Shown: positions 1-64,000, counted from the stretch's first letter. The stretch is DNA of 64,000 nucleotides from Thermoanaerobaculia bacterium (GCA_963666565.1 OY762911.1:2240001-2304000); one strand, 5' to 3'. Notes: generated by a model not told the origin, from the letters alone. Numbers and translations: made by a program.

Positions 1-2097
1 CACGTTCCCCGGCTTGATCGGACCGAAGCGGGCCGCGAGTTCGAGCCGGGACACGGGCGACGAGACCGCCACGCGGTCGCCGTCGGCGATCCCCCTGGCC
101 CGGCCGTCTTCCGCGTTCATCAGCAGGTCGGCGCGCTCCAGGCCGGTCAGCGCGTCGCGTTCCCCGTGGACCATCGAGTTGAACTGGCGGCCGCGGCGGG
201 TCGAGAGGAAGAGCGCGCCGGCCTCCAGCGCGCGGCCGGCCGGCGGCGTCACGGCGTGGAAGCGGGCCCGGCCGGAAGGCGTGGCGAACCGGCCGCCCTC
301 GAACAGGCGCTCGCTGCCCCACTGGAACTGGTCGCCCTTGCGCCGCAGGTTCTCGATGCCGGCGTAGCGGGGCTCGGCGCGGGCGATCTCGTCGCGGATT
401 GCCGCCGTGTCCGCGAAGTCGAGCGCCCCGGCGGGTTCGGGCCGCGCCCGGCCGACGATCTCGCACAGGACCTCCCACTCGGGCCGGACCTCGCCAAGCC
501 GCCTCGCCTCGCCGCCCCGGTAGCCGATCGGCGGCGAGAAGACGATGCGTCTCTCCGTCGTCGTCTCGGTCACGCCGCCGGGGATCTCGTAGCGGGTCGC
601 CGCCGGCAGCAGCAGCACGGTGTCGCTCGGATCGACGAGCATCGCGCTGCTGAGCAGGATGTCCTGGTGGATCCGGAGCGCGGGCCGGTGCAGCGCGCGC
701 TCGACCCGCTCCCGGTCGGGCGCCGTCTCGAGAAAGTTGCCGCCGAGGATCCAGAACGCGTCGATGCCGCCTTCGGCCGCGGCCTCGATCTGGCCGGTGG
801 CGGCCAATCCGGGGCCGCGTGGCGGCTCGAAGCCCCAGACCTCGGCCCAGCGGTCGAGCGTCGCGGCTTCCGTCGCCGGCGCGCAGCCGACCTCGGACCC
901 GCCCTGCACGCCGGAGTGGCCGCGGATGGGAACGAGGCCGGCGCCGGGCCGGCCGGGGAGGCCGCGCATCAGGCCGAGGTTGCAGAGCGCGAGCACGGTA
1001 TCGACGCCGTGCCGGTGCTGGGTGAGGCCCATCGACCAGACGAGGATCGTCTTCGGCTTTGCGCACAGGAGCGCGGCGAACCGTTCCATCTCGGCGCGGG
1101 AGGCGCCGCTGGCCGTTTCCAGCTCGCTCCAGGACGCGCTCCGCAGCGTCGCTTCGAGGGCCTCGAAGTCCTCGGTGGAGCGCTCGACGAAGCCGCGGTC
1201 GACGCCGCCGGGCAGGTCGAGGAGAGCCTTCATCGTGCCGTTCAGGAACGCGAGGTCGCCGCCGGTATCGACCGCGAACCAGTGGCTGGCCAGGTCGGTG
1301 CCGAAGACCGCGCTCGAAGCGACCGAGGGCACCCAGTAGCGCTCCAGGCCCGGCTCGCGGTACGGGTTGACGACCGCGATCTCGGCGCCGCGCCGGCGCG
1401 CGAAGTGGAGGTACTTGACGGTCACCGGCTGGTTGTTCGGCACGTTCGAGCCGAAGAAGACGATCAGGTCCGCGTCGAGCCAGTCGCGGTAGGAGTTCGT
1501 CGCGGCGCCGACTCCCAGGGAGCGCGTAAGGGCGATCGTCGAGGCCGCGTGGCAGAGGCGGGCCGCCGTGTCGACGTGCGGCGTGCCGAAGAAGCGGGCC
1601 GCCTTCTGGGCGACGTAGTACGTCTCGTTCGGGATGCCGCGCGAGGTCAGGAAGAAGGCGGCGCGCGCCGGGTTGCGCTCGCGGACCTGGGCCAGCCCGG
1701 ACGCCGCTACGTCGACCGCCTCGCGCCAGGAGATGCGCCGGAATCCCGGCTCGCCGGCCCGCCGGATCATCGGATGGGCGAGCCGCCCCAGGCCGCGCAG
1801 CGCCGTCGAGCCGCGGGCGGCCAGCGCCCCGGCGTCGGCGAGGACCGCCGGGTCGAGCGCGGGCATCGTGTTCAGTCGCAGCAGGTCGAGCCGCACCATG
1901 CACAGATGCACCCCGTCCAGCGTCCAGTCCCGCAGCCCGGAGGTCCCCAGCGCGCACCCGTCGCAGACCCCGTCGCGCAGGATGCGCCACGCGTAACCGG
2001 CCTCGTCCCGGTTGCGCCAGGCCACCTTCCCCATCTCCAGGTAGTGGCGCGGCTTGGTCTGGCCCAAGCCGAAGGGGGTCCGCAAGCTGGGACTCAC
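1..2097 (-). CDS. FdhF/YdeP-family molybdopterin oxidoreductase alpha subunit (3' end outside window)
   Basis: Absent from the ORF track because there is no stop in the window. Reverse translation from GTG 2097: PFGLGQTKPRHYLEMGKVAWRNRDEAGYAWRILRDGVCDGCALGTSGLRDWTLDGVHLCMVRL; later FGTPHVDTAARLCH (Cys at the active-site position) and GLMPIRGHSGVQG. Confidence 0.88.
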   Translation of the reverse strand, partial: MSPSLRTPFGLGQTKPRHYLEMGKVAWRNRDEAGYAWRILRDGVCDGCALGTSGLRDWTLDGVHLCMVRLDLLRLNTMPALDPAVLADAGALAARGSTALRGLGRLAHPMIRRAGEPGFRRISWREAVDVAASGLAQVRERNPARAAFFLTSRGIPNETYYVAQKAARFFGTPHVDTAARLCHAASTIALTRSLGVGAATNSYRDWLDADLIVFFGSNVPNNQPVTVKYLHFARRRGAEIAVVNPYREPGLERYWVPSVASSAVFGTDLASHWFAVDTGGDLAFLNGTMKALLDLPGGVDRGFVERSTEDFEALEATLRSASWSELETASGASRAEMERFAALLCAKPKTILVWSMGLTQHRHGVDTVLALCNLGLMRGLPGRPGAGLVPIRGHSGVQGGSEVGCAPATEAATLDRWAEVWGFEPPRGPGLAATGQIEAAAEGGIDAFWILGGNFLETAPDRERVERALHRPALRIHQDILLSSAMLVDPSDTVLLLPAATRYEIPGGVTETTTERRIVFSPPIGYRGGEARRLGEVRPEWEVLCEIVGRARPEPAGALDFADTAAIRDEIARAEPRYAGIENLRRKGDQFQWGSERLFEGGRFATPSGRARFHAVTPPAGRALEAGALFLSTRRGRQFNSMVHGERDALTGLERADLLMNAEDGRARGIADGDRVAVSSPVSRLELAARFGPIKPGNV

Positions 2098-2128
2098 GAG
2101 AGGATCATAGAAGAGCGAGGGCGCTAGA

Positions 2129-3997
2129 GTGTCGCCGGTGCGGATCTTCCGGGTCGTCGTGTTGGCTGTGGCGCTCCCGCCGGGCGCTGCCCTGGCGCAG
2201 AGCGGGCAGGCGGAAGTCGTTCCCGCCTTCGGGCCGGAGAACTTCGCGGTCGCGGTCGATCCGCGGGCCGACGGCTGGGACACCGAGGCGCTCAGCGAAC
2301 GGGCCGAGGCGCAACTCAAGAAGGTGGCCGGGTGGCTTGCGGAGGTCGCCGCGGGCGGGGCCGATGCCGTGCCGTCCGGCGAGGTCGCGCGGGTCGTCGA
2401 TCCGGGTTTCGAGTCGGACGGGTTCGTGCCGTCCTTGCGCTCGACGGCGAGCGCGCGGGCCGGTTCGCGCGCGGCGCGAGATGGCGCCGCGCAGGCTCCC
2501 GGCGAACTGACCGCGCGCTACCGGGGGCCGGCGTTCACCGTCGAGAGCGGGAGCGTCAGCGGCGCGGACGGGGCCTACCGAGGCGCCGAGGGGTTCCGGC
2601 GGACCCTCGGGGCGCTCGCGGAGCGGCTGGCCGGAAGCGGCCCGCCGCGGGCGGACTTCAAGCTCTACTCGATCGACGCCGGGTCGGCCGGCTTCACGAC
2701 GCTCGCGTACTTCGAGGCTTCGGTTGCCGGAGCGGGCGGCAGCCGCCAGTTGAACTCGGTCTGGTCCACGGTCTGGGGTTTGCCGGCCGACGGCGACGGC
2801 GAGCCGCTGCTGCTGCGGGTGGAGGTCGAGGGCTACGAGGAAACGGAGGCGCCCGGCGGCCCCCTCTTCGTCGACGTCACGGAATCCGCGGTCGGCCACA
2901 ACCCGAGCTACCGCGAACAGCTCCTGCAGCCGCCGGACGCCTGGCTCAACCGGATCACCAAGGCGGCCGGCTACAACAAGACCGGCTGGCAGGGGATCTC
3001 CGTCGCCGATGTGAACGGCGACGGGCTGGACGACATCTTCCTGCCCGAGCAGGGCGGCCTGCCGAACCGGCTCTACGTGCAGAATCGGAACGGCACGTTC
3101 GACGATCGCTCGGCGGAAGCGGCCGTGGACTACCTGGAGCGTGCGCTGGCCGGCCTGTTCGTCGACCTGGACAACGACGGCGACCCGGACCTGGTGCTCT
3201 CCAGCCGGCCGGCCGTACTGGTCCTGGAGAACGACGGCAGCGGCCGCTTCGCCCGGGTGCGCCACGTCGCCGGCGACATCCCCGACGGCAACTCGCTCTC
3301 GGCCGCCGACTACGACAACGACGGCGACCTCGATCTCTACGTCTGCGCCTACCGCCGCGCCTACGACGAGCGCGGCGTGGCGAGCCCGGTCCCCTACCAC
3401 GACGCGAACAACGGCGGCCGGAACGCGCTGCTCCGCAACGACGGCGGCTTCCGGTTCGTCGACGCGACGGCGGAGACCGGGCTCGACGCGAACAACCGCC
3501 GTTTCAGCCTGGCTGCCGCCTGGGAGGACGTGGACGGCGACGGCGATGCCGACCTCTACGTGGCGAACGACTACGGCCGCAACAACCTGTACCGCAACGA
3601 CGGCGGCCGCTTCGTGGACGTGGCGGGGGAGGCGGGCGTCGAGGACATCTCGTCCGGCATGTCGGTGAGCTGGGCGGACTACAACCGGGACGGCCGGATG
3701 GACCTCTACGTCGGCAACATGTTCTCGGCCGCCGGCAACCGGATCACCTACCAGCGGAAGTTCGAGCGCGACCGCCAGCGCGCCGGGCCGCTGGCCGACG
3801 TGCAACGGATGGCGCGGGGCAACTCCCTGTTCGCGGGTGCTTCGGGCGGCGGCTTCGTCGACCGCAGCGTCGAAGCGAACGTGACGATGGGCCGCTGGTC
3901 CTGGTCGTCCGTTTTCGCCGACATCGACAACGACGGCTGGGAGGATCTGGTGGTCGCCAACGGCAACCTGACCCAGACCCTCCCGGACGACCTGTGA
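2129..3997 (+). CDS. Exported FG-GAP/VCBS-repeat (CRTAC1-like) protein; probably the N-terminal part of a UGA-readthrough selenoprotein
   Basis: Signal-peptide-like N-terminus (start may be GTG 2138); repeated DxNxDGxxDL motifs; ends PDDL-TGA in frame with the next ORF. Confidence 0.9.
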   Translation: MSPVRIFRVVVLAVALPPGAALAQSGQAEVVPAFGPENFAVAVDPRADGWDTEALSERAEAQLKKVAGWLAEVAAGGADAVPSGEVARVVDPGFESDGFVPSLRSTASARAGSRAARDGAAQAPGELTARYRGPAFTVESGSVSGADGAYRGAEGFRRTLGALAERLAGSGPPRADFKLYSIDAGSAGFTTLAYFEASVAGAGGSRQLNSVWSTVWGLPADGDGEPLLLRVEVEGYEETEAPGGPLFVDVTESAVGHNPSYREQLLQPPDAWLNRITKAAGYNKTGWQGISVADVNGDGLDDIFLPEQGGLPNRLYVQNRNGTFDDRSAEAAVDYLERALAGLFVDLDNDGDPDLVLSSRPAVLVLENDGSGRFARVRHVAGDIPDGNSLSAADYDNDGDLDLYVCAYRRAYDERGVASPVPYHDANNGGRNALLRNDGGFRFVDATAETGLDANNRRFSLAAAWEDVDGDGDADLYVANDYGRNNLYRNDGGRFVDVAGEAGVEDISSGMSVSWADYNRDGRMDLYVGNMFSAAGNRITYQRKFERDRQRAGPLADVQRMARGNSLFAGASGGGFVDRSVEANVTMGRWSWSSVFADIDNDGWEDLVVANGNLTQTLPDDL

Positions 3998-4025
3998 AGC
4001 TTTTTCTGGCGGCAGGTCGTGCCGC
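3995..4025 (+). promoter_or_regulatory. In-frame UGA plus candidate bacterial SECIS hairpin
   Basis: TGA 3995-3997, 11-nt spacer AGCTTTTTCTG, then stem GCGGCA (4009-4014), loop GGTCG, stem TGCCGC (4020-4025); spacing and GCAGGUC apex resemble the E. coli fdhF SECIS. Confidence 0.7.
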
Positions 4026-6466
4026 GCGCGCCCGGGGTTCTGGATGACGGCTCGCCGGACGACCGGTCGCTGGAGCCCTATCTCGACGCGCTGCGCGCGC
4101 TCCACGAACGGCTGGACGAGGGCCTCTCCTTCAGCGGCAGCGAACGGAACTGCGTCTTCCTGAACCTGGGGAACGCCGGGCCGAACCGGGGCGGCGCTGG
4201 CAGCGCGGGCGGCGCTTTCGCCAACGCCTCGGCGGTGAGCGGCCTGGACTTCCCTGACGACGGGCGCGGCGTCGCCTTCCTCGACCTGGAGGGCGACGGC
4301 GACCTGGACGTGGCGCTCGGCAACCGGACCGCGCCCCGGCTGCGGTTGATGCGGAACGAACTGCCGGCGGGCGACCGGTTCGTGGCGCTGCGCCTGGAAG
4401 GCGACGGCGCCGGCACGAACCGGGACGCGGTGGGCGCGCGGGTGGAACTGGCGACGACGGACGGTGTCCTGCGGCGCTCGGTGCGCGCCGGCGAGGGCTT
4501 CCTCTCGCAGTCCAGCCGCTGGCTGCACTTCGGCCTGGGCGACGCGGACGTGGCGAGCGGCGTGACGGTCCACTGGCCCGGCGGCGCCGGCGAGACGTTC
4601 GCCGGCGTCGAGGCCGGCGGCCGCTACCGGATCGTCCAGGGCAGCGGCCGGGCGGAGGCGGCGCCCGCGCCGGCGCGGCGGACGCCGCTCGAGCCGCGGG
4701 ACCAGGCGCCGCCCGCGCCGAGCACGGGTTCCCGCGTCGTGCTGGCGCCGCGGCCGCCGGCGCCTTCCTTCACGCTTCGCCCCTTCGGCGCCTCGGAACC
4801 GGTCCCGGTCGAGGCGGGCCGCGGCCGGCCGGTGCTGCTCAACGTCTGGGCAAGCTGGTGCGCTCCCTGCCGGTCGGAACTGCGGGACCTGGCGACCGAG
4901 GAGGACGCGCTGCGCGCCGCGGGCCTGGAGGTCGCGGCCGTTTCGACAGACGGGATGGGCGAGGTGCCCGGCACGACGGAAGAGGCGGCGCGGAAGTTCA
5001 TGGACGAGGTCGGCTTCCCGTTCCTGAACGGAATGGCGACCGAGGAGACGCTGGACAAGGTCGAGATCGTCAAGAGGTCGCTCTTCGACCGCCGCTTCCC
5101 GCTGTCGCTGCCGTTCTCCCTGCTGATCGACGGCGAGGGCCGGGTCGCCGCGCTCTACCGGGGCGGCGTGGCCGCGGACGATCTGCTTACGGATCTCGAA
5201 CTGCTGGACGCGCCGGCTGCCGACCTGCGGACCGAGTCGGCGCCGTTCCCCGGCCGCTGGTACACCGATCCCCCGGAAGAGGTGTCGCTCGCGAGCTACG
5301 CGCGCTGGTACGAGGAGCGGTTCCCCGCCGAGTCGGTGGCCCTGCTGCGGCGCTCCGTGGAGGTCGAGCGGGCGCTCCTCGGCGCCGCCGGCGCGGCCTC
5401 GTTCGAGCGGCAGGGCGCGCGGGACCGCTTGTTCAGGTCGCTCCGGCGGCTGACCGTGCTGGAGAGCCGGGGCGGGAACGGCGAGGCCGCGGCCCGCTAC
5501 GCCCGCGCCGCCCTCGACCTGGAACCGGACGACCCGGCTGCACGGGCGGCTTACGAGAACGCCCGGGTCGACGCCGGCGACGTGGACGCCGTGCGCGCGG
5601 AAGTCGAGGCCGCGCTCGCGGCCGACCCTGGCAACGTCGCCGCCCGGGTCCGGCTGGCCGAACTGCTCGACGCCGAGGGCCGCACGGGCGAGGCGGTGCG
5701 GGAGCTCGGCCGCGCCGTCGACCGGAGCCCGCGCGACGTGGAACTGCGTTACCTCTACGGCCAGTTGCTCGGCAAGGCGGAGCGCCTGCGGGAGGCGATG
5801 GAGCAGTTCGCGGCGGTCGTCACCCTCGACCCGCGCCACGTCGAAGCGCACCGGGTCCTGGCGGAAGCCGCCGTGCGCAGCGACGAACTCGGGGCCGCCT
5901 GGGGCCACTACCGTGCGATCCTCGACGTCGAGCCGCGGGACGTGGAGGCGCTCTACGGCGCGGCCCGCATCGCCGCCGCCGCGGGCCGCCTGGACGAGGC
6001 CATCGACGGCTACCGGGCGCTTCTGGAACACGAACCCGGCCACGCGGCGGGCCGCCACGAACTCGGCCTCGCCCTGATCCGCGGCGGCCCCGCCGGCGCC
6101 GCCGAGGGCGCGGAACACCTCCGCCGCGCCTACGTGGAGGACCGGAACCTCCTGGCGCGAGGCAACGACATTGCCTGGACCCTGGCCACCCACCCGGACG
6201 CCGGCCGGCGCGACGGTCAGCTCGCCCTCCTGATCGCCCTGGAACTGAACGCCGTCGCCGGCGGCGCCGAGCCGGCCCTGCTTGAGACCCTGGCCGCCGC
6301 CCAGGCCGAGACCGGCGACTTCGAGACGGCGGCGCGGACCGTCGAGTCGGCGCTCCGGATCGTCGGCGCCGCGGAGGGCGCCTCGTCCGACCGGGAGCGG
6401 TTGATCGAGATGCTGAGGCGGAGACTCGAGCAGTACCGGCACGGGATCCCCGCGCGGGGCCGGTAG
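3998..6466 (+). CDS. ASPIC/UnbV + TlpA-like redoxin (WASWCAPC) + TPR repeats; probable C-terminal part of the 2129-6466 protein
   Basis: Same frame as 2129; reads SFFWRQVVPR right after the TGA; SFSGSERNCVFLN, GEGFLSQSSRWLHFGLG (ASPIC/UnbV), CxxC motif, TPR-like helices. ORF track start 4019 has no RBS. Confidence 0.88.
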   Translation, partial: SFFWRQVVPRAPGVLDDGSPDDRSLEPYLDALRALHERLDEGLSFSGSERNCVFLNLGNAGPNRGGAGSAGGAFANASAVSGLDFPDDGRGVAFLDLEGDGDLDVALGNRTAPRLRLMRNELPAGDRFVALRLEGDGAGTNRDAVGARVELATTDGVLRRSVRAGEGFLSQSSRWLHFGLGDADVASGVTVHWPGGAGETFAGVEAGGRYRIVQGSGRAEAAPAPARRTPLEPRDQAPPAPSTGSRVVLAPRPPAPSFTLRPFGASEPVPVEAGRGRPVLLNVWASWCAPCRSELRDLATEEDALRAAGLEVAAVSTDGMGEVPGTTEEAARKFMDEVGFPFLNGMATEETLDKVEIVKRSLFDRRFPLSLPFSLLIDGEGRVAALYRGGVAADDLLTDLELLDAPAADLRTESAPFPGRWYTDPPEEVSLASYARWYEERFPAESVALLRRSVEVERALLGAAGAASFERQGARDRLFRSLRRLTVLESRGGNGEAAARYARAALDLEPDDPAARAAYENARVDAGDVDAVRAEVEAALAADPGNVAARVRLAELLDAEGRTGEAVRELGRAVDRSPRDVELRYLYGQLLGKAERLREAMEQFAAVVTLDPRHVEAHRVLAEAAVRSDELGAAWGHYRAILDVEPRDVEALYGAARIAAAAGRLDEAIDGYRALLEHEPGHAAGRHELGLALIRGGPAGAAEGAEHLRRAYVEDRNLLARGNDIAWTLATHPDAGRRDGQLALLIALELNAVAGGAEPALLETLAAAQAETGDFETAARTVESALRIVGAAEGASSDRERLIEMLRRRLEQYRHGIPARGR

Positions 6467-6494
6467 TGCCGGCGGGGAGGGGCGGGCCGGGTGG

Positions 6495-6595
6495 CCTATA
6501 CTCCGCGCCGTGATCCCCGTTGGTCTGGCGGGAACCCAGGTCGGGTTACTCGCCGAATACAAGAGTCCGCTGTACCCGGCAAGGGGTAGCTCCCC
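6495..6595 (+). other. Conserved ~100-nt element with a -10 box (copy 1); putative structured RNA or leaderless leader
   Basis: TATACT 6497-6502, then GTGATCCCCGTTGG...GCCGAATACAAGAG...GGGTAGCTCCCC; second copy at 12049-12152. Confidence 0.55.
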
Positions 6596-6651
6596 AAGCC
6601 CAGGGCGAATAGGCGAGAACGTCGTGCTCGTCAGACAGCGCGGGGATCACA

Positions 6652-7362
6652 ATGGCCCGACGCCAGTTCCGGCGTCGGGACCTCGACGTAGGAGTGATCC
6701 CCATGCGTCGTACTCGCGCCGCGAGCGCCGTCCTGATCGAACACCTGATCGACGGAGCGAACCACGTCGGCCACCTCCACGTGGACTCCGAGGGCAGGAT
6801 CCTGGAGCGGAACGCCCGTGCCCGGGAGTTTCTGAAGAGCGGGCGGGGCGTTCGAGAGCGCCGCGGCCGCCTGACGGCCGCCAGTCCCGAGGACGCTGAA
6901 GCGCTCGAACGCCTGCTGGCGGACGCGTCGCAAGGCGCCGGCCGGACGTCCGTCGCCTTCGGCACGCCGGAGGGCCGTCGCGTGGTCGTCCACCTGGCGC
7001 CGGTCGTCGACGGCGCGGCCCATGACTGCGGCGTCGACGGGCAGCGGGCCGCGGCGTGCGTCCTGCTGGTCGATCCGTGGGGCGAGATCTCCCTGAACCC
7101 CGAGACCCTGGTGGACGCGCTGGGACTCACGCGGGCGCAGAGCCGCGTGGTTGCCGATCTCGTTCGAGGTATGACCACTCGGGAGATCGCGGAGGCGACG
7201 GCGCGGACCCACGGGGCCGTGCGGTGGCACGTCAAGCGGGCTCTTGAGAGGACCGAGGTGCGGAGGCAATCCGATCTGGTTCGGCTGGCGGTGGCCGCGA
7301 CTTCACTTCGGCTCGTGGATCGGGAGGCGGACACATCCTCCCGTCCCTGCCCATTCGGGTAG
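6652..7362 (+). CDS. LuxR-type HTH transcriptional regulator with PAS-like N-terminal region
   Basis: C-terminal LGLTRAQSRVVADLVRGMTTREIAEATARTHGAVRWHVKRALERTEVRRQSDLVRL; N-terminal DSEGRILERNARA. Confidence 0.82.
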   Translation: MARRQFRRRDLDVGVIPMRRTRAASAVLIEHLIDGANHVGHLHVDSEGRILERNARAREFLKSGRGVRERRGRLTAASPEDAEALERLLADASQGAGRTSVAFGTPEGRRVVVHLAPVVDGAAHDCGVDGQRAAACVLLVDPWGEISLNPETLVDALGLTRAQSRVVADLVRGMTTREIAEATARTHGAVRWHVKRALERTEVRRQSDLVRLAVAATSLRLVDREADTSSRPCPFG

Positions 7363-7502
7363 CGACAAGCCGGCGGCGCGCGTGGAACGCTCCCCGGCTT
7401 GAACGTCAGCCTTTGCTGCCCGCGCTGGGCAGGAAGCCGTCGAACCCACGAGGTGGGAAAGAGAGCGGTACCGACAACCGGTTCGCCGCGCTGGAGACCG
7501 TC

Positions 7503-10265
7503 ATGAACCGAACGCCCATTCACCTGCTGACCCTGGCCGCGGTCCTGACGCTGCCGGCCACTGCTGGCGCCCAAGCGCCGGCCCTTCCGATCGACGAACT
7601 GATGGTGTCCCGGTCGTCGGTGATCGTCTTCGGCGAGATCCGGTCGGCCGGATTGACGTCGAGCGAGCACTCGTTCACGGACAGCCTTCTGGAAGTGGAA
7701 GACGTGTTGAAGGGTGGGGTCGCGGGCAGCCAGATTGTGGTGCGGCACCCCGGCGGCCCGGGCGAGGGGTACGCCGGGGAACGACCACTCCTGGCCGAGG
7801 GCAATCGAGTGCTGCTGTTCCTGGGTGACGAAGAGAGCGGCGCCTACTCGATCGTGGAGTATCCCCTCGGGATCTTCTGGGAGGCGCGCATGGGCCACCG
7901 ATCCTTGCTCCTGGGCTGGGGAGCAGCGGCGGGCCCCGGCGTTCCGGCGGCCACTGAGCCGGGTTCGTGGCAACGTCCGCGGGACGGCGCTCGCTTCCGC
8001 CAGTGGATCGCCGATCGGGTGGCCGGCGTCGAGCCGCCAGCCGCGCACTTCACGACCTCGACTTCCGGCACCGAAGCTCCGGTGGGATCCCCGGAGGCCA
8101 CCACCTCGCTTTGCACGCCGACATCCGACGCGTTCCAACTCGACGGAGGCTACCGGGTTCGGCTGTGCTACAGAACGCCGCAGAACGATGTCGGGCAGGG
8201 CCGATCCGGCATCTGGGCCTCCGGTCAGGCTGGCCTCTTCTGGTTCTTCAGCCGCGACAACCCCGAAGCCCTGATCAAGGTCGTGGACGGTTGCGCCTTC
8301 AACCAGCACCGATGGGTCTTCTTCGCTCCCGTTACCGACCTCGGTCTTCACCTGCAGGTATTGGGTCGGACCAAGACCTGGACGTACACGAACCCGGTCG
8401 GCAGAACAGCGCCGGCGGCGGCCGACACCGCGGCGTTCTTCTGTGCTCAGGAAGACGGCGGCCGTCCGCCGGACGGCGGCGATCCGCCGGACGACGGAAC
8501 CGACGACCCGAAGCCAGGCGAGACGTTCCGGGACAATCTTCGTTCGGGCGGTTCGGGGCCCGAACTGGTGGTGATTCCGGCTGGGACCTTCCAGATGGGC
8601 TGCTTTTCGGGCGTGACTTGCCACGACAACGAGAAGCCGGTGCATTCGGTGACGATTCCGAACGTGCTGGCGGTCGGCAAGTACGAGGTGACGTTCGCGG
8701 AATGGGACGCCTGCGTTGCGGCTGGCTCGTGCAACCATCGTCCTTCGGACAGATGGGGACGCGGATCGCATCCGGTGATGGGTGTCTCGTGGAACGACAC
8801 GAAGGACTACATGCGGTGGCTCTCGCAGGAAACGGGCGAGATCTACCGCCTGTTGAGCGAGTCGGAGTGGGAGTACGCGGCTCGCGCGGGTTCGAGGACC
8901 GCCTACTTCTGGGGAAACGAAATCGACCGTGGTCGCGCGAACTACGGCAGCTCGCGGACCGTTCCTGTCGGCTCGTTCGGTCCAAACGGATTCGGTTTGC
9001 ACGACATGCACGGGAACGTGTGGGAGTGGGCTGAGGACTGCTGGAACGACAGCTACAAGGGCGCGCCTTCAGACGGGAGCGCGTGGCTTTCGGCTGACGA
9101 TTGCTCCCTCCGCGTTTTCCGCGGCGGTTCCTGGGCCGACAGACCGGTGTATGTCCGCTCGGCGAAGCGCGGTTGGAGCCCCGCCGATCACCGAGACTTC
9201 AACATCGGCTTCCGCGTGGCCCGGATGTTCGCCAGAGGGAGCGGAAAGACGGGTCCGGACCTGGTCGTCGAGCCGCCATCGGTCGACAAGACCGAGGTGA
9301 GGCCGAACGAGGTGTTCACCATCAGGGTCAACGTCGTCAACCGGGGCAACGCGACTTCCGATGCCACCACGTTGCGGTACTACCAGTCAAGGGACCGCAC
9401 GATCGACCGCTCGGAGGACCTCGACGTTGGCACCGACCGTGTGGATTCGTTGGCTGCTGGCCGCGGCAGCACGGAGGGCGGTCCCTTGAGGGCGCCATCG
9501 ACTGCCGGCACCTACTACTTCGGCGCCTGCGTGGACTCGGTAGCGGGAGACTCGGACAGGAGCAACGACTGTTCCAGTGGGGTGCGAGTGACAGTGAGTA
9601 TGACCGGCGGCGATCCTGGATTCAACCTGGCGTCCGAGAACGCGTCGCCCAGAGGGATCACGTATGCCGGAGGCCGCTTCTTCGTGGTGGACTCCAGTGA
9701 CGAAGAGGTCTACGCCTATCGTTCAGACGGACGGCGCTACGCGAGCCTGGACTTCGACCTGCGTTCGGTCAACACGGACCCTCAGGGAATCGCCTACAAC
9801 CGGAGCGTCTTCTACGTGGTCGACGTTGGAGACGAGAAGGTGTACGCCTACCGCGACGGACGTCGGTACGCCGGCGGGGAGTTCGACCTGCATCCCGCCA
9901 ACGCATCCGCGTCGGGAATCGTGTGCGCGGCGGGTCGCTTCTACGTGGCGGACCTGAGCGACGGGAAGGTGTACGCCTATCGCGGTTCGGATGGGCGCCG
10001 AGAGACCGGCGCGGAGTTCAACTTGGCTGGCGCCAACGGATATCCGTCGGGAATCGCCTACTCCGGAAGCCGCTTCTACGTGGTGGACCGCGACGACGAC
10101 AAGGTGTACGCCTACCGCGCTTCGGACGGGAGGCGGGACTCTGGCGCGGAGTTCAAACTGGATGGCGCCAACGGCGACCCTGACGGAGTGGTCTACTACG
10201 ACGGCAAGCTCTTCGTCGTCGATTCCCGTGACGACAAGGTGTACGTTTACTCCTTGGGTGGCTAG
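7503..10265 (+). CDS. Secreted multidomain protein: N-terminal domain, GLFWFF..DGC domain, FGE/SUMF1 domain, CARDB-like Ig domain, beta-propeller repeats
   Basis: Signal peptide MNRTPIHLLTLAAVL; FGE motifs YEVTFAEWDAC, RLLSESEWEYAARAG, GLHDMHGNVWEW, RGGSW...GFRVAR; PDLVV...GTYYFGACVD; five repeats of GIAY..FYVVD..DKVYAY. Confidence 0.85.
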   Translation: MNRTPIHLLTLAAVLTLPATAGAQAPALPIDELMVSRSSVIVFGEIRSAGLTSSEHSFTDSLLEVEDVLKGGVAGSQIVVRHPGGPGEGYAGERPLLAEGNRVLLFLGDEESGAYSIVEYPLGIFWEARMGHRSLLLGWGAAAGPGVPAATEPGSWQRPRDGARFRQWIADRVAGVEPPAAHFTTSTSGTEAPVGSPEATTSLCTPTSDAFQLDGGYRVRLCYRTPQNDVGQGRSGIWASGQAGLFWFFSRDNPEALIKVVDGCAFNQHRWVFFAPVTDLGLHLQVLGRTKTWTYTNPVGRTAPAAADTAAFFCAQEDGGRPPDGGDPPDDGTDDPKPGETFRDNLRSGGSGPELVVIPAGTFQMGCFSGVTCHDNEKPVHSVTIPNVLAVGKYEVTFAEWDACVAAGSCNHRPSDRWGRGSHPVMGVSWNDTKDYMRWLSQETGEIYRLLSESEWEYAARAGSRTAYFWGNEIDRGRANYGSSRTVPVGSFGPNGFGLHDMHGNVWEWAEDCWNDSYKGAPSDGSAWLSADDCSLRVFRGGSWADRPVYVRSAKRGWSPADHRDFNIGFRVARMFARGSGKTGPDLVVEPPSVDKTEVRPNEVFTIRVNVVNRGNATSDATTLRYYQSRDRTIDRSEDLDVGTDRVDSLAAGRGSTEGGPLRAPSTAGTYYFGACVDSVAGDSDRSNDCSSGVRVTVSMTGGDPGFNLASENASPRGITYAGGRFFVVDSSDEEVYAYRSDGRRYASLDFDLRSVNTDPQGIAYNRSVFYVVDVGDEKVYAYRDGRRYAGGEFDLHPANASASGIVCAAGRFYVADLSDGKVYAYRGSDGRRETGAEFNLAGANGYPSGIAYSGSRFYVVDRDDDKVYAYRASDGRRDSGAEFKLDGANGDPDGVVYYDGKLFVVDSRDDKVYVYSLGG

Positions 10266-10445
10266 GCAGACTCTCCGCGGTCGACTGCGGTCGCCAGAGA
10301 GTTCCGTGGCGCTCCGAGGCGTTTCCGGTGCGCTTACGAGTGCAAACTGAACATGGCTGAGGAGCAGGCAATCGCAGAAGTGGAGTCCAACCTGAGTGCG
10401 TACCGCCTAGGCGATCGGCGGGGGCAGCTTCGCCCGCGAGGTCGG

Positions 10446-10604
10446 CTACCCCGGCCGACCGACTTCCGCCTGGGCCAGCTTCGCCGCCGTACGAGCACGG
10501 ATCCTCGTCTCGATCGGCGCATACCCGCTGTCGGCGCGGGCGTACTCCTCTCGAAACGCCGGATCCTCCATCAGGCGTGCCTTCAGGTCCTTCGGCTTCG
10601 TCAT
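10446..10604 (-). pseudogene. Truncated XRE-family HTH (antitoxin-like) remnant
   Basis: MTKPKDLKARLMEDPAFREEYARAD...IRARTAAKLAQAEVGR, then premature TAG inside the HTH. Confidence 0.6.
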
Positions 10605-10719
10605 GGCTCCACGTGTCCCCGGTGTGGCCAGCGTCGCCGTGTGTCGCCGTCTGTCGGCCGTCGCGTAGCGTCTCGCCAGCGTCCTCAAATCGCGCATCGT
10701 ACCCGGGCCGCATGCCGCA

Positions 10720-10790
10720 ACCGTCCTTCGTCCCGGTTGAGCGGCAGGATTCCGTCTATGTCTGTAGGCGGCGCAGTCTGCGCCGTCGAT
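10720..10790 (+). repeat. Conserved upstream region of Rpn gene (copy 1) with palindrome GGCGGCGCAG-T-CTGCGCCGTC
   Basis: Near-identical to ~16636-16706 upstream of the second Rpn gene. Confidence 0.7.
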
Positions 10791-10806
10791 CCCGCCAGCC
10801 CTCCCG

Positions 10807-11832
10807 ATGTCCGAGAAACCGAAATCGCCGAGCCAGTCGAGGCGGATCGCCCAACCCCACGACGCTCTGTTCCGGCGCGTGTTCTCCGAGCCGGCGCAGG
10901 CCGCCGCCCTGTTGCGCGAGTCCCTGCCCGCGGCCGTGCGGGACCGCTTCGACTGGAACACGCTGAGGCGCCTCCCGGACACCTTCGTCGACGAACGGCT
11001 CCGGCGGACCGAATCCGATCTCCTGTTCGAGGTCGACCAGCCGGGCGGCGAACCGCCGGCGCGGCTCTACGTGCTGATCGAGCATCAGTCCTCGCCCGAC
11101 CCGTTCATGGCGCTGCGCCTGCTGCGCTACTGCACCAGCATCCTGGAGGCGGCGGTCCGCGAGGCACCGGAGCGGAAGCGCCTTCCGCCGGTTCTGCCCG
11201 TCGTGTTCCACCAGGGGCGGCGTCCCTGGCCGTATCCGGCGTCTCTCGACGGGTTGTTGGGGGAATCGGCGCGTGAACTGCCCTGGGGGCCGCGGCTCGA
11301 CTTCCTGCTGCTGGACCAGGGCGCCGGCGGGACGTCCACGGTGGTGGGCTCGCCCCTGGGCCGGCTGGCGCAGTATCTGATGCTCGCCGTCTCGGGGCCG
11401 GAGTCCGAGCGGTCGGCGGCTCTTGAGCGGGCGGTGGAGTTGATGCGAGACTTGTGGTCGGCCGAGAGGCGGTACGACCTTGAGGTGGTCTACAGCTACG
11501 TGTTCGGCGGAAAGGAGGACCCGACCGTGATGGAGACAGTCGATGCGATGCTGAAGGAGATCGAGGCGAGGAGTCCGGACAAGCCGAAGAGCTTGGCCCA
11601 GTACGTCTGGGAGAACGGGCAGAGAAGAGGCCGGGCGGAAGGCCGCTCGGAAGGCCGTGCGGAGGGGGTCCGGCTCGGCGAACGCCGCGCCACGCTTGCG
11701 ACGGTCGAGGGCTTGCTGCGGGCGGGCGTGGACTGGCCGGTGATCAAGTCGGCGACCGGCCTCGACCGGCGCGGGTTCGACGCGCTCAAGGAGAAGCTGG
11801 GTTCCGGCCGGTCCGGACCAGCGGCGAGATAG
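10807..11832 (+). CDS. Rpn-family (YhgA/RpnC-like) PD-(D/E)XK nuclease, copy 1
   Basis: PHDALFRRVFS, DTFVDERLRRTESDLLFEV, LYVLIEHQSSPDPFMALRLLRY, LPPVLPVVFHQG; C-terminal EGRxEG repeats. Confidence 0.92.
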   Translation: MSEKPKSPSQSRRIAQPHDALFRRVFSEPAQAAALLRESLPAAVRDRFDWNTLRRLPDTFVDERLRRTESDLLFEVDQPGGEPPARLYVLIEHQSSPDPFMALRLLRYCTSILEAAVREAPERKRLPPVLPVVFHQGRRPWPYPASLDGLLGESARELPWGPRLDFLLLDQGAGGTSTVVGSPLGRLAQYLMLAVSGPESERSAALERAVELMRDLWSAERRYDLEVVYSYVFGGKEDPTVMETVDAMLKEIEARSPDKPKSLAQYVWENGQRRGRAEGRSEGRAEGVRLGERRATLATVEGLLRAGVDWPVIKSATGLDRRGFDALKEKLGSGRSGPAAR

Positions 11833-12048
11833 GCGCTACGCGGCCGCGACGTCGAGGGCCATGATACTGCGGGTTTCCTCGCTGAAATCGACGCTGATCG
11901 ACGGGAGGAACCTCCGATTGTACAGCCTTAGGTGTGGCACGGTCGGCCGTGGCGACATCGTTCGCCAGCGACTTCCGGCTGGGGACGTCTGGCTGGGTGT
12001 CCGGTGGCGGAACGCGGGCGGACGGGCCGTTGGCGCCGGGGGCGATGC

Positions 12049-12152
12049 CCTATACTCCGCGCCGTGATCCCCGTTGGCGTGGCGGGAACCCGGGCTGGTT
12101 CGCTCGCCGAACACAAGAGCCTGCCGTATCCGGCTGGCATGGGTAGCTCCCC
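12049..12152 (+). other. Conserved ~100-nt element with a -10 box (copy 2)
   Basis: TATACT 12051-12056, then GTGATCCCCGTTGGCGTGGCGGGAACC...GCCGAACACAAGAG...GGGTAGCTCCCC. Confidence 0.55.
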
Positions 12153-13191
12153 GCTGTCTTCCGGGCGACTCTCGTCGACTCGACTCGCGTCGTGCGTCGT
12201 TCTCTTTCTGGCCTTGGCGGCTACGGCTGCCGCCCAGGCGCCGGCCGCGTGGATCGACGAGTTGCTGCTGTCCCGGTCGTCGATCGTCGTCTACGGCGAG
12301 GTTCTGTCGACCAGCCGGGCGTCGTCGGGCGATCGCCCGGCCACGGACAGCCTGCTGGAAGTGGAGGATGTGCTGCACCTTCAGGTCACAGGTCCGAACG
12401 AGGAGACGTGGACATACACGAATCCGGTCGGCAGAACGGCACCGACGTCTGCCGATACCGCTGCGTTCCCCTGCGGCGGCGAGCCGGAGGAGGAGCCGCC
12501 GCCCGACGGCCCCGACATCGAGTGCGAGGACCAGAGAACGCTCGCGTTGGGCCACGAGGCCTACTTCGGAGGACGTGGAGTCGTCCGTGAATGGGACGGC
12601 GCCCCGATTCGCGTGGACATCGTGCGGAACTTCCCCGGGTTCGTGACCGACGCGGATCTCCAGGGGCTGCTCGAACCGGTCCGTCGACTCGCGGACCAGA
12701 TCGAAGCGCGGCTCGGCTATCGGATCATCGAAGTGGGCGGAGTGATCGACGTCCCGACCGGCGCGCCAGCGGGCTGGGACCGGGACTTCAATCGCTTCTT
12801 CGAGTCCTGGCGGGTCCGCGAGCGCGGGCAGGTCATCGCGTTCTACATGAACGACGACAACCCCCAGGATTGGGACGGCAGAGGCGGGTCGATCATGAGC
12901 GCTCACGCCTGTTGCGGAACCACGAGCTACAACAAGCGCGCCCTGGGCGCATGGTGGAACGACGGCGATCCGTGTTGCCAGGGAAACGCCAACGGACGCG
13001 ACGGAGCGGTGCTTGTCCACGAGTTGTTTCATCTCCTGAGTTTCAAGCACTCCTACGATCAGCTCGAACTGACCGGAGTCGAGATGTCGCGCGGCGGACT
13101 CGATCGTCCGTGGGTGACCGGTTCCCGGGTCTTCTACGCGACGAATGGCGACGTGGACAATCTCGCGTGCGTATTCCCCGAGGGGGGATGA
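12064..13191 (+). CDS. Secreted zincin-type metalloprotease-domain protein (start uncertain: 12064 or 12139)
   Basis: Signal peptide CVVLFLALAATAAAQ; N-terminus paralogous to the 7503 gene with an internal deletion; VLVHELFHLLSFKH (HExxHxxxxxH). Confidence 0.75.
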   Translation: MIPVGVAGTRAGSLAEHKSLPYPAGMGSSPLSSGRLSSTRLASCVVLFLALAATAAAQAPAAWIDELLLSRSSIVVYGEVLSTSRASSGDRPATDSLLEVEDVLHLQVTGPNEETWTYTNPVGRTAPTSADTAAFPCGGEPEEEPPPDGPDIECEDQRTLALGHEAYFGGRGVVREWDGAPIRVDIVRNFPGFVTDADLQGLLEPVRRLADQIEARLGYRIIEVGGVIDVPTGAPAGWDRDFNRFFESWRVRERGQVIAFYMNDDNPQDWDGRGGSIMSAHACCGTTSYNKRALGAWWNDGDPCCQGNANGRDGAVLVHELFHLLSFKHSYDQLELTGVEMSRGGLDRPWVTGSRVFYATNGDVDNLACVFPEGG

Positions 13192-13271
13192 AGGAGCTGA
13201 AGACGACCGTGAGCTTGAACGCAGACCTGCACTCCGGCCAAGCCTGCCGAGCCGAAGAACGGCAGCCGTGA
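13188..13271 (+). CDS. Possible 27-aa coupling ORF or RHH-like fragment
   Basis: MKELKTTVSLNADLHSGQACRAEERQP; ATGA overlap with the upstream stop and GTGA overlap with the downstream start. Confidence 0.3.
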   Translation: MKELKTTVSLNADLHSGQACRAEERQP

Positions 13272-16200
13272 GGCGCTCTCGCGTCGCGCTGGCGGTGGCT
13301 GGCGCCCTCGGCTTGGCGGGCGTCGGTTCAAGCGCCTTCGGCCAGTCGCCGCAACTCCACCCGGAACATGGGCGCGAACGCAGCCACGTTCGTCACCCGG
13401 CGCCCGCGGTTCTCGACGGTCACGTTCGACCGTTCCAACGCGCCTACGCTCGCAGCTCCACCTCGGCGTCGTCCTCCGGCAGAGTCTCCGTCACCGGGAA
13501 CGGCCAGATCCTCGTGGAACTGGCGCCGGACGAAACGACTGCCCCCAACCTGTTCGATCTCAACGGACGCACCCTGTTCTTCACGCCGGACGGCCGCGGC
13601 GGCTACTCGCGCTCGGTCCGGGCGGTCGAGTGGGAAGACGACATCGGCCCGGCGGTCGCCGACGGCGCCGAGATTTCCTTCGACGGGTTCAGCTTCGACT
13701 TTGGCGGTCGGGCGTGGACCTCGTTCTACGTGAGTTCGCGCGGCGTGCTCACCTTCGGCGAGCGGCTCAGGTACTCGCATGAGGGTCCGAATCGCGGCGA
13801 CACGATGCGGCAGATTCGCACCAAGATGGTGACGACGCCGACGATCAGCGTGCTGCACAAGCCCTTGCTCGGCGGTTTCTGGGGCGGCCATGGAAACAGG
13901 TTGCACGTGGCGAGTTCGACCGACCGGGTCGTCGTCACGTGGATCTCTCACGAGCCCGACTACTACCCGCACGGCGTCCCGCCGGAAAGGCCCACCCGCC
14001 TCCAGACGGTGCTGGCCGCCGACGGAAGCGTCCGCTTCAGCTATCGCGACGTGTCGTTCCGCGACGGGAACGTGGGCCTGTTCGCGGACGGGAGAGTGGT
14101 CAAGGGCAGGCTGATCGGACGCATCGTCGACGGCGCCGACTCCAACCTGCCCGGCCACCTCGACCTGCTGGAAGCCGCGATCTACGAATCGAACACGGAC
14201 GCGGTGATTCTCGAGTTCACGATGAGAGGCTCGATTGGGACGCCGCCCGCGGGATCGGTCTACTCGTACCGTTTCCACTTCGATACTGATCAGCCGTTCT
14301 GGACCGGGCTCGATTTCTCCGACATCGACCTGACCTGGGCGATCGACGTAACGGACACGGGAGAGCGTTGGGTGTGGGGCTCGGGCGTCGGCGGACCGAT
14401 GCAGAGCGACGGCGACAACCGCATCTCCCTGCTCGCGAATCTCGGCGAACTGCAGGGCGCTCCCTCCGCCGTTATCGGCGATGTTGCCGAGTTCGACAGT
14501 GTTTCCTGGGTCGGTGGCCAGGTGTCGCCGCCGGCGACGATCCGTATGCCGGTCATCGCCAGGACCGATTTGTCGAGATCCGATAGCCGGTCTTCCTCGC
14601 GCCAGAGCGAGATGTTTCACTATCAGGCCGTACCGGACCTGCGTTCGGTGACCTGTCGGGTCGTCGAATCCCTGGGCGACGAGTTCGACATGCTGGTGTT
14701 CCACAGCGAGTTCCGCATCGATCATCAGGAGTCCACGACGCCCTTTGTCGGGTACACGGCGAACAGTGCCGAGGGGCTTGGGCTCGATCTCTACGGGGAT
14801 CCTCCTTGCGGTAGGAGGCTCAAGGGCCGGTTTGCTTTGCCGGTCTGGATGCGGGCCAGTGCTGTGCTCGACTCGAGCCAGACGGGAGGGAGGCGTTTCG
14901 ACCACGGCCGGAGCCTGTTCGCGCACGAGTTCATTCACACCTGGACCGCCAGACTGTCGTACGTCCGCCGCGGCATGCGGGAACCGCTCTTCGGCGACTA
15001 CTGTCAGTGTCACTGGCGCGAGGAGCTTCACGCGCCAGCGGCGTTTCCGTGGCGTCCGGAGCACCCCGGACCGATGTCGATCATGGGCGGGACGCACTGG
15101 ATCGAAAACTCGAACGGTACGTTTACGCCGCAGAGAGGCTACTTCGAGGGTGGCCCTTCATGGCTCGATCTCTACGCGATGGGGCTGGCCGCCGCGAGCG
15201 AAGTGCCCGACATGTTCATCCTGAGAAACCCGGAACCCGTCAGGGAGGGGGAGTGGTGGGGACCGCATACGGGCGATCGGGAGTGGGTGTCGATCGAGCA
15301 GGTCATAGCGGCCGAGGGCCCGCGGAAGCCGTCCGCGCGGAATGCGCAGAAGAACTTCAACACGGGCTTCGTCTACCTGGTGGCGCCGGGAGAGACGCCC
15401 GACAACGAGATGCTTCGGCTGCACGCGCAGCACCGGGAAAGGTGGTCGAGCACTGGAACCACGTCACTGGCGGGAGATCCCGGATGACCGCGAACGTCAC
15501 GGGCGGTTCCGTCGATCCCGAACCCGAACCGCCTCCGGGCGACGGCGACTGCGTGGCAGGGGAGGAGACCCTGTGCCTGCAGAACGGCCGCTTCAAAGTG
15601 GAGGTCGACTGGTGGACGGCAGGCGGCGAGCCCTCCGCCGCGATCGTCGTGCCCAAGGGAACCGACGACTCGGGTCTGTTCCGTTTCTTCGACCCGACAA
15701 ACTGGGAGATGTTGATCAAGGTGCTGGACGGCTGCGGCGTGAACGAGCACGTCTGGGTCTACGGCGCTTCGACGACGGATCTCGGGTACGCGATCCGCGT
15801 GCGGGATACGGTCACCAACGCGGTCGCCAGGTACCGGAACGAAGCGGGCGAGCCGGCAAGGGCGATCACGGACAACAAGGCGTTTTCGGCGGCCTGTGGA
15901 GAAGGAAGCCTCGCCGAGGCTCTCGCGGACGGCGAGACCGGGGCGCGGTTGCCGGAGCCACATCGGAACCGCGCGCCGCTTGTCTCCGCGGCGTCGGGAT
16001 CGGCCAACTGCACGCCGAGCGGCACATCCCTGTGTCTGGCGGACGGCCGTTTCGAGGTGACCGTGGACTGGTCCACGGCGGACGGGAGGCGCGGCAGCGG
16101 CGGCGCGGTACCGGGCACGAGCAACTCCGGCCTCTTCTACTTCTTCGGAGAGGACAACTGGGAGATGCTGGTCAAGGTGTTGGACGGCTGCGGCGTGAAC

Positions 16201-16362
16201 GAGCATCACTGGGTCTACGCAGCAGCCGCCACGGACCTGGGGCTGGACATCGCGATGACGGATACGGCGACCGGCGCGGCATCGACGTACTCCAAGGAAC
16301 CTGGCGCCCCGGCGCCCGCGATCACCGCAAACGACGCGTTCGCCGGCAGTTGCCGGCCGTAG
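13268..16362 (+). CDS. Secreted nidogen-like/zinc metalloprotease with two C-terminal GLFxFF..DGC domains; apparent frameshift near 15440
   Basis: Signal peptide VRRSRVALAVAGALGLAG; LFAHEFIHTW motif; the frame of ORF 13145-15487 switches to the frame of 15007-16362 at CACCGGGAAAGGTGGTC (HRE-KVVEHW). Confidence 0.72.
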
Positions 16363-16417
16363 GAGTACTCCCAGCGCGACTCCGCTGCGCTGGCGCCAAG
16401 GGAACGGGCCCTCAGCT

Positions 16418-16450
16418 CGGTACGCGGGTCTTCTGAGCCGCTGCCGCCGG
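16418..16450 (+). repeat. REP-like palindromic repeat
   Basis: CGGTACGCGGGTCTTCTGAGCCGCTGCCGCCG, a degenerate member of the GCGGGTC-N4-GACCCGC family. Confidence 0.55.
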
Positions 16451-16721
16451 ACCGCCAGGAGATCGTGCCGGCCGCCAGGCTGGCTGTGGGCAGTTCCATG
16501 CAAGCCTGCGGCAGACGCCGGGTGGGCCGGCTTTCGGGCCCTCTGCCACGCCAGGCGGAAGCGAAAGCGGCGAGGCTGGCCTGGTGGCGCGCTCGTCGCC
16601 GGGCTTGGCGAGCCGTAGCCACGTCGAAGCGGCGCAACCGTCCCTCACCCCGGTTGCGCGGCGGGATTCCGTCTATGTCTGTAGGCGGCGCAGTCTGCGC
16701 CGTCAATGCCCAGACCTCGCG

Positions 16722-17738
16722 ATGCCCGAGAAACCGAAATCACCCAGTCAGCCGAGGCAGATCGCCCAGCCGCACGACGCCCTGTTCCGGCGCGTGTTCT
16801 CCGAGCCGGCGCAGGCTGCCGCGCTGTTGCGCGAGACCCTGCCCCCGGCTGTGCGGGACCGCTTCGCCTGGAACACGCTGAGACGCCTCCCCGACACCTT
16901 CGTCGACGAACGGCTCCGGCGGACCGAATCCGATCTCCTGTTCGAGGTCGACCGGCCGGGCGGCGAACCGCCGGCGCGGCTCTACGTGTTGATCGAGCAT
17001 CAGTCCTCGCCCGACCCGTTCATGGCGCTTCGTCTGCTGCGTTACTGCACGAGCATTCTGGAGGCGGCCGTCCGCGAGGCCCCGGAGCGGAAGCGGCTGC
17101 CGCCGGTTCTTCCCGTGGTGTTCCACCAGGGGCGGCGTCCCTGGCCGTATCGGGCGTCTCTTGACGGGCTCTTGGGGGAGTCGGCGCGGGAGTTGCCATG
17201 GGGTCCCCGGCTCGACTTCCTGCTGCTGGACCAGGGCGCCGGCGGGCCGTCCGCGGTGGCGGGCTCGCCTCTGGGTCGGCTGGCCCAGTATCTGATGCTC
17301 GCCGTCTCGGGGCCGGAGTCCGAGCGGTCGGCGGCTCTTGAGCGGGCGGTGGAGTTGATGCGAGACTTGTGGTCGGCCGATAGGCCGGAGGACATCGAGG
17401 CCATCTACACGTACGTGTTCCACGGAAGGGAGGACCCGGCCATGATGAAGGAGGTCGAAGCGATGCTGGAGGAGATCGAGGCCAGGGGTCCGGACAGTGA
17501 GTTGAAGAGCTTGGGCCAGTTGATCTGGGAGAGAGGCCAGAGAAGAGGCCGGGCGGAAGGCCGTGCGGAGGGCCGCTCCGAAGCCGTTCGGCTCGGCGAA
17601 CGTCGCGCCACGGTTGCGACGGTGGAGGGCTTCCTGCGGGCCGGCGTGGACTGGCCGGTGATCGAGTCGGCGACCGGCCTCGACCGGGGCGGCTTCGACG
17701 CGCTCAAGGAGAAGCTGGGCCCCGAACGGCCCGGATAG
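16722..17738 (+). CDS. Rpn-family PD-(D/E)XK nuclease, copy 2
   Basis: Near-identical to 10807-11832 except for a divergent segment at roughly aa 220-270; ATG 16722. Confidence 0.92.
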   Translation: MPEKPKSPSQPRQIAQPHDALFRRVFSEPAQAAALLRETLPPAVRDRFAWNTLRRLPDTFVDERLRRTESDLLFEVDRPGGEPPARLYVLIEHQSSPDPFMALRLLRYCTSILEAAVREAPERKRLPPVLPVVFHQGRRPWPYRASLDGLLGESARELPWGPRLDFLLLDQGAGGPSAVAGSPLGRLAQYLMLAVSGPESERSAALERAVELMRDLWSADRPEDIEAIYTYVFHGREDPAMMKEVEAMLEEIEARGPDSELKSLGQLIWERGQRRGRAEGRAEGRSEAVRLGERRATVATVEGFLRAGVDWPVIESATGLDRGGFDALKEKLGPERPG

Positions 17739-17745
17739 GCGGCCC

Positions 17746-18638
17746 ATGCTCACGGCACCCGTTACAGACGTAGCCGCCTTTCAGATTCTGGGCCCCAGGA
17801 AGCGGCAGGAAGACGTAGCGCTTCATGTCCGTCTTGGCCGCGGGCGGCTTCTAGTCGTTGCCGACGGCATGGGCGGCGAGCCGACAGGAGACGTCGCGGC
17901 GATGTCCGCGGTCCTCGGATTCGAAAAGGGGTTTGGCGTGCCGCCGGACGAGGCGGAGAGGAACATGCCGTGGGCGGCGCGGTTCATGGACGGCCTGCGC
18001 GGTGCCCTCGACGCGATGAAGGAAGCGCTGGACAGCGGAGAGGGCAAGGACGGCATGGCGACTACGCTGGCCGCGGTATGGGTGGACCCGGACGGGATTC
18101 GCTGGCTGAGCGTCGGTGACTGCGGCATCTGGGAGATCCGCGGATACGGCGAGGATCCCCCGCTACGCCTCAACGCTCGACACGGCAAGGGCAACGACGT
18201 GAAATCAGCCCTGTTGGCCAGAGGTTCGGGCCCTTCCACGAGCGGTCGATAGAGGCCGAGTTCTGCGTCGCCGCGATCGATCTGCACCCCGGCCCCCGCT
18301 CCCTGAAATCGGGCGGGCTGTTGGTGGGAAGCGACGGGTTGGACGTTCTCGGAAGTCCCGACACGGTCGGCGGCTGGAAGGAGACGGCGCCGACGCCAGA
18401 TTGGGTTCGGCAGTCGACGGAGGAGGAGTACACGCAGGTACCGCGGGAATGGAAGCGGGCGTTTCGCGAGATGAACCCGCGGGAGCTTCTCTCCCGCATC
18501 GAGTCCGTGCTCACGGCGGGTGCCGCGGGAGACAACACGACCGCCATCGCGCTGCGAAACAGGCCTACCCGCGACGAACGGTATGTCCCGGTGTCCGATG
18601 TGCCGGAGCGCGAACCTCTGGGCGGCGACCCGACCTGA
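17746..18638 (+). pseudogene. PP2C-family Ser/Thr phosphatase with a frameshift near 18217 (pseudogene or sequencing error)
   Basis: RKRQED, LLVVADGMGG, ATTLAA, WLSVGDC in ORF 17746; LLVGSDGL and GDNTTAIAL in the frame of ORF 18321; one added base at TTGG(G)CCAG joins them. Confidence 0.8.
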
Positions 18639-18735
18639 AGCGCGGGCGCGTCGTCCACGGTGGCGGGTTCGCCTCCGGGACGCCTGGTCCAGCGGGGTAG
18701 AGTGCTCCCGTGAGAGAACGACAGGCTTCGGTCGG

Positions 18736-19749
18736 GTGACCGTGTTCGCCGAGAAGCCGCGAGGCGCAAGGCATGGCAGGGCCGCCAACGAAGCGAGTTC
18801 GCGCCTGACGAGCACTCGGGCAGCCATCGGGAGTGAACGACGCCTGCGCCTGGACGGGAACCGGGACTGGGTCATCCACGCCGACAACGCCGACGTGCTC
18901 CCCGCCCTTCCCGACGAGTTCTTTCGCCTGATCTACATCGACCCGCCCTTCAACACCGGCAAGGTCCAGCAGCGGAAGGAGATCTCGACTGTCCGCTCCC
19001 ACGAGGGTGACCGGGTCGGGTTCGGCGGCAGGCGGTACCGCACGGTCGAGCTTGGCACTACGTCCTATGAGGACGCTTTCGACGATTACCTCGAGTTCAT
19101 CGGGCCGCGTCTGGAGCAGGCTCGCCGGCTGCTGACTCTCGATGGCACGCTCTACCTGCACCTCGACCAGAGGGAAGCTCACTACTGCAAGGTGCTGCTC
19201 GACCGGATCTTCGGACGCGAGTGCTTCGTGAACGAGATCATCTGGGCCTACGACTACGGCGGGCGCTCGCGCCGCAGGTGGCCTGCCAAACACGACACGA
19301 TCCTCGTCTACGCCAGGGATCCCGAGCGCTACTTCTTCGACCAGGACGCGATCGAACGGATCCCGTACATGGCCCCCGGCCTCGTGTCGAAGGCCAAGGC
19401 CGAGCGCGGGAAGCTCCCCACGGACGTTTGGTGGCACACGATCGTGCCGACGAATGGCAAGGAGAAGACGGGCTACGCTTCCCAGAAACCGGAGGGCATC
19501 CTGCGAAGGATCCTGAGCGCGTCGTCGCAGGAGAGGAACTGGGTCCTCGACTTCTTCGCCGGATCAGGGACGGCGGCGGCTGTGGCACAGAAGATGGGCC
19601 GGCGCTTCGTGATGGTCGACAGGAACGACGAGGCCATTGCCGTCATGGCCGACCGTCTGGGGACGGCGGGCGTCAGATACGTGGACCGTCATTTCCGTCG
19701 CTTGACGGTCCAGGCGAATGACTCCGAACAGTTGGGCCTGTTGCCGTGA
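18736..19749 (+). CDS. N6-adenine/N4-cytosine DNA methyltransferase (beta class); start uncertain
   Basis: LIYIDPPFNTG (motif IV) precedes YASQKPEGILRRI...VLDFFAGSGT (motif I). Confidence 0.93.
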   Translation: MTVFAEKPRGARHGRAANEASSRLTSTRAAIGSERRLRLDGNRDWVIHADNADVLPALPDEFFRLIYIDPPFNTGKVQQRKEISTVRSHEGDRVGFGGRRYRTVELGTTSYEDAFDDYLEFIGPRLEQARRLLTLDGTLYLHLDQREAHYCKVLLDRIFGRECFVNEIIWAYDYGGRSRRRWPAKHDTILVYARDPERYFFDQDAIERIPYMAPGLVSKAKAERGKLPTDVWWHTIVPTNGKEKTGYASQKPEGILRRILSASSQERNWVLDFFAGSGTAAAVAQKMGRRFVMVDRNDEAIAVMADRLGTAGVRYVDRHFRRLTVQANDSEQLGLLP

Positions 19750-20303
19750 AAGAGCTCGTAGCGTCGATCACCGATCCGGAAGTGCGGGAACTGGCGCTGT
19801 ACGCGGGGCTGCTCCGGGACGAGTACGCGAAGGACGAACCGGACCCCTGGCGGGACAGCCCGTTCGGCTGGATCAAGAACCGCCCTTCCAGACAGGTCGG
19901 TGCCATCGGTGAGCGGTTGGTGGCTGCATGGTGCGCGGCGAAGGACTTCGACGTCGTGAAGTCGCCCGACTCGGAGGCCGACCGGCTCATCGAGGGCCAC
20001 CGAGTCGAGATCAAGTTCTCCACGCTATGGACGGGTGGCGGGTACAAGTTCCAGCAGATTCGCGATCAGAACTACGAGTACCTCTTCGCCTTGGGGATCT
20101 CCCCGTTCGACGCGCACGCCTGGGTGATTCCCAAGTACGTCCTGAAGCAGTACGTGATCGGTCACATGGGTCAACACACGGGCGCAACCGCGACCGACAC
20201 GTCATGGCTCTCGGTCAAGGTGGGCGAGGAACCTGAGTGGCTGGCGGAATGCGGAGGCTCGCTGGCGAAGGTCCGCGACCTCCTTGCTGCAATGGACCGC
20301 TGA
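19746..20303 (+). CDS. Putative type II restriction endonuclease (PD-(D/E)XK)
   Basis: GTGA overlap with the MTase stop; GAIGERLV...ADRLIEGHRVEIKFSTLW...FQQIRDQNYEY. Confidence 0.75.
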   Translation: MKELVASITDPEVRELALYAGLLRDEYAKDEPDPWRDSPFGWIKNRPSRQVGAIGERLVAAWCAAKDFDVVKSPDSEADRLIEGHRVEIKFSTLWTGGGYKFQQIRDQNYEYLFALGISPFDAHAWVIPKYVLKQYVIGHMGQHTGATATDTSWLSVKVGEEPEWLAECGGSLAKVRDLLAAMDR

Positions 20304-20332
20304 GAATGGCGGTGGACGCCCCCGGAAGCGCT

Positions 20333-20500
20333 CGAACCCTCGGCACGGCTCTACGTGCTGATCGAGCACCAGTCCTCGCCGTCCCGGGACTGGAGTCCCG
20401 AGCCGGCGTGGACTGGCGCGTGATCGAGTCGGCGACCGGCCTCGACCGGGGCGGCTTCGACGCGCTCAAGGAGAAACTGGCTTCGGACCGGCTCGGATAG
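20333..20500 (+). pseudogene. Internally deleted third Rpn copy
   Basis: ARLYVLIEHQSSP-coding segment joined almost directly to AGVDWRVIESATGLDRGGFDALKEKL...TAG, both matching the Rpn genes. Confidence 0.85.
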
Positions 20501-20566
20501 GCGGCGGGGACGCCGGGGCGACGGTCGAGAACGCGGCGGACCGTGGCAGAACCTGCGGAGTGGCGA

Positions 20567-20746
20567 TCACTGCATCGCTTCCGACTCATTCTCGATCAGC
20601 GCCTCGGTTTTTCCGCGGAAGTCGAAGTCCGGCACGATCACTTGCGGTTTGAACGTGATCCTGTGGTGATACGCGCTCACGTCTCCTGGACTGAGCTGCT
20701 CCGCGAAGTACGTGACGTTGTCCGACAGGCCGAGGAAGTGCTTGAG
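20567..20746 (-). pseudogene. C-terminal fragment of a small phage-type lipoprotein
   Basis: KHFLGLSDNVTYFAEQLSPGDVSAYHHRITFKPQVIVPDFDFR; no start codon; family recognised from memory. Confidence 0.55.
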
Positions 20747-20803
20747 ATGGAACGGTGTTTGGATCTGCCTCTGAATCGGACCGCTGGTGTAGGGGTTGCG
20801 CGG

Positions 20804-23800
20804 TCACCGGAAGTCGTGGCTCGGGATCCGCTCCAGGCGGTCGATGGGCCAGAACTTGTCTCCCTTGACGGACAGCGAACCGTCCTTCTTCTGCAGCACG
20901 CCTTCGACGATCAGGCCGGAGGAGGAGACGATCGTTCGCCGGTGTTTCTTGAGCTGGTCCGGCATGACGACCGCTTGGCTCATCCCCGTCTCGTCTTCCA
21001 GGGTCAGGAAGAGCAGGCCGCGGGCGGTGCCGGGGCGCTGGCGGACGATGACGGAACCGGCGGTGCGCACGCGGCGGCCGGCGGGCCGGTCGGGGAGCTT
21101 GGCGGCGGGGACGACGCGGCGGCGGTCGAGCGCGCGGCGGTAGTACTCCATCGGGTGCGGCCCGGTGGTCATCGAGGCGACCGCGAAATCGGCTGCGGTC
21201 TCTTCCATCGGCGTCATCTCGGCGAGCGGCGACGGGATGGCGGTCGAGAGACCGGCGAACAGCGGTCCCTTCGGCTTCTCGACCTGGGCCGCCTGCCACA
21301 GGGCCGCGCGCCGGCCGAGGCTTTCGCCCAGTCCGCCGAGTGCGCCGAGGGACGCCAGCGCCACGAGTTCGTTCCGGCGCAGGCGGCCGCGCTCGGCCAG
21401 ATCCTCGATGCTCGCGAACCGCCTCGCCGCCTGCTCGGCCTCGATCCGTTCCGCCGCTTCGCGCCGCAAGCCCTTGACGAAGCGCAGCCCGAGGCGGATC
21501 GCGCCCGCCGGGGGCGGCTCGCCCGGCCCTGGCGCCTCGCCGCCCGCGGCGTCGCCCGGCCCTGGCGCCTCGCCGCCCGCGGCGTCGCCCGGCCCTGGCG
21601 CCTCGCCGCCCGCGGCGTCGCCCGGCGAGAACCCTGGTGGCGCGAGCCGTGCCACCAGCGAACCACTCCGTGCGCCCGTCAGTCGGGCGCACGGATGGCA
21701 CGCCGGCGCACCCGGTTCGCCGGCGTCCTCCGGCCGGTCCTGCCAGCGGCACCTCACTCCTGACTCGTTCACGTCGATCGGCAGCACTGCGCTGCCCGCC
21801 CGCTGGGCCTCGCGGACCAGGGTCGCCGGGTGGTAGAAGCCCATCGGCCAGGCGTTCAGGAGCGACAGGAAGAAGGCGGTCGGGTGGTGGCGCTTGAGGT
21901 AGGCGCTGGCGTAGGCGATCAGGGCGAAGCTGGCGGAGTGCGACTCGGGGAAGCCGTAGAGCGCGAACGAGGTGATCGCCTTGACGATCTGTTCCTGGGC
22001 CTCGCCCGCGATGCCGCGTTCGTTCATCCCCGAGCGCAGCCGCTGCTCGATCTCGTGCATGCGCTCGACGGAGCGCTTGAAGCCCATCGCCCGTCGCAGG
22101 TCCTCCGCCTCGCCGCCGGAGAAACCGGCCGCGACCATGGCGACCTTCAGGATCTGCTCTTGGAAGATCGGCACGCCGAGGGTGCGGCGCAGGATCGGTT
22201 CGAGCAGCGGGTGGGGGTAGGAGACCTCCTCGCGGCCGACCCGGCGCTCGAAGAAGGGATGCGCGATGCCGCCGACGATCGGGCCGGGACGGATGATCGC
22301 GATCTGGATCACCAGGTCGTAGAACCTGTACGGCTTGTGGCGCGGCAGGGACGCCATCTGCGCCCGGCTCTCGATCTGGAAGACCCCGACCGTGTCGGCG
22401 CGGCAGATCATCTCGTAGGTCGCCGGGTCGTCGGGCGGCAGGTGGGCGAGGTCGATCTCCTTCTTCTCGTGGCGGCGGATCAGGGGCACCGCCTCTTCCA
22501 GCGCGTTCAGCATGCCGAGGCCGAGCAGGTCGACCTTGATCAGCCCCAGGTCGGCGCAGTCGTCCTTGTCCCACTGGACGATGACCCGGTTCTCCATCGC
22601 CGCCGGTTCGAGCGGCACGATCTCGTCGAGCCGCCCGGCGCAGAGCACCATGCCGCCCGAGTGCTGGCCCAGGTGGCGGGGATGGTTCTGGAGCTGCCGC
22701 CACAGGCGGACGAAGATCCGGATGCGCCGGTCGCGGGGGTCGAACCCGAGCTCGGTGAGCTCCTCGTCCATCTCCTTGCTGTCGCCGCGGGAGAGGTCGT
22801 AGTGCCAGTGGCCGAGCCCCTTGGCCAGCCGGTCGACCTGGGACTTGGAGCACCCCAGCGCCTTGGCCGCCTCGCGCGCGGCCATGCGGTCGCGGTAGGT
22901 GATCACGTTCGCGGTCATCGCCGCGCCGTGCCGGCCGTAACGCCGGTAGACGTACTGGATCACCTTCTCGCGCTGGTCGCCGGACGGCAGGTCGATGTCG
23001 ATGTCCGGCCATTCGCCCCGCTCCTCGGACAGGAAGCGCTCGAACAGCAGGTCCATCTTCACCGGATCGACCGCGGTGATCGAGAGCGCGTAGCAGACGG
23101 CGGAGTTGGCGGCCGAGCCGCGGCCCTGGGCGAGGATCCGCTGCTCCTTGCAGAAGCGGACGACGTCCCAGACGATCAGGAAGTAGCCGGCGAGGTCGAG
23201 CTTCTCGATCAGCGCGAGCTCCTTCTCGAGCTGCGCCCCGGCCTTGGCGGTCAGCAGCCGGAAGCGTTCCCGCGCTCCCTGCCAGGTCAGTTCGCGCAGG
23301 TGCGAGATCGGCGTCTCGCCCTCGGGAACCGGGTAGTCCGGGAAGCGGTAGCCGAGGTCGGCGAGGGTGAAGTCGAGCTCCACGGCCAGTTCGTGCGCGG
23401 CGTGGACGGCGCGGGGGAGATCGGCGAACAGGCGGTGCATCTCCTCCGGGCTCCTCAGGCGGCGCTGGCGCTCGCGGGCGAGGCGGGCGCCGGCGTCGTC
23501 GACCGTCACGTGGTGCCGGATCGCGGTCATCAGGTCGTGGAGGGGCTTGTCGCGGGCCGCGGCGTAGCGCACGCCGCCGGTGGCGACGACCGGCACCCGG
23601 AGCCTGTCCGCCAGCCGGACCAGGGCCTGGTTGCGGTGTTCCTCGGCGCGGATGCCGTGGCGCGAGAGTTCCACGTGCAGGCGGCCGGGGAAGACGGCGT
23701 ACAGGCGTTCGAGCTGGCGCCCGGCCGCTTCCAGCCCTTCCCGCGCCAGCGCCCGCCCGACCGGGTCGGTTTCGGCGCCGGCCAGGCAGTGGAGACCTTC

Positions 23801-24508
23801 CGCGTGCTCCTCGAGCAACGTCCAGTCGATCCGGGCCTCGCCCTTGGGATGGCTGAGCGCCCCCGCGGTCAGCAGGCGGCAGAGGTTGCGGTAGCCCTGC
23901 CGGCTCCGCACGAGCAGGTTGACGCGGGTCTCCCGGTCGTCCAGGGCGGGCCGCTCCTCGCGCCGGCGCGAGACGGACGACGCTTGCGGCCGGTCGATGA
24001 CCGCCTCGGCGCCGACCAGGGCCCGGATCCCCGCTTCCCGCGCCGCCTTGTAGAAGCGCGGCGCGCCGGAGACGCCGTTCCGGTCGACGAGGGCTACCGC
24101 CGGCAGCCCCAGCGCCGCCGCTCGCGCCACCAGATCCTCGGGCTGGGACGAGGCGCGCAGGAAGGAGAACGACGACGCCGCGTGGAGTTCGGCGTAGGGC
24201 GGGGGCCGAAGCCGGCGTTTCGGCGGAGTACGGAACCGTCGCCGTCGCAGTTGCTCCTTGACCGCGCCCGGCGCGGCGTAGCCGGGGTTCGGTTCACCCC
24301 GGGCGTCGAGCAGGCCGGCGCCGCCGCGGTCGCCGTAGCCGCTGCCCTTGCGCACGGAACCGGAGAGCCCCATGTTGCGGGCCGGCACGTCGACTTTGGG
24401 GTTTTGGACCTTGGGGTTCTGGACCTTGGGTTTGGGGGCCTCGGGGGTGGCAGGGCGGGTCCGGGAGCGGCTGTTGCGCCGATTCTTGACGGGGTCGTCT
24501 CCAGCCAT
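20804..24508 (-). CDS. dnaE2: Error-prone DNA polymerase III alpha subunit
   Basis: PHP domain YAELHAASSFSFL, GRGSAANSAVCYAL, PDIDID, FALYGFPESHSASFA, C-terminal SHDFR motif typical of DnaE2; start uncertain. Confidence 0.95.
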   Translation of the reverse strand: MAGDDPVKNRRNSRSRTRPATPEAPKPKVQNPKVQNPKVDVPARNMGLSGSVRKGSGYGDRGGAGLLDARGEPNPGYAAPGAVKEQLRRRRFRTPPKRRLRPPPYAELHAASSFSFLRASSQPEDLVARAAALGLPAVALVDRNGVSGAPRFYKAAREAGIRALVGAEAVIDRPQASSVSRRREERPALDDRETRVNLLVRSRQGYRNLCRLLTAGALSHPKGEARIDWTLLEEHAEGLHCLAGAETDPVGRALAREGLEAAGRQLERLYAVFPGRLHVELSRHGIRAEEHRNQALVRLADRLRVPVVATGGVRYAAARDKPLHDLMTAIRHHVTVDDAGARLARERQRRLRSPEEMHRLFADLPRAVHAAHELAVELDFTLADLGYRFPDYPVPEGETPISHLRELTWQGARERFRLLTAKAGAQLEKELALIEKLDLAGYFLIVWDVVRFCKEQRILAQGRGSAANSAVCYALSITAVDPVKMDLLFERFLSEERGEWPDIDIDLPSGDQREKVIQYVYRRYGRHGAAMTANVITYRDRMAAREAAKALGCSKSQVDRLAKGLGHWHYDLSRGDSKEMDEELTELGFDPRDRRIRIFVRLWRQLQNHPRHLGQHSGGMVLCAGRLDEIVPLEPAAMENRVIVQWDKDDCADLGLIKVDLLGLGMLNALEEAVPLIRRHEKKEIDLAHLPPDDPATYEMICRADTVGVFQIESRAQMASLPRHKPYRFYDLVIQIAIIRPGPIVGGIAHPFFERRVGREEVSYPHPLLEPILRRTLGVPIFQEQILKVAMVAAGFSGGEAEDLRRAMGFKRSVERMHEIEQRLRSGMNERGIAGEAQEQIVKAITSFALYGFPESHSASFALIAYASAYLKRHHPTAFFLSLLNAWPMGFYHPATLVREAQRAGSAVLPIDVNESGVRCRWQDRPEDAGEPGAPACHPCARLTGARSGSLVARLAPPGFSPGDAAGGEAPGPGDAAGGEAPGPGDAAGGEAPGPGEPPPAGAIRLGLRFVKGLRREAAERIEAEQAARRFASIEDLAERGRLRRNELVALASLGALGGLGESLGRRAALWQAAQVEKPKGPLFAGLSTAIPSPLAEMTPMEETAADFAVASMTTGPHPMEYYRRALDRRRVVPAAKLPDRPAGRRVRTAGSVIVRQRPGTARGLLFLTLEDETGMSQAVVMPDQLKKHRRTIVSSSGLIVEGVLQKKDGSLSVKGDKFWPIDRLERIPSHDFR
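21519..21626 (-). repeat. 33-bp in-frame tandem repeat (x3) inside dnaE2
   Basis: TCGCCCGGCCCTGGCGCCTCGCCGCCCGCGGCG x3, encoding GDAAGGEAPGP. Confidence 0.9.
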
Positions 24509-24734
24509 CCGTCAAGCGTAAACCGGGCGGTAACGGAAAGCAAGATCGCGGAGGCACGTTCGCCGTCGTCCTCGACGTCCACCGGCGTCAGGCCAAGGGC
24601 GCTCGGCGCCTTGCGCCGGTCCATCGCCGGCGCAACGGCACGCTCGCCGTGCTGTGGCAACATGGAAGGGTGAACCCGGCAAGCGGTTTCATCCATTCAA
24701 GCCGTCGAGCGACAGAGCAACAGGAGATTTGGAA

Positions 24735-25055
24735 GTGGCGAAGTATCTGATCGAGGCGAACTACACTCACAACGGCGTCCAGGGCCTGATCCGGGAAGGC
24801 GGCAGCGGTCGCCGGAAGGCGCTCAGCGAGACCGTGGAGGGCGCCGGCGGCACGCTGGAGGCCATCTACTACGCGTTCGGCGGCGCCGACCTCCTGATGA
24901 TCGTCGATCTTCCGGACAACGAGACCGCGGCCGCCGTTTCGTTGACCCTGAATGCCGGCGGCGGCATCCAGGTGACGACGCGCGCCCTGATGACGCCGGA
25001 AGAGATCGACGCCGCCGCGGCGAAGAGCGTGCCCTACCGCGCACCCGGCGTCTGA
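24735..25055 (+). CDS. GYD domain-containing protein
   Basis: AKYLIEANYT..GVQGLIREGGSGR...GGTLEAIYYAFGGADL; RBS AGGAG upstream of the GTG. Confidence 0.85.
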   Translation: MAKYLIEANYTHNGVQGLIREGGSGRRKALSETVEGAGGTLEAIYYAFGGADLLMIVDLPDNETAAAVSLTLNAGGGIQVTTRALMTPEEIDAAAAKSVPYRAPGV

Positions 25056-25071
25056 ACCCGAGCCGCCTGCT

Positions 25072-25113
25072 GGGTGCGCGGGTCCTCTGACCCGCTGCCG
25101 CCGAAGGCGGCCA
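25072..25113 (+). repeat. REP-like palindromic repeat
   Basis: GGGTGCGCGGGTCCTCTGACCCGCTGCCGCCGAAGGCGGCCA between convergent genes. Confidence 0.75.
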
Positions 25114-25165
25114 CAAAGACGCGCCGGCCGTCAGGCCGTCGCCGCATCTGGCGATGCCGCGGCGG

Positions 25166-26974
25166 TCAGGGCGCCCGCAGCGGCTGGCGGGCCCGGTAGA
25201 GGGCCAGCCGGTCGAGCCGCTGCGGCGAGTTGCCGCCGGCGGTCTGGCGCTCCTGCTCGAGCGCGCGCTCCTGCCAGAGCACGGCGTCGTCGAACCGCCC
25301 GGCCTCGGCGTAGGCCATCGCCAGCGTTTCCAGGTGGTCGAGCGCCGGCTGTTCGTCGACCACCGACCGCGCCAGTTCGACCGCCCGGACGCCGTCGCGC
25401 ACCGTCTCCTCCGGGCTCACCGCGAGCAGCCGCGCGAGCAGGTGGCGGGTAGCGACGTCGCCGGGGAAGCGCTCCAGCGTCTCGTCGAGGGCTCGGCGCG
25501 CCTCCGCGTAGCGGCCGGTCTCGAACAGCATGAGCCCGAGATTGAACCGCGCCTGCAGGTCGTCCGGCGTCAGCGCCACGAGGGCCTGCAACTGGACGGC
25601 CGCCTCCTCTGCGCGGCCCGTGCCGACGAGCAGGGCGGCGAGCGTGCGCCGCACCTCGATCGTCCCGGGGTTCGCGGCGACGATCTGCCGGAGCTCGTCG
25701 ATTGCGCCGGCGGCGTTGCCGGAGCGCGCCCGCGCTTCCGCCCGCTGCCGCCGCCAGTGCAGGTTCTCCGGCATCAGGTCGGCCGCCCGCTCCAGGTGCG
25801 CCGCGCCCTCCGTTGCGCGGCCGGCGCGGTTCAGGAACATCGCGAGGGCGTAGTGCGCCGGACCGTGTTCCGGGTCGAGCTCGATCGTCCGGCGCAGATG
25901 CCGTTCGCCGCGCTCGTTCTCGCCGAGAACCAGCAGCGAGCCGGCGAGGCGGAAGTGAGCTTCTTCGTCGGTCTCGTCGGCCGCGAGGATCTCCTCGTAC
26001 AGCGCGACCGCCCGCTCGTGGTCGCCCTCCGCGGCCGCGGCGACGGCGCGGTCGAGCGGCAGCACGACGTCCTCCTCGAGAGGCCGCAGCCGCTCGATCA
26101 GCGGGTCGTACATCGGGATCAGGACGTCCCGGTTCAGCCGCCAGGCCTCGGCGGCGCGGTCGGCGTCGCCCAGGGCGCGGTAGGCGAGGCCGACGTGGTG
26201 GTTCGCCTCGCTGCCCTCGGGCTGGGACGCCGCGACTTCCTGGAAGATCTCGAGCGCCCGCGTCGGGTCGCCCCGCTCGAGCGCGATGTAGCCAAGCCCG
26301 ACGCGGGCGGTCGCGCTCTCGGGATAGGCGGCGACCGCCGCCTCGTAGGCGGCCGCCGCGGCGTCGACCTCGCCGGCGGCGATCAGGAGTTCGGCATGGC
26401 GGATCAGGGTCGGCGGATCGTCCGGCCGGATGGCGAGCGCATCCTCAGCGCTCGCGCGCGCCGCTTCCAGGTCGCCGGTCGCGATGTGGAGCAGCAGCTT
26501 GAAGTAGGCCCACTGGAAGTCCGCCGGCGCGAGTTGCCGGAGCTGGTCCAGGCAGGCCGCTGCCGCGTCGTGAAGCTCGTAGTGCAGGTAGCGCGAGCAG
26601 AGATCGCCGAAGGTGTTCGCCGCCAACTGCGCCTGCATCGGCTCGGCGGCATGTTGCAGCGCCCCGGCCGTCAACGTCCGGTAGTCCCGAAGCCGCTGCG
26701 CGTCGACGGCGGGCACCTGAGACAGATCCGGCGCCGGCATCTGATCGAGGTCGAGCGTCTCCTTGACGCGGCGGATCTCCAGGAGTTCGGCGAAGTCCTG
26801 GCCGGGTGCGGGCAAAGACGCAGCGAACAGCGCCGCCCCCATGACCAGGCTCGCGTGCCGGACGCTACGAACTCCCGGTCGCCGCTCGACCGGCCTCCTT
26901 GAGGAACTCACCGCTTCTGGAGACGAGCGTACTGATCGGTCGGGAGAGAAGACGTGGCTGTGAACCGAGTTCAC
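25166..26974 (-). CDS. Exported TPR-repeat protein (true start probably downstream, near 26842-26875)
   Basis: Multiple TPR helices; C-terminal RDGVRAVELAR..LETLAMAYAEAGRFDDAV resembles the tail of the 3998-6466 ORF. Confidence 0.82.
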   Translation of the reverse strand: MNSVHSHVFSPDRSVRSSPEAVSSSRRPVERRPGVRSVRHASLVMGAALFAASLPAPGQDFAELLEIRRVKETLDLDQMPAPDLSQVPAVDAQRLRDYRTLTAGALQHAAEPMQAQLAANTFGDLCSRYLHYELHDAAAACLDQLRQLAPADFQWAYFKLLLHIATGDLEAARASAEDALAIRPDDPPTLIRHAELLIAAGEVDAAAAAYEAAVAAYPESATARVGLGYIALERGDPTRALEIFQEVAASQPEGSEANHHVGLAYRALGDADRAAEAWRLNRDVLIPMYDPLIERLRPLEEDVVLPLDRAVAAAAEGDHERAVALYEEILAADETDEEAHFRLAGSLLVLGENERGERHLRRTIELDPEHGPAHYALAMFLNRAGRATEGAAHLERAADLMPENLHWRRQRAEARARSGNAAGAIDELRQIVAANPGTIEVRRTLAALLVGTGRAEEAAVQLQALVALTPDDLQARFNLGLMLFETGRYAEARRALDETLERFPGDVATRHLLARLLAVSPEETVRDGVRAVELARSVVDEQPALDHLETLAMAYAEAGRFDDAVLWQERALEQERQTAGGNSPQRLDRLALYRARQPLRAP

Positions 26975-27393
26975 CGTTCAAGGGTCGCCGGGATCTCGCT
27001 TCCTTGGAGACCCTTCGCCAGCAGGTACTGCCGGATGCGGTTGAGAAACGCGGTTGCCCGGTCGTACTCGTCCTGAGCGTCCTCGCTGCTGAAGTGTGCG
27101 AAGACGTTGTAGTCGGCCCGGATCCGATCGTCGAGACCCTCGCTGAGTTCGCTGGCCCAATGCGGCTCGATCTCTCCGGTCTTCACCAGATGGAGGCCGA
27201 ACATGCTGCGTACGCCGGTATGGGTGGACGTCTCGACCTCGGGAACTGCGAGGGCTGCCTTGGCCGCGTGGAAGATCGAGTAGTAGCACCTGGCTATCGC
27301 ATCCTCAACGTGGCCGGTTTCCAAGAGCACCCGAGAGGCGCCCAGGGCCGCCAGCGCGCGTTGCCACTCGGCGCCGATGAGTCTGCGGTTCAA
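26971..27393 (-). CDS. HEPN domain protein (toxin of an MNT-HEPN pair)
   Basis: DAIARCYYSIFHAAKAAL...THTGV...RIRADY; TTG start overlaps the MNT stop. Confidence 0.85.
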   Translation of the reverse strand: MNRRLIGAEWQRALAALGASRVLLETGHVEDAIARCYYSIFHAAKAALAVPEVETSTHTGVRSMFGLHLVKTGEIEPHWASELSEGLDDRIRADYNVFAHFSSEDAQDEYDRATAFLNRIRQYLLAKGLQGSEIPATLER

Positions 27394-27725
27394 AGGACGG
27401 GCACTCCTTCCCGCTCGACGGCGGCCCGGTAGGGGGAACGGAGACCTCTCAGCGATTCCCACTCGCCCTCCGTGTACGCCTGGATCGAGGGAGCCATGGC
27501 GGAGGTGGCGGCCATGGTGTAGCCGAGCCGGCGGAGAGGCCGCATCAGATCGGCGGCGTCGTCCCGGACGATGAGCAGGAGATCGATGTCGCTCTCATCG
27601 TGTGCGTCGCCGCGGGCTTTGGAGCCGTACACGACCAGACGCCGCACGGCGTCGGCGTGCTCGCGCTTCAGCGCCTCGCGGTACCCGTCGAGCCAAGCCT
27701 GTTCTTCGGGATGGAGCGTGAGCAT
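27390..27725 (-). CDS. Minimal nucleotidyltransferase (MNT antitoxin)
   Basis: VVYGSKARGDAHDESDIDLLLIV (GSx10DxD); ATG 27725. Confidence 0.88.
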   Translation of the reverse strand: MLTLHPEEQAWLDGYREALKREHADAVRRLVVYGSKARGDAHDESDIDLLLIVRDDAADLMRPLRRLGYTMAATSAMAPSIQAYTEGEWESLRGLRSPYRAAVEREGVPVL

Positions 27726-27811
27726 GGTCTTCGTCCTTGCTTCGCCGTCTGGCGAGCCTTGCGCGGCCGATTCTACTTGGGGCTCGCCGGGAGTCCGTGG
27801 TCTCCGACAGC

Positions 27812-28210
27812 TCAGACCTGCTGGTGGAAGTAGTAGCAGAGCCCGTCCGGCGCGACGACGAAGAAGACCCGGAACTTCTTGCCGTCCCGCTTGTCGATGC
27901 GCCAGTTCCTGGCCTTGACGCCGTTGCTCTTCAACTCGGCTCGCGCGCGCTTGATGTCCGTAACCAGGATCGCGGCGCCGTCCATGCTGGCGTCGCCGCC
28001 GTTGATCGCGAAGCCGATGCGGACGCCGTCGCGCTCCAGGATGACGGTCGGCACCGGCTCGTCGCGCCGCTCGGTTTCCTCCATGCCGAAGGCGTCTGCG
28101 TACCACTGTGCGGTCGCGTCCAGGTCCTCGACCGGCAGGGCCAGCACGTCGTCCTGGAACGGGTAGGCGGCCTCGAACAGCTTCACGAAGTCGAGCCTAT
28201 CGACTGCCAT
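27812..28210 (-). CDS. VOC/glyoxalase family protein
   Basis: [19 protein letters not shown]...[13 protein letters not shown]. Confidence 0.8.
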
Positions 28211-28295
28211 CCGGGAACGCGGTCATGCCGGCCGCAGCCGGCGGAACGCGCCGGCCTTGCGCCGGGCGGCGCGGGTCGTGGAATCATCAGCCGCC

Positions 28296-28685
28296 ATGGA
28301 CCGCGAAGCTCTCGACCGCGCCCGGCACAAGGCGGAGGCCATCGGCATCGCCAACGTGCGGCGGCACATCTTCCTCTGCTGCGACCAGACGAAGCCGAAG
28401 TGCTGCGACCGTGAGCTGTCGCTCGAGTCCTGGGCCTTCCTCAAGCGCCGGCTCGTCGAGACCGGCCTCACCGAGTCCGGGACGGTGATGCGGACGAAGG
28501 CGAACTGCCTCCGCATCTGCGACGCCGGCCCGGTCGCCGTCGTCTATCCCGAGGGAGTCTGGTACTGGGGCTGCACCCCCGAAGTCCTGGAACGGGTGAT
28601 CCAGGAGCACCTGATCGGCGGCCGGGTGGTGGCGGAGCAGGTGATCGCCGGTCAGGCGCCCCGGCCCGCTCCGCCGGCCGATTGA
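28296..28685 (+). CDS. Thioredoxin-like [2Fe-2S] ferredoxin
   Basis: [15 protein letters not shown]...[25 protein letters not shown]. Confidence 0.9.
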
Positions 28686-28727
28686 GGCGTACTGGTGCGG
28701 TCGATCTCCAGTCAGGCCGCAAGGGCT

Positions 28728-28865
28728 ACTTGTAGCAGTCTGCCCTACTTTTTCTTGAATCGCTAAAAGCTGGGCAACTTCCTATAAGTGACCCGCAACC
28801 CCACAACTTGTAGCAGTCTGTCCCGCTTTTTCCCGAATCGCTAAAAGCTGGACAACTTCCTATAA
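28728..28865 (+). repeat. Two ~60-bp AT-rich direct repeats (period 78) ending in a -10 box; probable duplicated promoter
   Basis: ACTTGTAGCAGTCTG...GAATCGCTAAAAGCTGG.CAACTTCCTATAA at 28728-28787 and 28806-28865; TATAAT 28861-28866 lies 6 nt before ATG 28873. Confidence 0.8.
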
Positions 28866-28872
28866 TCGACCG

Positions 28873-30063
28873 ATGGACCCGACTCGCAACCCGTACAGCC
28901 CTGGCGCCGGAAGCCCTCCGCCGGCCCTTGTAGGCCGCGGCGCCGAGCTTGAGGCGGTCCGCATCGCCATCGAGCGGCTTCGGCTCGGCCGTTCGGCCAG
29001 GAGCATGGTCCTGACCGGCCTTCGCGGGGTCGGCAAGACGGTCCTCCTGCAGGAGTTCCGCCGGTTGGGGCAAGGGAGGAGTTGGGTCTGCCGACCGCTT
29101 GAGGCTGGCCGTGGAATGAGCCTTCCCAACGCCATGGCCGACCTGGTTCGCAAGGTGCTCTTGCGTCTTTCGCCGGCTCACGACCTGGCCGACCGCGTTC
29201 GCCGGGCGCTCGGAGTGCTCAAGTCGTTCCAGATGAGGTGGAACCTCCCGGATGGAAGCGATCTGACCGTCGGCCTCGATTCCGTGCCCGGATGGGCGGA
29301 TTCCGGGCTCCTGGACGAGGATCTGGCCGGTCTCTTCACCGAAGTCGGCGAGGCCGCCCGGGATCGAGGCCGCGGCGTGCTGGTCACGCTCGACGAGGTT
29401 CAGTATCTGAAGAGGGAGGACCTGGGCGCGCTGATCGTCGGCTTGCACCAGATCAGTCAGAACCAGTTGCCGTTTCTTCTGATCGCGGCCGGCCTGCCGT
29501 CGGTGCCGGCGCTTGCCGCCGAGGCCAGGTCCTATGCCGAGCGTCTGTTCGACTTCTGGACGATCAACAGTCTCGGCGACGACGATGTCAGAGAGGCCTT
29601 GGTGACGCCGGCAGAGCAGGAGGGAGTAGTCTGGGAGGACGAGGCGCTGGACCGGATCGTCGCCAGAACGGAGGGCTACCCCTACTTCGTCCAGGAGTTC
29701 GGCAAGCAGTCATGGGACGTGGCCGAAGGCGCCGACAGGATCACTGCCACCGATGTCGACGCGGGCGTTCCGCTCGCGGTCGACGAGTTGGACACGGGGT
29801 TCTTTCGGGTCCGGGTCGACGGGACGAGCGACGCGGAACGTGAGTACCTGGCCGCCATGGCTTCTCTGGGAAAGGGACCCCATGCTTCCGGCCGGGTTGC
29901 CGCGGCGATGGGGAAGGACACGCCGGGCGTGGGAGCCTTGCGCCACAAGTTGATCGCGAAAGGGCTCTGCTACTCGCCCCGGTACGGCGAGATCGACTTC
30001 ACCGTGCCCCTGTTCGACGACTTCGTGCGACGCCGCCTGCGCCCGCTGACCGAACCGGATTGA
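28873..30063 (+). CDS. AAA_16-type P-loop ATPase with C-terminal winged helix
   Basis: NPYSPGAGSPPPALVGR, Walker A GLRGVGKT, Walker B VTLDEVQ, TEGYPYFVQ, FTVPLFDDF. Confidence 0.88.
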   Translation: MDPTRNPYSPGAGSPPPALVGRGAELEAVRIAIERLRLGRSARSMVLTGLRGVGKTVLLQEFRRLGQGRSWVCRPLEAGRGMSLPNAMADLVRKVLLRLSPAHDLADRVRRALGVLKSFQMRWNLPDGSDLTVGLDSVPGWADSGLLDEDLAGLFTEVGEAARDRGRGVLVTLDEVQYLKREDLGALIVGLHQISQNQLPFLLIAAGLPSVPALAAEARSYAERLFDFWTINSLGDDDVREALVTPAEQEGVVWEDEALDRIVARTEGYPYFVQEFGKQSWDVAEGADRITATDVDAGVPLAVDELDTGFFRVRVDGTSDAEREYLAAMASLGKGPHASGRVAAAMGKDTPGVGALRHKLIAKGLCYSPRYGEIDFTVPLFDDFVRRRLRPLTEPD

Positions 30064-30107
30064 GGCGATCGTCGGACGCCGAGGCGGGCGCTTCGTCTGT
30101 CCTCGTT

Positions 30108-31745
30108 TCAGTCGTACACCCCGTCCGCGAACCAGCGCTCCGACGTCCGGTCCCGGTAGATCCGGCACACCGCGCCGCTTCGCAGTTCCACGTCCCAGTA
30201 GTCCCGCAGCGCCGGCGCCTTTCGCCACCAACCCTCTTCGATCTCCCAGGGACCGGCGGCGACGCGGACCGCGCCCTCGATGCGGACGTGGCGCTCCTCG
30301 GTGGGCAGGGGATTGATCCGCACCGGCGCCGGGCAGGGCGCGCGGTCCTCGTCCTCGGCGGTCAGCACCTCGACCTCGACCGGCGGCCGCAGGGTACGCA
30401 CCGCCAGCAAGCCGCGGCCGGGCCGGGGTTCGAGTCGGATGCGGGGCGGCGGAGGCGGATCGTAGTCGGCCAGCCGGAAACGTTCCGGCAGGTGGCCGTT
30501 CCGGGTACGCGGCGAGCCGACCCGGTTCGGGCCGAGCAGGGCGAGCAGTCGGGCGGTGACGGCGGCCAGACGGTCGGGCGACAGGGCGGCCGGGCCGAGC
30601 AGGCTGAGCTGGATCTCTCGCGGAACGTCGGGATGGGCGAGCAGTTGCATGGACGTGATCGGCGCCCGCGGCGGCTCTCCCTCCAGGTGGAGGCGGACGA
30701 GCGACAGCAGCGTCCGCGCCTCGCGGGTGGGCGCCGGCAGTTCGATGGCCAGTTCGTGGAGGCCCTCGGGTTCGAGCTTGAGCGACAGTTCGAGCCGCTT
30801 GCAGCCCATGCCACGGGCGTCGAGCCGGGCCGTCAGGCGGGAGGCGGCGCCGCGGGCGGCGAACAGGAACGGTTCCAGGTTGTCGATCGGCCACTCGAAG
30901 GTCTGCGCCTCGCGGAAGGCGGGCGGTGGCGGACGGGGCGTTAGCGGCGCCGGGTCGAACCCCCGGGCAGCGGCGTGCAGCGCCGCGCCGCGCTCGCCGA
31001 GCCGGCTGTGGACCTCGCCCGCGGGCAGGCCGGCCAGATCGCCGACCGTGCGCAGGCCCCAGAGCTTCAGCGTGTGGAAAATCTCTTCGTCGTCGCCGTC
31101 CCGCGCCCCGGGAACGCGGGCGTCCTGCCCGCCCCGGGAGCGCTTCGGCGCGTGGAGGCTCTCCCGGCCGACCGCCGCCGCGCTGCCGGAACCGCCGCCG
31201 CCGCGCTTGAACAGGGACTCGAGCAGCAACGGCGCCAGGAACCGGGCCTCGCCGCGGGGCGCCACGACGTTCGGCGACCGCGGCAGGGCGGCCGCGGCCC
31301 GCGCCGCCAGCTTGCTGCCGGCGATGCCGACCCGGCCGGGGAGGCCGGCGGCGTCCATGTCCCGCATGATCGACTGGCCGAGGCCGTGCTCGTCGCCGTC
31401 GACGCCGGCCAGGTCGAGGTAGACCATGCCTTCGCCGGCGTCTTCCACCCGGGGTGAGAAGCCGCCGGCGATCTCGAGCAGCACCTCCTGCGCGGTGCGC
31501 TCGCGCTCCGGGTCGCGGACGCGGTCGACCAGGCCGGACTCGATGTTGCGGGCCTGGGCCACGGTCAGCCCCGGCCGCACCCCCGCGCGCCGCGCCAGCC
31601 GGGAAGCGGCGACGATCCGCGCCGACGGACCTTCGTGGACCACGACCGCCTCGCGGACGAGTTCCGGCGCCCCGCGCAGGTAGGCGGCGAGAGGAAACAA
31701 CGCCGCCCTCATGCAGGCGATGCGCGCCTTGCGCTCAGTCGGCAT
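30108..31745 (-). CDS. imuB: ImuB-like inactive Y-family polymerase
   Basis: ARRAGVRPGLTVAQAR, FSPRVED...VYLDLAG, GLRTVGDLAGL, C-terminal GPWEIEEGWW...RDYWDVEL...RIYRD..WFADGVYD. Confidence 0.88.
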   Translation of the reverse strand: MPTERKARIACMRAALFPLAAYLRGAPELVREAVVVHEGPSARIVAASRLARRAGVRPGLTVAQARNIESGLVDRVRDPERERTAQEVLLEIAGGFSPRVEDAGEGMVYLDLAGVDGDEHGLGQSIMRDMDAAGLPGRVGIAGSKLAARAAAALPRSPNVVAPRGEARFLAPLLLESLFKRGGGGSGSAAAVGRESLHAPKRSRGGQDARVPGARDGDDEEIFHTLKLWGLRTVGDLAGLPAGEVHSRLGERGAALHAAARGFDPAPLTPRPPPPAFREAQTFEWPIDNLEPFLFAARGAASRLTARLDARGMGCKRLELSLKLEPEGLHELAIELPAPTREARTLLSLVRLHLEGEPPRAPITSMQLLAHPDVPREIQLSLLGPAALSPDRLAAVTARLLALLGPNRVGSPRTRNGHLPERFRLADYDPPPPPRIRLEPRPGRGLLAVRTLRPPVEVEVLTAEDEDRAPCPAPVRINPLPTEERHVRIEGAVRVAAGPWEIEEGWWRKAPALRDYWDVELRSGAVCRIYRDRTSERWFADGVYD

Positions 31746-31921
31746 GATGCGGTCCGCGGCCGCAGGCGGCCGACGAGCAGTGATCCTCGGCCGCCCTCAT
31801 GCAGGCGATGCGCGCCTTGCGCTCAGTCGGCATGATGCGGTCCGCGGCCGCAGGCGGCCGACGAGCAGCGATCCTCGGCCGCCCTCATGCAGGCGATGCG
31901 GGACTTGCGCTCAGCCGGCAC
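31702..31921 (-). repeat. 88-bp tandem repeat (~2.5 copies) spanning the imuA stop and imuB start
   Basis: GCCGCCCTCATGCAGGCGATGCG... begins at 31702, 31790 and 31878. Confidence 0.9.
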
Positions 31922-32831
31922 GGCGCAGAACCTCGACTGGCGTGCCGGCGGCGCGGCGGTTCTCTGTCCGGTGAGCTGGCGCGTCGGGCAGGGGACGCCG
32001 CAGGCTGCTGGTGAGAACGCGCAGTTCGATGTCGGCCGCGGTCCCCGGCCGTTCGCCGCGCGACTTGGCGAGTTCGAGCCGGGTCGCGAGCCCGTCGAGC
32101 AGGCGCGGGCTCCTCGGCGCCGCTCGCGCCCAGAGTGCGCCGCTTCTCGCGAAACGCGTCGTCCGCGGCCCGTCGACCGCGCCGCCAGCCGCATCCCCCG
32201 GGAACGCGGGCGCCCTGCCCGCGTTCCGTGCCGCCGACGCTCGGGCGTCCAGGTCGAGAACCTTCTGCGGCGCCGTGCCGCCGGCGCGGTACGGCGTCGC
32301 GATCAGCAGCGCCGCCCGGTGGTCTTCCGCCGCCCGCCGCAGCCGCAGCCACGCCGACTCCTTGCCGCGGCCGCCGGGGACCGGTGGCAGACCGAGGTCG
32401 AGCACGACCAGGGGGAAGCCGCCGCCGATCAGCACCTCCGCGCTGCCCAGCGCCTGCTTCAGCCGTTCGGGCCGCGCCCAGAGCAGCCGTTCGAGGTCGA
32501 CTCCGGCGCGCGCCGCCGCCTGCGGATCGAAGTGATCCCCCAGGTCGATCAGCGCCGCCGACTCGCCGCTCCGGGTGGCGCCGGCCAAAAGCGCCATCAC
32601 CAGGGAGAAACGGCCGCTGCTCCGGGGGCCGACCAGTTCGACCGTCTGCCCGCGGCCGATGCCGCCGCCGAGCAGCCGGTCGACGCCGGCAAGCCGCGTG
32701 GCGAAGACGCCGGTGTCCACTTCCCGGCACCCGGCCGGGCCGCCGTCCACCAGATCCCGCCCGCGCCGGATCTGGCGCACCAGGGACCGCGGCCACTGCG
32801 GGTCGGCGAGAGCTGCGGGCAGGGAAGTCAC
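31911..32831 (-). CDS. imuA: ImuA/RecA-like mutagenesis protein
   Basis: TRLAGVDRLLGGGIGRGQTVELVGPRSSGRFSL (degenerate Walker A), FDPQAAARAGVDLERLLWAR, LVVLDL; directly upstream of imuB. Confidence 0.8.
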   Translation of the reverse strand: MTSLPAALADPQWPRSLVRQIRRGRDLVDGGPAGCREVDTGVFATRLAGVDRLLGGGIGRGQTVELVGPRSSGRFSLVMALLAGATRSGESAALIDLGDHFDPQAAARAGVDLERLLWARPERLKQALGSAEVLIGGGFPLVVLDLGLPPVPGGRGKESAWLRLRRAAEDHRAALLIATPYRAGGTAPQKVLDLDARASAARNAGRAPAFPGDAAGGAVDGPRTTRFARSGALWARAAPRSPRLLDGLATRLELAKSRGERPGTAADIELRVLTSSLRRPLPDAPAHRTENRRAAGTPVEVLRRAG

Positions 32832-33053
32832 GGCGCCGAGAGCGGAACGAGAGAGCGGAAACGGGAAAACGGGAAGGGACCATCATAGCGCAACTAGGGC
32901 GTAAACGGGAGTCTGCATGCTGCCGTGTCGCCGCCGTGAGCGGCGAAGCAAGATGGCAGCCAGCCTCCCTTATTGAAACTTCGGGCCGAACCTTGAATAA
33001 GCCGAACCCCTATTCAGAGTTCCTGCACATGCCCCTTGCGGCCCGGAGCGCGT

Positions 33054-33485
33054 TCAGCGAAGCCGCTGGAGGAACCACCAGTGGTGGCCCTCCGGGTCGC
33101 GGGCGCCGTAGTTCCGGTCGACCCAGTAGCCCTCGCCGTAGTCCTGCGTCATCGGCTCGACCGCGATGACGGCGCCCGCCGCCCGCGCCCGCTCGCAGTG
33201 CGCGTCGGCGTCGTCGACGTACACGGCCAGGGACTGCGTGTTCGCGCCGCCGAGCGCCCGTGGCGACTGCCGGTACGCACGGTCCGGTTGCAGGCCCGTC
33301 TGCCCGACCATGACGAGGCCGCCGTTCAGCACGAGCTGCGAATGGACGACGCGCCCCTCGTCGTCCTCGACCCGCTCCCGCACCTCGAAGCCGAAGGCGC
33401 GAACCAGCCAGTCGATCGCGGCCGCCGCGTCGTCGTAGAAGAGGGAGGACGAGATTCTCGGCCAGCCTTCGGGCGGTTTCTTCAT
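33054..33485 (-). CDS. VOC family (PhnB-like) protein
   Basis: LFYDDAAAAIDWLVRAFGF...VYVDDADAHCERARAAGA...RDPEGHHWWF. Confidence 0.88.
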   Translation of the reverse strand: MKKPPEGWPRISSSLFYDDAAAAIDWLVRAFGFEVRERVEDDEGRVVHSQLVLNGGLVMVGQTGLQPDRAYRQSPRALGGANTQSLAVYVDDADAHCERARAAGAVIAVEPMTQDYGEGYWVDRNYGARDPEGHHWWFLQRLR

Positions 33486-33514
33486 GGAGTTCTCCAGGTC
33501 GTGTCCTGTCGCGG

Positions 33515-34153
33515 CTAGTCGAGTTCAAGGACCTCGCCGTCGCGCAGAACGAGCGAGCGGTCGGCGAGGTCCGCCAGCGCTCCGGCTTCGTGGGTTGCGA
33601 CGAGCGCCAGGCCGCCGTCTTCCCGGAGATCTTCGAGCCACCCGCGGATGCGGCCTCGCCAGTGTTCGTCCATCGCGTCCAGCGGCTCGTCCAGGATCGC
33701 CGTTCGCGGCGTTCCGATCCAGGCGGCCGCGAGCAGGACCCGGCGGCGCTGGCCCCGGGACAGCTCGCGGATGGAGAGGTCCGCTTCCGCCTCCAGATCC
33801 GTTTCGGCCAGCACTTCCTCGACGCGCCCCGGCGGCTGCGACCTCAGCCGGCAGACGAGGCGCAGGACCTCGCGAACGCTGGCGAACGGCGTGACGTCGG
33901 GCTCTTGGGGGAGGAACGCCAGGTCGGAGCGGGCTGCGACCTCCTGGCGCCACAGGTCGGCGCCGTTCACGAGGACTCGCCCCACGTCCGGTTTCTCCAC
34001 TCCGGCCGCGAGCTTGAGCAGCGTCGTCTTGCCGGCGCCGTTCTCGCCCTGGAGCAGGGTCACGCCGCTCGCGACCTCCAGGTTCAGGTCCGTGAAGATG
34101 CGGGCGCGGTCGTCGTAGGCGAAGGCGACGCCCTCCATTCGCAGGCGCGGCAT
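33515..34153 (-). CDS. ABC transporter ATP-binding protein
   Basis: GENGAGKTT, LSRGQRRR, ILDEP, ATH; ATG 34153 overlaps the upstream stop (TGATG). Confidence 0.9.
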   Translation of the reverse strand: MPRLRMEGVAFAYDDRARIFTDLNLEVASGVTLLQGENGAGKTTLLKLAAGVEKPDVGRVLVNGADLWRQEVAARSDLAFLPQEPDVTPFASVREVLRLVCRLRSQPPGRVEEVLAETDLEAEADLSIRELSRGQRRRVLLAAAWIGTPRTAILDEPLDAMDEHWRGRIRGWLEDLREDGGLALVATHEAGALADLADRSLVLRDGEVLELD

Positions 34154-35427
34154 CACGACTCCGCATCGCGGGCCGCGTGGAATCGCCGCTCCAGGTAGAG
34201 CGCCGCCTTGAGCGACCGCTCGCGCCTCGCGGACGCTTCCAGCACGAGCGGCGACGCAAGCGCCAGGAAGAGCGCGACGATGGGCTGCAGGCTCGTGAGG
34301 AGAGCCGCCAGCATGGCTTCGACCCAGGTCCACGCCCCGAGTCGCGTCAGCCCCCGGAGCGAGTTCCGCATCCGACCCGGCAGCCGGACCGCCAGAAAGA
34401 CGAGCAGCGCGAGGACGGCCAGGCCGCTCGAGGCGCGCAGGTAGAGGAGCGGGATCAACAGCGGGCTGGCGATCGACAACAGCAGGACGGCGTCCGCGGC
34501 GACCCGCCGTCGCGCGGACCACGGGAGCGAACGGGACCAGGCCCAGGGCGGCCGACGCGCGCTCAGCAGCGTCGCCAGGGCAAGAACCGTCGTGGTCACG
34601 CCGAGCGAGGCGCCGAGGCGCACTACGAGTTCGGTCTGATCGGGCGTGAACTCGTTGTTGCGGATGGCCAGACCGGTCGGCGCCGCGAAGACGGCGGCCG
34701 GCAGGTGAACGAACGCGACCCACACCCCGAGCGCTCGCAGGGAGAAGACGAGTTGACCGGTCGGAAGACGCCGGCCGAGCGACCGGAGGAAGGACGAATC
34801 CGGCGGGACCCGAGCGGAGCGGGACGACCCTCGCCCGGCCTGGAAGCAGGCGAGGGCGAGAAGGGCCACGGCCGCCGCCAGACCGGGAAGCGAAGCGCTC
34901 GCCGCCAGCGGCGCCGCGGCGGCGGCGCAGGCGCGAGTTCGCCCCGGCGCCGGCGTCCAGACGCCCGCGGCCGCCAGCGCCACGAGCGGCAGAGCAGCCA
35001 GGGCTCTGAGCGAGACCGGCTCGCCGAGCAGCGTCGCTCCAACCCAGAGGAGGAACCAGAGAACGGCAAGGTGAGCAAGCGTCGCGGCGACGCTCAGGAC
35101 GCCCGCAGCCCATCGGGTCCGCGAACCGACGGGCAGATGAAGCTGCCAGCCGCGGTGCGCGGACCCGAGCCGCCGTGCCGCCGCGGCGGCGGCGATGACC
35201 GCCCAGAACGCGAAGCCGAGCCGGACGACCGAGAACGCTTCAGGCGTCGCGGTGCCGGCTGCCAGTCCCTTGAACAGAAGCTCGCGGGCCTGCGGCGGCT
35301 GCAGCGCCGCCAGAACGAGCAGGAGAACCAGTTGGAAGGTCGCGAGCCCCAGGGTGACGCGGATGGAGGAGGAGAGATGGAACCGGAAGCTCGCGCCCAA
35401 TCCGGTTCTTGTCGCGGGCTTATGCAC
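34153..35427 (-). CDS. Multi-pass membrane protein, probable ABC permease
   Basis: About 10-12 hydrophobic segments; translationally coupled to the ATPase. Confidence 0.7.
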   Translation of the reverse strand: MHKPATRTGLGASFRFHLSSSIRVTLGLATFQLVLLLVLAALQPPQARELLFKGLAAGTATPEAFSVVRLGFAFWAVIAAAAAARRLGSAHRGWQLHLPVGSRTRWAAGVLSVAATLAHLAVLWFLLWVGATLLGEPVSLRALAALPLVALAAAGVWTPAPGRTRACAAAAAPLAASASLPGLAAAVALLALACFQAGRGSSRSARVPPDSSFLRSLGRRLPTGQLVFSLRALGVWVAFVHLPAAVFAAPTGLAIRNNEFTPDQTELVVRLGASLGVTTTVLALATLLSARRPPWAWSRSLPWSARRRVAADAVLLLSIASPLLIPLLYLRASSGLAVLALLVFLAVRLPGRMRNSLRGLTRLGAWTWVEAMLAALLTSLQPIVALFLALASPLVLEASARRERSLKAALYLERRFHAARDAES

Positions 35428-35578
35428 CGCCTCGGAGGATAGCTGCCTCGCGGCCGACGCTGAGAATCTGCCCGGACCGGTGCCGCATGGGGACCTTGCC
35501 GGCGTGTCAGGCGATGCGCCGGGCCGTTTTCCGCGGGAACGCGGACCGCAGGCGTCTCGGTAGTGGCGAAAGACGCGC

Positions 35579-35836
35579 CTAACTCTCGACGCCTCGGGGA
35601 CGCCAGAACCGCAGGCCCACCTGGACGCCCGCCAGAATCACGGTCGCGACCGCGATGGCGGTCAGTATCGTTCCTTCCATGCCGTCGATCTGGCCTTGCA
35701 GGCCGTCGATCTGGCCCTGCAGGTTCGCCTCGAGGGCGGTGATTCGCCCCTCCAGCCGAGCGATGTCGGCCTTCGTGGCCAAGTGCTGGTAGGCGGCTTC
35801 AAGCGCTGCCACCCGTTCTTCGATTGGTATCGCCAT
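35579..35836 (-). CDS. Small coiled-coil, C-terminally anchored protein (DUF1640/CCDC90-like), paralog 1
   Basis: MAIPIEERVAALEAAYQHLATKADIARLE...TILTAIAVATVILAGVQVGL. Confidence 0.72.
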   Translation of the reverse strand: MAIPIEERVAALEAAYQHLATKADIARLEGRITALEANLQGQIDGLQGQIDGMEGTILTAIAVATVILAGVQVGLRFWRPRGVES

Positions 35837-35999
35837 TGGGCGTGCCCCTCTTGGTAGTCGGTCTCTCTGGAGTCGGTGGGGCAACCCGACGTCACCGCTC
35901 GACGCTACGCGAACAGGCGGCTCATGGCAAGGCCGAGCGCGGCTTCGGAGTCTTGCTCCGGCGCCTTGGACGGACGGTGCGTCGACCGGCTTGGGGCGC

Positions 36000-36290
36000 C
36001 TAGGTCTCGGCGCCTCGTGGACGCCAGAACCGCAGGCCCACCTGGACGCCGGCCAGGATCACGGTCGCGACCGCGATGGCGGTCAGCATCGTTCCTTCCA
36101 GGCCATCGATCTGGCCTTGCAGTCCGTTGATCTGGCCTTGGAGGTTCGCCTCGACAGTGGCCATCTGGCCTTGCAGGTTTGCCTCAAGGGCGGCGATCCG
36201 TCCCTCCAGTCGAGCGATGTCGGCCTTGGTGGCCAAGTGCTTGTAGACGGCCTCAAGCGCCGCAACTCGTTCTTCGATCGGTACTGCCAT
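36000..36290 (-). CDS. Small coiled-coil, C-terminally anchored protein, paralog 2
   Basis: Near-identical to paralog 1 with an extra 11-aa repeat. Confidence 0.72.
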   Translation of the reverse strand: MAVPIEERVAALEAVYKHLATKADIARLEGRIAALEANLQGQMATVEANLQGQINGLQGQIDGLEGTMLTAIAVATVILAGVQVGLRFWRPRGAET

Positions 36291-36399
36291 CGGTTTGCCC
36301 TCACTGGATGTACTGGACGTTGTGGGGCAGCCCGAAGCTACGTCAACGGTGGACCGAAGGCAAGGTCCTGGGGGGTGTCAGGGCACTACGTCCTGCGTG

Positions 36400-37302
36400 T
36401 CAGGGCACGACCTCGGCCCAGTTCGGCGCGGCCGCGGCGTCGCCCTCGCCCGCGGCCCATTCGATCGTGTCGCCGACCCAGGCCTGGAACATCTCGTGGT
36501 CCCAGACGTCCTCGCGGTGACCCATCGCGTTGTAGAGGACGCGGCCGGCGCCGAGTTCGCGGCACCAGGCGACGGGGTAGGGGGCGATGTCGTAGACCTC
36601 CTGCCTGGCGCGCTCTTCGCCGGGGTCCATCAGCGCCAGGACGTGGAGCTTGTCCTCGGCGACGTTCTTGAACAGGTACCACTCGTCCATGATCTTCCAG
36701 CCGTCCTCGACGGACTTCATCGTCGGGTGGGCGGCATCGGCGACGCGGACGATGCCGGGGAACTGGGCGCCGTGGTGGACGAACTCGCCGCCGATCATGC
36801 CGACGTAGGGCGTGACTTCGTCCTCCTCGCCGTGGAAGGTGTCGGTCGCTGGGTGGAAGCCGACGAAGCCGCCGCCGGCCTCGATCCAGGCGATCAGGTC
36901 GGAGACGCCGTCGGCGCTCATCGGCGGATTGCCGTCGCCGCGGAAGAAGCCCTCGCCGGTGCCGCCCCGCTGGGTCAGGTCGCCGGTCGTGTAGAAGACG
37001 ACGACGTCGAAGTTGGCGAGCTGGGCCGCGTTGACGAGGCCCGCGTCCTTGGTGGACGTGACCTCGAAGCCGCGGTCGGCTGCCATGCCGGCGAGCACGG
37101 CGTCGACGTGGCTGGGCCGGCCGTCCGTGCGTTTGATGGCGGAGTGCTCGAAGCCGGAGGACTTGCTGAGGAACAGGACGCGGACGGGGTCGTCGGTTTG
37201 GGCTTCGGAGGCGAAGCTGGGGGTGCCGGCGGTGGCCAGGAGGAGGAGGGGCAGTGCGAGTGCGAGGAGCAGGTGCCGAATGCGACTTGGAGCTTGGTTC
37301 AT
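36400..37302 (-). CDS. Exported ThuA-domain protein
   Basis: Signal peptide; RVLFLSKSSGFEHS, GGGFVGFHPATDT, DEWY, GRVLYNAMGH. Confidence 0.88.
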   Translation of the reverse strand: MNQAPSRIRHLLLALALPLLLLATAGTPSFASEAQTDDPVRVLFLSKSSGFEHSAIKRTDGRPSHVDAVLAGMAADRGFEVTSTKDAGLVNAAQLANFDVVVFYTTGDLTQRGGTGEGFFRGDGNPPMSADGVSDLIAWIEAGGGFVGFHPATDTFHGEEDEVTPYVGMIGGEFVHHGAQFPGIVRVADAAHPTMKSVEDGWKIMDEWYLFKNVAEDKLHVLALMDPGEERARQEVYDIAPYPVAWCRELGAGRVLYNAMGHREDVWDHEMFQAWVGDTIEWAAGEGDAAAAPNWAEVVP

Positions 37303-37351
37303 GCGGGGAAGTTACCACCGCGCGGGCTCGCCGCTTTGCGGCATCGCGCTC

Positions 37352-37417
37352 GATGCGGGTCAGAAGACCCGCGCACCCGGCAGAACTCGATGCGGGTCGG
37401 AAGACCCGCGCACCCGG
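37352..37417 (-). repeat. Two tandem REP-like palindromes (reverse orientation)
   Basis: GATGCGGGTC(A/G)GAAGACCCGCGCACCCGG twice. Confidence 0.8.
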
Positions 37418-37422
37418 TGGGC

Positions 37423-38265
37423 TCAACTGAACTGGGCTATGACCTCTTCGCCGAACTGGGCCAGCCGGTCGGGCGGCATCGGCGGCACGATGACGCGGGA
37501 AACGCCGAGTTCGGCCATTCGCGCGACATGGTCGGGCGGTCCGCCGTTCGCGGTGATCTCGATCGCGTCCGGGTCGCGGCCCGCCGCCTCGGCGCTCTCG
37601 CGCATGACGCCGAGCAGGTGCTTCAGCCTGTCGGCATCGCCGAGAGCGGGGAAGAACCCGTCGCCCAGTTCGCCGGCGCGGCGGGCGGCGCGCTCGGAGT
37701 GGCCGCCGACGACGATCGGCACGGAACCCTGGACCGGCTGAGGCCGGCTGTAGCAGTCGGAGAACTGGACGAACTCGCCGTCGTGGCTCGGGCAGTCTTC
37801 GGTCCACAGGGCCCGCAGGGCGCCGATGTAGTCGTCCAGCCGGCGTCCGCGGCCGGCGAACGGTACGCCGAGCGCCTTGAACTCCTCCTCCAGCCAGCCG
37901 ACGCCGACGCCCAGGACGGCCCGGCCGCCGGAGAGCTTGTCGAGCGTGGCGACGGCCTTGGCCGTGACCAGGGGATTGCGCTGCGGGACGATCAGGATGC
38001 CGGTCGCGAGCTTGATGCTCTTCGTCGCCGCGGCCACGTAGGATAGCCACATGAGCGGGTCGGGGATGTCGAAGTCCTCGCGTCCGCCGGGCATCCTGCC
38101 GCTCTCGTCGTAGGGGTAGCGGGAGGCGTAGCCGCGCGGGACGACGACGTGCTCCACGGTCCATAGCGAGTCGAAGCCGGCGGCTTCGGCGGCCTGGGCC
38201 AGTGCGGCGGCAGGCGGACCGTCGACGAACGCGCCGGTGTTGGCGAACATGATGCCGAACTTCAT
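37423..38265 (-). CDS. LLM-class (luciferase-like, F420-type) oxidoreductase
   Basis: MKFGIMFAN...AEAAGFDSLWTVEHVV...LDKLSGGRAVLGVGVGWLEEEF; AAGGAG upstream of ATG 38265. Confidence 0.92.
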   Translation of the reverse strand: MKFGIMFANTGAFVDGPPAAALAQAAEAAGFDSLWTVEHVVVPRGYASRYPYDESGRMPGGREDFDIPDPLMWLSYVAAATKSIKLATGILIVPQRNPLVTAKAVATLDKLSGGRAVLGVGVGWLEEEFKALGVPFAGRGRRLDDYIGALRALWTEDCPSHDGEFVQFSDCYSRPQPVQGSVPIVVGGHSERAARRAGELGDGFFPALGDADRLKHLLGVMRESAEAAGRDPDAIEITANGGPPDHVARMAELGVSRVIVPPMPPDRLAQFGEEVIAQFS

Positions 38266-38316
38266 CTCTTCTCCTTGTGCCGCGGGCCTTGCGGAACCGG
38301 CGGACTGTAGCAGCCG

Positions 38317-40734
38317 ATGACGAAGCTCCTCGACGCGGTCGCGCGCTGGACGATCCGCTCGCCGCGGCGCGCCATCGCCTGCGCCGTCGCGCCCGCGCTC
38401 GCGCTGGCGGCGCTGCTGCCGGCGACCCCGGTGGACCTCACCTTCACCGGCGTGATGAACCGGGAGAACGAGCACATCGGCCGCTACTTCGAGGCCTCCG
38501 CGCGCTACGAACTGGGCGGGCTGCTGCTGGTGCTGCTCGAAGGCGAGGAAGCGCTGCTCGACGACGCGGTCGACCTCGCGATCCGGGCCGCGTCGGCCTT
38601 GCCGTCCGTGGTGGCGGCGCGCCGTCCGCTGCCCGTCGAGTGGCTGGAGGAACAGGCGCCGTGGCTGGTCGACCGCGCGTTGTTCGACCGTTGGCTGGGA
38701 TTGGCGGAACGCCCGGGCGATGTGGCGAACGCGGCCCGGTTCGCGGCCTCCGCCCTGGCGTTGCGGCGCGAGGCGGGCGGCGCCCCCGGCGCCCGGCTGG
38801 TCGAGATCAAGATGGCGCTCGATCCACTGGAGGAGGAAGTCGGCGGCAGTGCGTTCTTCGAGCTCCGGGACGCGGTCGAGCGCGCGCTGGCCGGTACGGG
38901 GGCGACCGCCGCGTTCTCGGGCCTGCCGGCGGCCTCGGCGGAGGACCAGGAACAGACCCTGGGCGCCATCCGGCGGCTGACGCCGATCAGCCTCGCGCTC
39001 GTGCTGCTGCTGTTCGGGATCGTCGAAAGGCGTCCGGGCGGCCTGCTCTCGGTGGCGGCGGTGCTCGTGCTCTCGATCGGCGCCGCGCTCGGCGCGGTCG
39101 GCCTGCTGACCGGCAAGCTGACGGTCATGGAGACCTTCTTCGGGGTCACGGTGTTCGGTCTGGGCATCGACTTCGCCGTTCATCTGTTCGCGCGCCAGCG
39201 CGAGGAACTCGCGCGCGGCCTTCCCTTCGAGCGGGCCCTGCGCGGGACGGTGGCGGGTGCCGGCCGCGGCGTGGTCGCCGGCTGCGTCACCACGGCCGGC
39301 GCGTTTCTCGTCGCGTCCGCGGCGCCGGACCCGGTGGCGCTGCACCTCGGCCTGTCCGGCGGCCTGGGGCTGCTCTTCTGCCTGCCGTTGACGCTGCTCA
39401 TCCTCCCCTCGGTCTGGGTGCTGAGGGAGCGAAGGCGTCGTCGCCGCGGCACCACCGCCGGGATCGAGGCGAACGGTGCGACCCGCGCGACCGCTGTACC
39501 GTCGCCGGTTCCCGCGCCGGGCCTTCCCTTCCTCGTGCGATGGGCGACGGAGCGGCCGGTCCGCTGCCTCGTCGTCTGCGGGGCAGTGCTGGCGGCGGCG
39601 CTCGCGGGACTGCCCCGGCTCCAGATCGAAACGCGGCTGGAGCGGATCATGAACCGCGGCATTCCCGCGCTCGCCGCGGTGGACCGGATCCAGGAGATCC
39701 TGGGGACGAACGGCGCGCCGTGGATTCTCGCGGCCGAGGACCTCGAACAGTCGCGGGAGTTCGAGCGTCGGCTGGAAGGGCATCCGCTGTTCAGCGGGAC
39801 GCTCGGCCTCGGCACCGTCCTGCCGGCCGATCTCGCGGACCGCGCCGCCGTTCTGGAGCGTATCCCGTGGCCGGAAGACACGGAACCCGGCGCGGCCGCC
39901 GCCGGCTCGGCGCAAGGCCGCTCGGCGGAGACCGGCGGAGCGGCGGGAGACGCGGCGCCGGCGTTCGACGCCCTGCGCCCGGTGGCGGTGGCGCCGCCCG
40001 CGACTGCCTCGCCGCCGGGCGGTCCCCTGGACGTCGCGGTGGCGGCGCTCCGGCGCGCGGCGGCCGCCGGCCCGCCGACTCTCGACTCGCTGCCGTCCGC
40101 GCTGCGGGAGAAGTTCATCGCGCCGACCGGCGAGTTCCTCGTCTACGCCTACCCCGGCGACTCGAAGGCCGACGGCGCCCTGGCCCGGCGCCACCGGCTG
40201 GCGGTGCAGGCGATCGACCCCGGCGCCACCGGCTTGCTGGCCGTGGTCGAGGGGATGATGATCGGCGAGCGGCCCTGGATCCCCTGGATCGCCCTCTCGA
40301 TCCTGGGCTTCGTCCTGCTGGTGCTGTGCGTCGACTTCCGGCGCCCGGCGTCCGTCCTGCTGGCGCTCGTTCCCGTGCTGGCCGCCGTCCCGTTCACCCT
40401 GGGCGTGCTGTGCTGGATCGGCATTCCCTTCAACGTGATGACCTGGGTCGTGCTGCCGCTGATCTTCGGGCTGGGCATCGACGACGGCATCCACGTCGTC
40501 CACCGCATTCTCGACGACCCGTCGCGGTCCATCCGCTCCGGGGCGCTGTCCGTGGGCCGCGCCATCGCGATGACGACCCTCACCACGACCGCTAGCTTCT
40601 CGGTCCTCCTGTTCACGGACCACCTGGGGCTGGAGACGATGGCCGCGGTCATGCTGGTCGGCCTGCCGGCGTGCCTGCTGGCCTCGGTCACCGTGTTGCC
40701 TGCGGCTGCCGTCCTGCTGCTCGGAAGGCGGTAG
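38317..40734 (+). CDS. MMPL/RND family transporter
   Basis: Two transmembrane halves with FGLGIDFAVH and FGLGIDDGIH motifs. Confidence 0.88.
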   Translation: MTKLLDAVARWTIRSPRRAIACAVAPALALAALLPATPVDLTFTGVMNRENEHIGRYFEASARYELGGLLLVLLEGEEALLDDAVDLAIRAASALPSVVAARRPLPVEWLEEQAPWLVDRALFDRWLGLAERPGDVANAARFAASALALRREAGGAPGARLVEIKMALDPLEEEVGGSAFFELRDAVERALAGTGATAAFSGLPAASAEDQEQTLGAIRRLTPISLALVLLLFGIVERRPGGLLSVAAVLVLSIGAALGAVGLLTGKLTVMETFFGVTVFGLGIDFAVHLFARQREELARGLPFERALRGTVAGAGRGVVAGCVTTAGAFLVASAAPDPVALHLGLSGGLGLLFCLPLTLLILPSVWVLRERRRRRRGTTAGIEANGATRATAVPSPVPAPGLPFLVRWATERPVRCLVVCGAVLAAALAGLPRLQIETRLERIMNRGIPALAAVDRIQEILGTNGAPWILAAEDLEQSREFERRLEGHPLFSGTLGLGTVLPADLADRAAVLERIPWPEDTEPGAAAAGSAQGRSAETGGAAGDAAPAFDALRPVAVAPPATASPPGGPLDVAVAALRRAAAAGPPTLDSLPSALREKFIAPTGEFLVYAYPGDSKADGALARRHRLAVQAIDPGATGLLAVVEGMMIGERPWIPWIALSILGFVLLVLCVDFRRPASVLLALVPVLAAVPFTLGVLCWIGIPFNVMTWVVLPLIFGLGIDDGIHVVHRILDDPSRSIRSGALSVGRAIAMTTLTTTASFSVLLFTDHLGLETMAAVMLVGLPACLLASVTVLPAAAVLLLGRR

Positions 40735-40744
40735 CCTCGTCCCG

Positions 40745-41569
40745 ATGCCCGAGCTGTCGCACCAGTCAGCCGTCCTGATCGTTGCCGCCGGTCTCGTCGC
40801 CTGCGGTGCGCCGGAATCCGTCGCCCTGCCCGGCTGGGACCGGAGCGACGAGGAGAGCGTGGAACGGATCGACCACGGCGCCTGGCAGGAGTTGCTGGAC
40901 CGCTACGTCGTCGCGCGGGACACCGGGGTCAACCTGGTCGACTACGCGGGCTTCGCCCGCAACGGCGACGACGCCGCGAAGCTGGCGGCGTACCTGGACG
41001 ACCTGCAGGCCCTCGATCCGCTGACCCTCGCGCGCGCCGAGCAGAAGGCGTTCTGGATCAACCTGTACAACGCCCTGACGCTCCAGGTCGTCCTCTCGGA
41101 GTACCCGGTCGACTCGATCAAGGAGATCCACGAGGGAATCGTCCCCAACGCCGGCCCGTGGCAGGACCCGCACGCGGAAGTGAACGGCCGGAGCCTGAGC
41201 CTCGACGACATCGAACACGGCATCCTGCGCCCGCTCTGGCGGGACAACCGGATCCACTACGGCGTGAACTGTGCCGCGTACGGCTGCCCTCACCTGGTGG
41301 CGACGGCGTTCACCGGCGCGAACACGGACCGGTTGCTCGACGAGGCGGCCCGCGCCTACGTGAACGACGCCCGCGGTGTCGACTTCGTCGCCACCGACCG
41401 GATCGTCGTCTCGAGCATCTACGAGTGGTACGTGGAGGACTTCGGCGACACGGAAGAGTCGGTGCTGGCCCACCTCGTCGACTACGCGGACGAAGAACTG
41501 GCCGCCCGCCTGCGGGACTTCGACGGGACGATCGAGTACGCGTACGACTGGCGCCTGAACGAGCCATGA
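40745..41569 (+). CDS. DUF547 domain lipoprotein
   Basis: Lipobox LVAC; AFWINLYNA, LSLDDIEHGILR, RIHYGVNCAAYGCP, YDWRLN. Confidence 0.9.
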   Translation: MPELSHQSAVLIVAAGLVACGAPESVALPGWDRSDEESVERIDHGAWQELLDRYVVARDTGVNLVDYAGFARNGDDAAKLAAYLDDLQALDPLTLARAEQKAFWINLYNALTLQVVLSEYPVDSIKEIHEGIVPNAGPWQDPHAEVNGRSLSLDDIEHGILRPLWRDNRIHYGVNCAAYGCPHLVATAFTGANTDRLLDEAARAYVNDARGVDFVATDRIVVSSIYEWYVEDFGDTEESVLAHLVDYADEELAARLRDFDGTIEYAYDWRLNEP

Positions 41570-41646
41570 CTCGCCCGCGCTGTGCGACAATCCCGACCCG
41601 CCGGACATCGACGAATCACCAGCAGGAATGACATGCAGAAGGGGGA

Positions 41647-42507
41647 GTGGCAGGCATGATCCAGACGGGCGAGTTCAGGGGTTTCGAGGTCTCCATCGAG
41701 GATCCGGGGATCCTCGTCATCGCGTTCAACCGGCCGGACCGTCTCAACGGCATGGACGCGCAGATGAAGCGGGACCTGCTGGAGACGCTGACGCAGGCCG
41801 CCATGGAGGATTCGGTGCGCGTCGTTCTCTTCACGGGCAGCGGCCGGGCGTTCTCCGCAGGCGACGACATCAGCGGCCAGGACAAGGGCCGCCGCGGCGA
41901 GGCCCTGGTGCCGGACATCCACCGGGGCCACGACAACGTGCTCGGCACGATCAACGGCCTGCGCAAGATTTCGCAGCCGATCAACACGGCGATCCGCGGC
42001 ATGGACAAGCTGACGATCGCGGCGATGAACGGCGTCGCGGTCCAGACCGGCTTCTCGCTGGCGCTGAGCTGCGACTTCCGCATCGCCTCGACGGCGGCGC
42101 GGATGGGCAGCGGCACGATCCGTTTCGGGCTGCTGCCGGACGAGGGCGGCCACTACCTGCTGCTGCAGACGATGGGCCTGCCGAAGACGATGGACTTCCT
42201 CATGCGAGGCCGCATCGTCGACGCCGCCGAGGCGCTGGAGCTCGGCCTTGTCCATGAGGTCGTCGAGCCCGGCGACCTGATGCCGCGCGCCATGGACCTC
42301 GCTCGCGAACTGGCGAACGGGCCACAGGTGGCGATGCGGCTGTTGAAGCGCAGCCTGTACAACGCCGCCGACCAGACCTGGGAGCAGTCGCTCGAGGACA
42401 TCGCGGCCCGCACCCCGATCGGAGACCATCACCCCGACTCCCGCGAGGGCGTGGCCGCCTTCCGCGAGAAGCGGAAGCCGAACTTCAACGCCTGGCTCGA
42501 AGGCTAG
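41647..42507 (+). CDS. Enoyl-CoA hydratase/isomerase
   Basis: FNRPDRLNG, TGSGRAFSAGDD, ALSCDFRIAS, EGVAAFREKRKPNF. Confidence 0.93.
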   Translation: MAGMIQTGEFRGFEVSIEDPGILVIAFNRPDRLNGMDAQMKRDLLETLTQAAMEDSVRVVLFTGSGRAFSAGDDISGQDKGRRGEALVPDIHRGHDNVLGTINGLRKISQPINTAIRGMDKLTIAAMNGVAVQTGFSLALSCDFRIASTAARMGSGTIRFGLLPDEGGHYLLLQTMGLPKTMDFLMRGRIVDAAEALELGLVHEVVEPGDLMPRAMDLARELANGPQVAMRLLKRSLYNAADQTWEQSLEDIAARTPIGDHHPDSREGVAAFREKRKPNFNAWLEG

Positions 42508-42531
42508 GAAATGGCGCCGACCCGCCGTCCG

Positions 42532-42577
42532 CCGGATGCGCGGGTCCTGTGACCCGCTGCCGCCGAAAAGCGGCCAG
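42532..42577 (+). repeat. REP-like palindromic repeat
   Basis: CCGGATGCGCGGGTCCTGTGACCCGCTGCCGCCGAAAAGCGGCCAG. Confidence 0.75.
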
Positions 42578-42710
42578 GAACTTGTGCCGGCCGCGGGACG
42601 GCGCCGCTGCGGCCTCGTCGGCTGCCGACCGACCGGACGGTAGGTGCTAATCTCCGGTCTCCAGCCGTCACTGCACACGCAACGACCCATCCAAAGCCAG
42701 GGAGATCTCC

Positions 42711-43892
42711 ATGACCGACGCCGTCATCGTTTCCACCGCCCGCACGCCGATCGGCAAGGCCTATCGCGGCGCCTTCAACAACCTCGAATCGCCGACCATG
42801 GGCGCGGCCGCGATTTCCGCCGCGGTCGAACGCGCCGGCGTCGAGCCGGGTGAGGTCGACGACGTCGTCATGGGCTGCGCCATGCAGCAGGGCACTCAGG
42901 GCAACAACGTGGCCCGGCAGTGCGCGATCCGGGCCGGCCTGCCCGTCGAGGTCTCGGGGATGACGGTGGACCGGCAATGCTCGTCGGGCCTGATGGCCAT
43001 CGCCACCGCCGCCAAGCAGGTCGTGATCGACGGAGCGCCGGTTGTGGTCGCCGGCGGAATCGACTCGATCAGCCTGGTGCAGAACGACAAGATGAACCAC
43101 TTCCGTGTTCCCGATCCCTGGATCAAGGAGAACAAGCCGGATCTCCACCTGCCGATGATCGACACCGCCGAGGTGGTGGCGAAGCGCTACGACGTCACCC
43201 GCGAGCAGCAGGACGAGTACGGCCTGCAGAGCCAGCAGCGGACCGCCGCCGGGCAGGAAGCGGGCGCCTTCGACGACGAGATCATCACGATGAACGCGAC
43301 AAAGATGATCCTCGACCGGGCGACCGGCGACATCAGCTTCGGCGAGGTCGAGCTGTCCCAGGACGAGGGCAACCGGCCGAGCACGACGATCGAGGGCCTC
43401 TCCGGCCTGAAGCCGGTGCGCGAGAACGGCACGATCACCGCCGGCAATGCCAGCCAGCTCTCCGACGGCGCCTCGGCCTGCGTGGTGATGGACTCGAAGG
43501 TGGCCGAGCAGCGCGGCCTCGATCCGCTCGGCATCTACAAGGGAATGGCGGTCGCCGGCTGCGAGCCGGACGAGATGGGGATCGGCCCCGTCTTCGCCGT
43601 CCCCAAGCTGCTGGAGCGCCAGGGCCTGACGATGGACGACATCGACCTCTGGGAGCTGAACGAGGCGTTCGCCGTGCAGGTGATCTACTGCCGCGACCGG
43701 CTGGGCATCCCGAACGACAGGCTGAACGTGAACGGCGGCGCCATCTCGATCGGCCACCCGTACGGCATGAGCGGAGCGCGCATGGTCGGCCACGCGCTGA
43801 TCGAGGGCAAGCGCCGCGGCGCGAAGAACGTCGTCGTCACGATGTGCATCGGCGGCGGCATGGGCGCGGCGGGGCTGTTCGAGGTCGCGTGA
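42711..43892 (+). CDS. Acetyl-CoA C-acyltransferase (thiolase)
   Basis: [42 protein letters not shown]. Confidence 0.96.
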
Positions 43893-43984
43893 TTCGCGGC
43901 GCGGGCGGGCGGTTCGGCCGGCGGCGCTTGGCGGCCGCCGCCGGTCCCGCCGGCATTCGCCCGCGGGCGAACGGCTCGAACGTC

Positions 43985-44776
43985 GTGGTGCGCCGTCCCG
44001 GCGCGCGACGTCTGGCGGCTGCCGCGACCTTGGCCGCGGCGACCGCGGCCGCGGCGCCGGCCGCGGCGCAGACCGAGTTCCACTTCCAGTTCGGCGAACT
44101 GCTGAACCCGTTCTCGGCGCGGACCGAGGAGAGCTTCGTCCTGACGCTTCAGCAGGCGACGCAGTGGAAGTACGGGTCCAGCTTCTACTTCGTCGACTAC
44201 CTCGACGACCGGGGCCGCGACGGCTTCAACGAGCGCGACTTCTACGCCGAGTGGTACCCGACGCTGAGCCTCGGCAAGCTGACCGGGAAGACGGTCGGCG
44301 GCGGGCCGCTCATCGACGTCGGCTTTATCGCCGGGCTGAACGCCTCCGGCTCCGCGAAGGTCGTCAAGTACCTGCCGGGCGTGCGGCTGTCCTGGAAGGC
44401 GCCGGGCTTCGTTTTCCTGAACACGGACTTCATGCTCTACCTCGACGGCAGCAGCGGCGCCGGCGCCGGCGGCGCCCCGAAGACGGACGACGCCTACAAC
44501 GTCGACGTAAGCTGGCTCTATCCCTTCTCGCTGGGCGAACAGAGCTTCCAGATCACTGGCCACGCCGAGTACATCGGCAGCGTGACGAACGAGTTCGGCG
44601 ACGTCTACGGCGGCGCGATCCTGGCTCAGCCCCAGTTTCGCTGGGACCTCGGCAAGGCGGTGGGCGGCGACGCCGGCAAGCTGTTCGCCGGCATCGAGTA
44701 CCAGTACTGGCGCAACAAGCTGGGCACGGACGAAGACGAGACCGCGGCGCAGTTGCTGCTGGTCTGGCAGTTGTAG
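43985..44776 (+). CDS. Tsx/OmpK-like outer-membrane channel (DUF5020-like)
   Basis: Signal peptide ending AAAQ; WKYGSSFYFVD, YAEWYPTLSLGK, QPQFRWDLG, GIEYQYWRNKLG; the upstream part of ORF 42920 is a shadow of the thiolase. Confidence 0.8.
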   Translation: MVRRPGARRLAAAATLAAATAAAAPAAAQTEFHFQFGELLNPFSARTEESFVLTLQQATQWKYGSSFYFVDYLDDRGRDGFNERDFYAEWYPTLSLGKLTGKTVGGGPLIDVGFIAGLNASGSAKVVKYLPGVRLSWKAPGFVFLNTDFMLYLDGSSGAGAGGAPKTDDAYNVDVSWLYPFSLGEQSFQITGHAEYIGSVTNEFGDVYGGAILAQPQFRWDLGKAVGGDAGKLFAGIEYQYWRNKLGTDEDETAAQLLLVWQL

Positions 44777-44838
44777 CGTCGCCTCCGGGCCAGGGGCTGG
44801 CGCACCGTCTCCGGAGATGCCGCCCTCCGGCCGGCACA

Positions 44839-44985
44839 CCGGGTGCGCGGGTCCTCAGACCCGCTGCCGCCGAAGGCGGCCAGAAAGCCGGCGCTGCGAT
44901 CCCCGCGGCGCCGGGTGTGCGGGTCCTCCGACCCGCTGCCGCCGAGAGCGACCAGAGAGCCGGCGCTGCGATTCCCGCGGCGCCG
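44839..44985 (+). repeat. Two tandem 72-bp units, each containing the REP-like palindrome
   Basis: Units start at 44839 and 44911, between convergent genes. Confidence 0.8.
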
Positions 44986-44989
44986 CCTG

Positions 44990-47900
44990 CTACCGCCGGG
45001 GGCGCCGGGCGCCGAAGCGGAAAGTGGCGACGACCGTGTGCGTGAGCGGCTTGCCGCCGGCGAGCGCGTCCGGGGCGCTCGCGCCGCCGCCGCCGGCGAA
45101 GGCGAGCGGGCCGGGGTCGGTGCCGGTGGACATTTCGACCGCCAGCAGCCACCGGTTGCGTTCCAGGCCGAAGAACACGCCGGCGCGGACGGTCGGGTCC
45201 TCTTCGCCGTAGGCGTTGACCTCGGCGAAGGGCGCGATCAGGGCGCCGGGCGAGCGCAGGCGGAAGCCGTAGCTCGCCAGGCTCCGCACCGACATTTCGG
45301 GCCCGCCCGACAGCCCGCCGGCCGAGGCCAGACGGCTGAGCGGGCCGGCGCCCGAGGCGTCGTCCTGCCACAGGGCGCCCGCGTCCGCCATGCCCCAGGT
45401 GGGCGTGAGGGAGAGCGAGAAACCGCTGCCGTCCTCGGAGGACCGGACCTCGGCGGTCAGGCCGTAGCCGGTCTCGGTGTACTCGTCCGCGGCGTGGAGC
45501 GCGAGCGTGCGGCCGCGCGCCTCGACGGAGACGCGGCCCGAGGCGCTCTCGTAGCGGACGCCGCCGGCGACTTCGAGGCCGGCGCCCTCGGCGCCGTCGC
45601 CGCCGTCCTGGCGTGCCGCGACCTCGCCGAACGGGGTGAACGAACCGGCGCCGGTGGCGAAGCCGCGCGAGAACTCGATGCCGAGCCGGAGTCGCGAGAC
45701 GTCGGCGGCGAGGCCGTCGACCGCCCGTTCGCCCTCGTCGGTATCGAGACCGGCGAAGGCCGCGTCGCCGATCAGCGCGAGCGCCACGCCGCCGCGCGGC
45801 CGGAGCTCCCAGCGGCCGCCGATCATGCCCATCAGCAGCGAGAGGTCGCTCGACTCGCGCGCGAACTCCGCGTCTCCGAGGCGGCGGTCGAGGTCGGCGT
45901 CGCCGCCGCCGGCGCCGACCAGGCCCCAGAACTCGCGGCCGCTGCCAGTGTCGTAGTGGAGGTAGGGGAGGACCGTGGTCAGGGCCGTCTCGAACTTGCC
46001 GTCGCCGTCGATGCCGGACTCGCCGCCGGCGAAGGCGTAGTCGGTCGAGGCGGCCGAGCGGGCGATGGCGAGACCGGCGAGCCAGCGTTCGCCGAGGCGG
46101 CCGTCGATGCCGAGGTAGGAGGCGCGGGCGCGGCCCTCGAAGGAGGCGCCCTGTTCGCCTCTGCCGGTGAAGGAGTTGAAGTCGCCGCTGCCCCAGAGTG
46201 CCCAGGAGCGCCGGGCGGTCCGCGTTTCGTCTTCGCCGTCGGCGGCACCCTCGGCGCCCGCCTGGCTTTCGCCGCCGGCGTTCAGGGCGCCTCCGGCGAG
46301 GGGGATCTCGAACGAAACGCCGGCGATGGCCTGGTCCCGGTGGTGCGGGTCGGTGTTTCCGGGGCCGAGCGCACTGCCGAAGCGGCCGCCGTAGCCCATG
46401 CCGAGCGTGCCGCCGGGCCCGCCGCCGAAACTGCCGCCGAACCCACCGCCGAGCCCGCCGCCGAACCCGCCGGCGAGTCCCCCGCCCAATCCGCCGCCGA
46501 AGCTGCTGCCGAATCCGCCGGCGAGTCCCCCGCCCAATCCGCCGCCGAAGCTGCTGCCGAATCCGCCGCCGAAGCCACCGGCGAGTCCGCCGCCGAAGCT
46601 GCTGCCGAATCCGCCGCCGAAGCCAGCGCCGGGTCCGCCTCCGAAGCCGGCGCCGAGTCCACCGCCGAACCCGCCTCCGAAGCTGCCGCCGAGTCCGCCG
46701 CCGAGTCCCGCGCCGAACCCGCCGCCATAGCCACCTCCGAACCCGCCGTAAGTGCCGGCGCCGGCGCAGGGGTCGACCGCGGCGCCCCGGCCTGCGCCGG
46801 CCGGGCCCGGGCCGGATGCCGCTGGCAGGGCGCCCGCGTTCAGGCCAGCCGCGTGCGTTGAGCCAATCGTCGAGCCCGGCGTCGTGCCGGTCGCCGCCGC
46901 GCCGCCCCGCCCCGGTCCGCTTGCTGGCGTCGTGCCCGGCGCCGGGATCGCGAACCGCGACGACCCGCGGCCCGCCGCACCGCTCCGCAGCGGAATCTGC
47001 AGGCCCTGGACGGACAGCCGCGCGCAGCCGGAGCGGTTCGCCGCGAACCGGGCGCGCAGGGCGGAACTCGAGCTCGTCAGAGTCGACTGGCCGACGGCGG
47101 CGAGCACGTCCTCCAGCACCGCCTTCTCGGCCGGGTCGGTGACCACCGTGACGTCGAACCGCTGTTCGGCCCGGCCCGCGCTGTTGATCGCCGCGACGAC
47201 CACCTCGGTGCGCCCCTCGACGACTGGCGACACGAGGACCTCCGGCTCTCCGGAATCCGCGACCGCCTCGGCGACGCCCGGGTCCAGCGACCGCGCTTCG
47301 AAGCGCAGCGCCGAACCCCGGAACGCTTCCGAGACGTCCACTGGCCGCGGGCTGCCGCCGGCGACCAGGGTTATCGGCGGCAGCGAGCCGACCGCCTCCG
47401 GCGCCACGTCCTCGACGGTGACGTCGAAACGCTGGAACGCCTCGCCTTCGGCGTTGTACGCCCGCACGGTCACCGTCGTCCCGCCGGCCGCCAGCGGCGA
47501 CACGGCGAGCCGCGCGCCGCCGTCCGGGGACATGGAGACCCCGGCGGTCGCGACGGAGACGTCGGAGGACGAGGCGTCGAACGAGAGCGAGGTGCCGGCG
47601 AAGGCCGGGCCGAGGTCGACTTCGAGCGGTTCGTCGCCGACCTGAAGCCTCGCGTCGGGCAGGCTGCCGACCGCCTCGGGCGGTGCCTCGCGGACGAGGA
47701 CGTCGAAGGTCTGCTCCGCCTCGCCGACGGGGTTCGAGGCGCGGACGGTGACCCGGACGCTGCCCGCGGTCAGCGGCGTGACGACGAGCGCGGTCTTGCG
47801 CACGGAGACCTCGGCCACCTCGGGTTCCGAGGACGATGCGTCGTGTTCCAGGTTGGTACCCGAGAATGCGTCCGCCAGATCGACCCGCAGGGGCCGCTCG

Positions 47901-50900
47901 TCGACCCGGATCTCGCGGTCGCGCAACTGGGTGCGCACGCCTGGCGCCTGGTCGCGCACGGTGACCAGGAAGGTCCCTTCGGCGGAGCCCCTGGGGTTCG
48001 ACGCGGCGACCGTGACGATCGTGGCGCCGACAGAGAGCGGGGTCAGGGTCAGCGACGGGCCGTCGACCTCCACGTTGGCGACCGCCGGATTCTCCGCCGT
48101 CGCGGCCCATGTGAGGTTCGTGCCGTCGAAGGCGGGGGCGGCGTCGACCGTCAGCGATTCGCCTCCGAAGGTCAGCATGACGTCCGCCAGAGGCTCGCTG
48201 GCCGCCGGAGCGACGTCGAGGACGGTGACCTGGAACGAGGTCTGCACCGCGTTGGCGCTGCCGGTCGCCGTGACCGTGATCGTCGCGGTGCCGGGGCTGA
48301 CGGGCGTGATGACGAGCCTGGCGCCGTCGAGATGCACCGTGGCGACGCCGGGCGCGGAGGACACCGCCGTGTAGGTCACCGAGTCTTCCGATCCGCCCTG
48401 GAAGACGCGGCTCAGGTCGACCTCCTTCGCGCCGCCTCCCGGCTGGCCGCCGCCGCCATCGCCGCCACCGCCGTCGCCGCCGCCATCGCCGTCGCCGCCG
48501 CCATCGCCGTCGCCGCCACCGCCGTCGCCGCCCGGCGGGCCAGCCTGGATCGTCACGGTCTGTTCCGGCGGCGGCGCAACCACCGTCACCGGCGCCGCCT
48601 CGACCGTGACCTGGAAGGTCTGGTCCGCCGAGCCGTCGTCGTTCGACGCGGTCACCGTCACGGTCGTCGTGCCGGCCACCTTGCCGGTCACCTGCACCCT
48701 GCTTCCCGACGCGCCCGCGGAGGCGACGCCGCCGTTCGCCGACTGCGCTGCGAACTCCTCGGCGTCGCTCGAGAAGTACGAGGCGGCGTCGAAGGAGTGG
48801 ACCGCGCCTTCCTCCACCGTCACGTCCGGGATCGCTCCGGCGGCGGAGGGCCCGCTCGGCGCCTCGCCGACTTCCGCGCTCGGGAGGTCGTCGTCGGTCA
48901 CGGTCACGACCACCGTCGCCGCGTGGGCGTAACCGCCGCCGGTCGCCGTGTTGCCGATGTCCACGGTTTCGCTGTCCGCGTCCTGGTCGTCGACCGCGGT
49001 CGCGGTGACGGTCTGCGCGTTCGCGTAGTTCGTCGCCGTGAAAGTGAGCTGCGACGGGTCGACCGTGACCGACGACGGATCGGAACTCGTGACCGTCACC
49101 GTGACGTCGCTCGCCGGCTGGGTCGACAGGCTGACGGAGTACGTGGCCTCGCCGCCCTCCCCCAGAGCCAGGGTGGACGGCGACACGGTGAACTCGCCGC
49201 CGTCGTCGTCGTCCTGTTCCGTGGCGGTCAGGGTCGCCGTCGCGCTGCCGTAGCCGCCGCCCGACGCGGTGTGGCCGAAGACGGCCTGGCCGTTCAAGCC
49301 GTCCGCGTCGTCCGCGGCCTGGAGGGTGACGGTCTGGTCGGTGTTCCAGTTGACGGTGGTGAAGGTGAGCGAGGCGCCGGTCTTGATCGAGAGGTCCTGG
49401 TCGCCGGAGGTCCGGGAGACGGAGACCGAAACGCTGCCCGTGGGCTCGGTGGCGAGGCGTATCTGGTAGCTGGCCTCGCCGCCTTCGCCGACGGTGACGC
49501 TCGCGGTGGAGAGGACGATGCCGACGGTGTCGTCGTCGTTCTCGGTGGCGGTGAGTTGGGCGGTGACGTTGTCGTAGCCGCCGCCGCTGGCGGAGTGCGC
49601 GATCGTCGCCGTGCCGTTCTCGCCGTCGTTGTCCTGGGCGGCTTCGAGGGTGACGGTCTTGTCCGTGTTCCAGTTCGCGGTAGTGAAGGTGAGGGAGGCG
49701 CCGGTCTTGACGCCGATGTCTCCGTCCTGTGTGCCGCTCGTGCTTCGGGCGACGCTGACGGTGACGTTGCCGGACGGCTTCGTCGCCAGCTTGACCTTGT
49801 AGTCGGCGGTCGAGCCTTCGCCGACCGTGACGCCGGAGGGCGAGGAGAGGACGATCGCCTTCGTGTCGTCGTCGCTCTCCGTTGCGGTGAGATTGGCGGT
49901 GACGTTGTCGTAGCCGCCGCCGCTGGCGGAGTGCACGATGGTCGCCGTGCCGTTCTCGCCGTCGTTGTCCTGGGCGGCTTCGAGCGTCACCGTCCGGTCG
50001 GTGTTCCAGTTGTCGGTGGTGAAGGTGAGGGAAGCGCCGGTCTTGACGCCGATGTCTCCGTCCTGTGTGCCGCTCGTGCTTCGGGCGACGCTGACGGTGA
50101 CGTTGCCGGACGGCTTCGTTGCCAGCTTGACCTTGTAGTCGGCGGTGGAACCCTCGCCGACGGTGACGCCGGAGGGCGAGGAGAGGACGATGCTCTTCGC
50201 GTCGTCGTCGCTCTCCGTCGCCGTGAGATCGGCGGCGACGTTGTCGTAGCCGCCGCCGCTGGCGGAGTGTTCGATGGTCGCCGTGCCGTTCTCCCCGTCG
50301 TTGTCCTGGGCGGCTTCAAGGGTGACCGTCTGGTCGGTGTTCCAGTTGGCGGTGGTGAAGGTGAGGGAGGCGCCGGTCTTGACGCCGATGTCGCCGTCCT
50401 GTGTGCCGCTCGTGCTTCGGGCGACGCTGACGGTGACGTTGCCGGACGGCTTCGTTGCCAGCTTGACCTTGTAGTCGGCGGTGGAACCCTCGCCGACGGT
50501 GACGCCGGAGGGCGAGGAGAGGACGATGCTCTTCGTGTCGTCGTCGCTTTCGGTGGCGGTGAGTTCGGCGGTCACGTCGTCGTAGCCGCCACCGCTGGCG
50601 GAGTGCTCGATGGTCGCCGCGCCGTCGTCGCCGTCGTTGTCGTCGTCCGCTTCGAGGGTGACGGTCTGATCGGTGTTCCAGTTGGCGGTGGTGAAGGTGA
50701 GGGAGGCGCCGGTCTTGACCGAGATGTCGTCGTCCTGGTCGTTTCCGGACTTGCGGGCGACGCTGACGGTGACGTCGTCGCTGGGTTTCGTGGCGAGCTT
50801 CACCTTGTAACTGGCGGTGGAACCCTCGCCGATCGTGACGCCGGAGGATGGGGTGACCGTGAGGGCCTTCGTGTCGTCGTCGTTCTCGGTGGCGGTGAGT

Positions 50901-53900
50901 TCGGCGGTCACGTCGTCGTAGCCGCCGCCGCTGGCGGAGTGCTCGATGGTCGCCGTGCCGTCGTCGCCGTCGTTGTCGTCGTCCGCTTCGAGGGTGACGG
51001 TCTGGTCGGTGTTCCAATTGGCGGTGGTGAAGGTGAGGGAGGCGCCGGTCTTGACCGAGATGTCGTCGTCCTGGTCGTTGCCGGACTTGCGGGCGACGGC
51101 GACGGTGACGCTGGCGCTGGGCTTCGTCGCCAGCTTGACGTCGTAGGTCGCGGTCGAGCCCTCGTCCACCGTGACGCCGGATGGCGAAGAGAGGGTGATG
51201 GCCTTCGTGTCGTCGTCGTCTTCCGTCGCGGTCAGGTTGGCGGAGACGCTGCCGTAGCCGCCGTTCGAGGCGCTGTGGACGATGACCGCCGTGCCGTCGT
51301 CGCCGTCGTTGTCGTCGTCAGCCTCCAGGGTGACCGTCTGGTCGGCGTTCCAGTTGGCGGTGGTGAAGGTGAGGGAGGCGCCGGTCTTGACGGAGATGTC
51401 CTCGTCCTGGGTGCCGGTGTTGCTGCGGGCGACGGCGACGGTGACGCTGGCGCTGGGCTTCGTCGCCAGCCTGACCTTGTAGCTGGCGGTGGATCCCTCG
51501 GGTACGGAGACGCCGGAGGACGGGGTGATCGTGATGGCCTTCGTGTCGTCGTCGTTCTCGGTTGCGGTGAGGTTGGCGGTGACCGAGCCGTAGCCGCCGT
51601 TCGAGGCGGTGTGGACGATGACGGCGGTGCCGTTGTCGCCGTCGTCGTCGTCGTCCGCCTCGAGGGTGACGGTCTGGTCGGTGTTCCAGTTCGTGGTGGT
51701 GAAGGTGAGGGATGCGCCGGTCTTGACGGAGATGTCCGTGTCCTGGGTTCCGGAAGTGCTTCGGGCGACGGTGACGGTGACGCTGGCGCTGGGCTTGGTG
51801 GCGAGCTTGATCTTGTAGCTGGCGGTCGAGCCCTCGGGGACGGAGACGCTGGTCGGGTTGAGGGTGAAGCCCTTGGTGTCGTTGTCGGCCTCCGTGGCGG
51901 TGAGGTTCGCTGTGACGCTGCCGTAGCCGCCGCCGGCCGCGGTGTGCTTGATGACGGCGGTGCCGTTGTCTCCGTCGTTGTCGTCGTCGGCTTCGAGGGT
52001 GACGGTCTGGTCGGTGTTCCAGTTCGTGGTGGTGAAGGTGATGGAGGCGCCGGTCTTGACGCTGATGTCCGTGTCCTGGGTTCCCGTGGTGCTTCGCGCG
52101 ACGGTGACGGTGACGCTGGCGCTGGGCTTCGTCGTCAGCTTGATCTTGTAGCTGGCGGTGGAGCCCTCGGTGACGGAGACGCTGGTCGGGTTGAGGGTGA
52201 AGCCCTTGGTGTCGTTGTCGGCCTCCGTGGCGGTGAGGTTGGCGGCAACCGATCCGTAGCCGCCGCCAGCGGCGGTGTGCTTGATGACGGCCGTGCCGTT
52301 GTCGCCGTCATGGTCCTCGTCGGCCTCCAGGGTGACGGTCTGGTCGGTGTTCCAGTTGGTGGTGGTGAAGGTGAGGGAGGCGCCGGTCTTGACGGAGATG
52401 TCCGTGTCCTGGGTTCCGGAAGTGCTTCGCGCGACGGTGACGGTGACGCTGGCGCTGGGCTTCGTCGTCAGCTTGATCTTGTAGCTGGCGGTGGAGCCCT
52501 CGGTGACGGAGACGCTGGTCGGGTTGAGGGTGAAGCCCTTGGTGTCGTTGTCGGCCTCCGTGGCGGTGAGGTTGGCGGCAACCGATCCGTAGCCGCCGCC
52601 GGCGGCGGTGTGCTTGATGACGGCCGTGCCGTTGTCGCCGTCGTTGTCCTCGTCGGCCTCCAGGGTGACGGTCTGGTCGGTGTTCCAGTTCGTGGTGGTG
52701 AAGGTGAGCGAGGCGCCGGTCTTGACGTCGATGTCCTCGTCCTGGGTTCCGGCGGTGCTCCTTGCGACGGTGACGGTGACGCTGGCGCTGGGCTTCGTCG
52801 TCAGCTTGATCTTGTAGCTGGCGGTGGAGCCCTCGGTGACGGAGACGCTGGTGGGGTTGAGCGTGAAGCCCTTCGTGTCGTTGTCCGACTCGGTCGCCGT
52901 GAGGTTGGCGGTGACGCTGCCGTAGCCGCCGCCTGCCGCGGTGTGCTTGATGACGGCCGTTCCGTTGTCGCCGTCGTGGTCTTCGTCGGCCTCCAGGGTG
53001 ACGGTCTGGTCGGTGTTCCAGTTCGTGGTGGTGAAGGTGAGGGAGGCGCCGGTCTTGACGTCGATGTTCTCGTCCTGGGTTCCGGTCGTGCTCCTTGCGA
53101 CGGTGACGGTGACGCTGGCGCTGGGCTTCGTCGTCAGCTTGATCTTGTAGCTGGCGGTGGAGCCCTCGGTGACGGAGACGCTGGTGGGGTTGAGCGTGAA
53201 GCCCTTCGTGTCGTTGTCCGACTCGGTCGCCGTGAGGTTGGCGGTGACGCTGCCGTAGCCGCCGCCTGCCGCGGTGTGCTTGATGACGGCCGTTCCGTTG
53301 TCGCCGTCGTGGTCTTCGTCGGCCTCCAGGGTGACGGTCTGGTCGGTGTTCCAGTTCGTGGTGGTGAAGGTGAGGGAGGCGCCGGTCTTGACGTCGATGT
53401 TCTCGTCCTGGGTTCCGGTCGTGCTTCTCGCGACGGTGACGGTGACGCTGGCGCTGGGCTTGGTGGCGAGCTTGATCTTGTAGCTGGCGGTGGAACCCTC
53501 GGTGACGGAGACGCTGGTCGGGTTGAGCGTGAAGCCCTTCGTGTCGTTGTCCGACTCGGTGGCGGTGAGGTTGGCGGTGACGCTGCCGTAGCCGCCGCCT
53601 GCCGCGGTGTGCTTGATGACGGCCGTTCCGTTGTCGCCGTCGTGGTCTTCGTCGGCCTCCAGGGTGACGGTTTGGTCGGTGTTCCAGTTCGTGGTGGTGA
53701 AGGTGAGGGATGCGCCGGTCTTGACGTCGATGTCCTCGTCCTGGGTTCCGGTGGTGCTCCTTGCGACGGTGACGGTGACGCTGGCGCTGGGCTTGGTGGC
53801 GAGCTTGATCTTGTAGCTGGCGGTCGAGCCCTCGGTAACGGAGACGCTGGTGGGGTTGAGCGTGAAGCCCTTCGTGTCGTTGTCCGACTCGGTGGCGGTG

Positions 53901-56900
53901 AGGTTGGCGGTGACGCTGCCGTAGCCGCCGCCTGCCGCGGTGTGCTTGATGACGGCCGTTCCGTTGTCGCCGTCGTTGTCCTCGTCCGCTTCGAGAGTGA
54001 CGGTCTGGTCGGTGTTCCAGTTCGTGGTGGTGAAGGTGAGGGAGGCGCCGGTCTTGACGTCGATGTTCTCGTCCTGGGTTCCGGTCGTGCTTCTCGCGAC
54101 GGTGACGGTGACGCTGGCGCTGGGCTTGGTGGCGAGCTTGATCTTGTAGCTGGCGGTGGAACCCTCGGTGACGGAGACGCTGGTCGGGTTGAGCGTGAAG
54201 CCCTTCGTGTCGTTGTCCGACTCGGTGGCGGTGAGGTTGGCGGTGACGCTGCCGTAGCCGCCGCCTGCCGCGGTGTGCTTGATGACGGCCGTTCCGTTGT
54301 CGCCGTCGTGGTCTTCGTCGGCCTCCAGGGTGACGGTTTGGTCGGTGTTCCAGTTCGTGGTGGTGAAGGTGAGGGATGCGCCGGTCTTGACGTCGATGTC
54401 CTCGTCCTGGGTTCCGGTGGTGCTCCTTGCGACGGTGACGGTGACGCTGGCGCTGGGCTTGGTGGCGAGCTTGATCTTGTAGCTGGCGGTCGAGCCCTCG
54501 GTAACGGAGACGCTGGTGGGGTTGAGCGTGAAGCCCTTCGTGTCGTTGTCCGACTCGGTGGCGGTGAGGTTGGCGGTGACGGCGCCGTAGCCGCCGCCTG
54601 CCGCGGTGTGCTTGATGACGGCCGTTCCGTTGTCGCCGTCGTGGTCTTCGTCGGCCTCCAGGGTGACGGTCTGGTCGGTGTTCCAGTTGGTGGTGGTGAA
54701 GGTGAGCGAGGCGCCGGTCTTGACGTCGATGTCCTCGTCCTGGTTTCCGGTGGTGCTCCTTGCGACGGTGACGGTGACGCTGGCGCTGGGCTTCGTCGTC
54801 AGCTTGACCTTGTAGCTGGCGGTGGATCCTTCGGTAACGGAGACGCTGGTGGGGTTGAGCGTGAAGCCCTTGGTGTCGTTGTCCGACTCCGTGGCGGTGA
54901 GGTTGGCGGTGACGCTGCCGTAGCCGCCGCCTGCCGCGGTGTGCTTGATGACGGCCGTTCCGTTGTCGCCGTCGTGGTCTTCGTCGGCCTCCAGGGTGAC
55001 GGTCTGGTCGGTGTTCCAGTTCGTGGTGGTGAAGGTGAGGGATGCGCCGGTCTTGACGTCGATGTCCGTGTCCTGGGTTCCGGCGGTGCTTCTGGCGACG
55101 GTGACGGTGACGCTGGCGCTGGGCTTCGTCGTCAGCTTGATCTTGTAGCTGGCGGTGGATCCTTCGGTGACGGAGACGCTGGTGGGGTTGAGGGTGAAGC
55201 CCTTCGTGTCGTTGTCCGACTCGGTGGCGGTGAGGTTCGCGGTGACGGCGCCGTAGCCGCCGCCCTCGGCGGTGTGCTTGATGACCGCCGTGCCGTTGTC
55301 GCCGTCGTGGTCCTCGTCGGCCTCCAGGGTGACGGTCTGGTCGGTGTTCCAGTTCGTGGTGGTGAAGGTGAGGGATGCGCCGGTCTTGACGTCGATGTCG
55401 GTGTCCTGGGTTCCCGCGGTGCTGCGCGCGACGGTGACGGTGACGTCGCCGGAGGGCTTCGTTGCGAGCTTGACCTTGTAGTCGGCCGTCGAGCCTTCGG
55501 TGACGGAGACGCCGGCTGACGGCGTGAGGGTGAAGGCCTTCGTGTCGTCGTCTCCCTCGGTGGCCGTCAGTTCGGCGGTGACGGCACCGTAGCCGCCGCC
55601 CTCGGCGGTGTGCCTGATGGTCGCCGTGCCGTTGTCGCCGTCCTCGTCCTGGTCGGCCTCCAGGGTCACGGTCTGGTCCGTGTTCCAGTTGGCGGTGGTG
55701 AAGGTGAGAGAGGCGCCGGTCTTGACGTCGATGTCGGAGTCCTGGTCGTTCCCGGTCTTCCTTGCGACGGTGACGGTGACGTCGCCGGTGGGCTTCGTTG
55801 CGAGCTTGACCTTGTAGTCGGCCGTCGAGCCTTCATTGACGGTGACGCCGGCTGACGGCGTGAGGGTGAAGCCCTTCGTGTCGTCGTCTCCCTCGGTGGC
55901 CGTCAGTTCGGCGGTGACCGAGCCGTAGCCGCCGCCCTCCGCGGTGTGCTTGATGACCGCCGTGCCGTTCTCGCCGTCCTCGTCCTGGTCGGCCTCCAGG
56001 GTCACCGTCTGGTCGGTGTTCCAGTTGGCGGTGGTGAAGGTGAGCGTGCCGCCGGTGTGGACGTCGATGTCGGAGTCCTGGTCGTTTCCGGTCTTTCGGG
56101 CGACGGTGACGGTGACGTCGCCGGTGGGCTTCGTCGCCAGCTTGACCTGGTAGTCGACGGTCGAGCCCTCGTTGACGGTGACGCCGGATGGCGAGGACAG
56201 CGTGAAGGCCTTCGTGTCGTCGTCTCCCTCGGTGGCCGTGAATTCGGCGACAACCGAGGCGTAGCCGCCGCCGCTGGCGGAGTGCCTGATGACCGCCGTG
56301 CCGTTCTCGCCGTCGCTGTCCTGGGCCGCCTGGAGGGTCACGGTCTGGTCCGTGTTCCAGTTGTCGGTCGTAAAGGTGAGCGACGAGCCGGTCTTCACGC
56401 TGATGTCGGAGTCCTGGTCGTTTCCGGTCTTCCTTGCGACGGCGACGGTGACGTCGCCGGTGGGCCGGAGCGCGAGCTTGACCTTGTAGTCGACCGTCGA
56501 CCCCTCGTTGACCGTGACGCCGGTGGACGGGGTGAGACTGATGGAACTCGTGGTGGCCGTCGCGGCGTCGGACGCGGATCCCTCTCCCGTGGTGTTCACG
56601 GCCCGCACCTGGAAGGAGTACGTCGAGCCGTGGTCGAGGCCGGTGACGGTGTGGCTGGTGGTGGCGGCGCCGCTGCCCGCGATGTCCGTCCAGTCGCCCC
56701 AGGCGGCATTGCCCTTCTTTCTTCGGACCTGCCACCTGGTGATCGGCGAACCGCCGTCGCCTCCCGATGTCCAGGTCAGGGACGCCCTGGCGTTGGCGCC
56801 GGCGGCCGTCAGGCCGGTCGGCTTGGCGGGCGCGTGCCCCGGAGTGCCGGTCTTCTCGGCCGACCAGGGACCGTCGCCCGCGCCGTTCGTCGCCCGCACG

Positions 56901-59900
56901 CGGAAGGTGTAGGCGGTGCCGTTCTCGAGTGCGCCCCAACTGTGCTGCGTCGCGGTCGTCGTGTGCTGCCGATTGGACAAGCCCCATTCCTCGGCGCCGG
57001 ACTTCCACTGCACGGTGTAGCCGGTGATGGCGGAGCCGTTGCTCGCGGGCGCCGCCCAGCCGAAGGCCAGGAAGCGGTCGCGGGTGCGGACGACCAGCCC
57101 GGCCGGAGCGTCGGGCACGCCGTCCGGCGTGCCCGACGCCTCGACGGACCAGTCGCTGTCCCCGACCGCGTTCGTCGCTCGCACGCGAACGAAGTACTTC
57201 GTGTCGTTCGTCAGGCCGGAGATCGTGGCGGTCGTTCCGGTGACCGTTTGCGGCGTCGAGGAGCTCCAGGGATTGGAGATGTCCGTCCACTGGACCGTGT
57301 AGCCGGTGATGTCCGAGCCGTTGCTCGCCGGAGCGGCCCAGGACACCTCCAGCCGGGTGTTGCCCGTCGTCACGGTGATCGCCGGCGCGTCCGGCACGGT
57401 CGCCCTCGGCGTGCCGGTCGCGGTGCTCGACCAGGGGCCGGCGCCGCCGGAGGTCACGGCCTGGACCCGCACGGTGTAGGTCGTGGCGTTCGTCAGGCCG
57501 AAGATGCTGCGCTTGACGTAGCCGTCCGTGTCGGCGGCGGCGCCGGCGTGGAGTTGGCGGGAGGTGGAGAACTCCTGCGTCCCGGACTTCCACTGCACCC
57601 AGTAGTTCGAGATGTCCGCGCCGCCGTCGTCGGCCGGTTCCAGCCATGCGACGAGCAGGCGCTGGTGGGACTCGACGTTGACCTTGAGGCCGGTCGGCGC
57701 TCCCGGCGGCCCCGCCGGCGTCGCCGCAGCCTCGGCGCTGGCCGTGCCGTCGCCCACCGAGTTCGCCGCCCGCACCTGGAAGCGGTAGGCCGTGCCGTTG
57801 GTCAACGGGGTCGCCGTGTAGCCGGTCGTCGAGGCGTTGCTGTCCGGGATCGCGGTCCAGGACCCCCAGGGGTTCGTGCCGTCCTTCCGGCGGACTTTCC
57901 ACATGGTGACGGCCGAGTCGCCGTCGTCTCCGGCGGTCCAGCTCAGGGCGACCTGCGCATTGCCGGGCGTCGCCGTGAGGTTCGTCGGCGCGGCGGGCGC
58001 GGTGGGCCCGGTGACGGACGGCGTCACCGGATTCGAGTCGTCGCTGGCGGCGCCGTCGCCGGCCGAGTTCACGGCCAGCACCTGGAACGTGTACTCGATC
58101 CCGTTGGTCAGCGTCGTCGCCGTGTGGCTGGTGGTCGTGGCGTTGCTGCCCGGGATCGCGGTCCAGGCGCCCCAGGCGTTCGTGCCCGCCTTCTGGCGGA
58201 CCTTCCAGCTCGTGATCGCCGAACCGCCGTTGCCGCCCGCGGTCCACGTGAGCGACACCTGGGCGTTGCCGGCGACCGCCCGCGGCCGCGTCGGCTTGAG
58301 CGGCGGGTTCGCGCCCGGCGTGGCGGCGACGACGCTCGACCAGGGGCCGTCGCCTGCCGCGTTGGCCGCGCGCACCCGGACGCTGTACTCCGTGCCGTCG
58401 GTCAGGCTCCCGATCGAGTGGCTGGTTCCGGTCGCCGTCGCCTGCCGCGAACTGCCGAAACTCTCGCCGCCCGACTTCCACTGCACGGTGTAGCCCGAGA
58501 GCGCCGGGCCGAGGTTGAGGGGCGCCGTCCAGGTCACCGCGAGCTGGCCGACGCTCTTCGCCAGCGTCGGCGCGGGCGCGGCGGGGCGGGCCTGCACGCC
58601 GGCGGAGGCCGCGCCGCCGCCGTGGCCGTTCACGGCCCGGATCCGGAAGCTCTGAACTCCCCGGTACCGCAGGCCGGTGACCGTCGCGCTCGTCGTGCTC
58701 GCTCCGGCGCCGGGGACGGAGTACCACGCGTCGGCCCCGAACGGGATCGACGGCGGAACCGCCTGCTGGACCTGCCAGTCGCTGATCGAGAGGTCGGCCG
58801 GGTTCGTCCAGGTGAGAAGCACGCTGTCGGCGCTCGCCGTCGCCGCCGAGAGCCCGGTCGGCGCGGACGGTGCCGCGGCCGCCGGCGAGACCGGATCGGA
58901 CGGCGCGCTCTCCGCGCCCGAGCCCGCGGCGTTCACGCCCCGCACCTTGAAGCGGTAGCTCGTGCCGTTGGTCAGTCCGGTCACCGTCCGGCTCCGAGGG
59001 AGGTCGGTCCAGGTCGTGCCCCAGGCGTTCGTTCCGTCCTTGCGCACCACCTGCCAGGTCGTGACCGGCGAGCCGCCGTCGTCGCCGTCCGTCCAGTTCA
59101 GGACGACCTGCCGGTCGCCGGCGGTTCCGGCGAGATCGGTCGGCGCGGCGGGGACGACGGGCCTGGGCGTCGCGCGGGCCTCGGTCGAGGCGTAGCCGGG
59201 GCCGATGTGGTTGATCGCCGCCACCCGGAACCCGTACTCCGTGTAGTTGTCCAGCCCGGTGACGGTGTGGGTCGCGGCGGAGGCGCCGCCGGGGATGTCG
59301 AACCAGCGCGGGTCGTGGTCCCAGTCGTGGGAACCCGCTCGCATCTGGAACCGCCAGCGCACGATTCCGGCGCCGCCGGCCGAGGTCCAGGCCAGGGTCA
59401 CCGTCCGGTTGCCCCCGGTCGCGGTCAGGCCGGTGGGGGCCGGCGGGAAGGCCTGGGGGGTGGCCGTCGCGGCGTCCGACTGGGCGCCGTTGCCGGTCGC
59501 GTTGACGGCCCGCACCAGGAACCGGTACTCCGTGCCGTTCGTGAGCCCGGTCACCGTGTGGGCGGCGGTGGAGGCGCCGCTGCCGGCGACCGCGGTCCAG
59601 GAGGCTTCCCACGCGTTCGTCCCTTCCTTCTTGCGGAACTCCCAGCGCGTGATCGAGCTGTTGTCGGGGTCGGTCCAGGTCAGCGCAACCCTGGCGTCGC
59701 CCGCCTTCGCCGCCAACCCGGCGGGCTTGGCCGGGATCAGGGTCGCCGACGCCTCGTCCGAAGAGGGTCCCGCGGCGCCCGTCTTCACCGGACGGATCCG
59801 GAAGCCGTAGGTGTGGCCGTTGTCGAGCCCGGCGACCGAGTGCGAGGTGGTGGAGGCGCCGCTGCCGCTCATCAGGTTCCAGGCCCCGTAGCTGCCACCG

Positions 59901-62900
59901 TCGGTCCGGTAGCGGTACTGCCAGGCGGTCACCGTGGAGTCGTTCAGGTTCGTCCACGCCAGGTCCGCGCCGCCGTCGCGGGGCGTCGCCGTGAGCCCGG
60001 CCGGCTTGCTGAACAGGGTCGTCGAGACCTCGTTCGACCAGGCGCTCGTGCCCACGGAGTTCGCCGCGCGCACCTGGAACGCGTAGGACGCGCCGTTGGT
60101 CAGGCCGGTCACCGTGTGGCTGGTGGTCGAGGCGCCGCTGTCGGCGACGTTCGTCGCCGAACCCCAGGTCCCGGCCGTCTTCTGGCGGTAGTCGTAGCGG
60201 CTGACCGAGTCGTCGTCCGGGTCGCTCCAGGACAGGCGCACCCGGCCGTCGCCGGTGGCGATGGTGATCGTCGGCGCGGCGGGCGCCTGGGTCGCCGCGC
60301 TCCCGGTGGGCGTCGCCTTCGCCTCGTCGGAGACGACGCCTTCGCCGCCCGGATTCACGGCGCGCACCTGGAACGCGTACTCGGTCCCCGGGGCGAGTCC
60401 GGTGACGGTGTAGCCGGTGGTCGAGGCGCTGCTGCCCGGAACGTCGGTCCAGCTTCCGTAGTCGGACGAGCCGGCGCTCTTCTTCCGGTACCGGAACTTC
60501 ACGATGTGGGAGAGATTCGGACCGCCCCATCCGAGTGTGACCTGCCCCGGTCCGGGCGTGGCGCTCAGGTTGCGCTTCGCGGGAACGGTCATCGCGGCGA
60601 CTTCGCCCGAGGGGCCGCTCGCGCCCGCGGAGTTCACGGCCCGCACCTGGTAGGTGTAGATCAGGCCGTTGGTCAGGCCGGTGACGGTGGCGCTGGTCGT
60701 GGCCGCGCCGCTGCTTGCCACCGTGGTCCAGCTCCCGTCCTTCAGCCGGTACTGCCACGATGTGATCGAGGAGTCCAGCGGGTCCGTCCAGGAAAGGGTC
60801 ACCTGGCTGTCGCCGCCGGTGAAGGAGAGGCCCGTCGGCGGCAGCGGCGGCATCAGCTCGGAGGTCGTGTTCGAGGGCGCGCCGGCGCCGTTCGCGTTCA
60901 CCGCGCGCACCTGGAAGACGAGCGTGACGCCGGCGCCGCCGCCGACGGTCGCCGACGTGGTGGTCGCGCCGCTGTTCGGGATGGCCTCCCACAGGTCGTC
61001 CGTGAAGGTGTCCGTCGTCCGCCGCCAGCGGTACTCCCAGCCCGTGATCGACGAGTCGTTCGGGTTCGTCCAGGTCAGGGTGACTCCGGGGTTGGCGTAG
61101 GACGAGGTCAGCCCGGTGGGGGCCGCGGGCAGGCCCTTCACCAGGACTTCGACCGTGTCCGTGGCGGAGGCGAGGCCCAGGGAGTCGGTAACCTGGAGGC
61201 GGAAGGTCAGTGTGAGGTTCGCGGTCGTGCTCGGGGCGGTGAAGGTCGGCCCCGCGACCGTCTGGCTGCTCAGGGTGACCGGGTTCGTGACCGTCACCGC
61301 GGGGGGAGTCGGGATCTGCGTCCAGGCGTAAGTGAGGGCCTGCTCTTCGGGGTCGCTGCTGGCGCTGCCGTCGAGCGTCACGGTGGTGCCCGAGAGGACG
61401 CTCTGGTCCGAACCGGCGTTGGCGTTGGGAGCGGTGTTGGCGTCGATCTCGATGTCGAAGGTCGCCGTCGCCGTGTCGCCGTCCTGGTCGGTGGCGGTGT
61501 AGGTGTAGCCGGTGGCGGTCTGGTGGCCGGTCGGGGTGCCGGAGAGTTGCCGGGACGAGGCGGTGAAGGTCAGGCCCGGCGGCAGTGCCGGCGTGCCGCT
61601 GGTCCTGGCCAGGGTGTAGGTGTAGGGGGCGTTGCCGCCGGTCGCGGCGGGCAAGGTCAGCGTGGTGATGGCGCTGTTCTGGTGGTAGCTCTGGTCGGAG
61701 ACCGAGCCCAGCGAGGGCTGGGTGTCCGCCTCCACCGTCAGGTCGAAAGTCAGGGTGTCCGTGTCGCCGTCAGCGTCGGTGACGGTGTAGGTGTAGGCGG
61801 TCTCGGCCTTGAGCGCCGTCGGGGTGCCCGAGAGCTGGCGCGAGGAAGCGGTGAACGAGAGGCCCGTCGGCGGTTCCGGCGACAGCGAGTAGGTCAGCGG
61901 CGTGTCGCCGCCGGTGGCGGCGGGGAAAGTCACCGTGGTGATCGCGGCATTCTGCACGTAGACCTTGTCGGCGATGCTGGCGTCGTCGGCGAAGGAGGGG
62001 CTGTTGTCCTGGGTGACGGTGATGTCGAAGGTGGCGGTCGCGGTGTCGCCGTTCGCGTCGGTGACGGTGTAGGTGTACTCCGCAGCGGTCTGGTGGCCGG
62101 TGGGAGTGCCGGAGAGTTGCCGGGACGAGGCGGTGAAGGTCAGGCCCGGCGGCAGCGCCGGCGATCCGGAGGTCTTCGACAGCGTGTAGGTCAGGGGCGT
62201 GTTGCCGCCGGTCGCGGCGGGCAGGGTCAGCGTGGTGATGGCGCTGTCCTGGTGGTAGGTCTGGTCGGAGACCGAGCCCAGCGAGGGCTGGGTGTCGGCC
62301 TCCACCGTGATGTCGAAGGTCAGGGTGTCCGTGTCGCCGTCAGCGTCGGTGACGGTGTAGGTGTAGGCGGTCTCGGCCTTGAGCGCCGTCGGGGTGCCCG
62401 AGAGCTGGCGCGAGGAAGCGGTGAACGAGAGGCCCGTCGGCGGTTCCGGCGACAGCGAGTAGGTCAGCGGCGTGTCGCCGCCGGTGGCGGCGGGGAAAGT
62501 CACCGTGGTGATCGCGGCGTTCTGCACGTAGACCTTGTCGGCGATGCTGGCGTCGTCGGCGAAGGAGGGGCTGTTGTCCTGGGTGACGGTGATGTCGAAG
62601 GTGGCGGTCGCGGTGTCGCCGTTCGCGTCGGTGACCGTGTAGGTGTACTCCGCAGCGGTCTGGTGGCCGGTGGGAGTGCCGGAGAGCTGGCGCGACGAGG
62701 CGGTGAAGGTCAGGCCCGGCGGCAGCGCCGGCGATCCGGAGGTCTTCGACAGCGTGTAGGTCAGGGGCGTGTTGCCGCCGGTGGCGGCGGGCAGGGTCAG
62801 CGCGGTGATGGCGCTGTCCTGGTGGTAGGTCTGGTCGGAGACCGAGCCCAGGGTGGGCTGCGCGTCCGCCTCCACCGTGAGGTCGAAGGTCAGGGTGTCC

Positions 62901-64000
62901 GTGTCGCCGTCAGCGTCGGTGACGGTGTAGGTGTAGGCGGTCTCGGCCTTGAGCGCCGTCGGGGTGCCCGAGAGCTGGCGCGAGGAAGCGGTGAACGAGA
63001 GGCCCGTCGGCGGTTCCGGCGACAGCGAGTAGGTCAGCGGCGTGTCGCCGCCGGTGGCGGCGGGGAAAGTCACCGTGGTGATCGCGGCGTTCTGCACGTA
63101 GACCTTGTCGGCGATGCTGGCGTCGTCGGCGAAGGAGGGGCTGTTGTCCTGGGTGACGGTGATGTCGAAGGTGGCGGTCGCGGTGTCGCCGTCCTGGTCG
63201 GTGACGGTGTAGGTGTAGCCGGTGGCGGTCTGGTGGCCGGTGGGAGTGCCGGAGAGTTGCCGGGACGAGGCGGTGAAGGTCAGGCCCGGCGGCAGCGCCG
63301 GCGATCCGGAGGTCTTCGACAGCGTGTAGGTCAGGGGCGTGTTGCCGCCGGTGGCGGCGGGCAGGGTCAGCGCGGTGATGGCGCTGTCCTGGTGGTAGGT
63401 CTGGTCGGAGACCGAGCCCAGGGTGGGCTGCGCGTCGGCCTCCACCGTGAGGTCGAAGGTCAGGGTGTCCGTGTCGCCGTCGTTGTCGGTGACGGTGTAG
63501 GTGTAGGCGGTCTCGGCCTTGAGCGCCGTCGGGGTGCCCGAGAGCTGGCGCGAGGAAGCGGTGAACGAGAGGCCCGTCGGCGGTTCCGGCGACAGCGAGT
63601 AGGTGAGCGGCGTGTCGCCGCCGGTGGCGGCGGGGAATGTCACCGTGGTGATCGCGGCGTTCTGCACGTAGACCTTGTCGGCGATGCTGGCGTCGTCGGC
63701 GAACGAGGGGCTGTTGTCCTGGGTGACGGTGATGTCGAAGGTGGCGGTCGCGGTGTCGCCGTCCTGGTCGGTGACGGTGTAGGTGTAGCCGGTGGCGGTC
63801 TGGTGGCCGGTGGGAGTGCCGGAGAGCTGGCGGGACGAGGCGGTGAAGGTCAGGCCCGGCGGCAGCGCCGGCGATCCGGAGGTCTTCGACAGCGTGTAGG
63901 TCAGGGGCGTGTTGCCGCCGGTGGCGGCGGGCAGGGTCAGCGCGGTGATGGCGCTGTCCTGGTGGTAGGTCTGGTCGGAGACCGAGCCCAGCGAGGGCTG
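44990..64000 (-). CDS. Giant repetitive autotransporter adhesin (>6,300 aa; 5' end outside window)
   Basis: Frame open to 64000. Putative-Ig repeats, PKD-like domain, ~17 FN3 domains, ~22 111/112-aa repeats, further Ig-like repeats, Gly-rich linker and a C-terminal beta-barrel (WALWGSGD...RLRLGIE...GLEVAGG). Confidence 0.93.
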   Translation of the reverse strand, partial: QPSLGSVSDQTYHQDSAITALTLPAATGGNTPLTYTLSKTSGSPALPPGLTFTASSRQLSGTPTGHQTATGYTYTVTDQDGDTATATFDITVTQDNSPSFADDASIADKVYVQNAAITTVTFPAATGGDTPLTYSLSPEPPTGLSFTASSRQLSGTPTALKAETAYTYTVTDNDGDTDTLTFDLTVEADAQPTLGSVSDQTYHQDSAITALTLPAATGGNTPLTYTLSKTSGSPALPPGLTFTASSRQLSGTPTGHQTATGYTYTVTDQDGDTATATFDITVTQDNSPSFADDASIADKVYVQNAAITTVTFPAATGGDTPLTYSLSPEPPTGLSFTASSRQLSGTPTALKAETAYTYTVTDADGDTDTLTFDLTVEADAQPTLGSVSDQTYHQDSAITALTLPAATGGNTPLTYTLSKTSGSPALPPGLTFTASSRQLSGTPTGHQTAAEYTYTVTDANGDTATATFDITVTQDNSPSFADDASIADKVYVQNAAITTVTFPAATGGDTPLTYSLSPEPPTGLSFTASSRQLSGTPTALKAETAYTYTVTDADGDTDTLTFDITVEADTQPSLGSVSDQTYHQDSAITTLTLPAATGGNTPLTYTLSKTSGSPALPPGLTFTASSRQLSGTPTGHQTAAEYTYTVTDANGDTATATFDITVTQDNSPSFADDASIADKVYVQNAAITTVTFPAATGGDTPLTYSLSPEPPTGLSFTASSRQLSGTPTALKAETAYTYTVTDADGDTDTLTFDLTVEADTQPSLGSVSDQSYHQNSAITTLTLPAATGGNAPYTYTLARTSGTPALPPGLTFTASSRQLSGTPTGHQTATGYTYTATDQDGDTATATFDIEIDANTAPNANAGSDQSVLSGTTVTLDGSASSDPEEQALTYAWTQIPTPPAVTVTNPVTLSSQTVAGPTFTAPSTTANLTLTFRLQVTDSLGLASATDTVEVLVKGLPAAPTGLTSSYANPGVTLTWTNPNDSSITGWEYRWRRTTDTFTDDLWEAIPNSGATTTSATVGGGAGVTLVFQVRAVNANGAGAPSNTTSELMPPLPPTGLSFTGGDSQVTLSWTDPLDSSITSWQYRLKDGSWTTVASSGAATTSATVTGLTNGLIYTYQVRAVNSAGASGPSGEVAAMTVPAKRNLSATPGPGQVTLGWGGPNLSHIVKFRYRKKSAGSSDYGSWTDVPGSSASTTGYTVTGLAPGTEYAFQVRAVNPGGEGVVSDEAKATPTGSAATQAPAAPTITIATGDGRVRLSWSDPDDDSVSRYDYRQKTAGTWGSATNVADSGASTTSHTVTGLTNGASYAFQVRAANSVGTSAWSNEVSTTLFSKPAGLTATPRDGGADLAWTNLNDSTVTAWQYRYRTDGGSYGAWNLMSGSGASTTSHSVAGLDNGHTYGFRIRPVKTGAAGPSSDEASATLIPAKPAGLAAKAGDARVALTWTDPDNSSITRWEFRKKEGTNAWEASWTAVAGSGASTAAHTVTGLTNGTEYRFLVRAVNATGNGAQSDAATATPQAFPPAPTGLTATGGNRTVTLAWTSAGGAGIVRWRFQMRAGSHDWDHDPRWFDIPGGASAATHTVTGLDNYTEYGFRVAAINHIGPGYASTEARATPRPVVPAAPTDLAGTAGDRQVVLNWTDGDDGGSPVTTWQVVRKDGTNAWGTTWTDLPRSRTVTGLTNGTSYRFKVRGVNAAGSGAESAPSDPVSPAAAAPSAPTGLSAATASADSVLLTWTNPADLSISDWQVQQAVPPSIPFGADAWYSVPGAGASTTSATVTGLRYRGVQSFRIRAVNGHGGGAASAGVQARPAAPAPTLAKSVGQLAVTWTAPLNLGPALSGYTVQWKSGGESFGSSRQATATGTSHSIGSLTDGTEYSVRVRAANAAGDGPWSSVVAATPGANPPLKPTRPRAVAGNAQVSLTWTAGGNGGSAITSWKVRQKAGTNAWGAWTAIPGSNATTTSHTATTLTNGIEYTFQVLAVNSAGDGAASDDSNPVTPSVTGPTAPAAPTNLTATPGNAQVALSWTAGDDGDSAVTMWKVRRKDGTNPWGSWTAIPDSNASTTGYTATPLTNGTAYRFQVRAANSVGDGTASAEAAATPAGPPGAPTGLKVNVESHQRLLVAWLEPADDGGADISNYWVQWKSGTQEFSTSRQLHAGAAADTDGYVKRSIFGLTNATTYTVRVQAVTSGGAGPWSSTATGTPRATVPDAPAITVTTGNTRLEVSWAAPASNGSDITGYTVQWTDISNPWSSSTPQTVTGTTATISGLTNDTKYFVRVRATNAVGDSDWSVEASGTPDGVPDAPAGLVVRTRDRFLAFGWAAPASNGSAITGYTVQWKSGAEEWGLSNRQHTTTATQHSWGALENGTAYTFRVRATNGAGDGPWSAEKTGTPGHAPAKPTGLTAAGANARASLTWTSGGDGGSPITRWQVRRKKGNAAWGDWTDIAGSGAATTSHTVTGLDHGSTYSFQVRAVNTTGEGSASDAATATTSSISLTPSTGVTVNEGSTVDYKVKLALRPTGDVTVAVARKTGNDQDSDISVKTGSSLTFTTDNWNTDQTVTLQAAQDSDGENGTAVIRHSASGGGYASVVAEFTATEGDDDTKAFTLSSPSGVTVNEGSTVDYQVKLATKPTGDVTVTVARKTGNDQDSDIDVHTGGTLTFTTANWNTDQTVTLEADQDEDGENGTAVIKHTAEGGGYGSVTAELTATEGDDDTKGFTLTPSAGVTVNEGSTADYKVKLATKPTGDVTVTVARKTGNDQDSDIDVKTGASLTFTTANWNTDQTVTLEADQDEDGDNGTATIRHTAEGGGYGAVTAELTATEGDDDTKAFTLTPSAGVSVTEGSTADYKVKLATKPSGDVTVTVARSTAGTQDTDIDVKTGASLTFTTTNWNTDQTVTLEADEDHDGDNGTAVIKHTAEGGGYGAVTANLTATESDNDTKGFTLNPTSVSVTEGSTASYKIKLTTKPSASVTVTVARSTAGTQDTDIDVKTGASLTFTTTNWNTDQTVTLEADEDHDGDNGTAVIKHTAAGGGYGSVTANLTATESDNDTKGFTLNPTSVSVTEGSTASYKVKLTTKPSASVTVTVARSTTGNQDEDIDVKTGASLTFTTTNWNTDQTVTLEADEDHDGDNGTAVIKHTAAGGGYGAVTANLTATESDNDTKGFTLNPTSVSVTEGSTASYKIKLATKPSASVTVTVARSTTGTQDEDIDVKTGASLTFTTTNWNTDQTVTLEADEDHDGDNGTAVIKHTAAGGGYGSVTANLTATESDNDTKGFTLNPTSVSVTEGSTASYKIKLATKPSASVTVTVARSTTGTQDENIDVKTGASLTFTTTNWNTDQTVTLEADEDNDGDNGTAVIKHTAAGGGYGSVTANLTATESDNDTKGFTLNPTSVSVTEGSTASYKIKLATKPSASVTVTVARSTTGTQDEDIDVKTGASLTFTTTNWNTDQTVTLEADEDHDGDNGTAVIKHTAAGGGYGSVTANLTATESDNDTKGFTLNPTSVSVTEGSTASYKIKLATKPSASVTVTVARSTTGTQDENIDVKTGASLTFTTTNWNTDQTVTLEADEDHDGDNGTAVIKHTAAGGGYGSVTANLTATESDNDTKGFTLNPTSVSVTEGSTASYKIKLTTKPSASVTVTVARSTTGTQDENIDVKTGASLTFTTTNWNTDQTVTLEADEDHDGDNGTAVIKHTAAGGGYGSVTANLTATESDNDTKGFTLNPTSVSVTEGSTASYKIKLTTKPSASVTVTVARSTAGTQDEDIDVKTGASLTFTTTNWNTDQTVTLEADEDNDGDNGTAVIKHTAAGGGYGSVAANLTATEADNDTKGFTLNPTSVSVTEGSTASYKIKLTTKPSASVTVTVARSTSGTQDTDISVKTGASLTFTTTNWNTDQTVTLEADEDHDGDNGTAVIKHTAAGGGYGSVAANLTATEADNDTKGFTLNPTSVSVTEGSTASYKIKLTTKPSASVTVTVARSTTGTQDTDISVKTGASITFTTTNWNTDQTVTLEADDDNDGDNGTAVIKHTAAGGGYGSVTANLTATEADNDTKGFTLNPTSVSVPEGSTASYKIKLATKPSASVTVTVARSTSGTQDTDISVKTGASLTFTTTNWNTDQTVTLEADDDDDGDNGTAVIVHTASNGGYGSVTANLTATENDDDTKAITITPSSGVSVPEGSTASYKVRLATKPSASVTVAVARSNTGTQDEDISVKTGASLTFTTANWNADQTVTLEADDDNDGDDGTAVIVHSASNGGYGSVSANLTATEDDDDTKAITLSSPSGVTVDEGSTATYDVKLATKPSASVTVAVARKSGNDQDDDISVKTGASLTFTTANWNTDQTVTLEADDDNDGDDGTATIEHSASGGGYDDVTAELTATENDDDTKALTVTPSSGVTIGEGSTASYKVKLATKPSDDVTVSVARKSGNDQDDDISVKTGASLTFTTANWNTDQTVTLEADDDNDGDDGAATIEHSASGGGYDDVTAELTATESDDDTKSIVLSSPSGVTVGEGSTADYKVKLATKPSGNVTVSVARSTSGTQDGDIGVKTGASLTFTTANWNTDQTVTLEAAQDNDGENGTATIEHSASGGGYDNVAADLTATESDDDAKSIVLSSPSGVTVGEGSTADYKVKLATKPSGNVTVSVARSTSGTQDGDIGVKTGASLTFTTDNWNTDRTVTLEAAQDNDGENGTATIVHSASGGGYDNVTANLTATESDDDTKAIVLSSPSGVTVGEGSTADYKVKLATKPSGNVTVSVARSTSGTQDGDIGVKTGASLTFTTANWNTDKTVTLEAAQDNDGENGTATIAHSASGGGYDNVTAQLTATENDDDTVGIVLSTASVTVGEGGEASYQIRLATEPTGSVSVSVSRTSGDQDLSIKTGASLTFTTVNWNTDQTVTLQAADDADGLNGQAVFGHTASGGGYGSATATLTATEQDDDDGGEFTVSPSTLALGEGGEATYSVSLSTQPASDVTVTVTSSDPSSVTVDPSQLTFTATNYANAQTVTATAVDDQDADSETVDIGNTATGGGYAHAATVVVTVTDDDLPSAEVGEAPSGPSAAGAIPDVTVEEGAVHSFDAASYFSSDAEEFAAQSANGGVASAGASGSRVQVTGKVAGTTTVTVTASNDDGSADQTFQVTVEAAPVTVVAPPPEQTVTIQAGPPGGDGGGGDGDGGGDGDGGGDGGGGDGGGGQPGGGAKEVDLSRVFQGGSEDSVTYTAVSSAPGVATVHLDGARLVITPVSPGTATITVTATGSANAVQTSFQVTVLDVAPAASEPLADVMLTFGGESLTVDAAPAFDGTNLTWAATAENPAVANVEVDGPSLTLTPLSVGATIVTVAASNPRGSAEGTFLVTVRDQAPGVRTQLRDREIRVDERPLRVDLADAFSGTNLEHDASSSEPEVAEVSVRKTALVVTPLTAGSVRVTVRASNPVGEAEQTFDVLVREAPPEAVGSLPDARLQVGDEPLEVDLGPAFAGTSLSFDASSSDVSVATAGVSMSPDGGARLAVSPLAAGGTTVTVRAYNAEGEAFQRFDVTVEDVAPEAVGSLPPITLVAGGSPRPVDVSEAFRGSALRFEARSLDPGVAEAVADSGEPEVLVSPVVEGRTEVVVAAINSAGRAEQRFDVTVVTDPAEKAVLEDVLAAVGQSTLTSSSSALRARFAANRSGCARLSVQGLQIPLRSGAAGRGSSRFAIPAPGTTPASGPGRGGAAATGTTPGSTIGSTHAAGLNAGALPAASGPGPAGAGRGAAVDPCAGAGTYGGFGGGYGGGFGAGLGGGLGGSFGGGFGGGLGAGFGGGPGAGFGGGFGSSFGGGLAGGFGGGFGSSFGGGLGGGLAGGFGSSFGGGLGGGLAGGFGGGLGGGFGGSFGGGPGGTLGMGYGGRFGSALGPGNTDPHHRDQAIAGVSFEIPLAGGALNAGGESQAGAEGAADGEDETRTARRSWALWGSGDFNSFTGRGEQGASFEGRARASYLGIDGRLGERWLAGLAIARSAASTDYAFAGGESGIDGDGKFETALTTVLPYLHYDTGSGREFWGLVGAGGGDADLDRRLGDAEFARESSDLSLLMGMIGGRWELRPRGGVALALIGDAAFAGLDTDEGERAVDGLAADVSRLRLGIEFSRGFATGAGSFTPFGEVAARQDGGDGAEGAGLEVAGGVRYESASGRVSVEARGRTLALHAADEYTETGYGLTAEVRSSEDGSGFSLSLTPTWGMADAGALWQDDASGAGPLSRLASAGGLSGGPEMSVRSLASYGFRLRSPGALIAPFAEVNAYGEEDPTVRAGVFFGLERNRWLLAVEMSTGTDPGPLAFAGGGGASAPDALAGGKPLTHTVVATFRFGARRPRR
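49200..56550 (-). repeat. ~22 tandem 333/336-bp repeats (Calx-beta/Ig-like unit TGASLTFTTxNWNTDQTVTLEA)
   Basis: Periodicity is visible directly and in the shadow ORFs spaced 333-336 bp apart. Confidence 0.92.
61440..64000 (-). repeat. At least four near-identical 570-bp repeats (paired putative-Ig domains)
   Basis: CTGGTCGGAGACCGAGCCCA at 61691, 62261, 62831, 63401 and 63971. Confidence 0.93.

Follow-up and report, generated by a model that had tools for sequence, protein, structure and literature searches.

We found that a gene at positions 2129-6466 of the 64,000-nucleotide stretch of Thermoanaerobaculia DNA analysed here (the window) very probably encodes a single exported protein of about 155 kDa, in which an internal UGA would be translated as selenocysteine (Sec623) by means of SelB, tRNA-Sec and a downstream hairpin, and for which we infer a redox role. 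The reading of TGA 3995-3997 as a selenocysteine codon is strongly supported by comparison of related genomes, which shows the recoding signal, the selenocysteine machinery and the conservation of both across phyla. These comparisons also support the existence of a widespread bacterial selenoprotein family that is unlisted in the 2026 catalogue (PMC13188914). Among the 119 families of its Table 1 there is no FG-GAP, VCBS, ASPIC or CRTAC1 entry, and an NCBIfam scan of the whole protein returned no selenoprotein model over its cut-off. In the public record, the C-terminal half from the window genome (G000) is a separate 815-aa protein, and the N-terminal halves from other organisms carry the name 'VCBS repeat-containing protein'. 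The gene is read as two, wrongly so because its internal TGA almost certainly codes for selenocysteine. Both the catalogue and the public annotation agree with the original prediction, in which no characterised selenoprotein family of this kind was known and gene callers were expected to split the gene.

The reading frame and its internal TGA

TGA 3995-3997 had been described as all that parts two ORFs in the same frame, and the sequence bears this out: it is the sole break, and the joined frame encodes 1,445 aa (2129-6466, plus strand). Across the junction, the peptide is ...TLPDDL*SFFWRQVVPR.... The common frame looks coding in both halves, with a GC3 of 0.93 for each and a GC2 of 0.50 and 0.54, respectively. 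The features of this region are as follows.

2129..6466, plus strand: whole gene, 1,445 codons and a TAG stop, read through at TGA 3995-3997
2129-3997, plus strand: upstream ORF, 622 aa, GTG start
3995..3997, plus strand: predicted Sec codon, in-frame TGA, residue 623 (Sec623)
4009..4025, plus strand: bSECIS-type hairpin, after an 11-nt spacer (3998-4008) that follows the TGA
4009-4014, 4015-4019 and 4020-4025, plus strand: GCGGCA, loop GGTCG (GGUCG) and TGCCGC of this hairpin, forming a 6-bp stem
4019-6466, plus strand: downstream ORF, 815 aa

The TGA occurs in G000 and in each of the 24 congeners drawn first, a set of which 22 were read at the codon level; three further congeners also carry it. 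Since the codon is retained in 25 congeneric species, the read error or private mutation that had been named as possible refutations can be excluded. Homologs from the same order (33-64% identity) have TGA at the site in three subfamilies, with the signatures DDL-U-SFFWRQVV, KDT-U-S[IV]FWRQV and DL-U-LP[YF]..AVAH. Beyond the order, it was found in 8 of the 80 loci taken from named MAGs that belong to Verrucomicrobiota, Acidobacteriota and Planctomycetota, and in 12 further loci of a phylum sample in which 64 of 301 genomes matched and, among the matches listed, 60 of 78 had exactly one TGA. The open frames of orthologs span 1,403-1,613 aa, and those across relatives about 800-1,600 aa, each with a single TGA.

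Where the homologous column holds a stop, that stop is TGA in all 55 loci checked and never TAA or TAG, and these homologs showed no change of frame there. Thus, the proposed check on stop type and frame left the prediction standing. Of the stops in G000, only 60% are TGA, and the TGA-bearing loci range from 52 to 76% GC. In a protein library, 26 of the best 150 cluster representatives terminate at the residue just before the site and 3 of these 150 begin just past it. Independent initiation of the downstream ORF, also raised beforehand, is unlikely because the conserved SFFWRQV comes after the TGA but ahead of the earliest available start (GTG at 4019, 21 nt past the TGA); the ASPIC domain and one propeller blade are likewise encoded past the TGA.

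The downstream hairpin and the selenocysteine machinery

The hairpin was predicted as a 6-bp stem closing GGTCG, 11 nt past the TGA, and was found exactly so. The bSECIS model comprises a loop of 3-9 nt, a stem of 4-16 bp, a G in the first two loop positions, a distance of 16-37 nt from the UGA and an MFE of -7.5 kcal/mol or lower (PMC13188914, Fig 2 legend). The window hairpin agrees with this published model on all four counts (5-nt loop, 6-bp stem, 17 nt between UGA and loop, -10.0 kcal/mol), and its loop opens with GG, as in bSECIS genes. A strict version of the model was passed by 38 of 50 distinct TGA contexts, compared with 3 of 13 sense contexts; the 12 TGA contexts that fail do so mostly on the energy cut-off.

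In an alignment of 22 hairpin sequences, 93.2% of cells are paired. One stem pair, in which the third position of an Arg codon faces the opening base of a codon for Pro, Ala, Thr or Ser, occurs in five forms (CG 6, GU 5, GC 4, AU 3, UA 3). The covariation score was 0.290 against 0.110 for shuffled alignments and was matched by none of 500 shuffles. Moreover, the 17-nt hairpin is invariant among 23 congeners, in which the third position varies in 7 of 10 upstream codons. In the same peptide register (FFWRQVV), a stem of at least 5 bp occurs in 19 of 24 distinct TGA contexts versus 1 of 11 sense-codon contexts. One Glu form (L142) retains a perfect hairpin. The folding energy is ordinary for a sequence of about 75% GC (z-score +1.39; 186 of 200 shuffles fold at least equally well). 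It is thus conservation and covariation, not stability, that place the hairpin above chance. No Rfam family matched it. A second candidate selenoprotein gene of G000, with a Prx-like UxxC, also has a GGUCG loop and a 6-bp stem.

The likeness to E. coli fdhF noted in the original prediction was borne out. In fdhF, the TGA and an 11-nt spacer are followed by GGTTGCAGGTCTGCACC, so that the 7-mer GCAGGTC is common to both genes at a near-equal distance; in both, a stem-loop begins 11 nt from the UGA with GCAGGUC at its apex. On the other hand, the window protein is unrelated to formate dehydrogenase, and a Sec-type Fdh was not found in G000. The fdhF SECIS stem has a bulged U, which is missing from the window stem.

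The co-occurrence of selA, selB, selC and selD, suggested as a check, is complete in G000, which codes for SelA (5.7e-100), the SelB wing domain (1e-17), selD (219.7 bits summed) and a tRNA-SeC with anticodon tca (ARAGORN). SelA was detected in 40 of 40 relatives and in 8 of 8 genomes of other phyla with the TGA form. In a set of 20 sense-form genomes, it was full-length in 6 and fragmentary in 2. Altogether, the stop type, the machinery and the hairpin left the selenocysteine reading unrefuted and lend it support.

Domain architecture and sense-codon relatives

In the predicted order of domains, a signal peptide and then an N-terminal domain of about 250 aa precede a propeller, which is followed by an ASPIC domain, a thioredoxin-fold domain with WCAPC, and TPRs.

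2129..2197, plus strand: probable signal peptide, judged by eye, M/V-SPVRIFRVVVLAVALPPGAALA, then QS
2996..4348 (approximate limits), plus strand: FG-GAP (CRTAC1-like) beta-propeller with DxDxDG calcium-type loops and the TGA inside
4427..4627, plus strand: UnbV_ASPIC (Pfam PF07593, E 1.3e-16), residues 767-833
4757..5167, plus strand: ResA/TlpA-like thioredoxin-fold domain (Pfam AhpC-TSA 4.2e-11, Redoxin 1.6e-06), residues 877-1013
4856-4870, plus strand: WCAPC motif, residues 911-914, with Cys911 and Cys914
5447..6136, plus strand: C-terminal TPR region, several Pfam TPR families (e.g. TPR_19 2.3e-16), residues 1107-1336 approximately

The translated N-termini of homologs are signal-like or lipobox-like (LQGC, AAAC, LLSC). 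Several repeats of the propeller match Pfam FG-GAP_3 (2.8e-39) and FG-GAP (3.9e-26), and NCBIfam TPR-protein models match residues 1107-1336 with scores under their cut-offs. An AlphaFold (AF2) model of 781 residues (pLDDT 93.6, pTM 0.94) has murine CRTAC1 as its best PDB match (9etn_A, E 1.3e-26, TMt 0.72, 647 columns). Assignment to the CRTAC1/ASPIC-UnbV family is based on this fold match and on Pfam families over their cut-offs, and sequence similarity to the murine protein is weak but significant (E 1.2e-17, identity 19%). Like CRTAC1 and other ASPIC-UnbV proteins, the window protein has an FG-GAP propeller followed by an UnbV_ASPIC domain. Unlike CRTAC1, it has an extra N-terminal domain, a fused thioredoxin-fold domain and TPRs, and it bears the predicted Sec in a helical insertion. 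We know of no redox chemistry for CRTAC1.

In the AF2 model, Sec623 is the first residue, at the N-terminus, of a helix within a propeller insertion (helix 374-384, protein residues 623-633), flanked on both sides by propeller strands. The CxxC motif opens another helix (663-674, AF2 model numbering). Reactive Cys or Sec residues are typically found at the N-terminus of a helix. Because the ASPIC domain and a blade of the propeller that bears a DxDxDG loop come after the TGA, the downstream part appears to be needed for the fold.

The thioredoxin-fold domain matches ResA (1st9_A, TMt 0.84) and TlpA (1jfu) in Foldseek, as well as the TlpA-ScoI and TlpA-CoxB mixed-disulfide complexes (4txo and 4txv). 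Residues 877-1013 share with ResA, TlpA and DsbE the thioredoxin fold and a WCxxC at the start of helix 1, but the domain is fused to a propeller rather than being a free membrane-anchored protein. Scores stay well short of the NCBIfam equivalog cut-offs (TlpA NF047696, 49.7 vs 230 bits; ResA NF002854, 37.9 vs 170). Given the common fold and CxxC and these low scores, the domain is related to ResA and TlpA, not an ortholog. UGC-containing TlpA and WAxxUGC (NF041054) are extracytoplasmic-type selenoproteins with a redoxin fold and with Sec in the TlpA/redoxin motif itself (PMC13188914, Table 1), and G000 seems to encode one such protein elsewhere. Unlike these, the window protein has two Cys in its redoxin motif and its Sec 288 residues upstream, in another domain; NF041054 gives it 29.1 bits against a cut-off of 300.

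The tabulation of TGA versus Cys or Ser at the site gave a mixed outcome, in that TGA was found as expected and Cys as the usual replacement was not. Among 92 unsplit representatives, the residue is E in 33, S in 18, D in 16, A in 13, N in 5, C in 3 and others in 4; Cys occurs in P0005, P0019 and P0028, and also at locus L058. Thus, in contrast to bSECIS genes, the Sec site of most homologs is occupied by Glu, Asp, Ser or Ala, not Cys. Such a pattern is unusual where Sec is catalytic, and it shows that the fold tolerates many residues there. The CxxC is kept in all 23 Sec forms whose redoxin C-terminal part is readable, versus 12 of 102 sense forms, and this co-retention of both sites suggests that the WCAPC domain may re-reduce Sec. 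In a phylogeny-aware test, which was underpowered, the Sec-CxxC association was not significant (five independent pairs, mean 1.7 concordant, none opposed; p = 0.5). The redoxin domain is missing altogether from locus L059 and from the Sec forms of one subfamily, which are about 820 aa long.

Alternative readings and the proposed role of Sec623

That the TGA is an ordinary stop, between a propeller gene and an ASPIC-redoxin-TPR gene or through a pseudogene or sequencing error, is extremely improbable. Public gene calls split the halves, with the 815-aa protein recorded separately, and a GTG is available 21 nt past the TGA. However, the frame is kept with TGA only at 55 loci in several phyla, SFFWRQV between TGA and GTG is conserved and aligns with unsplit homologs, the break would fall in the middle of the modelled propeller, the hairpin covaries and decays where the codon is sense, and the TGA form co-occurs with SelA. 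It is also highly improbable, if less starkly so, that the UGA and its hairpin are chiefly a selenium-dependent translational switch, with selenium giving the full-length protein and its lack a ribosome stop and a truncated product or none, so that the chemistry of residue 623 would matter little. In line with a switch, E, D, S, A, N, Q, G and C are all tolerated in homologs, and the tree needs 12 changes between Sec and sense, at least 8 of them forced by well-supported branches. As the site tolerates so many residues, residue 623 is not a universally required catalytic group. Nevertheless, the loss of the CxxC in 90 of the 102 sense forms and its retention with Sec indicate a chemical role. 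Cys forms do exist at the site, the modelled helix N-terminus is a typical place for a reactive residue, and a truncated product without the last propeller blade would probably not fold.

Sec623 could instead be a soft-metal ligand that the TlpA-like domain keeps reduced for metal loading, a role that TlpA performs for ScoI and CoxB. The commonest replacements (Glu, Asp, Asn, Ser) are typical hard-metal ligands, the propeller has calcium-type DxDxDG loops, and the redoxin domain is TlpA-like, with matches that include both TlpA complexes. We nonetheless consider this proposal highly unlikely, as the site can also be occupied by Ala (13) or Gly, a second conserved Cys or His partner was not found nearby (the ERNC cysteine, Cys675, is present in some Sec forms only), and no metal-handling genes were seen adjoining six Sec loci. 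A conserved redox-partner gene was not seen beside these six loci either.

In the selenoprotein reading that we favor, SelB and tRNA-Sec would decode UGA 3995-3997 under the direction of the hairpin at 4009-4025, acting as a bSECIS. We infer that Sec623 is a redox-active nucleophile. Once it had reacted with an oxidised substrate, a selenenylsulfide formed with Cys911 in the fused CxxC domain would serve to recycle it, and that domain would itself be re-reduced from the membrane. This arrangement of Sec and CxxC would resemble the fusions of peroxiredoxin, GPx or Msr with thioredoxin. On this reading, many relatives have swapped Sec for Glu, Asp, Ser or Ala, with the CxxC mostly lost afterwards.

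More tentatively, and as a possibility that we would not call probable, Sec may be ancestral in a large bacterial branch of CRTAC1/ASPIC proteins, these being periplasmic selenoenzymes whose fused TlpA-like CxxC domain exists for Sec recycling. If so, they could act, for example, as peroxide, sulfoxide or disulfide reductases, and the relatives with Glu, Asp, Ser or Ala would descend from them without catalytic activity, having given up first Sec and then the CxxC. This would represent the first enzymatic activity for CRTAC1-type propellers, and few other unannotated selenoprotein families would be as widespread in Acidobacteriota, Verrucomicrobiota and Planctomycetota.

A conserved TGA inside a single gene

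The ORFs 2129-3997 and 4019-6466 share one frame, and TGA 3995-3997 is their sole interruption. The GC3 is 0.93 in each half in that same frame, in a window of about 70-75% GC, so that the composition is of coding type on both sides of the TGA. These data confirm the original prediction of two in-frame ORFs parted by this TGA alone. Read-through gives a product of 1,445 residues with the junction TLPDDL-U-SFFWRQVVPR. The gene and its neighbours are as follows (domains of the read-through product from Pfam).

1-2319 (-): molybdopterin oxidoreductase (PF00384 at 2.8e-30, and PF01568), upstream neighbour, transcribed away from the putative selenoprotein gene
2129-6466 (+): putative selenoprotein gene, with FG-GAP repeats, UnbV_ASPIC (residues 767-833), AhpC-TSA/Redoxin (residues 877-1013; WCAPC cysteines 911 and 914) and C-terminal TPRs
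7413-10265 (+): downstream gene for a 950-aa protein with FGE-sulfatase (4.3e-57), CARDB and a beta-propeller region
10807-11829 (+): YhgA-like Transposase_31 gene, after the FGE-sulfatase/CARDB protein

The longest ORF of the oxidoreductase overlaps the start of the gene at 2129, and its true start is probably further in. No shared redox-partner gene was found among the window and six other 20-kb loci with the putative Sec codon; the genes that recur next to the six loci code for FG-GAP/ASPIC paralogs and TPR proteins.

We searched 40 relatives in six frames with a query around the site and found an ortholog in 24 of 24 congeners (86-91% identity), each with exactly one TGA in an open frame that spans about 1,400-1,600 aa. 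Homologs of the same order that are more distant (38-64% identity) likewise carry one TGA. Read at the codon level, TGA occupies one column in the window's genome (G000) and 22 fetched congeners, and the same column in G040, G033 (two genes), G039, G036 (two tandem genes), G037 and G026. The same-order TGA forms comprise three subfamilies: DDL-U-SFFWRQVV, KDT-U-S[IV]FWRQV and DL-U-LP[YF]..AVAH. At least 80 loci came from a scan that took a single genome for each species. Among the matches listed, 8 of 80 have TGA at the column, found in Verrucomicrobiales (L042), Akkermansiaceae (L043, L049), Acidobacteriota (L045, L046, L047, L053) and Planctomycetaceae (L059); in these same 80 listed loci, the residue is Cys in L058 and Glu in L044 and L051, and the remaining 69 are distant and loosely aligned. 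The window's phylum was also sampled by an even draw, and 64 of the 301 genomes drawn gave a match at the threshold of E <= 1e-12. One TGA is present in 60 of 78 matches among those listed, a tally that takes in G217 and G116; with these two genomes left out, the 28 loci of the draw read at the codon level are 18 TGA forms and 10 sense forms, that is, homologs with an ordinary codon at the site.

A stop occupies the site in 55 loci, and it is TGA in every one of them, over a GC range of 52-76%. Stop usage in G000 is 60% TGA, 37% TAG and 3% TAA, and TGA has not been reassigned there. A tblastn search of G000 with the junction region did not reveal another copy carrying a stop at this site. With the query around the site, matches number 49 in G000 and 36-60 per congener, and hence the FG-GAP/ASPIC family is greatly expanded in the genus; among the G000 copies, the window gene alone has a stop at the site. 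Calls of one TGA in many paralog matches were ignored, as those matches do not cover the site.

The same interruption is visible in public records. We ran a full HMMER scan of the protein library with residues 250-1030 and took the best 150 representatives: 26 of them stop exactly one residue before the site (53-77% identity), 3 start just past it and 93 span it in one piece. A laxer rule finds 31 N-terminal halves among the library representatives. The C-terminal half from the window's genome is recorded as an 815-aa protein of its own, and N-terminal halves from Thermoanaerobaculia and Planctomycetota MAGs bear the NCBI name 'VCBS repeat-containing protein'. Hence, public annotation splits the gene.

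The downstream hairpin and the Sec machinery

The TGA is followed by an 11-nt spacer and then by GCGGCA / GGTCG / TGCCGC at 4009-4025. The comparison with E. coli fdhF made in the original prediction proved correct on checking, since fdhF has TGA, 11 nt and then GGTTGCAGGTCTGCACC. According to the bSECIS consensus, the loop is of 3-9 nt with a G in its first two positions, the stem is of 4-16 bp, the UGA-to-loop distance is 16-37 nt and the MFE is -7.5 kcal/mol or lower (PMC13188914, Fig 2 legend). The window hairpin fits all of these, with a 5-nt loop GGUCG, 6 bp, 17 nt and -10.0 kcal/mol. Its folding energy was no better than that of shuffles in this GC-rich sequence (z = +1.39) and was dropped as evidence, because it does not separate the hairpin from them. 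A search of Rfam around the TGA gave no matching family and two chance matches (E >= 5).

The hairpin stands out from chance by its conservation and covariation. In 23 congeneric sequences, the third position varies in 7 of the 10 codons 5' of the TGA, the 17-nt hairpin is invariant, and variation returns immediately 3' of it. Across 22 distinct TGA-form sequences, pairing is present in 93.2% of cells and the fourth stem pair (4012 with 4022 in the window) is CG in 6, GU in 5, GC in 4, AU in 3 and UA in 3. This pair joins the third, synonymous base of an Arg codon to the first base of a Pro/Ala/Thr/Ser codon seven codons on. The covariation score is 0.290 versus 0.110 in shuffles, 0 of 500 of which reach 0.290, and it is 0.013-0.097 when the partner is slid by 1-3 columns.

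Sense-codon relatives with the same FFWRQVV peptide served as a natural control. Compared in a fixed register, a stem of at least 5 bp is found in 19 of 24 distinct TGA contexts versus 1 of 11 sense contexts. A strict coding of the published bSECIS model is passed by 38 of 50 TGA contexts and 3 of 13 sense contexts; the TGA contexts that fail it are mostly G-U-containing stems barely over the energy cut-off, together with hairpins from the LPY..AVAH subfamily, which are short (4 bp, GGUC loop). In this subfamily, the hairpin about 16 nt past the TGA pairs GYGC with GCRC in a short stem around a GGUC loop. Separately, the Glu (GAG) form L142, from genome G153, has a perfect hairpin, GCGCCA GGUCG UGGCGC, and may represent a recent loss of the Sec codon.

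The machinery for selenocysteine insertion is present in G000, which codes for SelA, the SelB wing domain, SelD and tRNA-SeC. SelA was found in 40 of 40 relatives, and it is full-length (E <= 1e-120) in 8 of 8 genomes of other phyla with a TGA form. In 20 genomes with sense-codon loci, SelA is full-length in 6, fragmentary in 2, weakly matched in 2 and not found in 10, these being MAGs in which absence is unproven. Altogether, the Sec reading made in the original prediction is strongly supported at the sequence level by TGA in 55 of 55 loci, the covarying hairpin and the presence of SelA in TGA-form genomes.

The two genomes with SelA fragments only are the Glu-form G049 and the Cys-form G051. 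In G049, which holds L044, selA lies in three pieces in different frames; in G051, which holds L058, SelA consists of two weak pieces only. These broken genes could reflect decay of the Sec trait alongside Sec replacement, or assembly errors. The SelD match of G000, outside the window (G000:C1:4554128-4555060, +), is in two pieces inside an 847-aa open frame, which may be a fusion protein or, in DNA of high GC content, merely a long open frame.

A composition-based scan of G000 for other selenoprotein candidates detected five more in-frame TGAs outside the window, near G000:C1 1133915 (+), 1177399 (+), 2998258 (-), 4259244 (-) and 2172334 (-). Each of the five is flanked on either side by sequence of coding-like composition and has the motif of a known selenoprotein family: VW-U-PYC (Prx-like UxxC), APY-U-GC (WAxxUGC-like), AFTAG-U-T (peroxiredoxin) and two D-U-GSC[ST]SC (UGSC type). 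They are likely members of those families. The hairpin of the Prx-like UxxC candidate, GCAGCU GGUCG AGCUGC, has the same GGUCG loop as that of the window gene. No Sec-type formate dehydrogenase was found in G000, where the TIGR01553 matches are without stops.

Fold, site residue and the CxxC motif

An AlphaFold2 model of residues 250-1030, built on an alignment of 93 unsplit homologs (pLDDT 93.6, pTM 0.94), places Sec623 (model residue 374) first in helix 374-384, within a two-helix insertion between propeller strands. The WCAPC motif likewise stands at a helix start (663-674). Further propeller strands, including a DxDxDG loop, and then the ASPIC domain follow Sec623; hence, a product stopped at the TGA would be left without part of its propeller. 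The best Foldseek match in the PDB is murine CRTAC1 (9etn_A, E 1.3e-26, TMt 0.72), and the C-terminal domain matches ResA, TlpA, DsbE and StoA (TMt up to 0.84), in agreement with the sequence search.

At the site, the 92 unsplit representatives have E (33), S (18), D (16), A (13), N (5), C (3), Q (2) and R, G or M (1 each), and both redoxin-motif cysteines are kept in 10 of the 92. The [WY]CxxC motif is kept in every Sec form with the domain and a readable C-terminal part: the window gene, L028, L029, L043, L046, L047, L049 and L053, two C-terminal halves (P0003 and P0137) and another 17 loci from the phylum sample. Among tree-placed rows, 23 have Sec with CxxC, 0 Sec without it, 12 a sense codon with CxxC and 90 a sense codon without it. 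A phylogeny-aware test, underpowered at 5 independent pairs, gave an average of 1.7 concordant and none opposed (p = 0.5). The link between Sec and CxxC is suggestive. Cys675 (ERNC) goes with Sec or Cys in the window's subfamily, and not in other subfamilies.

The redoxin domain is missing from L059 and from the LPY..AVAH Sec forms, which are of about 820 aa and lie in tandem pairs. Tandem genes of this subfamily are found at L030, L031, L032 and L034 (genomes G037, G033, G036 and G026). Both tandem neighbours have TGA at the site in L032; in the other three, the Sec gene has beside it another ORF, of about 600 aa, that terminates in TGA.

On an unrooted FastTree phylogeny of 159 N-terminal parts, 12 changes of the Sec label are needed, and well-supported branches require at least 8 of them. 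In one clade, with 50 rows, the sense forms are nested among the Sec forms; another clade, with 60 rows, consists of sense forms alone. Loci labelled as Acidobacteriota group on this tree with genomes from the window's phylum, which is therefore probably Acidobacteriota. Repeated loss of Sec looks more likely than repeated gain, because a gain needs codon and hairpin together, on a tree that, being unrooted, cannot show direction. The usual replacements of Sec are Glu, Asp, Ser and Ala, not Cys, and the partner CxxC decays in those forms, which makes this family a useful case of selenoprotein loss.

A probable new selenoprotein family

Table 1 of a 2026 review, covering 119 prokaryotic selenoprotein families, has no FG-GAP, VCBS, ASPIC or CRTAC1 entry (PMC13188914). 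No selenoprotein model of NCBIfam release 20.0 scored over its cut-off against the window protein, and a full-text search found nothing relevant linking selenocysteine with FG-GAP, ASPIC or VCBS. In their main texts, deep-Sep, BSepDB and the 2026 review do not use the terms FG-GAP, ASPIC, UnbV, CRTAC or propeller. This is a new selenoprotein family using a known mechanism, which may have an earlier listing in supplementary tables.

Gene callers cut the gene in two wherever it is found, and recognition of the Sec codon would repair annotation in at least three phyla. As a large exported beta-propeller, and not a small thioredoxin-fold protein, the product widens the set of folds using Sec. CRTAC1/ASPIC proteins include a human cartilage protein, and to our knowledge no activity is known for them. 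We infer a redox-relay function with about even confidence. The retention of a putatively reactive Sec with a fused CxxC domain offers a functional hint, and may point to redox chemistry in the CRTAC1/ASPIC family.
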